Positions 1-64,000 of a stretch of 64,000 bases of DNA are shown here, piece by piece (position 1 is the first letter of the stretch; every line of letters begins with the position of its first letter). The notes below the pieces were generated by a model that saw only the letters and a program-made list of their open reading frames with translations, searched no databases and had not been told where the DNA came from. The stretch covers positions 1,984,001-2,048,000 of the forward strand of contig CM074807.1 of the NCBI GenBank assembly GCA_037447605.1. The letters run 5' to 3'. Origin of the DNA: Zygnema circumcarinatum SAG 698-1b (taxonomy: Eukaryota; Plantae; Zygnematophyceae). The position numbers and the translations under genes are program-made.

Positions 1-2744
<2,744 letters not shown>

Positions 2745-3011
2745 CGCCACACGGCGCTGCTCATTGCCGCCCTCCCTTTGTTGCCTGCCCGCGATCACAG
2801 TTGCACGATGCCCTTGTGCTCACTTTTTGAATGCTATAGATGGGCCTCCCTCTTTAAGCTCAGGGCTGTCGGGCCTCTGCAACGCTTGTGCTGCTCGGTT
2901 GCTGCGTTGGCGGGTGCTTGCAGCCGTCCGATCAGGGATTTGAGTCCCAGATCGGACGGCGCTCCTTTTGCGGCTGCTCGAGACACGAGACGCAAAAATA
3001 TTTACATTTAT

Positions 3012-3108
3012 ATTAACATTTACATTTACAGTTTTCGGAGTCGATCAAGTTCTATGTGAATTAACATTTTACATTTACAGTTTTCGGAGTCGATCAAGTT
3101 CTATGTGA
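3012..3108. repeat. Near-perfect ~48-bp tandem duplication
   Basis: attaacatt(t)tacatttacagttttcggagtcgatcaagttctatgtga occurs at 3012 and again at 3060. Confidence 0.9.
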
Positions 3109-3417
3109 GGACGTCAATCGACTGAACGCCTCGCTTAACTTGGCATGCAACAGCGGGGCCCTTCAATATGAACCCTCGCCCTCGTTTTCCGGCGGGGGGT
3201 GGCGTCGCTACCGCCTTCCTAGAGCCGCTGAATGTCTGACCGATCAGATTAGGGTTGTTGAGCTCTCGTCTCAATTGCTACTACGTACGAAGAAGAGGGA
3301 GAATTAGCAGAAAGGGATTACAGAAGGAAGAGCAGGAAAAGGGGCAGAGGGAGAGAAGGGAGGAGGAAGAGGGGAAGGACGGAGAGTACCTAGAGAGTGG
3401 AGGAAACTACCGCAGCA

Positions 3418-4392
3418 ATGTCGAGCAGCAACAAGGAGAATAAGGCCACAATGGCGGCGGCCGACCGTATCAAGCAGGCGGCCATGAACGCCAGCAAAGG
3501 GCTCAGCCGCGCACAGGCGGAGCGCGCCGCAGCAGCTGCTGCTCGCAATGTTAACGCATACGGGCAGAAGGAGGAGGGACCTTCCAGGTGGCAGGAGCGC
3601 AAGGAGGCCAAGAGAATGATGTACTTGGAGTCCACGGAGCAGGCGGTGAAGCTCGGAGTAAGAACTCAGAAGGGATCGCAAGCGCATCCCGGAAATCAGA
3701 TGTGCCAGAAGTGTTATAAGACAGGCCACTGGACCTATGAATGCAAGAACGAAAGAGTGTATGTGTCACGGCCATCCAGGACGCAGCAGTTGAAAAACCC
3801 GAAGTTGAAGGCGAGATACATGGACGCGGCAGAGGTGCTGGATGGGCTCGATCCGAGAGCACAGCAGCGAGAAGCAATGCGAGAGGAAGAACTAGGGAGA
3901 GAGAGCGAGAAGGCGAAAGGGGAACGGAAGGAAAAGAAGAAGAGCAGAAAAAAGAAGGATTTTAGCGAAAGTGAATCTGCAAGTGATAGCGGAGATAGTA
4001 GTGAGAGTGAGAGCGGCAGCGGCGTGTCTTCAGAGTCCGATGGTTCGTCTGATTCTGATTCGTACTCCGAATCAGATTCAGAATCCGATTCAGAGTCCAC
4101 TGAAACTGAGAGACGCAGGAGGCGGCGACGCAGGCGCGCTAAGGAGAGTGAGAGCGAGAGCGAGAGCGAGAGTCTGAGCGAAAGTGACAGTGGGAGTGAC
4201 GAGAGCGACGACAGCGAAGATGACAGAAGGAAGCGGAAACGACAGGGAAGAACTCAACACAGTAATAGGAAAAAGTCGGAGGAGAAGAAACCCACCAAGC
4301 GAAGACAGCGAGATGCAGACAGTGGCAGAGAAACGGAGTCAGAAAATGAAGATAATGAACAACGAAATGGTGACAAAAAGCGCCGCAGGTAG
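3418..4392 (+). CDS. ZCCHC10-like zinc-knuckle protein with Ser/Asp/Glu- and Arg/Lys-rich tail, intronless
   Basis: GLSRAQAERAAAAAARNVNAYGQKEEGPSRWQE N-terminus typical of plant ZCCHC10-like proteins; CQKCYKTGHWTYEC knuckle followed by YVSRPSRTQQLKNPKL. Confidence 0.88.
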   Translation: MSSSNKENKATMAAADRIKQAAMNASKGLSRAQAERAAAAAARNVNAYGQKEEGPSRWQERKEAKRMMYLESTEQAVKLGVRTQKGSQAHPGNQMCQKCYKTGHWTYECKNERVYVSRPSRTQQLKNPKLKARYMDAAEVLDGLDPRAQQREAMREEELGRESEKAKGERKEKKKSRKKKDFSESESASDSGDSSESESGSGVSSESDGSSDSDSYSESDSESDSESTETERRRRRRRRRAKESESESESESLSESDSGSDESDDSEDDRRKRKRQGRTQHSNRKKSEEKKPTKRRQRDADSGRETESENEDNEQRNGDKKRRR

Positions 4393-5878
4393 TCAACCTG
4401 GTGCTGGCTTCTTATGTCCAATCACTTGCTTCTTGACGGATTTTATGCATGAAGAGAGGCATGCAGTTGATGTGGACCATTGAACAGTGTGGATGGACGT
4501 AAGGATGGGAAAGGTCAGTTGAAGTTTTATCTCCTTGTTCGCATTAGTAAAGAGGCGTGTGTACGGCCAATGTTAAATGTTGTGGAAACCAGAAATCGAC
4601 ATTCATATCCTTTATCAATGTGAAATGTTCGGGAGCTCTCTCGCAAGGATGCACAGCCGACTCAGGGGTCATTCAGTCATGCACAGCTGGTGAAGAGCAG
4701 GCTATTGTCACAATTGACGGCCAGGAAGCTGAGTTGTTTGCGATCCACTAAGTGTACATATGTAGATGTATAGGCAGTGTAACTGGCCCTTGTAATCCAT
4801 CCTCTACTTTTTGGGATAAGCAGGTTGGATACGTTTTCTTTCGACCAAGGCAATCTTGTTTGCACTTTTGTTTCTGCGTCGATGCTCAAAAGCCAGTTTG
4901 CGGAGCTTAACTTGATTGCAGTTTCTGCTATCTCTATTGGGTTACTTGTACCCTATTGCTAGAAAACACCACGCCAAACCTTGGTTCTTCATAGGTAGGT
5001 CTTCCGCAGGAACAAGACAGATGACATGGAACCTGAGCCATTTGAAGCCGCCTTTGGAGCCGAGCGAGCCAACCTCAGATTAGCAAAACAGCCACTGGAA
5101 AAATAAAGCTTCACTCCATTGCACGTGCTGAATGAAAATGAACTACAAGGGAGCTGATCAAAAGTCGAATTTTGTTTCATTTACACTGAGTTGGCTTCCT
5201 TATTCCATTTCAAATTCGAACAAACATAGTAAGCCGGGCGCTCAAATCTTTTTGAACAAGCTGACATTTTGATGTCAACATTCGAGTCATGAGCGCCCGA
5301 CAACGCCATGGATGTAACGGCCCTAGGGAATGGCCGTAAGCAAAAGGCCCAAGCTTACTAGAGAAAGCGGACGGCAGGTGTCCAAATCTCTTCATGAAAG
5401 GAGGAGACGCCATTGGGCGTCCTTGAAGAATGTCCTCGACTCCCAGGGAGCAGGCGTGGCCCAGGGCAACGAAACAGCTCTCTCTAGCTCCAACCCCGCT
5501 TGCTGCCTGGGAGTGGGCACCACTGAGCATTCTCCCCACTGCCACACTGCACTTAAGCCCACGGCATCCTCCTTCCCCTCGGCTGCCCAGGTTTGCTCTG
5601 CCTGCTTGAGCGCCATGGCTCCTCGCTCAGCACTCTTTCTACATGCAGCTATCCTACCTCTAGTACGGCCCGCAGAAATGACGCTCCCTCGGCAGCCTTG
5701 GAGGTGTTTGCGCCATGGTGCGGAGCCGGCAGTACGAACTTACTCGTTAGGGCTCGCAGGACTTCATCTTCTTGTTATGCTCAGGCATTATTTATAAGCT
5801 CTACAACAACCTTACAGCACATCACATCTGCGACAGCGATCCTATGCTAAGCAGCAGCTTGCACCTCACCCGCCCTCT

Positions 5879-8800
5879 CTAAATGTCTGCTAAAGGAGAC
5901 TGGCCTGACGATTCTCGCCAAAGCGGGGGAGCAGTCTTCGCAATGCTTGTCCGAGCAGCCATGAGAGAATGGTACCTGCAAGAGAGCAATTACAAAGGAA
6001 CGGTCAGAAATCATCAACTGCCATCGTCAAAAAACAAAAGCTGACGGCCACATTCGGACATCAGTAGGAAAATGAATGGACCGTCAAGACAGTAACCCTC
6101 GTTCCGATTAACTAACTAAAGCAAAGCGCTTGTCAATCGTTTTAGAAAATACTTCCCCCATTCCCAGTCTATGCCTTAACATTCCTGGTTCCAAGCAAGT
6201 TTCATTTTTTCCTGCAAGAGCATATCGGTGTTATTCTGTCACTATATGAATCTTCAAAAATACAGAGACATCAGATAAAAATGCTCATTAATGTGAACGG
6301 TCACCCACACACACTTTGCCCGCATTGAAGTTGGGACTGTTCAGGCTTCAACTGCTCAATGGCAGCCAACGCAGGGCCGGGTCAGGACTGAGTCCCTTAC
6401 GCAGCAAGAGATGGGAAGCCAAACTTTGTCAGGTCCAGACCGTAGTGTACGGAAGCTGCCAAGACTGGATAGAAGAAAATGTCTGCCATTGTCATGGTAT
6501 CCCCAACAAGAAAGCTTTTTTCCTGCAACCAAAGAGAGATTTGTAGAAACATGCTGGTTATGGACACTTGGAAAATTTCCACTGATGAACTGGAACGGAA
6601 GTTGGAATCTGCTTTTGCGTTTAAGAACAATGTACCAGCCTCCTGGGTCTGGTATGCTTATTTGAATCCACAGCCACTGCGATACGCACTAAGCTTCACA
6701 TAAGTTTTTTAAAATATCGCCTCCCTACCATTCGACTTATCTCCATTCCGCATTAAGCCAGTCTTCTCAATTTCTAGATTGAGGTGCTCGTCAAGATCCT
6801 ATCTATACATTCGCTCACACTGATGTTTCCCCAAGACTTTCTGCTCCAATTCACTTCCAACGGTTAATTGCTTGCCAGAGTCTTGTCCTTTTGTATTGGC
6901 CCTTACCTTTAGGTACCCCTCCCAAAGTTCCAACTCCTTTCGAAATGCCGCTTTTTTCATTGCCCGTGCTTCGTTGTCTGAAGGCCCGTGGGATTCATTC
7001 GCAAAATGATCCAGCACCTCAGCTGCAACCGAGCTCATTCGAGGCACAAGGTCAGGAAGTGAAATACCACGTAGCAGTCAATCTAGCAATTCCATATCAT
7101 GATGCAGGGGAGAAAGTGAGCAAGCTGATACATATTGCAGTTGACTATGCGTTACTGGAACGATACAGAACATGACGAACAAAACAATAGCCTGAACACT
7201 GATTGCAAGCACTAAATAACATGGCTCAGTTGGAGATAAGGTACTCACACATGAACAACAACTGCAAAACCAGATTGTTCGCACAAATAAATGGATAAAA
7301 AAAGCAAACAGAAAAGAAAGGCAATTCATCCAGCACAAATCGGTTTATGACGAGGAATAGTTCTGCCGCCTACAAACTACAATCAGGACCAAATGACACA
7401 CTCCATAAATCCATATTCCAACAAGCTTCGCAACTGAAGCAATTTTTGTACCAGCAATAGATATTATGTCTCCGGCAACAGCCTATGAAACGTGGTGGGA
7501 GGACGCTCACAATGCAGTGCCTCATAATGGGTGCTCTCATACATGCGCTGCAGTACACTCGTCCTAAGGTGAGCCTCCTCCGGAATAAGCAGTGGTCCTC
7601 TGCATCGCCAAGTACGCAGGTTTCTTAAGAAAAATTGCTTCAGTATCCAAAAACACTCAGACTACCCTTTGCTACAGAACTTATCGGCAAGTAAGGATAA
7701 AGGAGGCTGCAATATTGAAACTGCGTGAGAATTACTTGTACATAAATAAAAACACAAACACATTAGATATATACATAACATATGCACACAGAAACAAACG
7801 GTGGCTAAGTAAGCCCGTCTCACATTACACTTGCCTGCTAGAATACGCCCAATCCAAGTACTGACAGGCAGCTCCCGATTCACAGACTACCAGGTCTCCA
7901 TCTACAAAGGTTGGCACCTGTCACAATACAGAACGTCAAGTTAGTGCAACGGGGCGGCTAACAGATTCAGAGGAGATGTAGGACCGACAGACCTACATAT
8001 GTGAACACGTCAGATCTACCAACTGCGAACAGGTGTGCCTAATGACTCCAAGGCAAAACATTTCTAAAATTTCTCATGGACTATGCTCTAGTTGAACCAT
8101 CAAATGAACGAACATGAACAGAGCTCCCGGGAATGCCTGGCTTCGTGGATTGAGAGCCGCTAATTCTCCTTCATAATGCTCTCGTTTTGAAAAGCTGCAT
8201 ACCAATGCCCCCTCCCTCAGTGCCTGCAGTCAGACAAGATTTTCTGCATAGGAACAATTGAGCAACGTGCATCTGTCATTGCAGAGATAGAAACCGAACT
8301 TCCCACGGAAGCAGCTCGGTTTGTGTGGCACGTTTCATTGAACCTCCTCCGCAACTTTTTTGAACAGGCGAATAACAGTCGTGACAATAGCGATAACGTA
8401 ACCACATGCAGTTCCCTCGCTACCAAGAAAAGTCTCCTCATCCCACCACACACAAGAGGAAAACCCAGCACGGAAAAAAACTCGTGCATTTGCTAACTCC
8501 GAACGTGTAACCATCACAGTCAGAAATTTATTCTTTCATTGGCGAGAGACTACCCACAGCTGTTCAACAACATCGTTGTTAGAAACTGGTTAAGCGACGT
8601 ATGCTGCCTGACATAAGACACTAGGATACACAAGGCTCCAGCAAATAACATGATCCACTATACTTTTGCTCCCTGTGACATCAAGTTTGTGAGATTAGAA
8701 TCGTGGGTCATGTCTGCAGTGCGTTTTTGCGTCGGTCAAATTTGAAAACAGCTCTAAAACTAGACCCTTGGATTTAGAAATCTGAAGCACTCCCTGACGA

Positions 8801-10613
8801 TAATAACGCTAACATGTGCAAGGTTCCATAGACAGGCACGGTGGATGAAATACATAATGAGCAGCAAAACCACATTCAGGCAAAACCAGGGAGAAGAGAA
8901 TCCATACTCCAGTAGGATAGGCTCATAGTCAACGAATTTTTCTTCAAGAGTGATTTGAACTCGCCAACACTGATAAGAACCAGATGACAGAAATAATCTC
9001 CGGTGCCCTTTTTCCTGCATGCATGCAAAAAGCAAGGAAAGGCACCAAGACAAGGAAACACGTCTTAGGAAAGAGCACGTGCTCTCGACTTGCTACTTCT
9101 TCAAAGTAAAGGCGAACGTTAAGCACAGACTTTGAGCTTGCAACTTCAAAACTGTAACGTCAGTTAATCATATTTAAAGAAAAAAGACAACGAATCTAAA
9201 TTGATTCGTCATACCACCACTGGCAGCTTGCGTATATAACTTTAAGAGCAGTGGGGCTTCGTTTGGCTAATTAAGAATTCGGGTTGTTTTAAAACTTCTT
9301 ATTCCATTCTGATGCCTCAGAATTCTCCAACCGTAGCCTAACCCACACACAAAGCTGTTGGTCAGCAGACTTGTGAATCACAAAAATGTGGGAGGAACGG
9401 AACAGTGAGAGAATCATTTTCTACCTGCACATTTCTTGAGTGTTCTCCGTTTTCAAGAAGCAGTATATCCTTCGCCTCACCGGTCTGATCCCTTTCGGAG
9501 CCCATTTGTAACCCCATCATGGCAGAGGAATCCATAAGTTTTTCCACAATCAGAGCCGCATCGTCTGCTTGCACTGCAGAATCTAGAAGGCTGGCCTCCT
9601 GCACCTCCTCCTTTTTCTGGGCTGAAGAAGCATGCTCTGGTGTTTCCAATGGCATCAGCTCAAAAGCTTCCACTCCAGACTCCGGCCTTTCCGGCATCAG
9701 GCCACTGTCTACTTGTCCAGTAACTGCTGCCGGTTCTGCTGGTTGGGCAGCAGCCCTGCCCCGAGTTCGCCCTTCACGAATTGGCAAGTTGCGCCTCTCC
9801 ACTGTAGCTTTTCCTAAACTCTTCTTGCGTACCTCCTTTTTCTGTGGAGCAATGCGAGGACTTTCCTGATCAATCACCACGACAGCACGGCCCCCAATAA
9901 CTCCTTTCTTGTTACGACTTGCATGCTTTTCACAGAAACCGAGGCCATCCATACGACGATTTTTGCACCGCCAATCCTTTCCGTCTGATCGCTTGCAACG
10001 CACTTCATCAGGAATTCCTAGCAATGAAGCGGTTCTTTCTTGAACAGTTCCAGTGCTTTTTGGACGTCCGGCCGGCCGACCAGTTTTACCCTTGCTCCTC
10101 CTCCTGCCTCCCAGCGTGCTTTTCCTCTTGCGCTTCATTCCGGTTTTTGCGACCTCCCCGACCTCCTGCACGCCAAAATGCAGGGGAAACGTGTGCAAAT
10201 GCAGCAAGGTGATTGGCCGGATGATTATTATACAGCGCGCTCTCTCGCTTGCAGACAAGCCAATATAGTGCTGTAAGCATTAGCGGAATAGCTGCATCAG
10301 CATGAAGTGGACAAACGAAACGAGGGCATACAGATTTCGCAGGCTTGAAGGCAGCGCTTTCTGCCGGTGTTTTTTCAATCCATTTGTTCTCGCCTCCATT
10401 GGCTTGATCTGCAGTGACCGTAAGGGTGCTATGCCGCATGGGATTAGGTCTAATTTTGTTCATAGGACACGCTTGGAGGGCCTCGAAAGCGCTCGCTAAG
10501 GACGGCGCCTTCTTCTTAGTCGCAAGCGGGCCAGGCTTCCCTCCCGCCCTCCTCGCCGACCCGTCCTCGGCTCTCTCGCCCGCCACGTCCTGCTCCGCCT
10601 CGACCTCCGCCAT
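5879..10613 (-). CDS. WRC-domain / glutathione S-transferase (rho-like) fusion protein; exons 10613-10332, 10165-9425, 9014-8908, 8194-8137, 7917-7835, 7599-7511, 7022-6907, 6522-6401, 5975-5879
   Basis: Exon 2 encodes RCKRSDGKDWRCKNRRMDGLGFCEKH (WRC, C-x9-C-x10-C-x2-H). Exons 3-9 encode LSSGSYQCWRVQITLEEK, LNPRSQVPTFVDGDLVVCESGAACQYL, QRMYE, ELELWEGYL, FLVGDTMTMADIFFYP and PPLWRESSGQSPLADI*. All intron phases are compatible. The GST part is more certain than the fusion. Confidence 0.75.
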
Positions 10614-11255
10614 GGCCCCGCCCCGCCCCGCCCCGCCAAAGCGCGCGTCTGCGGGAGGGGCGCGGGCATGCTCCCGCGCTATTTTTTTTTTTCCGCCACG
10701 GACCGCACCGCATGGAACGCGCCACGTGGCGGGGCGCGCGGCCGTGGCCAGGGCGGGCGGGCGGGCGCACAGGCGATGGCGGCATGCAGGCGGCCCGCAC
10801 GAGCGGACGGACACGGACACATGGAAGGGGGGGCTGGAGCTAGGGCTGGACCGTTGGGCTCACTTCCAAGGAACTGCCGTACGAACGGTACGGATCGGAG
10901 CACGGATGGATGCAGTCCGGCTTCGCGTTTTTGCCGACGCATGTGCACATGCATGTACGCATGCATGGTTCGACCGACCGCAGGCAGGCCGGCAGGCAGG
11001 CAGAGGCAGGCAGGCTCCAAAGTCCAAACACGGGAAAGCCAAGCCCAAACAAATTCCGCCCGGGGCAAGCTCGAGCCTCGCCTGCACCATGTTGTGAAAT
11101 TCGGATCGCCGCGCACTGAGCCGTCCAATGCGCTCGCGCAGCACAACGCAGGATGCTGCCATGGCCACATCGCCGATTCCAGCTTTGCAGGCGCTTGCAG
11201 GCGAACTCTTCAAACCTGTACGGAACTAGAAATGTGCCTTTTGCAAATGTTGACG

Positions 11256-11395
11256 ATCCATCCCAAGAAGAAGATGTGGCATTGATATCACGATGGCGAT
11301 GTGTTCCTCGTGGTTCCCCGTGATGATTTTGGCCATGTACATTTAATGGCATCGCCATCGTGAGATGAATGCCAAAATCTTGTCTGAAGATGGAT
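11256..11395. mobile_element. Small foldback/MITE-like element with imperfect inverted arms
   Basis: gatgtggcattgatatcacgatggcgatg (11273-11301) pairs with catcgccatcgtgagatgaatgccaaaatc (11350-11379); outer atccatc/gatggat extends the stem; a second copy lies at 42712-42788. Confidence 0.55.
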
Positions 11396-11917
11396 TGATG
11401 GATGGCATGGACGTGTCGCGAGCAAGCAGTGGCCTCCTGCTGCCCGCCGCCCGGATGCGGTGGGACGGGAAGCACGGGGAGAGCAGCGATCGCTGCCATG
11501 TGCTTCCGCGCGTGCCTGGCGGACAGAGCCACTGGGACTTCACTTGGGAGGCGGGCGGGCGGCCGGTTCCGCGGGTCGCTGGCTGGCCGGGTCGAGGGAG
11601 GGCGAGGGCGCTCGGTCGGTGGCGCTGCGAGGGCCGTGGGCCATGGGTCATGGGCCATGGGCCATGGGCCGTGGGCCGCAAGTCATGACTAGAAAAAGCT
11701 GATGACTACGGACCATTACTCGAGTCGCCGGCGCGAAGTCTCGGCGACCTTTGGGCCTGACTGACTGACTGAGGCATGCAAGCGCCCCTCCCCGTACGCT
11801 CCCCCCGGACCCCCCCCCCACCATCCCCTCCGGGCCCCCCTGGGAGGTGGAGGTGGAGGTGGAGGTGGAGCAGGACTGCAGGAGGAGCAGAGCTGACTCT
11901 GGCTGCGGTCTGCTGGA

Positions 11918-11970
11918 GGGGAGGGGAAGGGAGGGGAAGGGAGGGGAAGGGAGGGGAAGGGAGGGGAAGG
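11918..11970. repeat. (GAGGGGAAGG)n purine-rich tandem repeat upstream of the Iojap start
   Basis: About five 10-bp units read directly. Confidence 0.85.
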
Positions 11971-12008
11971 GGGGCCACAAGCGGAGTCCCCGCCGCGGTC
12001 TTGCGAGG

Positions 12009-13659
12009 ATGCTCCGAGCGGCGCTCCGCTGCGCGCGCGCTGCGGTCCCTGCCTGCGGCGCGCTGCGCACTGCCTCCATTGAAGGCGCTCCGGCAGCCAG
12101 CGGACAGCTTCCGTGGCGGTTGTGCTCATCCCGTCATTTGGATGGTTCGGGAGGAGGGAGAGGTTTGGAGGGAGACGGAAATGAGGAGCGGAAGCTGGAT
12201 GCTCTCGAGGAAGCGGAGATTGTGGACGAGCTTTGCCAGGAATTGGTGCGCTCTCGGGATGGAAGAATGGGAGAAAGCCATGGCTATGCTGCTTTCAAAC
12301 CACCACTGAGGAACAGATGCACTGGCGTACAGTTTTGATGAAAACGTAATACTTCAAGTTACCATAAATTTCCTGCATTGGCTTATGGATTCGTCTCGTA
12401 TATCGTTCTACTTCTTTCAATTTTCGAATTCAACAGTGCAGCCCATGCTGAATTTGAATGAACCTTAATTTCAAGTGACCTCATCGCATCGACTTGTCGC
12501 AAGAAATCACTGGCTTATGTCTGACACAGTTGTTTTCACTCCACAGTCTCGAGATCGAGATGACGTTCTTATGCTAGAACTAGCTATGTTTTAACTGTTC
12601 GTATTAACAGTTTGAGAGAAAAGACTTTTCTATTTGTTTACACGCCATTTCGTCACTGTTGGGTTAATAGGAAATCGAAATGGCGGATGGTGATAAAACG
12701 AGTACCCACTCAAAGTTGCGAAGGCATCTGTTAACTATCGAGGACGTGCAGAGGGTCCTGGAGAAGCTCCGGGCGCAGGATGTGAAGCTCGTGCATGTGC
12801 AGGGACAGTGCCAATGGACTGATTGGATGGTTGTTGCTACAGCGCACTCGTCGAGGCATCTGCGTGGGGTTGCTGATGCTATTGTTTACGAGGTAAAGAA
12901 CTGGCCAAGGCGAAGTGGCTTTGGCATGCGAACCGCATGAATTGGTAGAGCAGAAACTTCAGACCTTTTCTGCTTTACGTTTCCTCTGGAAAAAACGTGT
13001 ACGGGAGGAAAGGTATCAGGGGAAGCATAGGATAGAGACGGTGATGTGGTGGAACAGAGCAGCAAAGTGAGCTGTAGACTTTGGTTCTTGCCGGATAGAA
13101 TTCCATGAAGAACTAGTATATAGGTCAGAAATTGGAAATGTTTATGGCCTGTCTTTTTTTAACTGAGACAATGAATTCCTTAGACACACAGCTCCTTACC
13201 TGGATAGGCAAATGTTTGCTGACTGGCACCGATTCACGCCCGTGAAGGTGGTGTGGGATTGCTTGTGGCTTGATGCGGGTTTGCAGGCGAAGCTGCAGAA
13301 CAGTCGAGAGGAAGTGAAGGAGTTTCCGACGGTGGAGGGGCGAGATTGCGAGCAATGGATGGTTGTGGACTGCGGTCAGTACTGCTTAGGGCGCACACCT
13401 CACAGCTGTCGTTCCCCCTCTCCTTAAGCTGAGCATGCTTGTTCATTGAAGGCAGCCACTAAGCTGTGGAGGTTTCTTTCTTGGTGTGCACATGTAACGG
13501 TTTTGAGGGCTTTCGGGATTTCTAGGCTGAAGAGTTTAACGAATGTCATAATGGTTCGCAGGTAACATTGTCATTCATGTCCTTAGTGAGGATGCGCGAA
13601 AAGAGTACAAGTTGGAGCACTTGTGGAGTTCGCTTCAAGCTTCAAATGCGTTGTCGTGA
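12009..13659 (+). CDS. Iojap/RsfS ribosomal silencing factor, probably mitochondrial; exons 12009-~12326, 12671-12892, 13287-13374, 13562-13659
   Basis: VLEKLRAQDVKLV, DWMVVATAHSSRHLRGVADAI, VEGRDCEQWMVVDCGNIVIHVLSEDARKEYKLEHLW match RsfS motifs; Arg/Ala-rich presequence MLRAALRCARAAV. The exon 1 donor is uncertain. Confidence 0.88.
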
Positions 13660-14388
13660 GCTCGTCGAGAAACAAGCGACATCTCAGAGTTGCAAACTTG
13701 CAGCCTTAGCTGGGCGCTTAGACGACGGAGACTCGTTGTGGAGCTCCTGTGCAGGACGCGATTGCCATTGCTCTTTGTCAAAAAATAAATTGGAGTTATT
13801 TGATGATGAATGCCACTGTTGTTGGCCCATGCACCCCGAGGACATCCCCTTCCGTGCCATCCTGTTAACTGTCTCGTTCCGCTGCGACGCCACCACCCTC
13901 GAGCCCGCATGAAAGGCGATACTGCCCGCGAATGTAGAGGCGCTGTCCAGCAGTGACTGCGTGTGTACCGTTGGGCATCCAAGCTGCATTTCTGCGACAT
14001 TTCGCACTCCCTTTCAGTCCATTCCAGTGTTTTTCCTCGCTTACCAGCTCTAGAAACTTGTCACAAATGTGCTTTCATCGCCTGCTTCCAAAGGTTGAGC
14101 GAGGAGTCGCGTGTTTGCCCGCACCGTGCGGCGAATCAGTGGGTCCCCCCCCCCCCAAGAGAGTGCTCTGTCCTCCGCTTCGAATCCATCCCCTCCCTCC
14201 CTCCCCGGCGAGGCCGGTCGTCCTGCAGCCTCGGCGACTCGTCCAGTGACGGCTCGCCACGTTGGACAATTGTGACACGTGACGGGTCCCCATTCGATGC
14301 GCTCCGGTTTTGGAGTGCGCTGGTGGCGAGCGGGAGAGCTGGAGGGCGCGACGGCTCGCCATGGCGGAGGCCCTCTGAGGAGTGCGCC

Positions 14389-17300
14389 ATGCAGGGCGGC
14401 CGCAGCCTCTTCGCCGCGCGGAAGGCTCTGCGCGCGGCTGTCAGCCGCCGCTGGTCAGCACCCTCCCTCCCTCCCTCGCAGCTCTCATGCGCAGTCTGGA
14501 TTTTATCAGAAGTGTCAATGCAACGCCCGTAGCATGTTATGAACCGCTTTTAAAAAATTACAGTGTGGAGTTTTGTTATGCCTCAGCAAGTCCTGAATAA
14601 ATTTTGCAAGCAAGAGTTGTCCCCTCATCGAGAACAAACATTTTGAGTTCTCATGTGAGAGTAGTTTTTAATTTTATCCATGCACCTTTTGTATTTGTGT
14701 CCTTCTTTCGATTTCAAGTACCCTCTCAAAATGATTTTGATTTCAAACGACTAAACTAGTTTGCCAAGCTTATTGGATTCCGATGACTGCAGCCAAAACA
14801 CACAAAGGACAAGTTTGAGTTTCCTTTCAAGCCAGGAGACTTGCAATTCTCAGCAGCCAACAAAATATTTGCCGTCGACTGTTCTCAAATTATTTGGATA
14901 TGATCATTCCCGATCGCCTTCTTTCAGGCCATGCTTATCAAATCCCGAATACCTGGCAGCTCACCAGAGGAGCCTTTGGAGATCATCCCTGACTACTATT
15001 GCTGGTGAGGGAAAGAGTAATGGAGGTTCAGAGAGCGGAGAAGAAGGCAATGGGGGTGGAATTGCAGTGGACAGGTCGGGCCTCTTCAATGTTCCAGGTA
15101 AGTGGTCGTACTGCCTTCTTGCCTTCTTGCATTGTTAGATTCTGACGCATATCGAACGTTTGCGGCAGCTGAAATTGTACCCTCTATAATTCCCTCAACC
15201 AAATACTTTTTCTCGTCTGTCTGCTACTCTTGTTCTTATGCGGCAACTTGTTAGCTCTTTTTGTGGTATTTAATGAAAATGGCAGTTAATATTCTGGTAG
15301 TGGAGCGTCAGGATATCTCAGAAATTTCTAGTATTGATTGGTAAGGTTCATGGCCCGTGGGTCATTTCTGCCTGAGCGCACTCTCATCCACCGACCTCCG
15401 CGTGTTGTTTGCTTTTTCGGTGACTATCCTCAGAACATGGCCACGAGCCAAGGCCGGGAAAGAGCGATGAAACAGTGTTGACAAAGCATTTGAAGGCACT
15501 CATCCGGGTAAGTCAGCCAATGTTAGAGAAACTCACTAAAAGAATAATGCCTCAACCGAGTATTGTGGATGGAACAAAAAGAGAGTATTATGTAAGACGA
15601 TTGGATTTGCAGAACGGGCTTTGGGGAGCTAAGGACCCTATAGGATCATCGAACTGCCTTGCCTGGATATGTGGATTCTCTCTCCCCTAATCATTTTGAG
15701 ATGATTGGAGTGGATGCAGTTTCGCACTGGACCTATCACTGTGGCGGAGTACATGGAGGAGGTTCTCACCAATCCCATGGCAGGCTTCTATATGTACCGA
15801 GACGTCTTTGGAACGCATGGGGACTTCGTGACGTCACCAGAAGTTAGTCAGATGTTTGGTGAGGTTAGAAACGCTGTGCCTTTTACTGCCAGAAAGTCCC
15901 CGTTGGTATTCAGTCGCATAGTACAATCAAATCCGACGATTTGTCTTTTTCACGCCAACTCCTGAATGACAGGTTCTTAATCTGCTGGAGTATGTCAGAT
16001 TCATTAGGCATACGGGTATCGATGTGACCCTTTAATTCTAACGGCTTCATTCTTCTAGTGGCCATCTGGGAGTGGCATCAGTGGGTCAAATGGAGATGGG
16101 ATATGCTTCGGATGCGTTGAGGTGCTATCCCGTAAAGTTGAGGTTGAGTTTAGCTGGAGGTGGAGGGAGGGTTTGTTTTGCAAAAAGGGGCTCGCAGATG
16201 ATCGGCGTATGGACCGTAACTCTCTGGCAGCAAATGGGCTCCCCTCCTAAAGTGCGCCTGGTGGAGCTTGGACCCGGGAGGGGCACCCTCATGGCAGACC
16301 TTCTGCGAGTGAGTGACAACACGTGATCCTCTTTTTTTTGGAACTTGGTTGAGGAACTACGCCTTTGGAAGGTCCTTTATGATGGTGAAAGCCTGTTTGC
16401 CATTCGATCAAGTAGCTTCCTTATACTTGGGCTAGTAAAAATATTGTGGACTGGAGAGCCTCCACTCTCTGTCGTAAGGTAGTTTTCACTTTTTGCGACT
16501 CATGTCGCAGGTCTCGAATGGGACTGATATTGGTTAAGTGAAAGTAGAATTGAGCCGGATAAGTGGTAGACGGAATGTCTATGTTTCAGCTCATCTATCC
16601 AGCCTTTACTCTTCCGGATAACTTAATCAGATAGACTTGTTTCAAATGCATGGGGCTCGTGGAACAGCCTCAATTTCCCTCAGTAGCTGGTGAATCTGAC
16701 GACCGAAAGCTGCTGTCCTTGCCGTAAAGACCGGCGGCAGAGCAGTTACCTCATGGATGAAATTTTATTGTCGTGCAGGGGACGGCCGTGTTCAAGCAGT
16801 TCGCAGAGGCTTTGGAGGTTCACCTGGTGGAGGTCAGCCCTGCTTTGCGGAAGCTGCAGTATGACAACCTCCGCTGCAAACCCCTCCAAATGGCATCTCC
16901 TGATGCAGAGCCCGTTCCAAAAACCCATGAGAGTTCACAGGAGTCGTTGAGGGAGGATGAGTCAGTCACAGCATTTTCCTTGCCCTCGGAAAAATCGTTA
17001 GAAGATTCGGCAGTTGTACAATCTTGCATATCCGGGGCGTCGGTGACATGGCATTCAGCTCTCGAAAGCGTACCAGAGGGTGGTGAGTAATAACTCCAGT
17101 GCAGCATTTGCTCTCAAATGTGTTGCTTGCTTACAAATGCACTGTTTAACCAGTGCGCTCGGAGCTTAAATCTACTTGGTGAAAGACATTCTGTGACATA
17201 TCCGGGTTGGTTTACGCTGTGTCGCGGCCCATTGGATAGTACTGGAATAGAAGGAAAAGTGGGGCTGGGGGAGAGGTGGAAAATGAAGTGGAAGCACAAG

Positions 17301-19166
17301 TGAGGAATGGCAGGAAGTCAGCATTTGAACTGACAGCCATCCTTGTCCAATTGCTTATGATGATGGTCCACAGTACCAACCATAATTCTGGCTCACGAAT
17401 TCGTCGATGCTCTGCCCGTGCACCAGTTTCAGGTACGATAGCTGAATGCAATGCGCACGAGCATGACCTACTCGGAACTGTAACCTAATCTCCTGACTTT
17501 TCATCATATCATCATGTTTCATTCTGCTGGTTTAGGTGCCAGCGAGGCCAGCAGATCAGACTCGTGATCGTTGCTAACTTGAATGGCATAAGAAAGGCCA
17601 GCAAAGGAGCTATTGCCTGCCAACTCCGTAATCTACTTGCGCTTCAGAAACGAAGTCTAGTGTGCTGCTTGTCTGATGCACTCAGCATCCGTATTGAATG
17701 CTCTTTGCTGCTTTTTCTTACATCATTTGCCTTTCAGACACTGAGAAAACTGGCTGTAACGGGAACTGGTATGAGCTACACTGGAACAGATGACAGAGAA
17801 TGGCTGGAGGGAGAAACTCGTGGATGTGGCGGAAGATGACAGGTCACACTATGTCCCTTGACGAGTCGTGTTGCTACTGCGTCCTTGATTTCTTGCATTT
17901 CATAAGGGAAACAAGTTTATCGAGCATAGCGGTGATCGGTTTCGTTGTAGACCTTTCACTCCAATTCTTTGCTTCCTGTACATAACGCATTCAGGAGTTA
18001 TCCACGGATACAGACATATGAGAAATGTACGATAATCTATAGCATGCAAACCTTATACCCTTGTAATTTTGCTCTGCAGCCCCCATCACTTTCGGTTCGT
18101 GTTGGCTCCGATTCCCACGCCTGCCACAAACCTCTACTTGAAGAAGCGCCTTGGATGGGTGGCGCCCCTAGACGAGGAGGAGGTGGGCCCACAGGTGGAG
18201 GTCTGCCCCGGGGCGCTGCGCCTTGTGGCCGACATCGCCAGGCGGGTCGGGAAGGACGGGGGCGGCGCCCTCATCATCGACTATGGCGAAAACAAGCTCG
18301 TGCAAGACAGCCTGCAGGTGTGTGTGTGCAAGGGCTCGACCAGTTCAGTGACGTATGGATTTGCTACTGGGCAATAGGCAAATCCCAGTTGTAGTACCTC
18401 GCTGATGAATTAGCTCGTGGACTGTAGCAGGAGTAAGGCGAGATCAGTCAAAGCTGGGGAGTTGATAGGTTCTTTAAAGATCTTGTCTGCTTGATGATAC
18501 CAAAACGGTATTGATGTCTTTTTTGCTGACCTTGCCATGAACAGGCTATTCGCAAGCATCAGTTTGTACATGTACTGGATGCCCCGGGCACTGCAGATCT
18601 GAGTGCATATGTTGACTTCCAGTCTCTTATATGCGCTGTCCAAGAAACTAGGTGTAAGTACCTTTTTATCCTTGTTGTTTACAACACTGCCTAATTTGCA
18701 CCTCCGCCGCCAATCTCTCGTTCTAGTTATTTCAGATGTGCATTACTGTATGTAATCCAGGCTCTACTGCACGTTGCGTATTGGGACTGGTTTACTGAAG
18801 TACATTGTTGCAGCTCGGAATGACTGAAATGGTCGAGCTCCTAAAAGACAAAGCTTTTCCTCATTAGGTTTGCCCTTGTCCTCTCTTCCTTGCATGGCAG
18901 GCGGAGCAACTGCGTATGGTCCCGTGGCCCAAAACAGGTTCCTGCATGCCATGGGCATCAACTTCCGTGCGGAGGCACTCGCTGCGACCTCCACTCCGGA
19001 GCAGCAGCAGGACCTTCAGCGCGGATACTGGCGGCTCATGGGGGAGGGGCAGCCCGCGTGGGAGGAGGACGAGGATGGTCTGCAAGCGCCGCACGGAATG
19101 GGGACGCGCTATATGGCGCTGGCCATCACCCAGGACAGCCTGGGGCCGCCTGCAGGTTTCTTGTAG
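14389..19166 (+). CDS. NDUFAF7: Mitochondrial protein arginine methyltransferase NDUFAF7/MidA (complex I assembly), about 11 exons
   Basis: GPITVAEYMEEVLTNPMAGFYMYRDVFGTHGDFVTSPEVSQMFGE, VELGPGRGTLMADLLR, HLVEVSPALR, AHEFVDALPVHQF, GGALIIDYG, PGTADLSAYVDF, GMGTRY. Confidence 0.93.
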
Positions 19167-19651
19167 CGCAAAGCCTGAACCTTAAGTAGGCTTGGTGTCT
19201 TGTCGGAACAAAGTGATTGTGAACAATGATAAAGTCATGGGAGGTATGAAGGAAATCGAAGAAAGAATTGAAATTTGTTTTCTTTACAGAGTAGATACAT
19301 TCTTTTGACGTTTCCCAAAGGGAACCCCAGAAGCGGCCCCAGCTTCCGATGGAAGCAGGGCCCTAGATAAGGAGGCGACTCTGAGGTTATGCCGTCCGGA
19401 AGCGTGGCAAGTTGACAGCCTGACGCCATGCCCCGGCCGAGCAATGATAATACCTCCTCGCCTTATTGCACTAGTCCTATGAATTCAGTGTCTTGCGATC
19501 AAAGAAGACAATGGACTGTAAATGAGAGCCAAAAACCAGCTGCACGTGCTTTGCTGCTGCTGGGAAGAATTGGTGTCGAAATGCCCTGGTGCTGCGCTTC
19601 AGGTGAGTGGGCAGTACACAATGTGCGCCACAGTTTTGAACATTGACGACC

Positions 19652-22600
19652 TCATGTCTCTGACGAAGGTGGCGAAGAAACTGACGGGTCTGCTGAGCCG
19701 GGAGGAAGCTTCTCCCGGATTTCGATTGCAAGCAGCTGCAGGGAATTGGCCACCGCCTCCGCCCAGCCGTAGTGCGGCTCCGCCCTGCGCACCCATGCAC
19801 TCACATGAGAATACTTCTTGTACGCACGCTACTACCTGGCATTGCCCAGAAAAGGGACTTACTGCCAATCACAATAGGGCTGTGAACTACAAAAAGCAAA
19901 ACAAAACGTCACGTATACGCATGCCTGGACTCTCATGAGTACGCATATATGACGCGAGAGGGAAAGCGAGAGAGAGAGCGAGAGAGCGCCAGCGAAAAGG
20001 AGAGGGTGGGAGGGAGGGAGGGAGAGGCACGGACTCGTAGTACGTGGCCTCCTTCACGCGAGCGTCCCAAAGCTCTCCGCTCGTGCTGCGGCCGTACTTG
20101 TGCACCTCTCTGGAGGCGGGGCAACAGCCGCAAGGTCAGCCCTCGTGCTGCGACGTGCTGCATTTTGGAGCAGCCTCACGCAATCACATGTATCATGTAT
20201 CATGGCTCCCTTTTTCTTAGAATAGAATTGCGGAGGATATTGAACTCACCCGTTGCCAAAGTGCTCCTCTCCCCACGTCCGCGACCACCCTGCATGGCAA
20301 CTCAGGCAAATTTCCGAGCGGGGAAACATAAGGGAAAAAGTTTTGCAAGTTTCAAGCCCGGGATATCCCCTGAACTTCGGGCAGCCATGGCCGCTATTCT
20401 TGCAAGTCTGTTCAGCAACAGGCATCGTCCATTCGGAGGGAACCACATGCAATCACATGCAATCAGGATTCACTATAAGGACCAAAGAACTCCCATCAAA
20501 CCCTCCACGCCCTGTCGTTTGCCAAACTATGATCTGAGTTTCTCCAAATTGGAAGGCAGCCGATTGGCAGCAGCAAAAGATTTATAGACTTGTTTGGACA
20601 GCTCTCCTCTGATGGCTTCATTCCCAGAACACTTCTTGTGGGGAAGGAGAAGGCAAAGCTCACGTTCGCCTGTGGGCGACACGTGCCAGGTCTCCCCTTG
20701 CCTTGTCCCGGGCCCCTTGTTGAAGCGCTCCTCCCACTTGTCCCCCCACTTGGTGCCCGCATCGCTCTCAGCCCACTTGTCTGTCCTGCGTGCACCAATC
20801 CCTCTCCCCTCAACAGCTGCCCCCCTCTCCTGCCACACTCCTACACAATCTGCCTCCCAAAGCAACAACAATTGCAGGTTCCCATAGAACTTGTCCTTGC
20901 ATATACTCCTCACTGCAGTTGCAGACTGCATGCACAACTGAAACTGCGAGCAGCCTCCGTGTATAGTAAGTGCGAATCTACAGAGTCCTCAGTTAAAGAC
21001 TTCTGCAGAAAAACATTACTTTCAAGCAGAGTCCTTTCATTCGCATCGGTGGCGGATACCACTCTCTGCAAAGGCATGCGAGTGATTTACGCGCCGTTCC
21101 AACTCTCCCCGGGGGAGGGGGAGGGGGAGGGGGAGGGGGAGGGGCGGAGGGCGCACCACTTGACGACGGCGCCGCGGCCGTCGTACTGTTCGCCCCACTT
21201 CTCCCACCACGATTGGTCGGCCAACCGCCCGTACTTGTGCGCGCCCTTCTCTGTCCACCCCTTCGCGTTGTACTTCTCCCACCTGCACGCACGCACCGCT
21301 GCAGCGTTAGAGGGAGCCGGCTTGCATGGGTAAGGTCCGGTGCTACACGCTGGACGGGAAAAGTGAGCGAATTAAGTAATGGGTTGGGTTCTGGAGAAAG
21401 CTTCACCAGCTGCACGCATCTGAAGGGAAGGGGAAACTAACAGACTGAGGTGTTCATGGAAATGCTGCCTCTCGACTACCATGGCTCTTGAGGAACAGAA
21501 AAGCTATCAATACAGCAAGGTCTGTTTATTCGGGAGGTGAGAAGCTTCTATCTGCTAAACATTGAAGACGAACAGGCTTTTAATTTGTCACTGGCAGCCA
21601 CTCGCATCTACAGTAAGGTTGAAACTAAGAGCGCTGCACATGTCCACAAGTAGCTTCAATGCTTGAACTGGCCTTCCTAGTCCACTGATGAGCGCGTGCA
21701 TGGAGAAAGACTCGTGAGAGTGCGTTTTCTAACCACTCCCGATGGACCCTACATTGGGAAACCGCGAAAGCAAGCGGACCTTTGCATTCTCCCTTTACCC
21801 TTGACCCCTCTCCACCACCTCAGGCAGGCATGCATGCAGGAGGCAGCACGCACCACTTTTCATTCCAAACCCCCCCCGCCCGCGACTTGGCCTGCTTGTG
21901 CGCGCTCTTCTCGATCCTGGCCAGACCGCTGCGCCGCCCCCCCCCCCGCCCGCCGCTCAGGGGGTCGCCCGTACACGGCCAATGCAGGAAAAGGAAGGGA
22001 GGATGGAGAACTGCCTCTCATGGGGAGGGAGGGAGGGAGGGAGGGAGGGAGGGAGGGAGGGAGGCCGCCTTAAAGGAATTTACTAAGAGTCGAACTGTTC
22101 TACTGATTAAGTAGTTCAGTCAGACCTTTGGCTGCCGTCAAGCACTGCTCCTCTTGACAGTGTAAAGTGGCAGGGATAGGCGATAGCCAGCCTCTTTTTA
22201 GCCACCGCGCCAATCAGACCCGACCTAATTGAGCTTTGCCAACTTTTTCGCCTCCCCTACCACTCGTGGCCTGCATCACTGGCTGAATTTTCTATCAAAC
22301 GTAGAGGAACCATCCGCCTTTCACCAACTCCCACCTCAACCCACCCGGCGAACGCACTCATCGTACCATTTTCGTCTAAGTATGCTCCAATTTTTAACAC
22401 GACTCTATCTCTGGCTATTCGCTGTAGGTCTGCAGAGTTTCACAGTTGGTGCCCGTCTAAATGGACACAGCCCTACCCTCACCCTCCTCTATTCAACCTA
22501 AAAACCCTAAAACCAATAAAAAACCCCTTAAACCCTTTAAACCCTAAAACCCTACAAGCCATAAACCCCTTCCAACCCTACCCGCCCCGAGCTTTGCGCG

Positions 22601-24285
22601 CACCTCCAGTCGTCCTGCCGGAAGACCTCCTGCCACGTCTCCCACCAGCTGTCGCCCTGCGCGTTTCGCCCCGACTTCTCCGCCCCTGCACAGGCAGAGA
22701 GAGAGAGAGGGAGAGGGAGGGAGAGAGAGGGAGAGAGAGAGAGAGGCCTTAGCCCGCGCCCGCCCGCACATCCAGAGCGGGCGGGGCCCAGAGGGCGAGG
22801 GGGCGGGGCTCACCCAGCTCCTTGTAGCCGCTCCAATCGCTCTTTTCCCACCACTGCTCCCTCCCCCCCATCCATGGCCGCAGCAGGTCAAGGGCCGCAG
22901 AGCCTTACGAGCACTTCGACAGAGACCTGTGACACTGTGAAACCCTAACTAGCCGCTTGGACAACCGCCAAGCAGAGCTCACATTCCACCTCGCTTTAAA
23001 CTCTCGCTTCAGACCGCACGCCATCCAGTAAGCTTCCAGCAAGCGGCAACAACCGATGCTATTGGCTGCTCAGTTTCCGGATCCATTATATGACTCAACA
23101 ACCGCTCCACCCAGAACCTCTCTCTCTCCCCTTCCCCTTCCCCTCTCCCTCCCACTTTCTCTCCCATTCCCCTTCCCCTCTCCCTCTCCCTCCCAGGTAG
23201 TGCACGCGGGCTGACCGTCTCCTTCCACTCGACGGAGCCCTCCGCGTTGCGCCCCCCCATGACCGTCCACCGGCAGCGGTAACCGTTGTCCGCGCGGTCC
23301 TCCCCGCTCTCGCGATACCACGTGCTGCCGTCCTCGGCGAGCCCGGACTCGTTCGCGGGCGGGCTCTTCAGGGAGATGCCCCACTCCTGCTCGCTGCCGA
23401 TGCCCGTGTCTTCCGCCCACCCACACCCGCGCAGCACCGCGGCTGCCGCCCGCAGGGTCAGTCAGTGCTCAGCGCCGCCCGCAGCGCGCAGCAGCAGCCG
23501 GCGGGCAGCCGCAAACCCTAAATGAAGTAGCCCCCCACCTCGGCGAGGCGGTGTATCACGCGAGCTGGGGGGGATGCAGTGCCGCTGCAGCCGCCGCAGG
23601 AGGGCGCCTCCGTTGTCGCCGAACCGCGGCCTGCACGCACGCACGGGTGGCCCAGGACGGGCTCGGAATGACTCGCTGGGGCAAAGAAAACAAGGGCTTG
23701 CTGCTTGGATCTTTCAATATTTGATGCAATTCCATACCCTCTAAAATTGCGAGAGCATTCAGTTGTGATTACTAGTCTATCCCTTGAAAACAGAGACAGA
23801 ATAAGCGCCTAGATCTCGACAAACATCAACCTAGCATCGCCTGATCTTCTCCTGTCTAAGGAATGGCCCCAGAGCTCCTGTCAGCTCCCTGCAGCGCCCT
23901 GCTACGAAGAGGATGCCACGGACAAGGGGCAGGACCGTGCGGAACCAACCTACCTTGCATGAGAAAAGAGTTGACAGTCCAAGGCCGCCACCTGCAGAGT
24001 TGACACTCCTCCACGCCTCGCCGCCCTCCATCTCAATCCAGTCCCTTCCCGCCCCTCTTCCGCCCCGACCACCCTTTCAATCCGCGCCTTTCTCCCAATC
24101 CGATGCCCGCCTTTCCCGTACAAGTCCCCAGAGCTCAGGCAGTGCGCGCTGCGGCCGCGCGGGAGGCTCCCAAGAAGGCGCGGCGGGCGCAGCAGCGCGG
24201 TGCTCTCGCCGGGGGAAGGGGGAGGGGGCGGGGCCGGGGGGGCGCTTCGCAAGTGCGGCGGCGCGCGCAGGAGCAGCAGGCCCAT
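19652..24285 (-). CDS. ESV1: EARLY STARVATION 1 Trp-rich starch-granule protein, about 12-13 exons; 5' end uncertain
   Basis: SRDTPPRRDTGIGSEQEWGI, NGYRCRW, WWEKSDWSGYKELG, WEKYNAKGWTEKGAHKYGRL, TDKWAE..KWGDKWEE, WSRTWGEEHFGNG, EAEPHYGWA and a short Pro/Ser tail ending at TGA 19652. Confidence 0.9.
22495..22582. repeat. Degenerate telomere-like (AAA(A)CCCT)n tract in an ESV1 intron
   Basis: aaaaccctaaaacc...aaacccctt aaaccctttaaaccctaaaacccta...taaacccct. Confidence 0.7.
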
Positions 24286-26650
24286 GGGCAGCGCCGGCCC
24301 GCGCCCGCGCCCCCGCGCGGCCCCTCCTCTTCTGCTCCCTCTTCAGGCGCCCACCCCCCCCACCCCGGCGCTGACGCGGACTTCCGCCTTATCCACCGCG
24401 CGGGCCGCACAGCCCGCCGCGTGGCGCCCAGGGGGAGTGGGATCCGGGGACCGCCACGTGGAGGCCGGGGAGCCACCGGAGTGGCAGCTGACTAGGCAGC
24501 GCACGTGTGCGAGGATCGCGGGGTGCATCAGATTCGGCGCGAATCCGGGCGGGCGGGCGGGCGGGCGCGCGCACGGGTGGCGGGGGGCGCGGGCGGGGGA
24601 GGGGGCGCGCCTTATCCCGGGGCCCGCGCGGCGCGGAGGGGGCCGCGCCGCACGTGCGGGGACGTGGCGAGGGGCGTGGCGGCCTGCGGACCGCGCGGCC
24701 GGCGAGCGGCCCGGGCCGTACGGCGCGGATCGCGGACGCGCGGCCGGCGAGGCGCCAGGTGGCGGGGATCATTCAATGCGAGGCAGTCACGTCATGTCGC
24801 GTCATGTCACTGGCGCGCGATGCCGTACGGACGGTCCGCCTTCCTCCTGCATGTGACAGGACAGCGACAGGGACAGTGAGTGATAGGGACGGACAGGGAC
24901 AGAGCTCGCCGGCGGACCGCATGGAGAGGTTCACTGAACAGAACTGAACGGGATTACACGGGACTGGATGAGACTGAACTGCACTGTACGGGACGAGGCG
25001 TGACTGAACTGCGGAGTGCGTGCACGGCACAGGCCGCACGGGCCGCCTCCTCGCCTGCGCGCTCGAACTAGGAGTCGGGCTTCGGGGGTGGGCACCCGCC
25101 TGGCCGTGAGGGCCGGGCGGGCAGGCAGGGGGCGGGCTGCGAGGACCCGCCTCCCCTTTGGCCTGTGTCTGCGGGTTGTCGACCTGTCCGAGGGAGGGCT
25201 CCGCCTGACTCACTCGTCGGCCCATACGTTTTCATTCTAAGGCCGATTCTCTGCATTCAATAAGTCCAACAATTGAAAATGTTTTGCAACTATTGGCTAC
25301 CAATGGTGACAACCTTTAGCAATGTTGGCTGGCCCGCCAATCAATGAATTCAGGTTTACAAGGGTTGACTACTTGAATGGGTTTGCCAATTAGTGCTCGT
25401 GATCATTGACAATTCAATGGTTGGCAACCGCGCAATCCAGTGGTTGCAAGTTCCGTGTTGGACCCAATGGTCCGCCCTCGTGCGTGCGGGGTGTGTTGTG
25501 CCTAGGGGGGAGGGCACCGGGGCTAGGCCTAGGCCTAGGCCTGGGGGCGTGCCCCGGCCCGGCCCTTGGCTGGAGTCTCGACGCGGGTCCACGGAGCGGG
25601 GCGGGCTCCCCCCCGGCTGGCGGCACTGCCGACGTGGCCGCCACGACCGCGTTTTTCAGAACGTTGACTGGGGGTGACAAAGGTTGTGTCCAATTGTGCG
25701 CCGCCACGTGGCTGCTGAGGATCAGATTCGAGGCCACGCGCGGTGCTTGTGTCACGGCGGCTCGCAGCCGTTGACCGGGGTGACCGCCGGTCAAACTCGG
25801 TCAAACTCGGTCAGACGGAGTTCGGCTGAGTGAGGACTGAGCCCTGCGGTTGACCGCCATCCGATGATGGCCGGCCGGGGTTTGGGGTTGCCATCATTCC
25901 TGCCGCTGCCCCATTTGGAGCCATCCCACGGCTGAGGCTCACCGCACTGTATCTACGGCTGAGGACGATTTCTTTCAGGACCGTTGAGGTGCACAGCCGT
26001 TACGGTACCGGTACGCGGCACGGCTGACGGCATCACTACCGGATGGACGGTTGAGATTCACTCAACCGTATGGATGAGGTAATGTGTACGGCTGTGCACC
26101 ATCCTACGGCTGCTGTGAGCCTGTGAGACATTCGCTTATCGTGTGGTACGGATTTGGCCTGTGTGTTGCCGCATCGTGCGGCTGCATCGCGGGGTCCACA
26201 TCCGACGGCTGAGATTGACCCGTCCTCCGCCAACGGCTTCCCGGCTCCCGTTGAACGCAAGGCGTGACAGCGAATCCCATGTCGCCGTGAGCTGCCACGC
26301 CTCGCTGTTGACGACGCGCCGCCTGTTGAACTGTGCATGTAGCGGCCCCCGCCTCGCTCGCGCTCCCGCGCTGGGGGCGAGTTCCCCCGCGCGCTGCCCG
26401 CTGGGCCTGGGCCGGGGCCGGGGGGAGGGGAGGGCGCGGAGGCGGGAGAAAGGGAGTGAAGGAGGGAGGGCGAAGGGCCCACGGCTGCGAGTAGGGCAGA
26501 GTAGTAGGGCTCTCTGCGCCCCTGCGCGTGCGGGGCTCTCTTTATCTCAAGCGCAGCTTGCGGGAGGATGGCGCGGAGGTGAAAGCTTCGGGCCAGGGCG
26601 GCGCACCCGCGCGCCGAGAAGAAAGAGGCGCCCGCTGCATCAAGGAAGCC

Positions 26651-29600
26651 ATGGCGCAGAACCTTGTGTTTGTTGTGCCCGTAGCCGCGCTTGTCGGCCT
26701 GGTGGTCTGGGTCAAGCGGAGGGGGCGGTCAGGGAAACCGAAATTTGGAGCCTTTATTGAGGAGTTTGAGATTGAGCCGCCTGCAGCGCCGCCGCCTCCT
26801 GCAGCTCCTCCTCCCTTGACGGGCCTCACTTTTGCTGTCAAAGACATGTACGTTCTGGCATCATTCTCTGCATTCCCTCTTTGACCTCGCATTCTTACCG
26901 AGGCAGTCTGACTGGTGCGAGGCGGGATGATGAACTTCTTCAGTTCATAACCTCCTTCGCTGCGGTGGCCGGATGACAGTTGTTGGTCTGAGGCGGGTAA
27001 TGAAGCCAGCATGTGAAGCTGGGTTTTTGGGTTTTTTACCTCCTGTGCACGAAATACACGCCTTTAATTAAATCATTTAGAATTCAGAAACCCTACGGTA
27101 GAACTGGAAAATGTTTGTACGGTTCGCACTTCCGTGGAGCTATTGTCAATAACAAGTGCATTGTGGAGCAATCGGATCTTGCACCTCTGTCGTGCTGTTG
27201 CATTTTGGCGTAGTTGCTATTGCCCCCCCGAATCCTTTACTGCGGGCTAGTGTTACTGTTTGGTTCTGGTTCACCGCTGGGTGTGAACTATTTCTTCGCA
27301 TGAATAGGCTTTTATAGAATAAACATTAACGTAATCTTGTCCTTCTCATCCCTTGCAAATGTTGCATAATAATCTCTCCCTTTTATTCCCGCTACTGTGA
27401 GAGCTTTTGGTGAGCCCCAGTTAATCGTTTTGCTAAAACTTTGACTCGCAGAATTGACATAGAAGGTAGGGTGACTGGTTTTGGCACCCCGGACTGGAGG
27501 AGAACTCATAAGGCGGCGTTTCAAACAGCACCAGTCGTAGAGGAATTGATAAGGGCTGGAGCTAAATGCGTTGGAAAAACGCACATGGACGAGATGGCTT
27601 ACAGGTAGCGGTCCTACTGTATGTGCATTTCCGATCGTGGGAAGGTCTTGCATGGACATTTCTTGCAATTATAATGCAGGGAGGGACCTCACTTTGAAGT
27701 ACAGTGGAAGTTGTTCCAAAGCAATTGTTGTTGGTCATTTAGGTTTTGACGGTCGTAGGTCACGGTTGGAGTTCCATTTTTTTTTTCTTGAGCTTCATTT
27801 TTTGGTCACAGAAAAGGAGTCGCGGCTCCACAATCTGTGTACTTGTTCCTACCCTAAACGCGTATTCTGTTTTATGCAGCATAACCGGCGAAAATAAGCC
27901 GTACGGCACTCCCATAAACCCTGCAGCTCCTCAGCATGTGCCTGGCGGGTCTTCGAGCGGCTCCGCCGTGGCAGTTGCCGGAGCTCTGGTTGACTTCTCT
28001 ATAGGTGAGTTGTTTTTTCTGAAGTCACTTCGAATAGGTACGACCTAGCTATATCCACACCGTTAGTCCCAGCCTTGCGGTGCTCATTACCAAATAAATC
28101 CGCACTGTTTATGAAACAGTTGGGGCATGCATTGTTGCTCCTTTGATTAAAGTAACCATTACCTCCTTTTCTTTAAGTGTTGTCAACCTTTCTTCAGACT
28201 GGTTGGCATGATATTCTCTGTCCTTCCTTTCGCAGATCCTTCACTATTAAGCTAATAGCCTTTGCATGAATGGGAGACAGGAACGGACACTGGAGGCAGT
28301 ATCAGAGTCCCGGCCGCCTTCTGCGGCATTCTGGGGTTCAGACCTTCGCACGCGGCCGTGTCTGCCCAAGGAGTCATCCCCATGGCTCCCAGCTTTGACA
28401 CAGTCGGTGCGTGCTCTCTCTCCCTCTCTCTCTTGCTCCCCATCCATCATCTATTTAAGAAAAACTTGAAGGCTGATGTGATCCTCGCAGTTAGTCATTC
28501 GCTTCGCTTCGCTTCGCTTCTTTCAAGTGAAGTATGGCACTGCGCTGCTCTGCTCTGCTCTGCTCTGCTCACTGAGCCATGCGGGGCGGCAGGGTGCTTC
28601 GCCAGCGATGTTGACGTGCTGCGCAGGGTGGGCCACGTCATGCTGCAGCAGCCGTACGCGCCCCCCCGGGCAGTCAGGACAATCATAGTCGCGGACGACT
28701 TGTTTGACCTCTCCACTGCGCCCAAAAAGCCCGTCATATCCGCGCTTATCAACAGCGTGGAGAGGTTGATGGGGACTGGAAGTGAGCACGCTCAACCTTG
28801 CCTTCTCTGCAATGAATGGTTTTGGTAGAATGTTTGGGGTGTACGAGCAAAGGCAATGTCGAATGGGAAAGCAGAGAGTTGTCATATGTACCTTATGTTG
28901 TCCCAGCAGTGCGCCCGGCCGACTCGCTGCTTGTATGAGTGCTCTCAAGAGGAGGCCCTCCTGCGTGTCTGTGCGAGGCAGAGGAGGGTCTGACTCGTAG
29001 GGATGAGGGCTGCCCGCAGGACTGATTCAGCGGCTGAAGGTGGGGGAGTATCTGGCAACGCAGCTGCCCTCTTTGGAACATTTTCTGCCGGAGCAGGAGG
29101 GCAGCAAGGGCAGGGATACCGGCAAGGAGGCGCTGATTGCCATACGGGATGCCATGCGAGTGCTGCAAGGGTGAGCCTCTTTTGCCTCGCTTCGCGTGGA
29201 TGTTCATCTACTTGAATTGGAAAGGATGGGATACTGCTACAGGGAGTCTCACCCTCCCTGGTATTCAGTGGATTTTGAGACTTCAGCTAGTCAAAGGGCT
29301 ACAAAAAACATGAACAGGAAAGGGCAGTACTAATTCATCGCTTACACCATGCGGTCCTGCTGATTACTTGACTAAACGTTTCTTTATGCTTATCACTGGC
29401 GAGGTGAACACGATGGTTTTCGCCTTTTTTGGTGGAATGGAGACAATCTTGTCGGACGTGTTTTCAGTTCCTCAAATAAAAGCACATGGATGCATGTTTC
29501 TTTTGTGTTGATCTGCAGGTATGGCTTGTGAGAGTAGAATAATATTGTAGTCAGGAAAGGATTGTTCATGTAGCAAGAAAATGCCAACAGCAATCTCTCA

Positions 29601-31870
29601 CCCTTAAGCGAAATGAAATTGACCCAAGCAAGAGAAGTNNNNNNNNNNNNNNNNNNNNNNNNNNNNNNNNNNNNNNNNNNNNNNNNNNNNNNNNNNNNNN
29701 NNNNNNNNNNNNNNNNNNNNNNNNNNNNNNNNNNNNNNTGTGTACTTCGTTCGGTTACGTGTATTGCTCTTCTGTCGATTCAGTCATTGTATTCTGCAGT
29801 GACTCAGTAGTCATTAGTTCTTAAAATTGCAAGACTCGTTAGGGAAATTTTGTTTTGCAGGTCATGATGCACGAATGACAGTGGATGGCAGATGCGTCAA
29901 ACTGACCTTGCTGTGCAGTTCTAGCCCAAGTGCTCACTTGACTTATGCTTCACATGCTCATGCGCATTCTCTCATTTTTCGACATCTGAGGTTTGGTCAT
30001 TGCCTTTGCGGGGTATCAGCTATCCTGAAGCTTACAAGGTCGAATGTCTCGGCCCTTCGGGGCCCGCATCCTAAACCACTAGGTGCCCAACTCTCTCGGC
30101 CATCCGGCAGGAGAGAAACGATTGTTTCTTCAATTGCGATCTGGACGATGCCGCCCTCACCCGCCTGCTGCTGATAGTGCCCCCTTTGTCTCCCTCTCCC
30201 TCTCCCTCTCCCTCTCCCTCTCCCTCTCCCTCCCGCAGGTGAGCATGCCGGCCGGCACTGCGGACGGTTCGCCCTCGGGAGTCCCCCTCGCGCTCTCCTT
30301 CTTGGCCCGCCACGGGGCGGACTGCTTCCTGCTGCAGGCGGCGGAGTACTTCGCTCCGGAGGTCGCCGCGGAGGCCCTCGCCATGGCGGAGGCGGCGCAC
30401 TCGGAGCCCTCCTCAACGCAGCCGAGTCCGGCGGAGCTGGCCAAGGAAAGGGTATGTATGTCACTACTGTACGGAAATACGGAGTAGGAACCGTCGTTGA
30501 ACAGTGGCAGCCGTCGCAATAAGAGCCGTTTCCAAATATTCCAGCTTGATGTTCATATTCTTGCTTGCTGTCTGCAGGGCAATGCGGCGTATTCGGCCAA
30601 AAAGTACGAGGCAGCGTTGACGCACTACTCGGAGGCGATCCGACTGAACGGCGACTCGGCGGTCTTCTATAACAACCGAGCGCTCACACATTTGCAGCTC
30701 TGCAAGTAGGGGCTTGCCTCGCCTTAACACGGAATGGCACCTCTGAAGCTTGAATCGCCATTCTGCAAGTTTTGCTTTTGTTTTTGGATTATCGGCTTGA
30801 TGGTATTCACCTTCGAATTTCAGTGCGAATTAGCATCCGAACTGAACCGGGCTCCAGAAGCGGATTTAGAATTGTCATCACAACCAATAGTATGCGTGTC
30901 TTCTGTTCGTTGCCTCCATGCATCAACGGTCTGCTGAATTTGAGATTCAGATTTGATGACAGTTGACCTGCAGCCTTCCACGCTGAACCTGACCTTGCCT
31001 TGTCCCATGATGGGGGGCGAGGAAGCAGCTTCCAAGAGGCGGAGGCAGACGGCTCTTCTGCTTTGGAACGGGACAAACGGGTGAGCAGCGTCTCCCAATC
31101 CCTGCAGATTGGCAGCCCTGTAACGTGTCCTGAGGGCCTAATCCAGAACAGGGCGGAAGCATGAGACTTTGTCTTCATGGACAAGTCTGCAGCAGAGACG
31201 CTAATGACTATGCTCCTTGATTGGCTGGTTGCGGGTACCGAACTTGAGGTCACACACTCGCACAAATAGATGTTTTTCTGGTTTTGTTGTATTTCTTTCA
31301 ATCTTAAGTAAGAGTTGTGTGTCAACTGGGATATCTGTACTTTGCCGATGCTTGAACCGTGCCTTTTGGTCATTATGATCTTTGTGCTTGCTTGGTGTAT
31401 GTAAGTCGATGAGGTGGATGTGTGGGTCTGAGTGACTGCACCCGTTTCCTCTTTCCAGAATGTAAAGGCCATGCTTCGACGGGGCACTGCTCGTGAGTTT
31501 ATGGGCTACTATGCAACTGCATTGCAAGGTGCGTTGTCCGATAAAGCTGAGTGGTCCATAGTATATCAAATTGCCCCGGGGTGGTGAGGATGGCTGTGTA
31601 GCCGAAAGAAATGCTGCTCAGTTCTGATCGAAATGTCTATCTTTATAAAGACTTGCCAGTTGAAAATGTTCGTTTCTTTTCCGACTGTACCATTCAGGGT
31701 ATCCTGAAGCAAGTGAATGCATACCTTTGCATGTTGCAGCTCTCTGTTGACCCTGCTGCTGCTGCTGCTGCTGCTGTGGCACAGATTTTGAGCAGGCTCT
31801 GGTGTATGAGCCGAACAACAGGTCGGCACTTGACGCGGTGAAGCGCATCCGCAACTCCGGATTGCTTTAG
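26651..31870 (+). CDS. TOC64/OM64-like outer-envelope protein (N-terminal TM anchor, amidase domain, 3 TPRs); middle exons probably lost in the gap
   Basis: [83 protein letters not shown]; TPRs [49 protein letters not shown]. Confidence 0.9.
29639..29738. other. Assembly gap (100 N)
   Basis: Run of N read directly. Confidence 1.
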
Positions 31871-33580
31871 GGCACAGCAGAGACGAGGTCGACACGTAGG
31901 CAGGCCTGCACATGCGGGCGGGCACTCGGAAGGGGGCGCAGTAGAGCGCCTACTTTGACGCGACTCTCTCTTGTAGCGCAGGTCAGAGAGGCGAGCGGCT
32001 GTAAGCCGACCTGTGAGAGGGGGGTGTGCCGATGCCCTTTAGAGAGGGGAGGCGCCCCAATGCGTTCAGATGTTGAGAGCACTTCCGGTGGAACTCAAAC
32101 CTAATCTTTTCTTTCGTTTCTTTTCCTTTGTCTCGGGGCGCGGCTGTTTGGTGGCTCTGTGGAGCATTCGACCTCTGGGTGGAGGGAATGACGAGCGAGG
32201 CGCAAGTAGGGCCGTAGTCATATGCGGCGCTGTTCCGTTTTTGCTGATGTACTCTTATACACGTGGTAGGGGTGGAGTTTGGACAGACCTGTGATCGGAC
32301 ATCAGGGTTATGTAACAGATGAACGTTCTATGTCAAAGCTGAAAGTGAAAGCTGCTAAGCTGGCGGGCAGACATGTGGTAGTCTGTGCCGTTCAGTTTCA
32401 ATTTACAATAAATGCGCAGGTAGAACCAATGGAGTTGCAAACAATAGGGGCTGTCAGACAACAAAATTTAACGAAAAACTGCTTTTTAAAATTGCGAAAA
32501 AAAAAATCGGCCGGCACTGATAATGACTGCTTTGCCGAACCTTAAGTTTAGGTTTGGGATTTTGGACTAACCGAGTGAAAAACGCAAGTCAAGGTTACTG
32601 AAAACGCCCTTCGGATCTTGCTAACAACGGCATTTTTCGCAACCAATGAGGTTCCTATAAAGGGTTACGAACAGCCGAATGACGAAAAATGGCGTCAGTG
32701 TCACGTCACGCCTGCCCGCTATAGCCTGAGAGAGGGCGCCTGCCTACGACCATCCCTGCGAAGCTGAGGACGGACGCTCACGTACTACCGTTGCTGCAGG
32801 TACGCCAACATCCATTCAACCATCCATGGTGGCACTACAAGCTAAAAAATTTGTGCGTTGGAGCTCACCTTTCATGTAGCAGGGTGACTACATGGTGCGG
32901 AGAGGGAGGGAAAGAAAAAGGACCTTGTGGACGTTGATCCCAACATTCACCAAACACTCATACATAGAAAGGCAATAGCTGGTAAACAAAAAAATGTAAC
33001 ATTTCAATGGCAGCATTTGTTACCGCCCTGCCCTGCCCTTTTCTCCCTCCCCCCTCCCCCCTCCCCCCTCCCCCCTCTCCCTCACCCCCTCAATAACGAC
33101 CCTGCAAGTGTGAAGCAGCTCGCCTTCCTTTAATGGAATCGATCAATGTTCACAATGGAGCAGAGGGCCCAATTCATAGAACAGAGCTGAGGAGGGCCAG
33201 GAACGGCAGAGCATAGTCTGCATACACAGTCAGGAAGATAGTGGCCAGCTTTATTTATTCCTGCAAACAGGCCCTATTCCAAACAGGCTTATAATAAAAA
33301 GGACTCCGCATATAGCAATGGGTACAGTGTTATCCTACAGCCGAATGTAAGAAAACGAGCTAAACTCAATAAATGATCAATAACTTATTCAGCTTTAGTC
33401 CGCAGCTTCAGGCAATCGAATACCCCAACCTAGGAACAGCGAGCTTGAATTCCTGAAGTAGATTCTAATCCACTGCAGGAAGTCCGCTCTACCTTGTAAA
33501 GTATCAAATAGCATCAAAAAATATCAAATTGTAAACACAGATGATAACACTCGATAACAATGGCGAATCCGCCGGTATCT

Positions 33581-36500
33581 TTATTCAGGTTCCTTCTCAG
33601 CCGGAGCTGCCTCTATCAACACTTCCAAATGAACCTGCATCCAGCAAAGAAACGTTCACATGCAGACTCAGCTTCAGTGAGAAAGCCCTCCACTAGAGGA
33701 ATCGGAAGTGAAACAAACACACATTGCACTATATTATGGTAAAGAGTTGATATCAACGCAAGCCCATTGAATAGATGGTCAACTTGCAGTGCAAGGAGGA
33801 GAAGAAGTATGAGAAGAAGATGAAGAGGGGAGGTGCCGACAGGAGTTCCTTAAAGAGAGGGCGGCCTGCAGCCTTACCCCGCGGAATTTGGCATTCACAA
33901 GGCGCGGCACGCCGTGCTTGCAGTCCGCGACCCACATCTCTTGCAGGTCAAAGCTGGTGTTCGCGAATATGAGCTCAGCCTTATGGTTTGCCTGCTCCCC
34001 CCCTCCCGCCCCGACAGGTGGGCGCGTTAGTGGTGCAGAGGCCCACTCTCCACGGAGCTCTAAGTACTAAAATATAGAACTGTTCTATACATGCAGTGCC
34101 ACTGCATTTGGGTGACGAGGCTAATCCCTCGAACACTCGAATCTGACACAACTGAACTTCAGTCAGGCTGTACATCGTTGGTTCGCTATTTGCTACTTTC
34201 ACTGAATGATCGCAAAGTGGGACTGAGGTGAACAAACGGACTGCGCCACAATTCTCGCGCCATAGCCAAGCGAAATCCTTGCATTGCCCATTCTGTCATC
34301 GAACACCCCAAAATATCGTCCTAATTTTTTTTATTAAGAAGGCTAATTTTGTAAAGCCCTTGGTACTCGTCCACTGGAGAACACCTCAAGCCTGTGCTTT
34401 ACAGGGCTGTCCGCAGATGCGTTGGATCAACCTTGAGGGAGTTTCAACATTTTTCATTTGACCCTCAGTCAAACAAGTCTGCGCGTCTGGGAGTCCAACC
34501 CTAATGATGAACTGTGAACATAGTCACGCTGAGAGACTCTTCATCCTCAGCATGTCTACAAACGGTGAACAAAACGGACAACGGATGTCTCCATCACATC
34601 TCTCAGATTCAGACCAGATCTCAGATTCTCCAGCCGACCAACCCTAACTGCACCGCTGCAAAGTTTCACAGATTTTAGGGTGACCCCATACATCGCCAGT
34701 TCTGCACTCCAGCCCTGTCCCTCGGGGTTCCATGCGTCACGTGGTCAATGCGTTCCTCTTACAGTGTCCCTACTGCCCAGTTCCGTGCATGCGCGACGGA
34801 ACTGGGCCCGCATGGAACCGCGGCGTTTCGCGTCCCCCCGCGGCCACGTGCCGACGCTGCGCGCGTTACTCCTCGGCCGGGGCCACATGGCGCCGGGCGA
34901 GGGCCGCCACGTGGCGCGGGCTGGCAGCCGCCGCCAGGTCAGCGCGCGTCTCCAATTGGAGCAGCTTAAATGATTTGCCCGCAAGCGGACACGGCCGGAA
35001 ATGCGCCATAATGGCGGGACACGCGGCAGCCGCAGGGCCGAGCGGCCGGGTCCCGCCGCCCTCGAAAGGAGCCGACGACACGCGGCAGGCCGCCGCGCAA
35101 GTGAAGACACCCGTACGGCTGCCAGCTGGCAGCTCGCCGCGCCACTAGCCCAGCGCCGCTCGCGCCGGCCCACGCGGAGAGCCAAAAGCCACCTAATAAA
35201 AGAAGCCGTACGGGTACGGTTGTACGGACGTCTAAAACCGCGTGGTGATCTTTCTCCGAATTGTGCCAGTTGGCAGATCTCCGCTGCGAGCGGAAATATC
35301 CCAGTTGGAATCAGGTGTACGGAAATTGGTCGGCACGGCGGCAAGTTTGTCGCGCTCGCCCGCCCTATACGCTAAGGACAAGCCCGCCGCCCGCCGCGCC
35401 CTCCAACCCCTAGCGGGTGAGGGAGCGCTTGAAATCGTTGTTGTACAAAAGATGACGTCATCTGATTAGTGACGTCAGGTTCCAGCCGCGCAGATAGCGC
35501 AACCGCCGCCGCGTCGGCGCCACGTGCCGTGACGGAGGCCGCCGACAAGCGGTCGGGCCGTACCGTGCGGACGTACGGTCACAACTGTGGGTCCCACCCA
35601 CCCACCGCCCCGGGCCGAACGGCCGTACCTGCAGCAGCCTGCCGCCCGCTGCCACCGCCGCGAACCCGAACTTATCCTGCGCACGCATGGCATGGCATGG
35701 GATGGGATGGCATGGGATGGGTCAGCGGCACGGATACACATCGCAGTACATGGTCCCCTAAACAAGTTGCTGAACTAAACCCAATCCAACAACAAACAAA
35801 CAAACAAACAAGCGTATTGCCTAAGGACCTGGTTCCTGACGGGGAAAGTTACGAAAAGAACAACTCCGAACGGCGTGGTTCCTAAAGCAAACGATACACA
35901 ACCAGGGGTAGTTTACTAACTGAATCATGACAGACCTGTGTGATTGAGAGTCAGATAATGCTACAAAACCCCAACCGATGTCCAATCGTGTGCGTTTAAC
36001 CAGTGCTGATTTAGGTCATAGTCTCCCCGCTCTCTCTCTCTCGCTCTCCCTCCCACGGGGCGCAAAGGGGTGCAGTACCTGGTCGCGCACGAACTTGAAC
36101 TTGGCGATGTCCTCCGCGGGGTGCGCGTCGCAGCTGTGCCCGAGCGTCCAGGGCCGCCCGGGGCCCCCCTGCTCCGCGACAAAGTAGCCGCGCGTGGCGA
36201 GCGGGCGGAGGTTGACAACGCGGCCCTCCCGCAGGCAGTGCAGCTCCCCCGGCGAGAACGGGAAGGTCCCGTCCAGGAGGCCCTTCACGGCCGCGCGCGC
36301 GCTCACCTTGGGCCGCCCCATGCCCAGCACGCCCGAGATGATGCCGCTCAGGGACTTCGCGCGCCGGAACCCCTTGGAGGGCTTCCGCAGGGCCTCCACC
36401 TGCTGCCGCCCGGGGCTGCCCAGGGGGACGTGCCCGTTGCTCATGCTCGTGCTCAGGCCGTACGGGGTCTGGGGGCCGCTTCTGAAGGGGCTCCCCGCGG

Positions 36501-39500
36501 ACAAGTGGCTCGACGAGGAGGGCCGCGCAACAGAGTCTGACTGCGACTGCCGCTTCATTAAGCTGTGCGAGTCCGGAGAGGTGCCCTGACTGTGAGGGAG
36601 CCGGAGGCCCCACGGCCAGCTCTGCATACTCCGCTCTGTTCTCTCTCCTCCTTCCTCTCCCTCTCCCTTTCCCTGCGACCCTGCCACAAGGCCCCCCCCC
36701 CCCCTACCACCCATCCTCCGAGTCTCAAAACTAGAGCCTGAACTAGACGTGCTAAAGATACGGTCGGGATCTGCGGGCGGCCGCCCTCCGCTGGGCACGC
36801 GGGCCTCCCCATCCCCCCCATCATCTCTGCCCCCGCCCTGAACGGACCCCCCCGCGGAGGGCTGCGCAGCCGCTTTGCCCGAGCTCAGGACACCTGCCGC
36901 TGAGGGAGACCGGGGACTGCCGGGCTCGTCTTGTACGGCGTAACTGAAGAAGCTTGCATCATCATCATCATCGTCATCATCGCCGGAGATAGAGCCGTCA
37001 GAGAGAGAAGCGTCCCCTTCCAGGTGCTTCAAACCTCTGCCCAGAGCGACGGTCTCCCAAAACTTGTCCCGCAAAGTCTCGCCGCTCAGCTCCTCCTCCG
37101 AGCCCTTCACTCCGACATCCGTGGTCACAGTTCTGGAGGCCATCATCCTCGTGTGAATCTCCATGTCCGACTCCATTTCGATGGCTGTCTTCACGTTGTT
37201 CCCCACTCCCATCGGCTGTATTAACGGAGCGGAGTATGCCCAAGCTTTAGCGTTGCCTGGTAGCTGAATCCCCCCCTGCTCTGCTGTTCCAGCGGCCAAG
37301 TGCCCACTTGCAGTCATACCATTTGGAGGCTCCTTCTTAATGACGCTCTTCTGTGCCAATATGGAGGTCACGTCAAAGCCCTCAATAGTCTCCCTGGCAA
37401 AATCCAACCCTACTGAAGCAAAGCGCACCAACGGTTTCACGGGCCCTTGTCCCCTTGGGCCCTGCAAGCCCCACCCTGCCATAGAGAGGCTCCCAGACCT
37501 GCTCCCCCTCGTCAGCCCCGGGGGCTGCTTTGCCTCCGTTGCCTCTTCCGGGGGGGCACCCCTCACCTGCTGCCCACTCGCCTGCCCCAACACTTTCTCA
37601 AAGAAGATTGCGTCGATTGTCGTAGGGGCTGCTTCAGGGAGGCCTCCACCGTCTGTGAGAGAGGAACTGGCGAGCTTCTCCGCTGCTTCCCAAGGAGGGG
37701 CCTGCAGTCCCTCCTCCCCTGGCAGGGCCAGGTCCTCTCCCTCCCCCAGCAGAGGGTCCTGCAGAGGGAGCATGGGGGGGGATGCGGGAGGGCGGGCCTC
37801 CAGCAAGTGGTTTCTGGCGGCCTGCACTGCGCAGCTGCGCACCTCCGCCCAGCCCTCCTCGCTCTGCGCAGCGCTGCGGGGCAGCAGCAGCACGTGGGCC
37901 TGCTCGCGCACCTGAAAGTGAGCGCACGCACGGGGGGAATCTATCAAGGCAGGTGGAAGACGGCAGAAGGAGAAAGACGACGAGGGGGGAGACAAAGAAG
38001 AAGATAGCTGTTGGCTACACACATGGGTTGATAAAGTCTAAGGATAACACATATCAGATGATATAGTCAAAGGATAGCACATCCCAGGAAAAGTGAAGCT
38101 TGGTCTCTTGTACATTCTTGCAGACGTTGGACTCGACTCTTCGACTTCCTCTATGTCGGTGCTTCCTGGCAGTTGAGCCTCCAATGCATGTCATGTGAGA
38201 CCCTAAGACTCACCTCGGCAAATCTGAACCCTGAATATTCCATGCATGTTCACAAGAAAGTAAATCAGTCTTCTCTGAGGTATTAGTCCAAATAAAGTGG
38301 CCATTCGAATCCCATAAGCTTCAGAGTCACGAGCTTTCCTCCACGGAAAGCTCCTCCTCCAGCTTTCCTGACATCTTTCAGCATAAGTATGCAAAGCTTT
38401 CGTGCTCTAGCAGCGTCCACAAATGCTAACTTTCCAATAGTTTGATATCGAAAACACTACTCCCTGGTCTGGCATTCACTGTATCATGTGACATTCTCTG
38501 AAATGCCTTTGACCGACCTGCCGGAGCTCATACATGCCTTCGTTCGTGCCTTGGCAGCCTTGATCACACGTGTGAATACATTATTTGTGACTCACCTTGT
38601 CCCCTTCATTTATACAAAAGCCCTATACAGCGCGACTCCTTATGTCCATTTCAGTCATGGCACCCATCCTCTGGGAATAGGATAGAATCTTCTGCTATGA
38701 AATAACTCTGCGATACCTTCTCATGTTCCACAGTTCCAAAAACTGATATATCCCCAGTCCAACATGAACCACTTATTTCCCACCCTCCCCCACATATCAT
38801 CTCTGAATTTGGCTAGAAAATACCTTCAAGGAAAGACAGCTGGGATCTCGAGACATCTTCCGCAGTAGCACACAGCCCAGAATTCGCTAGTGAAATAGTC
38901 TCATGTTTATTATAAGAAATATCTCAGGCACTCCCCTATCCAGTGCCGGGGACAAAGCACCAGGCATCCATGCGTGCATGCTCCTGAGCGGGAGCATGCA
39001 TGGGTCATCCCAAGCCATTCCACCCATCACCAGTGCCTGCATGGCAGTTGCCTCAACAACTCACCCAAGCTTCCATCCAATGGGGGCTCTCCGCTCCATC
39101 CAGCGCACAACCACCCAGCTCACCCGAGGAAAGGGCAAATTTGACCGCGCAATCCTCAATAAGGTGACAACTTGATACGTTCACCAGCAGCATACCTGCA
39201 TTCTCGTCCAGAGTCATCAAAGTAAACGCAAGCATCAGCTACTTTGACGCTAAAAAGTGCAACCACTTCCCATAACGTAAAAGCTTTAGTTCCAAACAAG
39301 TTGCTCAAGAGGAATGGTCTTTCCTTCACCACAATTTCTAAGGAAAAAGCATTGGCAAGGGCGAACTGCAAACCTCGCTTGATGTGGCCGAGCGAAACTT
39401 CATTGATGATGTGCATTGTGTCGGAGGTGAGGCTGCAGTGCAGTGAGGTGACGTCACTTGCTCCCAAAAGGTCTTCTAGCGAGTTCATTTTATGCACCCA

Positions 39501-40515
39501 AGGCAGAGTATCACCCAGCGTATCCTCAGGAAGCATCTGCAAGAGGCAGCGTGGAGATCAACCAGAAATGTTCATTGTTTCAATGCCCTGAAGAAAGTGA
39601 TCACGCGCCCATAACTTGAGAACTCAAATGCCTATTCAACTTGCTTATGAACCTTTGCATGTAAGGGCCAGAAGGGGTGGTTGAAATGTTCATCAACCTT
39701 GCAAGCTCCGGGGTTAGAGAAATGCAACGTCCTGGCAATTTTAAGGACAGGTGCCCGTCCTCAGCAACATTGTTGCAAAAGAAACAAGTTTTCCGAGGCC
39801 TGACTGCCGTAAATGACCCCTGACCAATGTTTGGACAATGCTAAGGCCCCGGCTAAAAACGCTTTCCAGAACAAGCTCTGAACTCCAGAGACAGCAGAAC
39901 AATTGAAACGACGGGAAAACTTACGAAGGAGCTTTCAAAGCAAATGACCGTCATTCCAAAAGCCGCCGCTCTAATAGCGACTTCCCGCGCTGCTTCATTG
40001 ACTCCTACAAGGCCGAGCACCAGCCCCCTCATTCTGCGCATTCCTCTGCAAACCTGCTGCGTGCTTCCAGCCCAGTTCGGCCCCGCACAGCCCTGCTCTG
40101 CCAACACATGAGTCTTCCGCAGAAGTGCTAACATTAGCGCCATGGTTGTGTCAGCAATCTCATCCGATCGACTGACATCTATGTGCTGCATCTGCAAATC
40201 GAGCTCCTCCGCAACGGAAAACTCCATAGCCCTATCTCCTGTTCCCACACACAGAATAAGCTGCTTCCGATGAAACTTGTGCTGCACCGGCCGCGGCAGA
40301 TACGCAAGAGTGCGCAGAATAACGACATCGGCCGCCTCCAGCTTCCCCCCGTCCACATCCGCCAGCCCTACATGTTCCACCAGCGCCAGGTCTTCCAGCG
40401 CGCGCGCCTCCGCTGCACAGTCCTCCAGGCAGTTGAACGCCACGACGAGGGGCCTCCTGTCCTCCGCCTCCGCCTCCCCCAGGACGGCTGCCATGCCCTC
40501 CTGCCCTCCCTCCAT
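33581..40515 (-). CDS. AN: ANGUSTIFOLIA (plant CtBP/BARS homolog); exons 40515-39925, 39536-39374, 39195-39065, 37911-36079, 35676-35629, 33991-33878, 33634-33581
   Basis: PLVVAFNCLEDC, LAYLPR, IADTTMALMLALLRKTH, CRGMRRMRGLVLGLVG, DLLGASDVTSLHC, GCALDGAE..WMEAWVRE, LLLPRSAAQSEEGW; C-terminal LREGRVVNL..GRLLQ..IFA..FD..HLEVLIE; phases consistent. Confidence 0.9.
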
Positions 40516-40893
40516 CGCTCCCTCCCTCCCTCCCTCCCTCCCTCCCTCCCTCCCTCCCTCCTGTCCCTGGCTCCCGGCTCCCCCTTCCCGCCTTGCCTCG
40601 GGCGGCGGTAGGGCGGGCGGGTGACGAGGGCCGGTGCGCAGGGGCGCCCTCCCCCTCCCCCTCCTGCCCGCCCGCCCCGCGCCGCGCGCCGCGCATTCGC
40701 CGCCTGCGATTGCGCGCCGCGCGCTAACGGCATCAACACCCGTACGACATTGTACGGTTATGCATCCGTACGGCCTCTGCGCCAGCCGCCAGCCAGCCAG
40801 CCAGCGCCAGTGCCGTACGGTACCAACACCCGCCGCCCGGGACTGCGAGTCAATCAGTCAGGTCCCCCGGGACTCGGGAGTTGCGCGCTCTGT

Positions 40894-41278
40894 CATCCCA
40901 TCCCATCCCATCCCATCCCATCCCATCCCATCCCATCCCATCCCATCCCATCCCATCCCATCCCATCCCATCATCCCATCCCATCCTTATCCCATCCCAT
41001 CCCATTCCCATCCCATCCCATCCCATTTGATCCCATCCCATCCCATCCCATCCTATCCCATCCCATCCCATCCCATCCCATCCCATCCCATCCCATCCCA
41101 TCCCATCCCATCCCATCCCATCCCATCCCATCCCATCCCATCCCATCCCATCCCATCCCATCCCATCCCATCCCATCCCATCCCATCCCATCCCACTCCC
41201 ATCCCTCCCATCCCATCCCATCCCATCCCATCCCATCCCATCCCATCCCATCCCATCCCATCCCATCCCATCATCCCC
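40894..41278. repeat. (CCCAT)n pentanucleotide array upstream of AN
   Basis: About 75 units with occasional variants; explains the spurious SHPIP/GMGWD ORFs. Confidence 0.97.
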
Positions 41279-41371
41279 TTCTCTAAGGGCGAAGGCGAAG
41301 GCGAAGGCCGCCGGGGAGAGGGGGGCCGGGGGTGGGGAGGGTCCGTAGGGCGGAACGCCAGTGGAGCTCGG

Positions 41372-41419
41372 CACGATACGATGCAGGTCGATACTATATG
41401 ATACGATACGATACGATAC
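41372..41419. repeat. (GATAC)n short pentanucleotide repeat
   Basis: gatacgatacgatacgatac read directly, with degenerate flanking units. Confidence 0.8.
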
Positions 41420-42711
41420 TCGCACGCATCCGCTATCGATCGTCCCCAAAGGCCTGTAGGCCGAGGGCCTTCTGTGCGAGGGCGATCTTTGGGCTTTGGG
41501 CTGTGCCGACAGACAGGACGACAGACAGGCAGCCCGAACGAGCGAGCAGGCAGGCGATGGGGCGCACCGCCCGCCGCTGCGGCATGCTGCTGCACCACGC
41601 GGGACAATACCAACAGGCAACACGGCGAGCGATGAACTGGAGAAGCTTCAGGCAGGCGTAGGCAGGCAGGCAGTGTAATGATGATGGACTCCTTTTCTCC
41701 CGTTGCTAACATCTAGATACTTTGTGGGCGGGTCAGGCTGACAACAGTGTTCACGTCCCGCCCGCATGACGCCCTCGAGGCATTTGCAACGTACTTTGAT
41801 GATGTGGACGTCATCGATCGATGCATATTTAGATGCATCGATTATGGCAATAGCGAAAAGGCCAAACCAGAACCCCACACTTTCCACCGGAGTCTGGAGG
41901 CCAGAGTCTGGAACTCGATATATCGTTAAGTACCGAGTGACCGCGAGAGACAGAATCGCGTTTTCGCAATCAAGATATGATTCTCGGCGAGGTTTGCAAT
42001 AATCATGGGACGTAACAATTTCAATTGATGAACAAAAATGAAAAACATTCAGAGAGAGAAGCAGAGAGGAGAGGGAAGGGACAGGAGGGGAGGGAGGGAC
42101 TAGTGGAAAGGAGTCCAAAAATCTTTGCTGACTTTCAACCTTTTTGCTTATCATGCGCACTTTCTGCCTCTGAAATTCTTCACCTTCAGCAGTTTGCAAC
42201 CCTTAAGTTACGGAAGGAGTGAGGAGTGGGAAGAGCAGAGATGTCGCGACAAAGGTACGACACGTCGAGAGAGGGAAAGGAGTGGGCGAAAGAGAGAAGA
42301 TATTGGAAGGAGAAGAAGAGGAGATTGTTAAGGGGAGAGGAGGACAGCATTGGAAATTCTCACTAGTGCCAATCTACGTATAGCAGACATCGGCACATCA
42401 ACCGCCTACTGTTGCTGCAGCTGAAACAATTTTCCCTCCTTTAGGGGAAAACCGGAAGGGCTTTCTAGGCCGCATCCATATCAGCAAAGGTATTGCGACA
42501 AGGACAAGCATTCATCATACAATCCAAAAGAATGGCAATACAGTTTTCAATTCTGTCCAACGATTCCGGAAGACAGCTTTGCAATCTGTAAGGGAGGGAG
42601 CCGCCCACAAATGACAGGCCTTGAGAGCGTTGTGGGCAACGGGAGGGAGGGCCTTCTTGCTTGACAGCAAGGCATGTCGACGTGGGGACGGACAAAGCTG
42701 TCGAGGCCGGA

Positions 42712-42788
42712 GATGTGCCAATGATCTCACGGTTGGCGATGCCATCAAATGTACATGGACAAAGTCATCATGAGGAACCACGAGGAAC
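42712..42788 (-). repeat. Truncated inverted copy of the 11.3-kb foldback element
   Basis: tctcacggttggcgatgccatcaaatgtacatggacaaagtcatcatgaggaaccacgaggaac aligns with the reverse complement of 11303-11366 with few mismatches. Confidence 0.8.
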
Positions 42789-43284
42789 TGGTCGCAAAGG
42801 ACCAAAGCACAAAAAAGAAAAAAATGGTCGAGCGTGTGCTTGATTTGTGAAAGTGGGCAGAGCTGTTATGCCTAACAAAGTTGTTGAGTTGTAAAGTGTT
42901 GTTTTCGTTCTTGAAAATGTTGTCGGGGTGGGGGGTGTAATTGCCCAACGCCCAAGGAAGTCACACAATCACGAGGGAGTGAGTGTGCGCTCGGTACTTG
43001 GTACCAGTGGTATCGCGGGTATCTTATCTCACTGCACAATGGTTAAGGCCTGACGCTGTTCGTGCCAATGGTCGGACCATTGACAACCAGCGAGCGGTGG
43101 CAACCATTGGCAATGGTTGAGGGGGCCTCCCAACCAATGGCTACAACCAACGGCTGCACCCAATGGGTGCAACCATTGGCAAATGATTGTTCAATGAATG
43201 CAGCAATCAATGTGGGGCCGTCAACGATTGAAACCATTGGCAATAACTGGCTGGATCCGCTAACGAATGGTCACAACCACTGGC

Positions 43285-43462
43285 AATGGTTGGCTAGACA
43301 CGACAATGAATGGTTGGCTAGACCCGCCAGCGAATGGTTGGCTAGACCCGCCAACGAATGGTTGGCTAGACCCGCCAACGAATTGTTGGCTAGACCCGCC
43401 GACGAATGGTTGGCTAGACCCGCCAACGAATGGTTGGCTAGACCCGCCAACGAATGGTTGGC
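43285..43462. repeat. 24-bp minisatellite (gaatggttggctagacccgccaac) x~7 upstream of IGPD
   Basis: Tandem units read directly; they produce the EWLARPAN pseudo-ORF. Confidence 0.95.
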
Positions 43463-43570
43463 GCGACTTTTTGGGCCCCCGCGCGCTTTTGAAGACGGAC
43501 GGGGCCCTCCCAGCTCCTGCCCTCTGGCGCTCCTGCCCGCCTCCTGCATCCTTCATGCGCCCGGAAAGCC

Positions 43571-46530
43571 ATGGCTCGTGCAGCGACAGAGATGCTGCGA
43601 GCTAGGCTTATGGATGCTGCTCTCAGTGGGGCTGTTCGCGTGGATGACTGCGCTTGCTTTACCTTGCAGCAACGATTTTCGGTTGCTCCACGAAGCATAG
43701 GGCGGAAAGGATTGTGTGAGAAACATATTGGAAGCAGAGGCTTGGTGATGGAGTCGGCGGGCTGGAAGGATAAGAATCCAGCAGTAAACAGTATTTCGAA
43801 GCATCCAGAGGACACGATTGGAAAGCGGACACGTGTACAGGCCCTAGGAGCGTCGGGGAACGGAGTAGTCGCAAGCGAGGCTGAGCAAGCTATCTCAACA
43901 GGTAGGCAGTGCGCTGGAACAATGGAAACGACTGAGAGTTTGTATTTTCAGAGATGTTATTCCAGCTGAGCATCATTCTTATTGAGTTTTAAAAGGCTTT
44001 AATACTCATTAGGTGAAGGGGGGTTCGCAATTTGTCAAATTGTTATTACTCTTCTAGGGATGTTTTATTTTTTCGCTGGTAAATGACGTTAAACCGACAA
44101 GAGTGTGAGTCCATATGGGACATGCAGGACGTGTGGCTACAGTAGCACGGAAAACCAAGGAGACGGATGTGGAGGTGACAATTGGTCTTGATGGCACCGG
44201 CGTCTGCAGCGCAGACACGGGAATCCCCTTCCTTGATCACATGATCGACGTAATCCCCATGCCGCTAACTGTCACTGCAAACAACAACCGTTGGCTTTAT
44301 ATATTTTCGTATGCCCTGTTTGTTCAAGCTCAATATGAGTGTCATCAGCATGAATTATTGTGTTCAATTACGCTGCGCAGCATGCGTGCTGTAATGTTCG
44401 GACGCCGACCTCCACCTCTTTGGAACCATTTTGCAGATTATGAACACCTACTCTGCTCCTTTTTCTCCTTTCCTTGCTCCGGACTAGTGGCTTCAGTATT
44501 GCAGCTTATTCCGAAGGAGCTTGGGGATTGTCATTGTGTTGCAGCAATTGGCCTCTCATGGGCTCTTCGATATTGCCATACGGGCCAGAGGTGATACTCA
44601 TATCGATGATCACCACACAAACGAAGATATTGCTCTCGCTTTGGGAACTGTGAGTGGAGCAGTTTCCTGTTTTCTTGCTTTGATTGCTATAATTCTGGGG
44701 GTACTGGGTTTGCATTAAGGTTACTCTGATGTTGATAGTTCTTTTAAATACTAAGGTGCTAAGTAATCAGCATACAAATTAGTGGCAAGGTGCTCATGCA
44801 CGGCGAACTATGTTCCGAAGCCTTAAGAGTATGTGGCATCCTATTACATGCCGAGGTTGAGAATACAATGACTCCATACTGAATTCGCTGGTCGACGGAA
44901 ATAGTATATAGTTCAGGAATGCGTCCGTGAGATTACCATCAAACAGCCCCCTTTTTTTTTTTTTTTTTTTTGGCGCTTCCCTTCCAACCTCATTGAATAT
45001 CCGCATGATAAATTTCGATTGCCTTTAGGCCAATTTGAGATCGGCAGGTACAATTCATCCATATGCACAACCTAATGCACGAAAAAAGGCTGATGGTAAA
45101 GATTTCAGAATGAGGAGACCCTCAAGAGAAGCCATCGCTAGGTCTCAATTTGTCTATTTAAGTGCAGTTAATAGCTATGTTCTCAGAGCAGCCTCAGTGG
45201 CCAGGACACCCTCAAATACTCAATGCAACGAGTTTGTTGAAGCTACATCAGTGCAGCTGTATCGGATAACGCGGGTGCTTTTCAGGTTTGACGTTGGCCG
45301 CTCTGGACAAGTAACCAGGGAATCTCCTGTTATTGCAATGTGGTCCAGTTTGATCGCTGTAGAGTAATATTTTATAGTTCAATCTTGGCGGTTTGGGCTT
45401 CAGGCTCTTTCCAAAGCTCTTGGAGATCGCAAAGGTATCAACCGCTTTGGAGATTTTAGTGCTCCTTTGGACGAGGCCTTGATTCACGTTGTTCTTGTAA
45501 GCACCTCCATCGCATATCATTGCCTATGTGTGGAGCCAAGTAACAGAGAGGTGATGGTCAAGCTCTTAGGGTGGAATGAAATAGACGTAACTTCTATAAT
45601 GGTTCTTTATGCTAGCGGAGATGGTTGCCATACTTGAAGATCGGGTAATGACTTTCAAAGGCTAAGAAAAATCTCTGACGGGCTGGAGTTAACTGTACGG
45701 TGTGGGAAATTGGCCAGGATCTATCGGGCAGACCTCACTTAAGTTATGATCTGGTCATTCCTACAGCGCGGGTAGGAACTTATGACACACAGGTGAGTCT
45801 ATCAATTTTGCAGATTTCTTCTCTTGGTGATGCTGTGAATTAATGTCAGCAATCCTGTCCATTACGCATAACATGTTTCATCTAGTGGGGGCCGTCACAT
45901 TCAGCCTTGGTGAATGATAACATCTGCATCTATCAAAGGACAAGACCGTATACATACAGAGCAGGCCAACAATTTTGTGCTTTGTTTTCGGGTGACCCAG
46001 CTGGTTGAGCACTTTTTCCAGTCCTTGGCAAACAATTCGGGTATGACACTTCACATCCGCCAGGTAAGGGCGAAGGAATGGCCGGCTTTGCATTTGTCAT
46101 TTATTTCAGTTGCCACATCTCTCTTATGAATATCAAACAGAAGCTTCGTTCACTGGACTATCCAGAGTTCCAGGGAAAGCACCTGGGAGTTTATCTTCTC
46201 GGAATGCGAGAACAGTAGCAATGCACTTAGTTGCTGGAGTATGCATGTTGAGATTCTCTGATCATTCAGTGAAAGTCTTTCGCGCAGTTGGCTGGCAAAA
46301 ACTCACACCACATAATTGAAGCAACATTCAAGGCGTTTGCGCGCGCCCTTCGAAGGGCGACCGAGGAGGATCTGCGGCGCAGCGGAACTGTTCCGAGGTA
46401 GTGGCAGTCTCCTGCCTGACGCTCACTTATGCTGGCAGCCGCTGTCCTTGCTGTCTCTGTGCGGGTGCTGCTACTGACTGGCTGCTTACTGTGGGGCTGC
46501 AGCTCCAAAGGCGTGCTTACGCAATCTTGA
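43571..46530 (+). CDS. HISN5: Imidazoleglycerol-phosphate dehydratase, plastid; exons 43571-43901, ~44128-44249, 44545-44649, 45403-45496, 45718-45792, 46001-46063, 46289-46397, 46503-46530
   Basis: [89 protein letters not shown]. Confidence 0.95.
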
Positions 46531-47471
46531 AGAAACGACGCACTTTGCGTGTCTCAGCTGATGGCTTTTTGTCGCTCCGGTCGACTAGTCGCCTTTGGTG
46601 TGGTCGAAGATCAGGAATGAGAATGGTTCATTGTGTTTTTAATTGAGGAATCAGTGGAATCGCCTGTCCACAGTCCTGCTCAGCCGATTTTCGTTTTAAA
46701 AATCGCATTTCTGCAGGCGCGCGTTAGTTCGACATGGCAATTCCGATCATTTTCCTAACCCTTTGGACTGTGTACTTTTGCACCCACTTCTTTCCGTAAT
46801 GAATGTGTTACCGAATTCAGTCAAATGTGCAGTGTGCGTGCGTCCTCACAATCCGACCATTCCCCTCGACCAAAACTCCCTTATAGGACATTTGAACCCT
46901 TGTCATTGTTTAGCAAGTAGAAAACCACTCGCCAGATTTTGCTTCACTACAGTCCATTTCAAGAACGTTTTGTTGACCTGTTCAAGATTGAAACAATCCT
47001 CGTGTACAACTTGTGGACCTGTACACGCACTCGTGAGAATCACCTGCTCTCCTTGGCATGATCTGATACTGAAAAACAGTGACGCTTCAAACGAATAAGT
47101 GAAATAACTGGTGAGTGTTGATGCTGCATGGTAAAGAGACGGCTTTTTGACATTTTCACCACCCAACAGGGCCAACATCAAATCGATGCAAAGGTACACA
47201 AGTAACCCTGCCGATCAAGAGCAGCTTCCTGTAATTACATTTGCCACCAGGAGCTGCCCAATACCACAAAAAGTGGAGTCCAGGGGCCAAATAGGGATCT
47301 CACAAAAACACGGCCCTCCTAATGCACCCCCTCAGTCTTCTAGTCTATCGCACCAAACAGACAAATAAGGATAACAAACACTTCGATGCTGGCTTCCCAA
47401 CACCATATACAATTAAAGCGCAGCTGTTGTGCTATCCTGGTGACTCGAAATGTTCCCAAACAGCTCTCCAT

Positions 47472-48336
47472 TTACTCCTTGGTACCACCAAGATACTTAT
47501 TCAACCCAGGCATGATCTGTGGAGAGTATTCACTGACAAATTTTCGAAGAGGGTTGAATTTATAACTTTCTCCAGCCTTTTCGTCGTCGGACATGCCATG
47601 GCTACGGGCCGACTTGCTGAAACTGCAAATGACAACAAAAGAACGTGAGTAGGACAGACCTAATTGATGCAGATCGTTGTAAGACCAGGCGTGCCGCTTC
47701 CGGATGAGCATTCCACCGATGCCAAGTTTTCACAACTGCGCCTTCGATTTCCCTCGCCAATACAACACAGTAGTACTTCATAGAAATACAGTAGTAGTAA
47801 TCAAGAAAAATCGCCAACCTTGCGACCGCTGCCGGCTAACTATTAGAAATATTCTGAGATTACAGAACGCTAGACAGTTCCAGCTTTCCTCGAGCAAGAA
47901 AGTGCCAAGGTGGGATGAGGATGAAGGAGCATCACACTCACGTGATGCCTGGATCAGCGCCAACCTTTCGCCCGAGAGCAAATCCGCAGAGTCCCACAGC
48001 GAAAATAACAGGGGCAAGCAAAGGATAAATCTGTACGGACACATCAACAACACTGCGTCATCAGGGCTTCCTGTCACTGCATAAGACAACACAGCACACT
48101 CCCTCCTTCAGATAATGTAAGGAATCACAAAGATGACGAAAAACGTCATCCAAACACGCTACAACAACAACCTACTTCCGCGGTCCTCCTAGCCCCAAAA
48201 CGAACCAAGGCCCGCGCTCTCCTCCACGCCTCTACACACTCTCCCACCCATCGCAAACCCGGACATGGGCCACACTCTACCTCCCGGGCCAACGCACCTC
48301 AGGCTGAATCCAAATCTTTCTCAGAGGAGGCGCCAT
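47472..48336 (-). CDS. B12D / NDUFA4-like small mitochondrial membrane protein; exons 48336-48298, 48030-47942, 47622-47472
   Basis: Spliced product MAPPLRKIWIQPE-IYPLLAPVIFAVGLCGFALGRKVGADPGIT-FSKSARSHGMSDDEKAGESYKFNPLRKFVSEYSPQIMPGLNKYLGGTKE matches the B12D pattern (W.xPE.YPL..GxxY....LR.FV...PxIMP). Confidence 0.85.
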
Positions 48337-48626
48337 GGCGGACAGCAGTAGCCCAAGCCCCAGTCCCAGCAGCGGCGGCACCAGCAGCAGCAGGACGACA
48401 GCGCCCGGCCGCCAGCAGGGCAGGGCAGGGCAGGGCACTGGGTCGCACCGCAACAAAAGTCCCCTCGTAAAAAACCGTCCGTCGTTACGTGTGTGAACGG
48501 GCTCAGGTTGAATACTGTACGAAAGTGTCCGTACAATGCGTACGGAAGGAAAGAAGGAAGGGAGGTTGCTTTCAGTTGCCGCCACCCGGGAGCAGGAAGG
48601 CCTTGGGAAGCACCCCAAGGAAGGCC

Positions 48627-51600
48627 ATGGCTGCCTCGGCGGGGCGGGGCGGGAGGATGCGGTTCACGCGCGGCGGGCGGCCCGACCTGGTCGCGCAGGT
48701 GCTCTGCGCAGTGCCCATGCTGTCGCTGCTCCTGCTGTGGGCGTGGTGGCCGCTGGGGAGCCATCGCTCCGCGCCGCTCTTCTTTCTCAGCGTTGGAGAC
48801 TTTGGAACGGCGTCTGCTTCGCAGAAGCTTGTGGCGTCGCAGGTCTGCAACTGATACGTGATTTTTCATATGGAAAGGTTCATGTGATTACTGGTGTGCC
48901 ATTTCTGCAGCAGATTGGAGACGTGAATGTGCAGAGTTGCTTATAGGATGCAGGGGGCGAAATGCCGCTTGCTTTCGGACTTAGCTGGTGATGGTCCTTG
49001 CATAGTCAGACAAATGTAGGCGGTATCTTGCTTTTTTTTCATCAACTTCGTTAGAGCGCGCACACTGGAAGCCACTTCAGACTTTTATGATTCCATACTT
49101 GAGCAGCTTCATAGTTGAGTGAGGTTCGCCCAAGCGTGGTGGCGGTATTATTGAGCTGATGCTATCGATCCGTTCAGTCATGCTCAGATGGCCATTCAAG
49201 CTTCAAAGAAAAGCGTCGAGTTCGTGCTATCGGTTGGTGACAATGTGTACCCTTCTGGAGTGGAACACGTGAAGGACCCGCTTTTCAACACTGTATTTGA
49301 GGTATATGCGAATCAAAATTGATGTATACGCGTTTTTCATGCATATCCTAGGCTTGACACTGTGTCCTATTTCCTGGCCCCAGCTACTTGTCCTTCGTTT
49401 GGCGTTACAGCATGCCATTTTGCTTCAGCAGTACCTGCATGGCAACTGCTATTTTAGGAACAGGTCTCTTGCTGAGCCCTGTATTCCCTGAAGGACGAAC
49501 GTCATTGCTTGAAAGGGTCTCATGTATAGTTCAGGTAACTGATCCCATCCTCAGCTGTTCATGTAAGGTTGGTTCATGTCATCTGAACTCTTGCAAGCAT
49601 ACGCATGACCTAGAACCAAAATTATGCAGCGATGTTCAACTCTGAACCCCTTAACTTTTTTGGGTGCATTAAGACTGTCAAGCAAAGGTCAGCTTGGCTC
49701 AATATCTGGCTGGTTTGTTACGGGCGTGCAGGATATTTACACCGAGGAATCGTTGCAGATACCTTGGTAAGGTTGCTCGATCCAAACGGCCAGTTTCTCC
49801 AACTGCTAGGCGTAGGAGGACCTTAGGCACTCTTGAAAGAGATTCCAGGCGGATCGAGCATGTCTTAATCATAGGGCCTCTATGAATCGGATTAGTTCTT
49901 TTTAGCTGCGTGCAGTTGTATGCCGCACAATGCATGAGTGAAGTAGTCTGTCTTTCTTGTCGTTTTTGGTGAATTTTATGTAGATGATATCAGCCTTTGT
50001 CAGACCTCAATCAATTTGAGACTATAAGAATGGCGATTCTTCTTCCACCATATTAAGCTTATTTCATTCATCCCCAAAGATAGCAGCTTGAATCACATCC
50101 CTTTAGGCATGTATACACCAAGGCATATGTGTGCTTCCATGTCCTGGCTTTGCTTCATTCAATTGTTCTCCTACGAATCTTCAACCTTCGAGAGTGTAAG
50201 TTCTGCCTTCTTCCGTGTACTGGATCTCATTAAAGTCCATATTTTAGACGGTAACTTTAGCCCTGAGCAACTCCTGACTGCGCGGATGTACAGGTATATG
50301 GCATTGGGCGACCATGACCACCGTGGCAGCGTGCATGCTCAAATTCAGCATTCCAAACAGTCAGCAAAGTGGAACATGTCCGGCCCATATTACAAGATTA
50401 CAGTCCCTCTCGGAGGGCATCATACATTGGATTTGGTCGTCACTGACAGTGTGTGTCTTGAGGTAAACACTTTTATTCTGTTTCGTGGGTGATCGTCTCT
50501 TCCCCACTTGCCCGTGTACCGCTATCTGCATGATCACTCTTTTTAGAGAGTAGTTTGCAAATAGCTGCAGTGTTAGACAACCTTATGACGTTTCGTTCAT
50601 GAGATTCTAGGAGGGATTTTTTTTTCCTGCTATTCGAACTCCCGTTTAATTTCTTCTGTGTCCTGTAGGTTGTCGCCTGGGATCTGGCGAGTTAGCATGC
50701 AATGACTGCCAGTGGTTACTCATCCGGTTTGTGAAAGCAGGTACTGAAATGACTCCTCATGGGGAGGCTGGGGGAAGGCCAGGGGATAGTCACTACAGGG
50801 ACTCCTGAAGACAGGCGCTTCTTTGAAGATTACAACACGACTTTGACTGGTTCAGAGGTGTAAATCGTGTGCTCCTTGCCTGCTGGCTCGATCACTTATG
50901 TATCCTATGTACTCTTGGCATTTCCTTACATGTACAGGCCTTGACTGGGGCAACTTTAATTTGTTGTTTCTGCTCGTGTATTGAGGTTCTTCTTTTGAAG
51001 AACCACCGATTCAATAGAATCATGAAGTGTGATGGTGTCATTTTTTTCCTGCTGTTACATATTCTGAAGAAGTGCTATGCCTCAGCGTACAGAATGCTCT
51101 TCCCAACTGCAAGCTTTAAAAAGACACTCCATGTCATGTCCCTGAATATTAAACGGCTGTTTCTGACATTGAAAATTTTCAACTTTGCTGTTGATATAGG
51201 CTGGTAAGGAGCATCTGAGATGGCTTGAGGAAGTACTCCGTAACAGTTCAGCCGATTGGTAACTAGTCTTTTTTTTTTATTATTGCTGCAAGCTGATCTG
51301 AAATTTTAAGTTTCGAAATCTCGATTTTCCTTGTCGTGGTTGGCTTCTTCTCGCATTTGACTTTGGAATGTATTCACTCAAACCAAGTGCTGTGACTGCT
51401 GTTTTGTAACACGAGATGTATTAAAACAGAATCCTTTTGTTTTTTGTAAAAAGGGAAATCTGGTCTGTGAGCTTTAACTATTTGAACAATCAATTCATGC
51501 CTAAGATGGTAATGCAGCTGCAAGAACCTTAGTTCAATGAGCTTTTTCCTATCACGAAACGAAGCTGCCCTTGTCTGAGTGACGCATGTGCCCTTGGACC

Positions 51601-52840
51601 TCTTGGGTGGCCCTCATACTCTGTCTCCTCCCCCTTCTTGCAGGCTCGTGGTTCTCGGCCACCGCCCCGTTTTCACCTGTGCAGACCGCCCACGGTTTCC
51701 TGCAGAGCAACGTTTCTCGGAGCTTATGCATTCGCTCTTCACCAAATATCACGTGGTGCGTGCTCTCTGACCTGCATCTACCGTTGGCTGAATGGACGGG
51801 AATCACCCAGTTTGCTCTCTCTCAATATTCCTTTTACTCACTTGACGTATCATGACTTGCTGCCGGCGACGAGTTGGGCTGCAGGATGTCTACATGCATG
51901 GGCACGACCATGTTGGGCAGCACCTGAAGAAGGATGGAGTGGTGTACATTGGCAATGGCGTGGGGGGCTACGGCAACCATCCTGCTCATCCGAATGAGGA
52001 CACCGTGTGGTTCAAGTGCGTTTCCTCACAAAGCATACCGTTCGAAACATTTATTCATTTTTTGTTGTTAGACCACGTTTAGTATAATGCAACAAAATCT
52101 GGGACAACTACTGGCGTGGAAACGTAGTATAAAAGCGTTGCGGCAACTCTAAAGCCTGAAGTTCCTGATGTGAAGGTCAATTTCAATGTCTGTTCAAGAT
52201 CTAGTGACTGTGATTTTCTTCATCGAGGAAAGCCAGAGTGGATTTGAGTGCCGGGTATAATATCTGCTGAATAAATTGTTCAGATTCGAATGTTCAGAGC
52301 CTGAATTCGGCACCAACTTGAGTCAACCAATTTGGTGCACATAAATGGACCCCCCTCTTTCTCCTTGTCTACATTAAAAGGCATAGCAGCAGATGAAACG
52401 ACGACTGGCCAGTCGTCTGGAATACGAGATGGAATTGTCCTTTGTGCTATGCTTTCTCGTCAATGTTTTGATCCTTGCTTCTCACTCGTTCTTGTGTTAC
52501 GCAGTGGTGATTACAATGGCTTCATCCTCCACAGAGTTACGCCCATGGAGCTGGTCTGCACACAAACCTTTGGCTTTGCCCTGCAATGGGAAAAACTTTT
52601 TATTTCCGTCCTCTCTTTGAGTGCCTGCATTGTGCACATGTTGGCTGCTATAAAGACGCTGCTCAGCTCAGCTCAGCATGGTGTTTTCCTGCCTTCATGC
52701 GCCTGACTCGCCCCTGCTTGCCGCTTGCCTCCTCCGCGCAGGACTTCACATTCATGGCTGCCAACGGCTCAGTGCTCCACGAAGTTCGCCTCTTTCAAAA
52801 CTCCGCAAGTAAAGAGAAGCGATGCAGCAAGAGAAGTTGA
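48627..52840 (+). CDS. Purple acid phosphatase / ACP5-like metallophosphoesterase with N-terminal membrane anchor, about 10 exons
   Basis: Metal-ligand blocks GDFG, GDNVYPSG, LGDHDHRG, VVLGHRP and HGHDH, plus SLQIPW, WLEEVL and YIGNG. Confidence 0.88.
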
Positions 52841-53687
52841 TGGCTGCGGCTTCTGTGGGAACTCGAGAGCAACAAGCTGCACGGCAATAATGTTTATGGA
52901 TACCTTTCTCCCCTTATTTTTTCAGGTTCCTTATGCTTCCTTAACAATGGGAAGGGATGAACCCCTTGCGATTGTTGTAGTACTCCAAAACCTATATTTA
53001 GAGCAACGCTATGTAGTTGTCGTTAATTTTTATTCTTCCATTCAATTGCTTCGTTTGAGGCAATAAATCATGTATAGTAGAGTGTGTAGAAGTCGCCGGA
53101 TATTTTCAGCATAATTATGCATTTGTAGCGTCCAGAAGTCCTTCGTCATTTGTACCAAGCTCTGCCCTGCCTTATTGCTTCAGGAGCTGGACCTTCTGCC
53201 GACTGACTTGCTTGCCGAGCTAAAAGCCCAGAGCTTGGAATCCTCGCTATGAAACGGATTTTTTTTATTTTTCAGTCGAGGCCATTATTCCTTGTTAATT
53301 TAATTAATCTCACTGGTTCTACACTGCTCTCACCCGAAAACACTCACACAGTCAGGAGACATTGATGAAGCGAGAATGGTCCCCCTCAAGCTCAGACAGG
53401 AGACAGAAGGAAAAGGACAGGATCCCGTTAACGTTTTGCAGCTCACAATCACAGGTAATCTGATAGGACATTTAAGAAAAAGCTCATATTGCCAACGGCA
53501 GCAAATGCTGCCGCCGTGACAGCACTATACAACATATCACACATCGTACATCCAAAACTAGCGCTTCCTTCAAAGAAGGTATCAGAGAAACTAAACTTTC
53601 AGCTGCCTGACGATGCTTTCCAACCCAACAGGAAAGGAAACAAGTATCACCCTTTCACTGCGCTCGTACTGTCGCACAACTGGTCAG

Positions 53688-56600
53688 CTACTTGACCAGA
53701 GCGTGGCAGTAGTCGTGGAAGTGGTACGACTTGTAGATGAATTGGCCAAGCTTGAAGGAGCCCAGAAGAGAGAGGCCCGCTAGCACCAAAAGGACCGCCG
53801 CATTGAGCGGCGGAATCGCCACAATGCGACTCACAGCGGCGGCAGCGAGGCTCGCAACGATGGCGAAGGAAATGGCCGCCAGAGCGAACTGCAGCCTCTC
53901 AAAATTGCGTTTCGCCCCTGAGCACGCCTTGCAGTTGACCACATGAGAGTGGTACCTGCCACAAAAAAGAACGCATTCATTCACAAATGAGAACCCATAA
54001 CCCCAACAGGTGAGAACTACTGAATTCAGCTCAGTATGTTTGCAAGGAAACTAAAACAATGTCGACATGAAGCAAGTGACTTTCATGTCGTCCCAAGCGG
54101 TTCGTGTCAGCCCAAGCGCTCCCAAACGAAAGGGAAATCACAGCAACGGATGAGCCAGAATGGCCCCCTTGGCAAGTAAGGGGGAAGGCTAGCAGACTCA
54201 CCTGTCCATGAGCTGTACCTTTGGAGGGGTGGGAGGCAACTTCCCATCCACTCCTGGGCCCCACTCAAAGCCCTCTCCCCCATACTTTACCAACCACCTG
54301 CGATACGCCGACACAAAGCTGTCTGATGCCGTTGGTAAGAAGCACAAGCTACGATACTGCTTCATGCCGCCATCCGCCTCCAAGCGCCTTTCCTGGACCA
54401 GAAACCCATTGAGAGCTCACACAACGTCAAGACACGCAATGCTGAACCTGCTGAGGCAAGCAGGCCGACGGCAGCAAAGCGTTTAGGAAAGGAACTGCTG
54501 GTGGCGGGCAGGCACCTGCAGATGCAAAAAGTACATGTCGGAGTCGAGGATGGTGAGCTGGCCAAGATGGCGAAACCATCGCGGAATGAGCGACACCGCT
54601 TTGGGGAGAAAGTTGTTGGGGAATGCGAAGAACAGTTTGCTGTGACCAGGAGTCGTGGGTACGCAGAAAAAGACGAACATGAGCCGCCTCTCCTTAGGGG
54701 GCTCGCTTGACTTTTTGCCCTGCAATGAAGTCCAGAAACTCAACTTCTCTGAGCCAGAAGCTCATGCAAACTACAAAACACCCCACACAGCATGAACAAG
54801 TCTTTAAATGCACCCCTTCCTTTATGTAAGATCCATATGAATCTTCAACAGAATCATTGAACCTAGTCTTCAACAATGCCACATACAATCTACCTCGCCT
54901 TAACAGCAAGGAGACTGCCATGGCAGCAGTCTATCAGGAAAGAGCAACCCACAAAACCGACTTCTTAAACGAAACCTCCCAGCAGTTTCCCACCTCCGGC
55001 ACAGGCTTAGGCGGCAGCGATGCCTTCATAGTGAACAGACAAGGCGCGATAAACTCAGCGGGCCCGTTTTGGGTCCTGCCTTCAAACCCCGTTCTGTAAA
55101 TCCTGTCCACCTGAAGGTTTAAGGGCTTTGCCCCCTCCCGCCGGCCCTGCACATTGCCTCCCACCTGCCACCCACACCCTCCTTCAGGCACATGAACCCC
55201 CATAGAGAGAGCATATGCTGAGCATGGGCCGGCCATAGACCCGAGATGGGCCATTGGGGTAAGCCGCAGCAGTGGGTGGGACACATGGGACAGAGCGATG
55301 GGGCCGAACCATGATGCCGTGATGTGCGAAGGGGACATGGGCCGGGTCCATCAGATTCTCTATCAACGTGTCCGCCCTGCACAGGGCCACTGCTCAGACT
55401 GTCAAGCGATGATGATATGATGCAGCTCTGGGCTCCATCCTGCTCCCAAAAAAGGCGCATAAAGTTGAAGTCTGCGACACGCTTTTTTTCGACTTGACCC
55501 AAAAGAGTAAGCGCTGAAAGTTTATGTCCTGCCGTAACGAAGTTGGTACTTTCAGAAGTACTTTCCAGAAGTCAACAAACGGCCGCGTAAGGCTCTGCCA
55601 GCATGCGGCGAATGGCGGGTTTACCCATAGGACATGTCGCGAGAACTGAGATCGTTGGTGAAGGACGGGTCGGACAGTTCGGGGAGGAACGGCGGAGGAG
55701 AGGCGGCGGCGCGTTCCTTCGCTCCCTTGGAGCGGTCCGGCCACACGAAGAGCAGGCCCTGCTGCTCCAAAGAGGGGACCACTCGAGCACACGCGCGGGG
55801 GGAAGTCTGAAACGCCGACATAAGCAAACCTCAGGGAAAGTGAGATTGCCGAGATCAATGGTAACAGGAAGAATCCAAGGGCTGAAACATCACAGGGTTC
55901 TTCAGGAGCTGTTTTCTCCGATTGCATGTTTGACCAAAGTCAAGGAAGGTGCAGGAACAAGCAAAGCCTGTGCTTGTGAGTGCACCCGCTGAAAGATTCT
56001 GCGGAGGCAATCAAATCATGAAGGAGGTTTTCTGTGGACTGTGAAATGAGCAGGAGGATGGACAGAACCTTTTCATTCTCTGAGGGGGCCTGCGGGATGA
56101 GCCCGCACCCTCCGTCCCCCCCAAAAGTCCATCCGTGATACGAGCACTGCAGGCGGCCGCTCTCATGAATGCGGCCCTCCGAAAGAGGTGCAAGCCTGGA
56201 ATGGACCCAACGATAGTGAGCTTTACTGTAATTCTGGTTTGAGCCGAAAAAAACGTTAATCTGGAAGAGCATTTCGGTAACACACACATGACTTCTTGCA
56301 GCAGTACGTGCTCTTTTGCCTCCTTCAGGAAAATGTTGTGCTGGGCAGTAAGAAAGTTTATCTCTGCGAAACGCAGCTGCTTTGGACCCACCTGTGCGGA
56401 CATTCGTCAGCGAACACTTGCCACTTGGCGGCGTTCCGATCCCACCAGATGACTAGAGGCCGGCCGAGAATCGTCACAGCTTTGGGAATCAAGGGATTAA
56501 GATCCGACACGAGCGCTGCAGCCCTCAGCCGGCACAAGCGCTTTGTGAAGGGGAACGAAATGGCCAAAACTACAGAGTGGGTGATGGAATGAAGGGACGA

Positions 56601-57389
56601 CAAGGGTCCATTCTACAACGAGTTTTGCCTTTTTAGGTTTCATGCGTAAATGGATACTTTGTTGACTTGATATGCGACTGAATACTTATGAAAGATGCAG
56701 ATAAGCCAAGCCTGAAGGCATGCAGTTTATAAAAGGAACCGCCGGCGAGAAACAAATGAGCAAAACGACGGGTCAAAGAAAAAAATTGGATAGGGATTCG
56801 TCGGTGTGTATAGCAACCACTACTTGAAAATTTAAAATTTCCCTTGTGCAAGCAAAGAAAGAAAAAGGGGAGGGGAATCATGTAACAATATGGCAACACA
56901 CCACGCGTCCATGCAGTCGAATCAGCGAGAAGGGCAAACGAGGAAGTTTAAGAAAGTCGAAATATGTGAGCGGCAGCCCGCCAGGCCTCCCTCCTCACCT
57001 GCAGGGTACCACGCCTCCGGCCACCGATAGCTCTCCTGCGACTCCACGGCCTCCTCCTTCGGCAGCCAGTTGTAGTCCTGCGCGGCGACGTGGCCATTGC
57101 TGCCATGGCCATGGCCGGGCTCAGCAGCCTCGCCCGCTACTGCCACCTGTCCTGCAGCGCCTGCTCCGGACGCGGCGCACCTGCACAGACCCTTCCTGGG
57201 CACACGCGCCACGTGGCAGCTCCGGAACCGCAGCTGCTTCGCTGGAAAGCCACGTGGCCATGGAGCCAAGACTGCCGGGGAGGCGTGCAAGCGCGTGACA
57301 GCTGGAGGGTACTGCGGCCCTGCAACGGGAGACAAGGAGGTTCTGCCGCAGGCCCATGCAGCGCCCTGTGACACAGCTGCTGCCGCCAT
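53688..57389 (-). CDS. PTC52: PTC52 / ACD1-like Rieske mononuclear-iron oxygenase (PAO family), plastid, 9 exons
   Basis: Rieske [25 protein letters not shown], iron site [51 protein letters not shown] and C-terminal HFHDYCHA. Confidence 0.87.
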
Positions 57390-57869
57390 GGCTGCCTGCG
57401 TGTCCGCGCGGCAGCACGCGGGAGGAAGGGAGGGAGGAAGGGAGGGAGCGAGGGCTGGCGGAGGCCTTTCCCTGTCGCCGACCGCTGCGAACACCACTGC
57501 AGATATTTTACTCCCTCGCTGCTTGGTTTTTTAACCAGAGCAATCACGTCATTATGACGATGTGATGACGTCAATAACATTTCTGGTTAGGATGTTGGAC
57601 TCCAAACCTTCGCAAAGAGAAGAAAAAAAGAAAGAGTGACGACGTCATTAAACGTCCAGTAGGACAATTGCTTCTATGTTTTTGACGTCACTTTGTTTGT
57701 CCTGTCTCTTGATAACGCAGGCATCGTACTTTTTGACCGAGGGCCGTCATGATTATGATCTGAAGCGCGTCAATTTGGCCAATCCTGGCAGGCCAGCGCA
57801 GCTCAACGTTGCCACGTGACCGGTTGTCATTGGCACTTTTGATGATGCCTTGGACAAGCAGGTCTGAAA

Positions 57870-58032
57870 CTGTACGACGGGCTGGCTGGAGCCAACGAAC
57901 CGTACGGCGTCATGTAAAATGGTCAACGAAGTACGGCACAGTGGTACAGTAGACTGGTAGTTACAGTACAGTACATACGGTTCGTAGCCATTGACTGGTA
58001 GACCGTACTGTACGGCCTAAACTGGAAGTACC
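57870..58032. promoter_or_regulatory. Cluster of 9 GTAC cores (SBP/CuRE-like) in the PTC52-Nicalin divergent promoter
   Basis: GTAC at 57872, 57902, 57931, 57944, 57966, 57971, 58005, 58010 and 58028. Confidence 0.5.
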
Positions 58033-58200
58033 GGTAGATATATTGGTCGGGCGATCCTTCGATATATATCGTATCTTCGATGTGCATCGCGATATACATG
58101 GAGCAGTGTCGACTCAGTTCGCAAGATCCACCGGTGGGTGCCCAAGGACGTAGGCATTGACCCCTTGTCGCGTGGATCTCCTGCAGTGGTGGATCTATAA

Positions 58201-58304
58201 CTGCTGCTGCTGCTGCTGCAGGTTCTGAGCCCGGCCGCCCGCCCGCGCGCGCGTGCAGCTGGAGCTGGAGCTGGAGCTGGAGCTGGAGCTGGAGCTGGAG
58301 CTGG
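58201..58304. repeat. (CTG)6 and (GGAGCT)7 microsatellites upstream of the Nicalin start
   Basis: Read directly. Confidence 0.9.
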
Positions 58305-58365
58305 GCCCCTGTTACTGAGCAGCTGCAGCATCAGGCGAGCGGGAGGGAGGGCGGGGCCGTCCGCC

Positions 58366-61300
58366 ATGGCGCTGGTGTCCGCGGCCAGCAGGCGAGCCTT
58401 GCACGCAGTAGTTGGAATTCTTCCGCTCATATTCGTCTTTGCCTCCTGCATTGAGCTCTCGGATGCTGCCGCGGTGGTGGACGTGTACCGCTTGATTCAG
58501 GTGGATCCATCGATACTTCTTTACTGCTTCGAAAAACTCCAGAGATCAGTTTTACAGTAGTTGAATCGCAGCGTGCGGTTAAGTTTTTTTGAATAGATAC
58601 TATATGACTGTTATTCGCATTCGGTTGTCGGACATCTTGGTAAAGGCAGAGACTGGCTGAAATTTTAGAAAGTTGCAGTGTTACGTGTCATACTTGTGGA
58701 CAGGTGCCTTGTTTTGAAACTTAGATTTTTCTGTCATACAAGAGAATTCACCCTGAAGAAAGGATCCCTTCATGAATTCTTGCATGAGTTTAATCGCCAC
58801 TTGAAAAATTGCTTGAAAAAGGAGAATCTTTTTAGTAATTTTGCAAGTTCTATAATCTGACAAAAGAATTCGTTCAGATACAGCGTGATAGTATGCATAT
58901 ATGAGATTGGATTCTCCACGGCCGTTCCTAGGTTTAATCCTTCTGCAGGTGTAATTTCAGGCCAGACGACTGACGGCTTTCTTCGCTTTGCCAATGTTGT
59001 GTGCAAGACGCCAGATTTTTTTTGGAGTATGGCTGATTTTTTTGCTTGCTGCTTCCGTGTTTGGGCAGTACGACGTACGAGGTCTGGCCTTTGGATCGCG
59101 GAGAGCAGGCCTGAATCAGCATGCAAGCTCAGGACTGGCAGTGACAGGGGCAGACTTGGCCAGATCAGTCGTGGTTATGCCCATTGCAAAATTGAACATG
59201 TCACTTCTCAATGGTGAGCCTCGTATGCTACTTAGGGTTTTGGGTGGGGAGAGGGGGAGGGGGATGGGGAGGCATGTGTGTTGCTTAGATTGCTGACCTT
59301 TCACGTATCCAATTTTACTTGAATAGACGATGTCTAAGGTGTAACGATGTGCAAGCCTCGAAGTATTCTCCGTACGACTTTGCAAGTAGGGATAGAATTA
59401 TCCAACTGACTGATCGCTGTTGCATGCTACCATCACCACTGTGTAGCACCGATATTTCACTGATGAGATTTCCACTGCGGGTTTATCAATTAAGGAAAAT
59501 CTTGTATTTGTTGCCTTATCCATTGCTGACTCATTAATGAACTAGCATCTCCCACTATTCCCACTTTCGCGCACGCCCTGCATTCACTAGTGTGTTCGAA
59601 ACTATCATCCTGTAGATATTGTTGACCACCTTTCGTCACTAGAATTCTCGTCATGCTCTTGACCTTGATGAGGTCGACACGTGGAGAGGCCGGGCTCATT
59701 GAGCAGAGCTATCCTTTTCAAATAAGCAATGCTCACCATTATTTTCATTGTTTTTAATAATGTGAGTTTCCTTCTCTCATCCTAGAGTTGTGTTTGCAGA
59801 AGTTTTGCAGGGAAAACGTTTTATAGGCGGTTTACTTTTGCTGCTTCCTCAAAGCTTTGGGAGCAGTGAAGAAGATGACAGTGAAGGAGACGGTGACAGT
59901 GCGTCGATATTGGATATTGTGGCAGAGCTGGAGCATCAGCTGCTTCTCCAGAACTGCCTGGTGCTTTCACTTGTTGCCGAGCTTGTCACTCTCAACTAGT
60001 TAACTTTTCGTTGTAGTAACCTCGTGGTATTGAGTATCAGTTTTTTTTTCTGCTATAATGGCCTCATGGCATTAAATACTCTTCTTGGGGAATTTATTCA
60101 GGTACCCATTTACTTTGCTGTGGAGGATGAAAATCTGAAGAAGCTTGCAAAAGAAGTGGCGGCCAATGACGCTGCGGGAAAGCCAGCGACAGCAACCAAT
60201 GGAGGGTGAGTTTTCTCACCATTCACCTGTTTCCTTCCAACCAACAAAACGAGATCCTTAAACTGTCTCATGTCAAATTCCCTTTTTTTTTGTTATTCCT
60301 TGTTTTTCCTATGTCTTACACGGCTGGAGTGATCCACGTTTCAACATAAACAGGCTAGCTGCTTGAAACCACGGATTTTGCCTGTCAAGGAAAAATCCAG
60401 GAAAGGTTCTTTACATTTTGGTATAGACTTGTGCAGGTACAAGCTGGTAGTTAACTCACCGGAGCCGAAAAAGCTGCCGTCTGTCTCCCTTTTGAATATC
60501 CAGGTAAGAGACTGCAAAGGCGTCCCCGTCAACCATGACGAATTTATTACTGTGGTCGGCTGGGCTAAGTTATTATACTGTGTTCACTTGGTTCTGTTCA
60601 AATGAAGTTGTGAAAGTTCGTCCTGCCTATCTCTAGAGCATATGCTAATAGAAATAGCACAACTCTGAGCTAAAATCGTATGCAGCTCAGCTCAGCCCTG
60701 CTCTAGTCCATATGGCGGATTGCAGGATGGTTATCCGCATAGCTAAGGGTGGGGTGAATGTAGTGTAAGCTTGGGTGCATGCTTTATTGAATAAATAAGG
60801 AGATGCCTACTCAGAAAAAGGTTGCCCAACCTAGATATGGATTGGTCTAGGCAAGCTTCAAATAGCTATTTCATTCATAGAGCGGGATTTTTCCTTTTGA
60901 TTTATTTCCTATTCTGATTGATGGCAGCCCTCTGGTTGAGATGTTTGTAGGGCTGGCTGCATGGCCTCCGATTGGAGGGTGAGAGTGGGACGCTCCCGAC
61001 TATCGCTATTGTCGCCTCATATGATACGTTTGGCGCTGTCCCGGTAAGTGGGTTAGACTCTCTTTGATCGTATTTTAGTAGTTTTACTCGCGGTCTATTC
61101 CTATTCGAGTATAGGAGCTCTTTTTGTGTCAGCAGGTACTGCCGATTTGTTACATCAACTGGTTGCAGGAGTATCTGCAATTTCTTCTTCTTCTTGTGGG
61201 GTGGTCAATTTCAGGCTCTCTCTACCGGCGGTCTCAGCAATGGAAGCGGAGTGGTCGTCCTACTGGAGCTTGTTAGACTATTTTCCCGCCTTTATGCTAA

Positions 61301-64000
61301 TCCCAAGACTCGCGCTCGCTACAACCTTCTCTTTGGTCTCACATCAGGGGGTCCATACAATTTTGACGGGACCAAGCAGGTCAGTTCTTCTGTTCCCCTT
61401 ATCAGGGCAAACAGTTTTGAATGTTATCCTTGACAGTTCTTTGTGGTTCATGCTGCATGTTCAATATTTCTTGTCCCCACTTGTTGTAAGTCATTTGTTC
61501 TCACACTGCTGAAGGGTAGAGTGTTTACTGCAGTTTGAGAGAAACTTTTCATGATCAGCTTTTTTTGTGGTGTAGAGGGCATGCATGAGATGCCATCTTT
61601 GGCGGGTTGGGCTGCAGTGGCTGGCCAGCTTGGATCAAAGGCTGCTTGAAACTGTGGAGTTTGCTATTTGCATCAACTCTGTCGGGACATGGACAGACAA
61701 ACTCCACATCCATGGCTCCAAGCCAAGAAAAGACCCGGCGATTTCGCCGTTGTATGAGGTGAGGTCTTGCCAGCGATGCCAACTTACAACGAGTAGACCT
61801 TTTAGGGGAACGTGCAATGCATGCATGATTAGTTGGATTTTAGCTTTTGTGTACATAGAAGTTCTTTGCAGCAAGAATGAATGAGAGTCACACTTGTTGT
61901 CCTTTCATTATGGTAGCGCAATTATTTTGTGTCAGTGGAAGTCACTCCGAACTTCTTTGTAGTGGAAACTTCAAAGGCTTGAGAGAGGGATACCAATAAG
62001 GCCGTAATACTCAATACCACTTTGGCTGACGAAGGCATAGACCATCTTGGTCATGCAAGTCCCTTCGTTCATTTTACGGCCCTGGTGACATGCAGCCGCA
62101 CATGCAGGCCATCCGCATGATATCTTGAGATGTAAATCCACAACATGGCCACAGTTAACCAATTTTTCAACTTGGGACCGCAGGGGCTGGAGACAGTGGC
62201 TCAGGAGCTTGGCTTTTCGCTGGAGGTGGTTCACAAAAAAATCAACATTTCAGATTCCCGGGTGAATTCCACCAACATTCTCAGCTTAACGCTGTCGCTT
62301 TGCTGACGAGTGATGCCTGGCCAGTGCGAGCATGCTACGCAAGTCCAAGTTGTTTTATGATTGTCCAAACATTGGAAGCATTGTGAATGGCACGCCTCCG
62401 ATATGGAAGACAATCTCTTTTGGCACGGTTAGCTTGGGACCTTGTAATGAATTTGATGCATATTTGATGCTGTACTTTTAGGAAGTCTTTTATGGTGTTC
62501 AATCAGGAAAGGACTTCAACGTATCTTGCCTTAGCAACACTCTGATTATGGTTATGTGGTTTGTACGATATTTCTCGGCAGTATCGGGTGAATGTCGTTT
62601 AGCTGACTCTATCTGAGGGTGCGGCCGTGACAGGTGGCATGGGAGCATGAATGGTTCTCGCGCAGCAAGATCCCTGCGGCGACGCTCTCAGAGCTTGAAA
62701 CAGCGCCTGACCTTTTCCGCCATACAGGAGGCCTTGCAGACCGGAGGTACAAGGGATAACTGAATTTGGACATGCATAGACAATGGATGTGATGCGGATG
62801 ACAGGCCTCAGGATTAGCTAACTTAAAGGTCCTGTATACAAAGGTGCTTTGTATGGTTTCTTGATGGTGAAATGGGAGGAAAGCTGGAGGTTGGATATAA
62901 ATTATGATTACCTTAAGATACTTGAGAGATGTGCCCCTTTTTCATCATAGAGATGCCGGGAGCAGTTTTGTGTTTCAGCATTAAGCCGCTAGAGTTGGGG
63001 CATCAAGATCTGCGTACATGTCTACACAGAATGAATTTTGCGAAAAGTGGGGCCTCTCATTTTCAAATGCGATGGAGGACATTTCTGCAGAGCTGGCTAT
63101 TGAACAGTGTGCTTTGGGGTTTTCTGTTGACAGGAGGAAAGCAGATGAGGCGGCAGTGTGTCAGTCAATAAAGCTTGTGGCAGAAACTCTTGGAGTGAGC
63201 CACTCTTCCGCGATCCCCTCTTTTGTCTTTCGTTTGATTCCTGATCACAGTTCCACCACTTTTACTGTCATGATCTCCCATCGATAGTATCAGTACCCAA
63301 GACCTCCCCATGGTTCCAACCTCTTGCCACTCCATTGGCTGATGCCACCCTCTCTACGAGCACGAGTATCATTTGGATAGGATGGGCCCAAGAAAATAAG
63401 TCGGTCTTTCCCGCAGAGCTTCTTCTCGGAAGTGTCATCAACTATTCGCTCATCGTGGGTGTCAAAAGAGACCCAATGTCTTCACTTGGCTGCTGGCTAT
63501 AACCGTAATACACTGAAGAGGGAGATTGACCTTGGCCACAGGTTTCTGACTAAGGTTGACCTTAATCGTAGGCTGACCATTTGGCTGCATGGGAGGGACA
63601 TGCTGGCAAACAGTGGCGTTATGCTGGCTGGCCAGATTACAATGCATTGCTGCATTCATGGGCTAAGTTGATATGTGGACCTTACTGGGAATTTCCATGT
63701 TCCTTTCTGCGTAATGCAGAGGCACATTTTTGGGTATCAGGACAGGAAAATAGAAATTTTCGCTGCCAATAGCAGCTTGGGAATAAGCCGGCTTTTTGTC
63801 CACCACTGGTTGCGGTTGCTTGGGCGCACTCCGCGGGTGGCACCGTATCTCCCCAAAACGGCTCCATTCATTGCTGCATTGCAGAAGGTGCTTAAGACCA
63901 CTCCTGTTATGCTGGACCCTTTGCACTTGCGACTCATGCAGAGTGGCCTATGCGTTGCTGTATGGAAAGAGCTGAGACAATGCCTTCTCGTCGATCTTGT
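58366..64000 (+). CDS. NCLN: Nicalin (M28 peptidase-like ER protein), 3' truncated; last visible exon ~63719-63887
   Basis: VDVYRLIQYD..FGSRRA, GGLLLLLP, VPIYFA, PTIAIVASYDTFGAVP, SNGSGVVVLLELVRLFSRLY, YNLLFGLTSGGPYNFDGT, EFAICINSVG, VHKKINIS..VAWEHEWFSR. Confidence 0.93.

What the first reader, a model, noticed from the sequence alone, without database searches (positions are those of the whole stretch)
5879..10613. Putative nuclear WRC zinc-finger / glutathione S-transferase fusion protein
Seen in sequence: exon 2 carries a basic NLS-like stretch (KRKRK...RRRSK), an AT-hook-like GRPAGRPK and a complete WRC motif. It ends in a phase-0 donor (CAG|GTAG, 9425) that matches a phase-0 acceptor (CAG|GAA, 9014) opening a full ~220-aa GST domain, and all 8 introns keep frame to TAG at 5879 (~560 aa). 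Established: WRC is known from GRF transcription factors (with QLQ) and JMJ24-type demethylases. I know of no WRC-GST architecture. Inference: a chromatin/DNA-tethered GST that could couple glutathione or electrophile status to transcription.
Basis: partly seen in the sequence, partly recalled or inferred. Interest (0 to 1): 0.85.

Follow-up and report, generated by a model that had tools for sequence, protein, structure and literature searches.

The report
Expressed WRC finger–rho-like GST fusion
A green alga close to land plants makes one spliced mRNA that joins a plant zinc finger of a DNA-binding type (WRC) to a glutathione transferase most like the fish and clam rho class; the same fusion occurs in a second, diverged transcriptome, so it looks like a conserved, undescribed nuclear redox protein whose function is untested.

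Summary
The fusion is real. Nine exons (10613 to 5879, minus strand) encode 564 aa. Spliced contigs from four independent studies show all eight introns; three show intron 1. All four show the WRC–GST junction 9425/9014, which far outweighs the unspliced form, so the "two separate transcripts" rival fails as the main form. Pfam finds WRC in exon 2 and GST_N/GST_C in exons 5 and 8. The WRC is of the JMJ24/JMJ28 type, not the GRF type. The GST is rho-like (clam structure 3QAV). A 751-aa EukProt protein (P0113, organism not shown) has the same layout: a shared LASAFEALQ motif, a basic patch, the WRC, an acidic linker and a GST 53% identical. The fusion is therefore conserved in at least two lineages. 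The window keeps the catalytic-position serine; P0113 has aspartate there, so catalysis may not be the conserved job. The AT-hook is not supported. The precedent is the nuclear GST–Myb fusion GSTT3L of Arabidopsis; I found no paper describing WRC plus GST. Localisation, DNA binding and activity are untested. Earlier notes of this scan flagged the rho-like GST on this stretch and a possible standalone paralogue 353 kb upstream. Verdict: new variant of a known kind.

The parts
10332..10613 (-). Exon 1 (94 aa): low-complexity N-terminus with the short motif LASAFEALQ (aa 39-47), shared exactly with homologue P0113 (aa 178-186)
   Evidence: the intron 1 joint is seen in X2, X4 and X6
9425..10165 (-). 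Exon 2 (247 aa): basic NLS-like patch, WRC zinc finger (aa 52-87; C-x9-C-x10-C-x2-H; DWRC subtype), then a basic and acidic linker that is probably disordered
   Evidence: Pfam WRC E 1.7e-11; charge profile and DWRC count
9015..9424 (-). Intron 2 (410 nt, phase 0), which joins the WRC exon to the GST; it holds the stop at about 9362 and the ATG at 9020
   Evidence: the joint is seen in all four runs; unspliced share 1-17%
8908..9014 (-). Exon 3: GST strand 1, helix 1 with the catalytic-position Ser (SGSYQCWR), and strand 2
   Evidence: best PDB hit 3qav rho-class GST
8137..8194 (-). Exon 4: GST helix 2 region up to NPRSQ; followed by a GC-donor intron
7835..7917 (-). Exon 5: cis-Pro, Glu-Ser G-site motif and helix 3; followed by a GC-donor intron
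   Evidence: Pfam GST_N; 21/27 identical to P0113
7511..7599 (-). Exon 6: GST linker and helix 4 (QRMYE motif, as in rho GSTs)
6907..7022 (-). Exon 7: GST helices 4-5
6401..6522 (-). Exon 8: GST C-terminal domain, N-cap motif and helix 6
   Evidence: Pfam GST_C
5879..5975 (-). Exon 9: rho-type C-terminal tail (PPxW) and TAG stop

Best explanation
One gene encodes a nuclear, chromatin-directed GST. SHOWN: a single spliced mRNA encodes motif + basic patch + JMJ24/28-type WRC finger + long linker + complete rho-like GST, and a diverged homologue keeps this layout. INFERRED: the basic patch imports the protein into the nucleus. The GST domain dimerises, as GSTs do, and so presents two WRC fingers on flexible arms that bind DNA or chromatin. 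The GST pocket binds glutathione, glutathione conjugates or small hydrophobic ligands at those sites. Because the homologue lacks the catalytic-position Ser while keeping the rest of the fold and most G-site residues, the conserved role is more likely ligand binding and dimerisation (a redox- or ligand-sensitive transcription modulator) than bulk detoxification. The window's copy may still be an active transferase or peroxidase. Origin (inferred): intron-mediated joining of a WRC-bearing N-terminal module to a duplicated standalone rho-like GST, in a streptophyte alga.
For: The junction is present in four studies and dominant over the unspliced form. P0113 was the only one of 141 WRC proteins to match all seven GST exons, and Pfam gives it WRC + GST_N + GST_C. 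It shares the LASAFEALQ motif (8 of 2000 shuffles reach the score), a WRC with 22 identities over about 36 residues, and a GST with 117/219 identities, while the linkers align no better than shuffles. That pattern points to selection on the domains. All four Zn ligands and the residues equivalent to R201, W210, R211 and C212 of the GRF DNA interface are kept (bioRxiv 10.1101/2025.01.03.631214). DWRC occurs in 11 of 255 WRC motifs, including Beta vulgaris JMJ28-cluster proteins. JMJ28 binds DNA sequence-specifically (PMC13084085), and its WRC is essential for chromatin targeting. The cis-Pro, Gln and Glu/Asp-Ser of the G-site are kept in both fusions. GSTT3L is a precedent.
Against: There are no data on localisation, DNA binding, GSH binding or activity. 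The GRF signature residues G200, K209 and R225 are V, D and K here. A single WRC may bind DNA weakly or act in protein contacts. The catalytic-position residue differs between the two fusions (Ser and Asp). The Lys/Gln after the conserved His is Tyr in the window. Only two members are known, and P0113's organism is not shown.
Confidence: 0.5

Rival explanations
1. The protein is a nuclear detoxifying enzyme. WRC and the basic patch only localise an active rho-like GST or glutathione peroxidase near DNA, where it removes lipid- or DNA-derived hydroperoxides and electrophiles, with no regulatory output (the repair hypothesis offered for GSTT3L).
For: The window keeps Ser at the catalytic position and the G-site motifs. 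The homologue's GST folds confidently onto 3QAV (pLDDT 85, TM 0.83). Dixon et al. raise this role for GSTT3L.
Against: The homologue has Asp at the Ser position, although some plant GSTs work without the Ser (PMC6540824). A plain NLS would be enough for localisation; conservation of the WRC and the LASAFEALQ motif suggests targeting and partners.
Confidence: 0.27
2. The GST domain is a non-enzymatic dimerisation or protein-interaction module of a WRC transcription regulator and does not sense glutathione (as in SspA, EF1B-gamma or Ure2-type GST folds; from my own knowledge).
For: Loss of the catalytic Ser in P0113 and further G-site changes. The strongest conservation lies in helix 3, a dimer-interface region by general GST structure: 12 consecutive identical residues.
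Against: The window keeps Ser, Gln, cis-Pro and Glu-Ser. Both copies keep the full rho-type tail that helps form the substrate pocket.
Confidence: 0.17
3. The fusion is a tolerated, lineage-restricted accident: it works as an ordinary GST and the N-terminal part is dispensable.
For: Only two instances were found, possibly both from one genus. The linkers are not conserved. Contig depth is higher over the GST exons than over the WRC exon in all runs, though 3' bias can explain this.
Against: The WRC ligands and the 9-residue N-terminal motif are intact across a divergence that took the GST down to 53% identity.
Confidence: 0.05
4. There are two separate genes (a WRC mRNA stopping at about 9362 and a GST mRNA from ATG 9020), and the fusion is a prediction artefact.
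For: An in-frame ATG lies at 9020 and a stop at about 9362. One run has a contig across the whole of intron 2 at 17% of the total (X4).
Against: The junction is in all four studies. In X1, X2 and X6 the depth of bin 8949-9119 equals what exon 3 alone predicts (82.3, 24.5, 19.2), so no contig carries ATG 9020. An independent fused homologue exists. A minor GST-only isoform cannot be excluded with contigs.
Confidence: 0.01

Closest known systems
Arabidopsis GSTT3L / GSTT2L (theta GST + C-terminal Myb-like domain; Dixon et al. 2009, PMC2657551)
   Same: A GST fused to a DNA-binding-type domain. It is nuclear, binds nucleic acid, and was proposed as a redox-sensitive transcription regulator or DNA hydroperoxide repair enzyme. 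It is lineage-restricted.
   Different: Different GST class (theta, not rho-like), different domain (Myb-like, not WRC) and opposite order (GST first). GSTT3L is a long splice variant beside a peroxisomal short form, whereas here the fusion is the dominant transcript. An independent origin is inferred.
Rho-class GSTs (fish Gstr, Laternula elliptica 3QAV) and related algal and bacterial rho-like GSTs
   Same: Best sequence and structure match: P0113 GST vs 3qav E 6.5e-40, next 1e-16; Foldseek TM 0.83, next 0.72 or less. Shared NPRxQ, QRM(Y/F)E and PPxW motifs. The window's exons are 38-39% identical to fish rho.
   Different: Rho GSTs are standalone proteins of about 225 aa. The GSGSPPCW motif is altered. 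The clade with fish rho is only weakly supported (83/79). Rho is not among the 19 Archaeplastida GST classes of PMC9937507, which did not sample Zygnematophyceae; I did not compare with its algal classes Ala/Alb/Alc/Cr1/Kn1.
JMJ24/JMJ25/JMJ28 (KDM3-type JmjC proteins with an N-terminal WRC)
   Same: The WRC subtype (IPDE.RCKRSDGK.WRC; DWRC as in JMJ28-cluster proteins) and a finger upstream of an enzyme-fold domain.
   Different: No RING/zf-4CXXC or JmjC domain; the C-terminal domain is a GST.
GRF transcription factors (QLQ + WRC)
   Same: WRC CCCH finger with the core DNA-contact Arg, Trp, Arg and Cys.
   Different: No QLQ domain, and the GRF signature residues G200, K209 and R225 are absent.

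Membership tests
WRC domain (PF08879) | C-x9-C-x10-C-x2-H with the WRC motif; Pfam score above cut-off | tested here: met
   44 bits vs cut-off 28.6; motif shown
WRC domain (PF08879) | Binds Zn and DNA | not testable with these tools
   shown for GRF WRCs; inferred here
GRF transcription factors | QLQ domain upstream of the WRC | tested here: not met
   no Pfam hit in exon 1 or upstream in exon 2 at E 10
GRF transcription factors | GRF signature residues E198, G200, K209, R225 | tested here: not met
   D, V, D, K in the window
JMJ24/JMJ28-type KDM3 proteins | JmjC and RING-like domains C-terminal to the WRC | tested here: not met
   the spliced exons continue into a GST and stop at 5879; P0113 has only WRC and GST
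Cytosolic GST superfamily | Thioredoxin-like N-domain plus helical C-domain, cis-Pro, Glu/Asp-Ser, N-cap motif | tested here: met
   Pfam on single exons; motifs; homologue model
Rho-class GST | Closest by sequence and structure to rho enzymes, with the rho C-terminal tail | tested here: met
Rho-class GST | Monophyly with animal rho GSTs | tested here: inconclusive
   P0113 GST + P0171 + fish rho group at 83/79, not starred; small sample; the window's own GST was not in the tree because the joined sequence was not built
Rho-class GST | Ser at the start of helix 1 (zebrafish position 13; catalytic role from my own knowledge) | tested here: met
   Ser in the window; Asp in the homologue P0113
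Rho-class GST | GSH-conjugating activity and homodimer | not testable with these tools
   needs an assay
AT-hook | RGRP core, Pfam AT_hook match, conservation | tested here: not met
   cores are TGRP and AGRP; no Pfam hit; not in P0113
GSTT2L/GSTT3L GST-Myb fusions | [quoted passage not shown] | tested here: not met
   rho-like GST with an N-terminal WRC

The most novel reading that the evidence does not exclude
This is a family of sequence-specific transcription regulators in streptophyte algae. A GST dimer acts as a built-in glutathione or electrophile sensor that controls DNA binding by two tethered WRC fingers: a one-protein redox switch in the algal sisters of land plants, independent of GSTT3L.
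Probability: 0.25. Interest if true: 0.82.

Novelty: new variant of a known kind. Interest (0 to 1): 0.64.

Why it matters
How glutathione status and reactive electrophiles reach transcription in the plant nucleus is an open question. The only GST-plus-DNA-binding-domain fusion I found described (GSTT3L) has no established function and was not found outside Arabidopsis. Here is an independently built one, transcript-confirmed and conserved, in a close algal relative of land plants that lives under desiccation and light stress. It is directly testable: the WRC gives targets by DAP-seq, and the GST can be assayed or mutated. The natural Ser/Asp pair at the catalytic position separates catalysis from binding. 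It also places a rho-like GST, a class known from aquatic animals, in streptophyte algae.

Tried and rejected
The word-index search with the exon-2 ORF found nothing; its length limit (534 aa) excludes the fusion anyway. The search for long proteins (413-1314 aa) with this GST found only P0113 and an unrelated beetle GST. Recall of that tool is low (only four fish-type rho hits), so absence elsewhere is weak evidence. P0113 has no contig or accession on record. Metagenome and bacterial scans gave only standalone GSTs with no WRC nearby; a first attempt was rejected for lack of conserved columns. Plasmid tblastn gave only generic GSTs. Atlas feature searches scored under 0.9 and showed WRC-only or GST-only clusters. 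A mixed alignment of all parts was misaligned and discarded. The fold of P0113:160-751 resolved only the GST; its N-terminal half had no alignment depth, and even the WRC was low-confidence, so it does not prove disorder. Paper searches found no WRC-GST description. The Zygnema genome paper and its held supplements, some of them cut, do not mention it. The 3QAV paper was not held. The sample behind P0171 could not be named. The bacterial promoter scan does not apply here and showed nothing. Rejected: separate genes, AT-hook, GRF or JMJ membership, and a Trinity chimera for P0113 (the window shows the same layout independently).

Full report
Observation. On the minus strand, nine exons run from ATG 10613 to TAG 5879: 10613-10332, 10165-9425, 9014-8908, 8194-8137, 7917-7835, 7599-7511, 7022-6907, 6522-6401 and 5975-5879 (the end of exon 5 was fixed). 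They sum to 1695 nt, or 564 aa plus stop, with matching phases. Introns 4 and 5 have GC donors. Searched exon by exon, Pfam finds WRC in exon 2 (E 1.7e-11), GST_N in exon 5 and GST_C in exon 8.

Transcripts. Seven public runs hold the stretch; none is on record as RNA. The four that I laid, from four studies, are clearly spliced. Introns 2-8 are skipped in all four, and intron 1 in the three that reach it. The WRC-GST junction has contig depth 216, 64.5, 49.3 and 50.5, against 2.9, 0.7, 10.1 and 4.0 for unspliced intron-2 contigs. That is 1-17% unspliced, of the same order as introns 6-8 (0-10%). In X1, X2 and X6 the depth of the bin around 9015 equals what exon 3 alone predicts, so no contig includes ATG 9020. 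Contigs drop rare forms and cannot show starts, so a minor GST-only isoform remains possible.

Organism. Earlier notes call the genome a conjugating green alga of the genus Zygnema. The count of 1177 windows on 71 pieces fits the 71-Mb Z. circumcarinatum assemblies (PMC11096116). Three 2017 runs with the same species label hold none of the words, which fits the strain later split off as Z. cf. cylindricum. This identification is inference.

A second fusion. An HMMER search of exon 2 against 1.84 billion representatives gave 141 WRC proteins. Only one, P0113 (751 aa, a EukProt Trinity ORF, organism not shown), matched all seven GST exons. Pfam gives it WRC at 316-349 and GST at 525-732. It shares three things with the window: the exact 9-mer LASAFEALQ followed by PM; a basic KRKR patch before a WRC with the same GKDWRC; and a GST with 117 of 219 residues identical, more than any other homologue. 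The linkers align no better than shuffles but keep the basic-then-acidic charge order. The layout has thus survived deep divergence. Whether P0113 comes from a second Zygnema species or another streptophyte alga is unknown; its header style matches a Coleochaete scutata EukProt record. No other long protein with this GST was found. P0113 ranked only 113th in the WRC search and the word search has low recall, so more members may exist.

The GST. Exon 3 hits the clam rho-class structure 3QAV first, and exon 8 hits it third. The P0113 domain matches 3QAV at E 6.5e-40, against 1e-16 for the next hit. Its model (pLDDT 85) superposes at TM 0.83. Its nearest standalone relatives are P0171 (44%, from run ERR2041114, with an in-frame stop upstream), fish rho GSTs (37-40%) and bacterial rho-like proteins. 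The tree groups it with P0171 and fish rho at weak support, so 'rho-like' is the safe label and no donor can be named. At the helix-1 position that is Ser in all seven standalone homologues, the window has Ser and P0113 has Asp. Gln, cis-Pro and Glu/Asp-Ser are kept in both. Rho is not among the 19 classes listed for Archaeplastida (PMC9937507), a survey without Zygnematophyceae.

The WRC. All four zinc ligands are present. GRF WRCs fold on Zn and bind DNA through G200, R201, K209, W210, R211, C212 and R225 (bioRxiv 10.1101/2025.01.03.631214). The window keeps R201, W210, R211 and C212 and has V, D and K at the GRF-signature positions. Its nearest WRCs are of the JMJ24/25 type. The DWRC variant (11 of 255 motifs) also occurs in JMJ28-cluster proteins, and JMJ28 targets chromatin sequence-specifically through its WRC. 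The AT-hook is not supported.

Mechanism. Shown: one mRNA, the two domains, a conserved layout and intact ligand residues. Inferred: nuclear import; a GST dimer carrying two WRC fingers on flexible arms; and binding of glutathione or ligands at chromatin, modulating transcription (0.5). The rivals are a DNA-proximal detoxifying enzyme (0.27), a pure dimerisation scaffold (0.17), a tolerated accident (0.05) and separate genes (0.01).

Comparison and verdict. It works most like Arabidopsis GSTT3L, a nuclear theta-GST-Myb fusion for which redox-sensitive transcription control or DNA hydroperoxide repair was proposed (PMC2657551). It is not a member of that group, nor of the GRF or JMJ families. 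I found no description of WRC plus GST. The architecture table of the WRC preprint is an image that I could not read. It is a new variant of a known kind: real, expressed, conserved in two lineages, function untested. Interest 0.64.

Noticed in passing
window 8907-8195 (intron 3): This intron is retained in all four runs at 15-25% of the total, more than the other introns measured. Read-through would stop near 8762 and give a WRC protein without a functional GST; this may be regulated retention or nonsense-mediated decay.
   Followed up: partly
window 8136 and 7834: Two consecutive GC-AG introns, both confirmed by joints in four runs.
   Followed up: yes
window about 10499-10460; P0113 178-190: The short motif LASAFEALQxxPM is conserved in otherwise unalignable N-termini and has no Pfam match; it is a candidate partner-binding helix.
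   Followed up: partly
window 3418-4392 (+): Intronless ORF for a CCHC zinc-knuckle protein with a Ser/Asp/Glu/Arg-rich tail, convergent with the fusion gene. An X4 contig of 2874 nt runs about 2.4 kb beyond 5700, so the 3' UTRs may overlap.
   Followed up: no
window 1-2742 (+): 3' part of a multi-exon gene that looks like a protein arginine methyltransferase (read by eye).
   Followed up: no
window 3019-3108: Perfect 41-nt direct repeat, two copies 49 nt apart, between the methyltransferase-like gene and the zinc-knuckle gene.
   Followed up: no
L001 136-789 (P0171, run ERR2041114): Standalone rho-like GST, 47% identical to the window's GST exons, with an intact GSGS motif; the organism was not identified.
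   Followed up: partly
L003-L007: Rho-like GSTs in Myxococcota and Binatota MAGs. L003 lies on a 32% GC contig and groups with the eukaryote-like sequences.
   Followed up: partly
ESM Atlas row 5: A 452-aa isochorismatase + rho-like GST fusion cluster, mostly Ascomycota: this GST type enters other fusions too.
   Followed up: no
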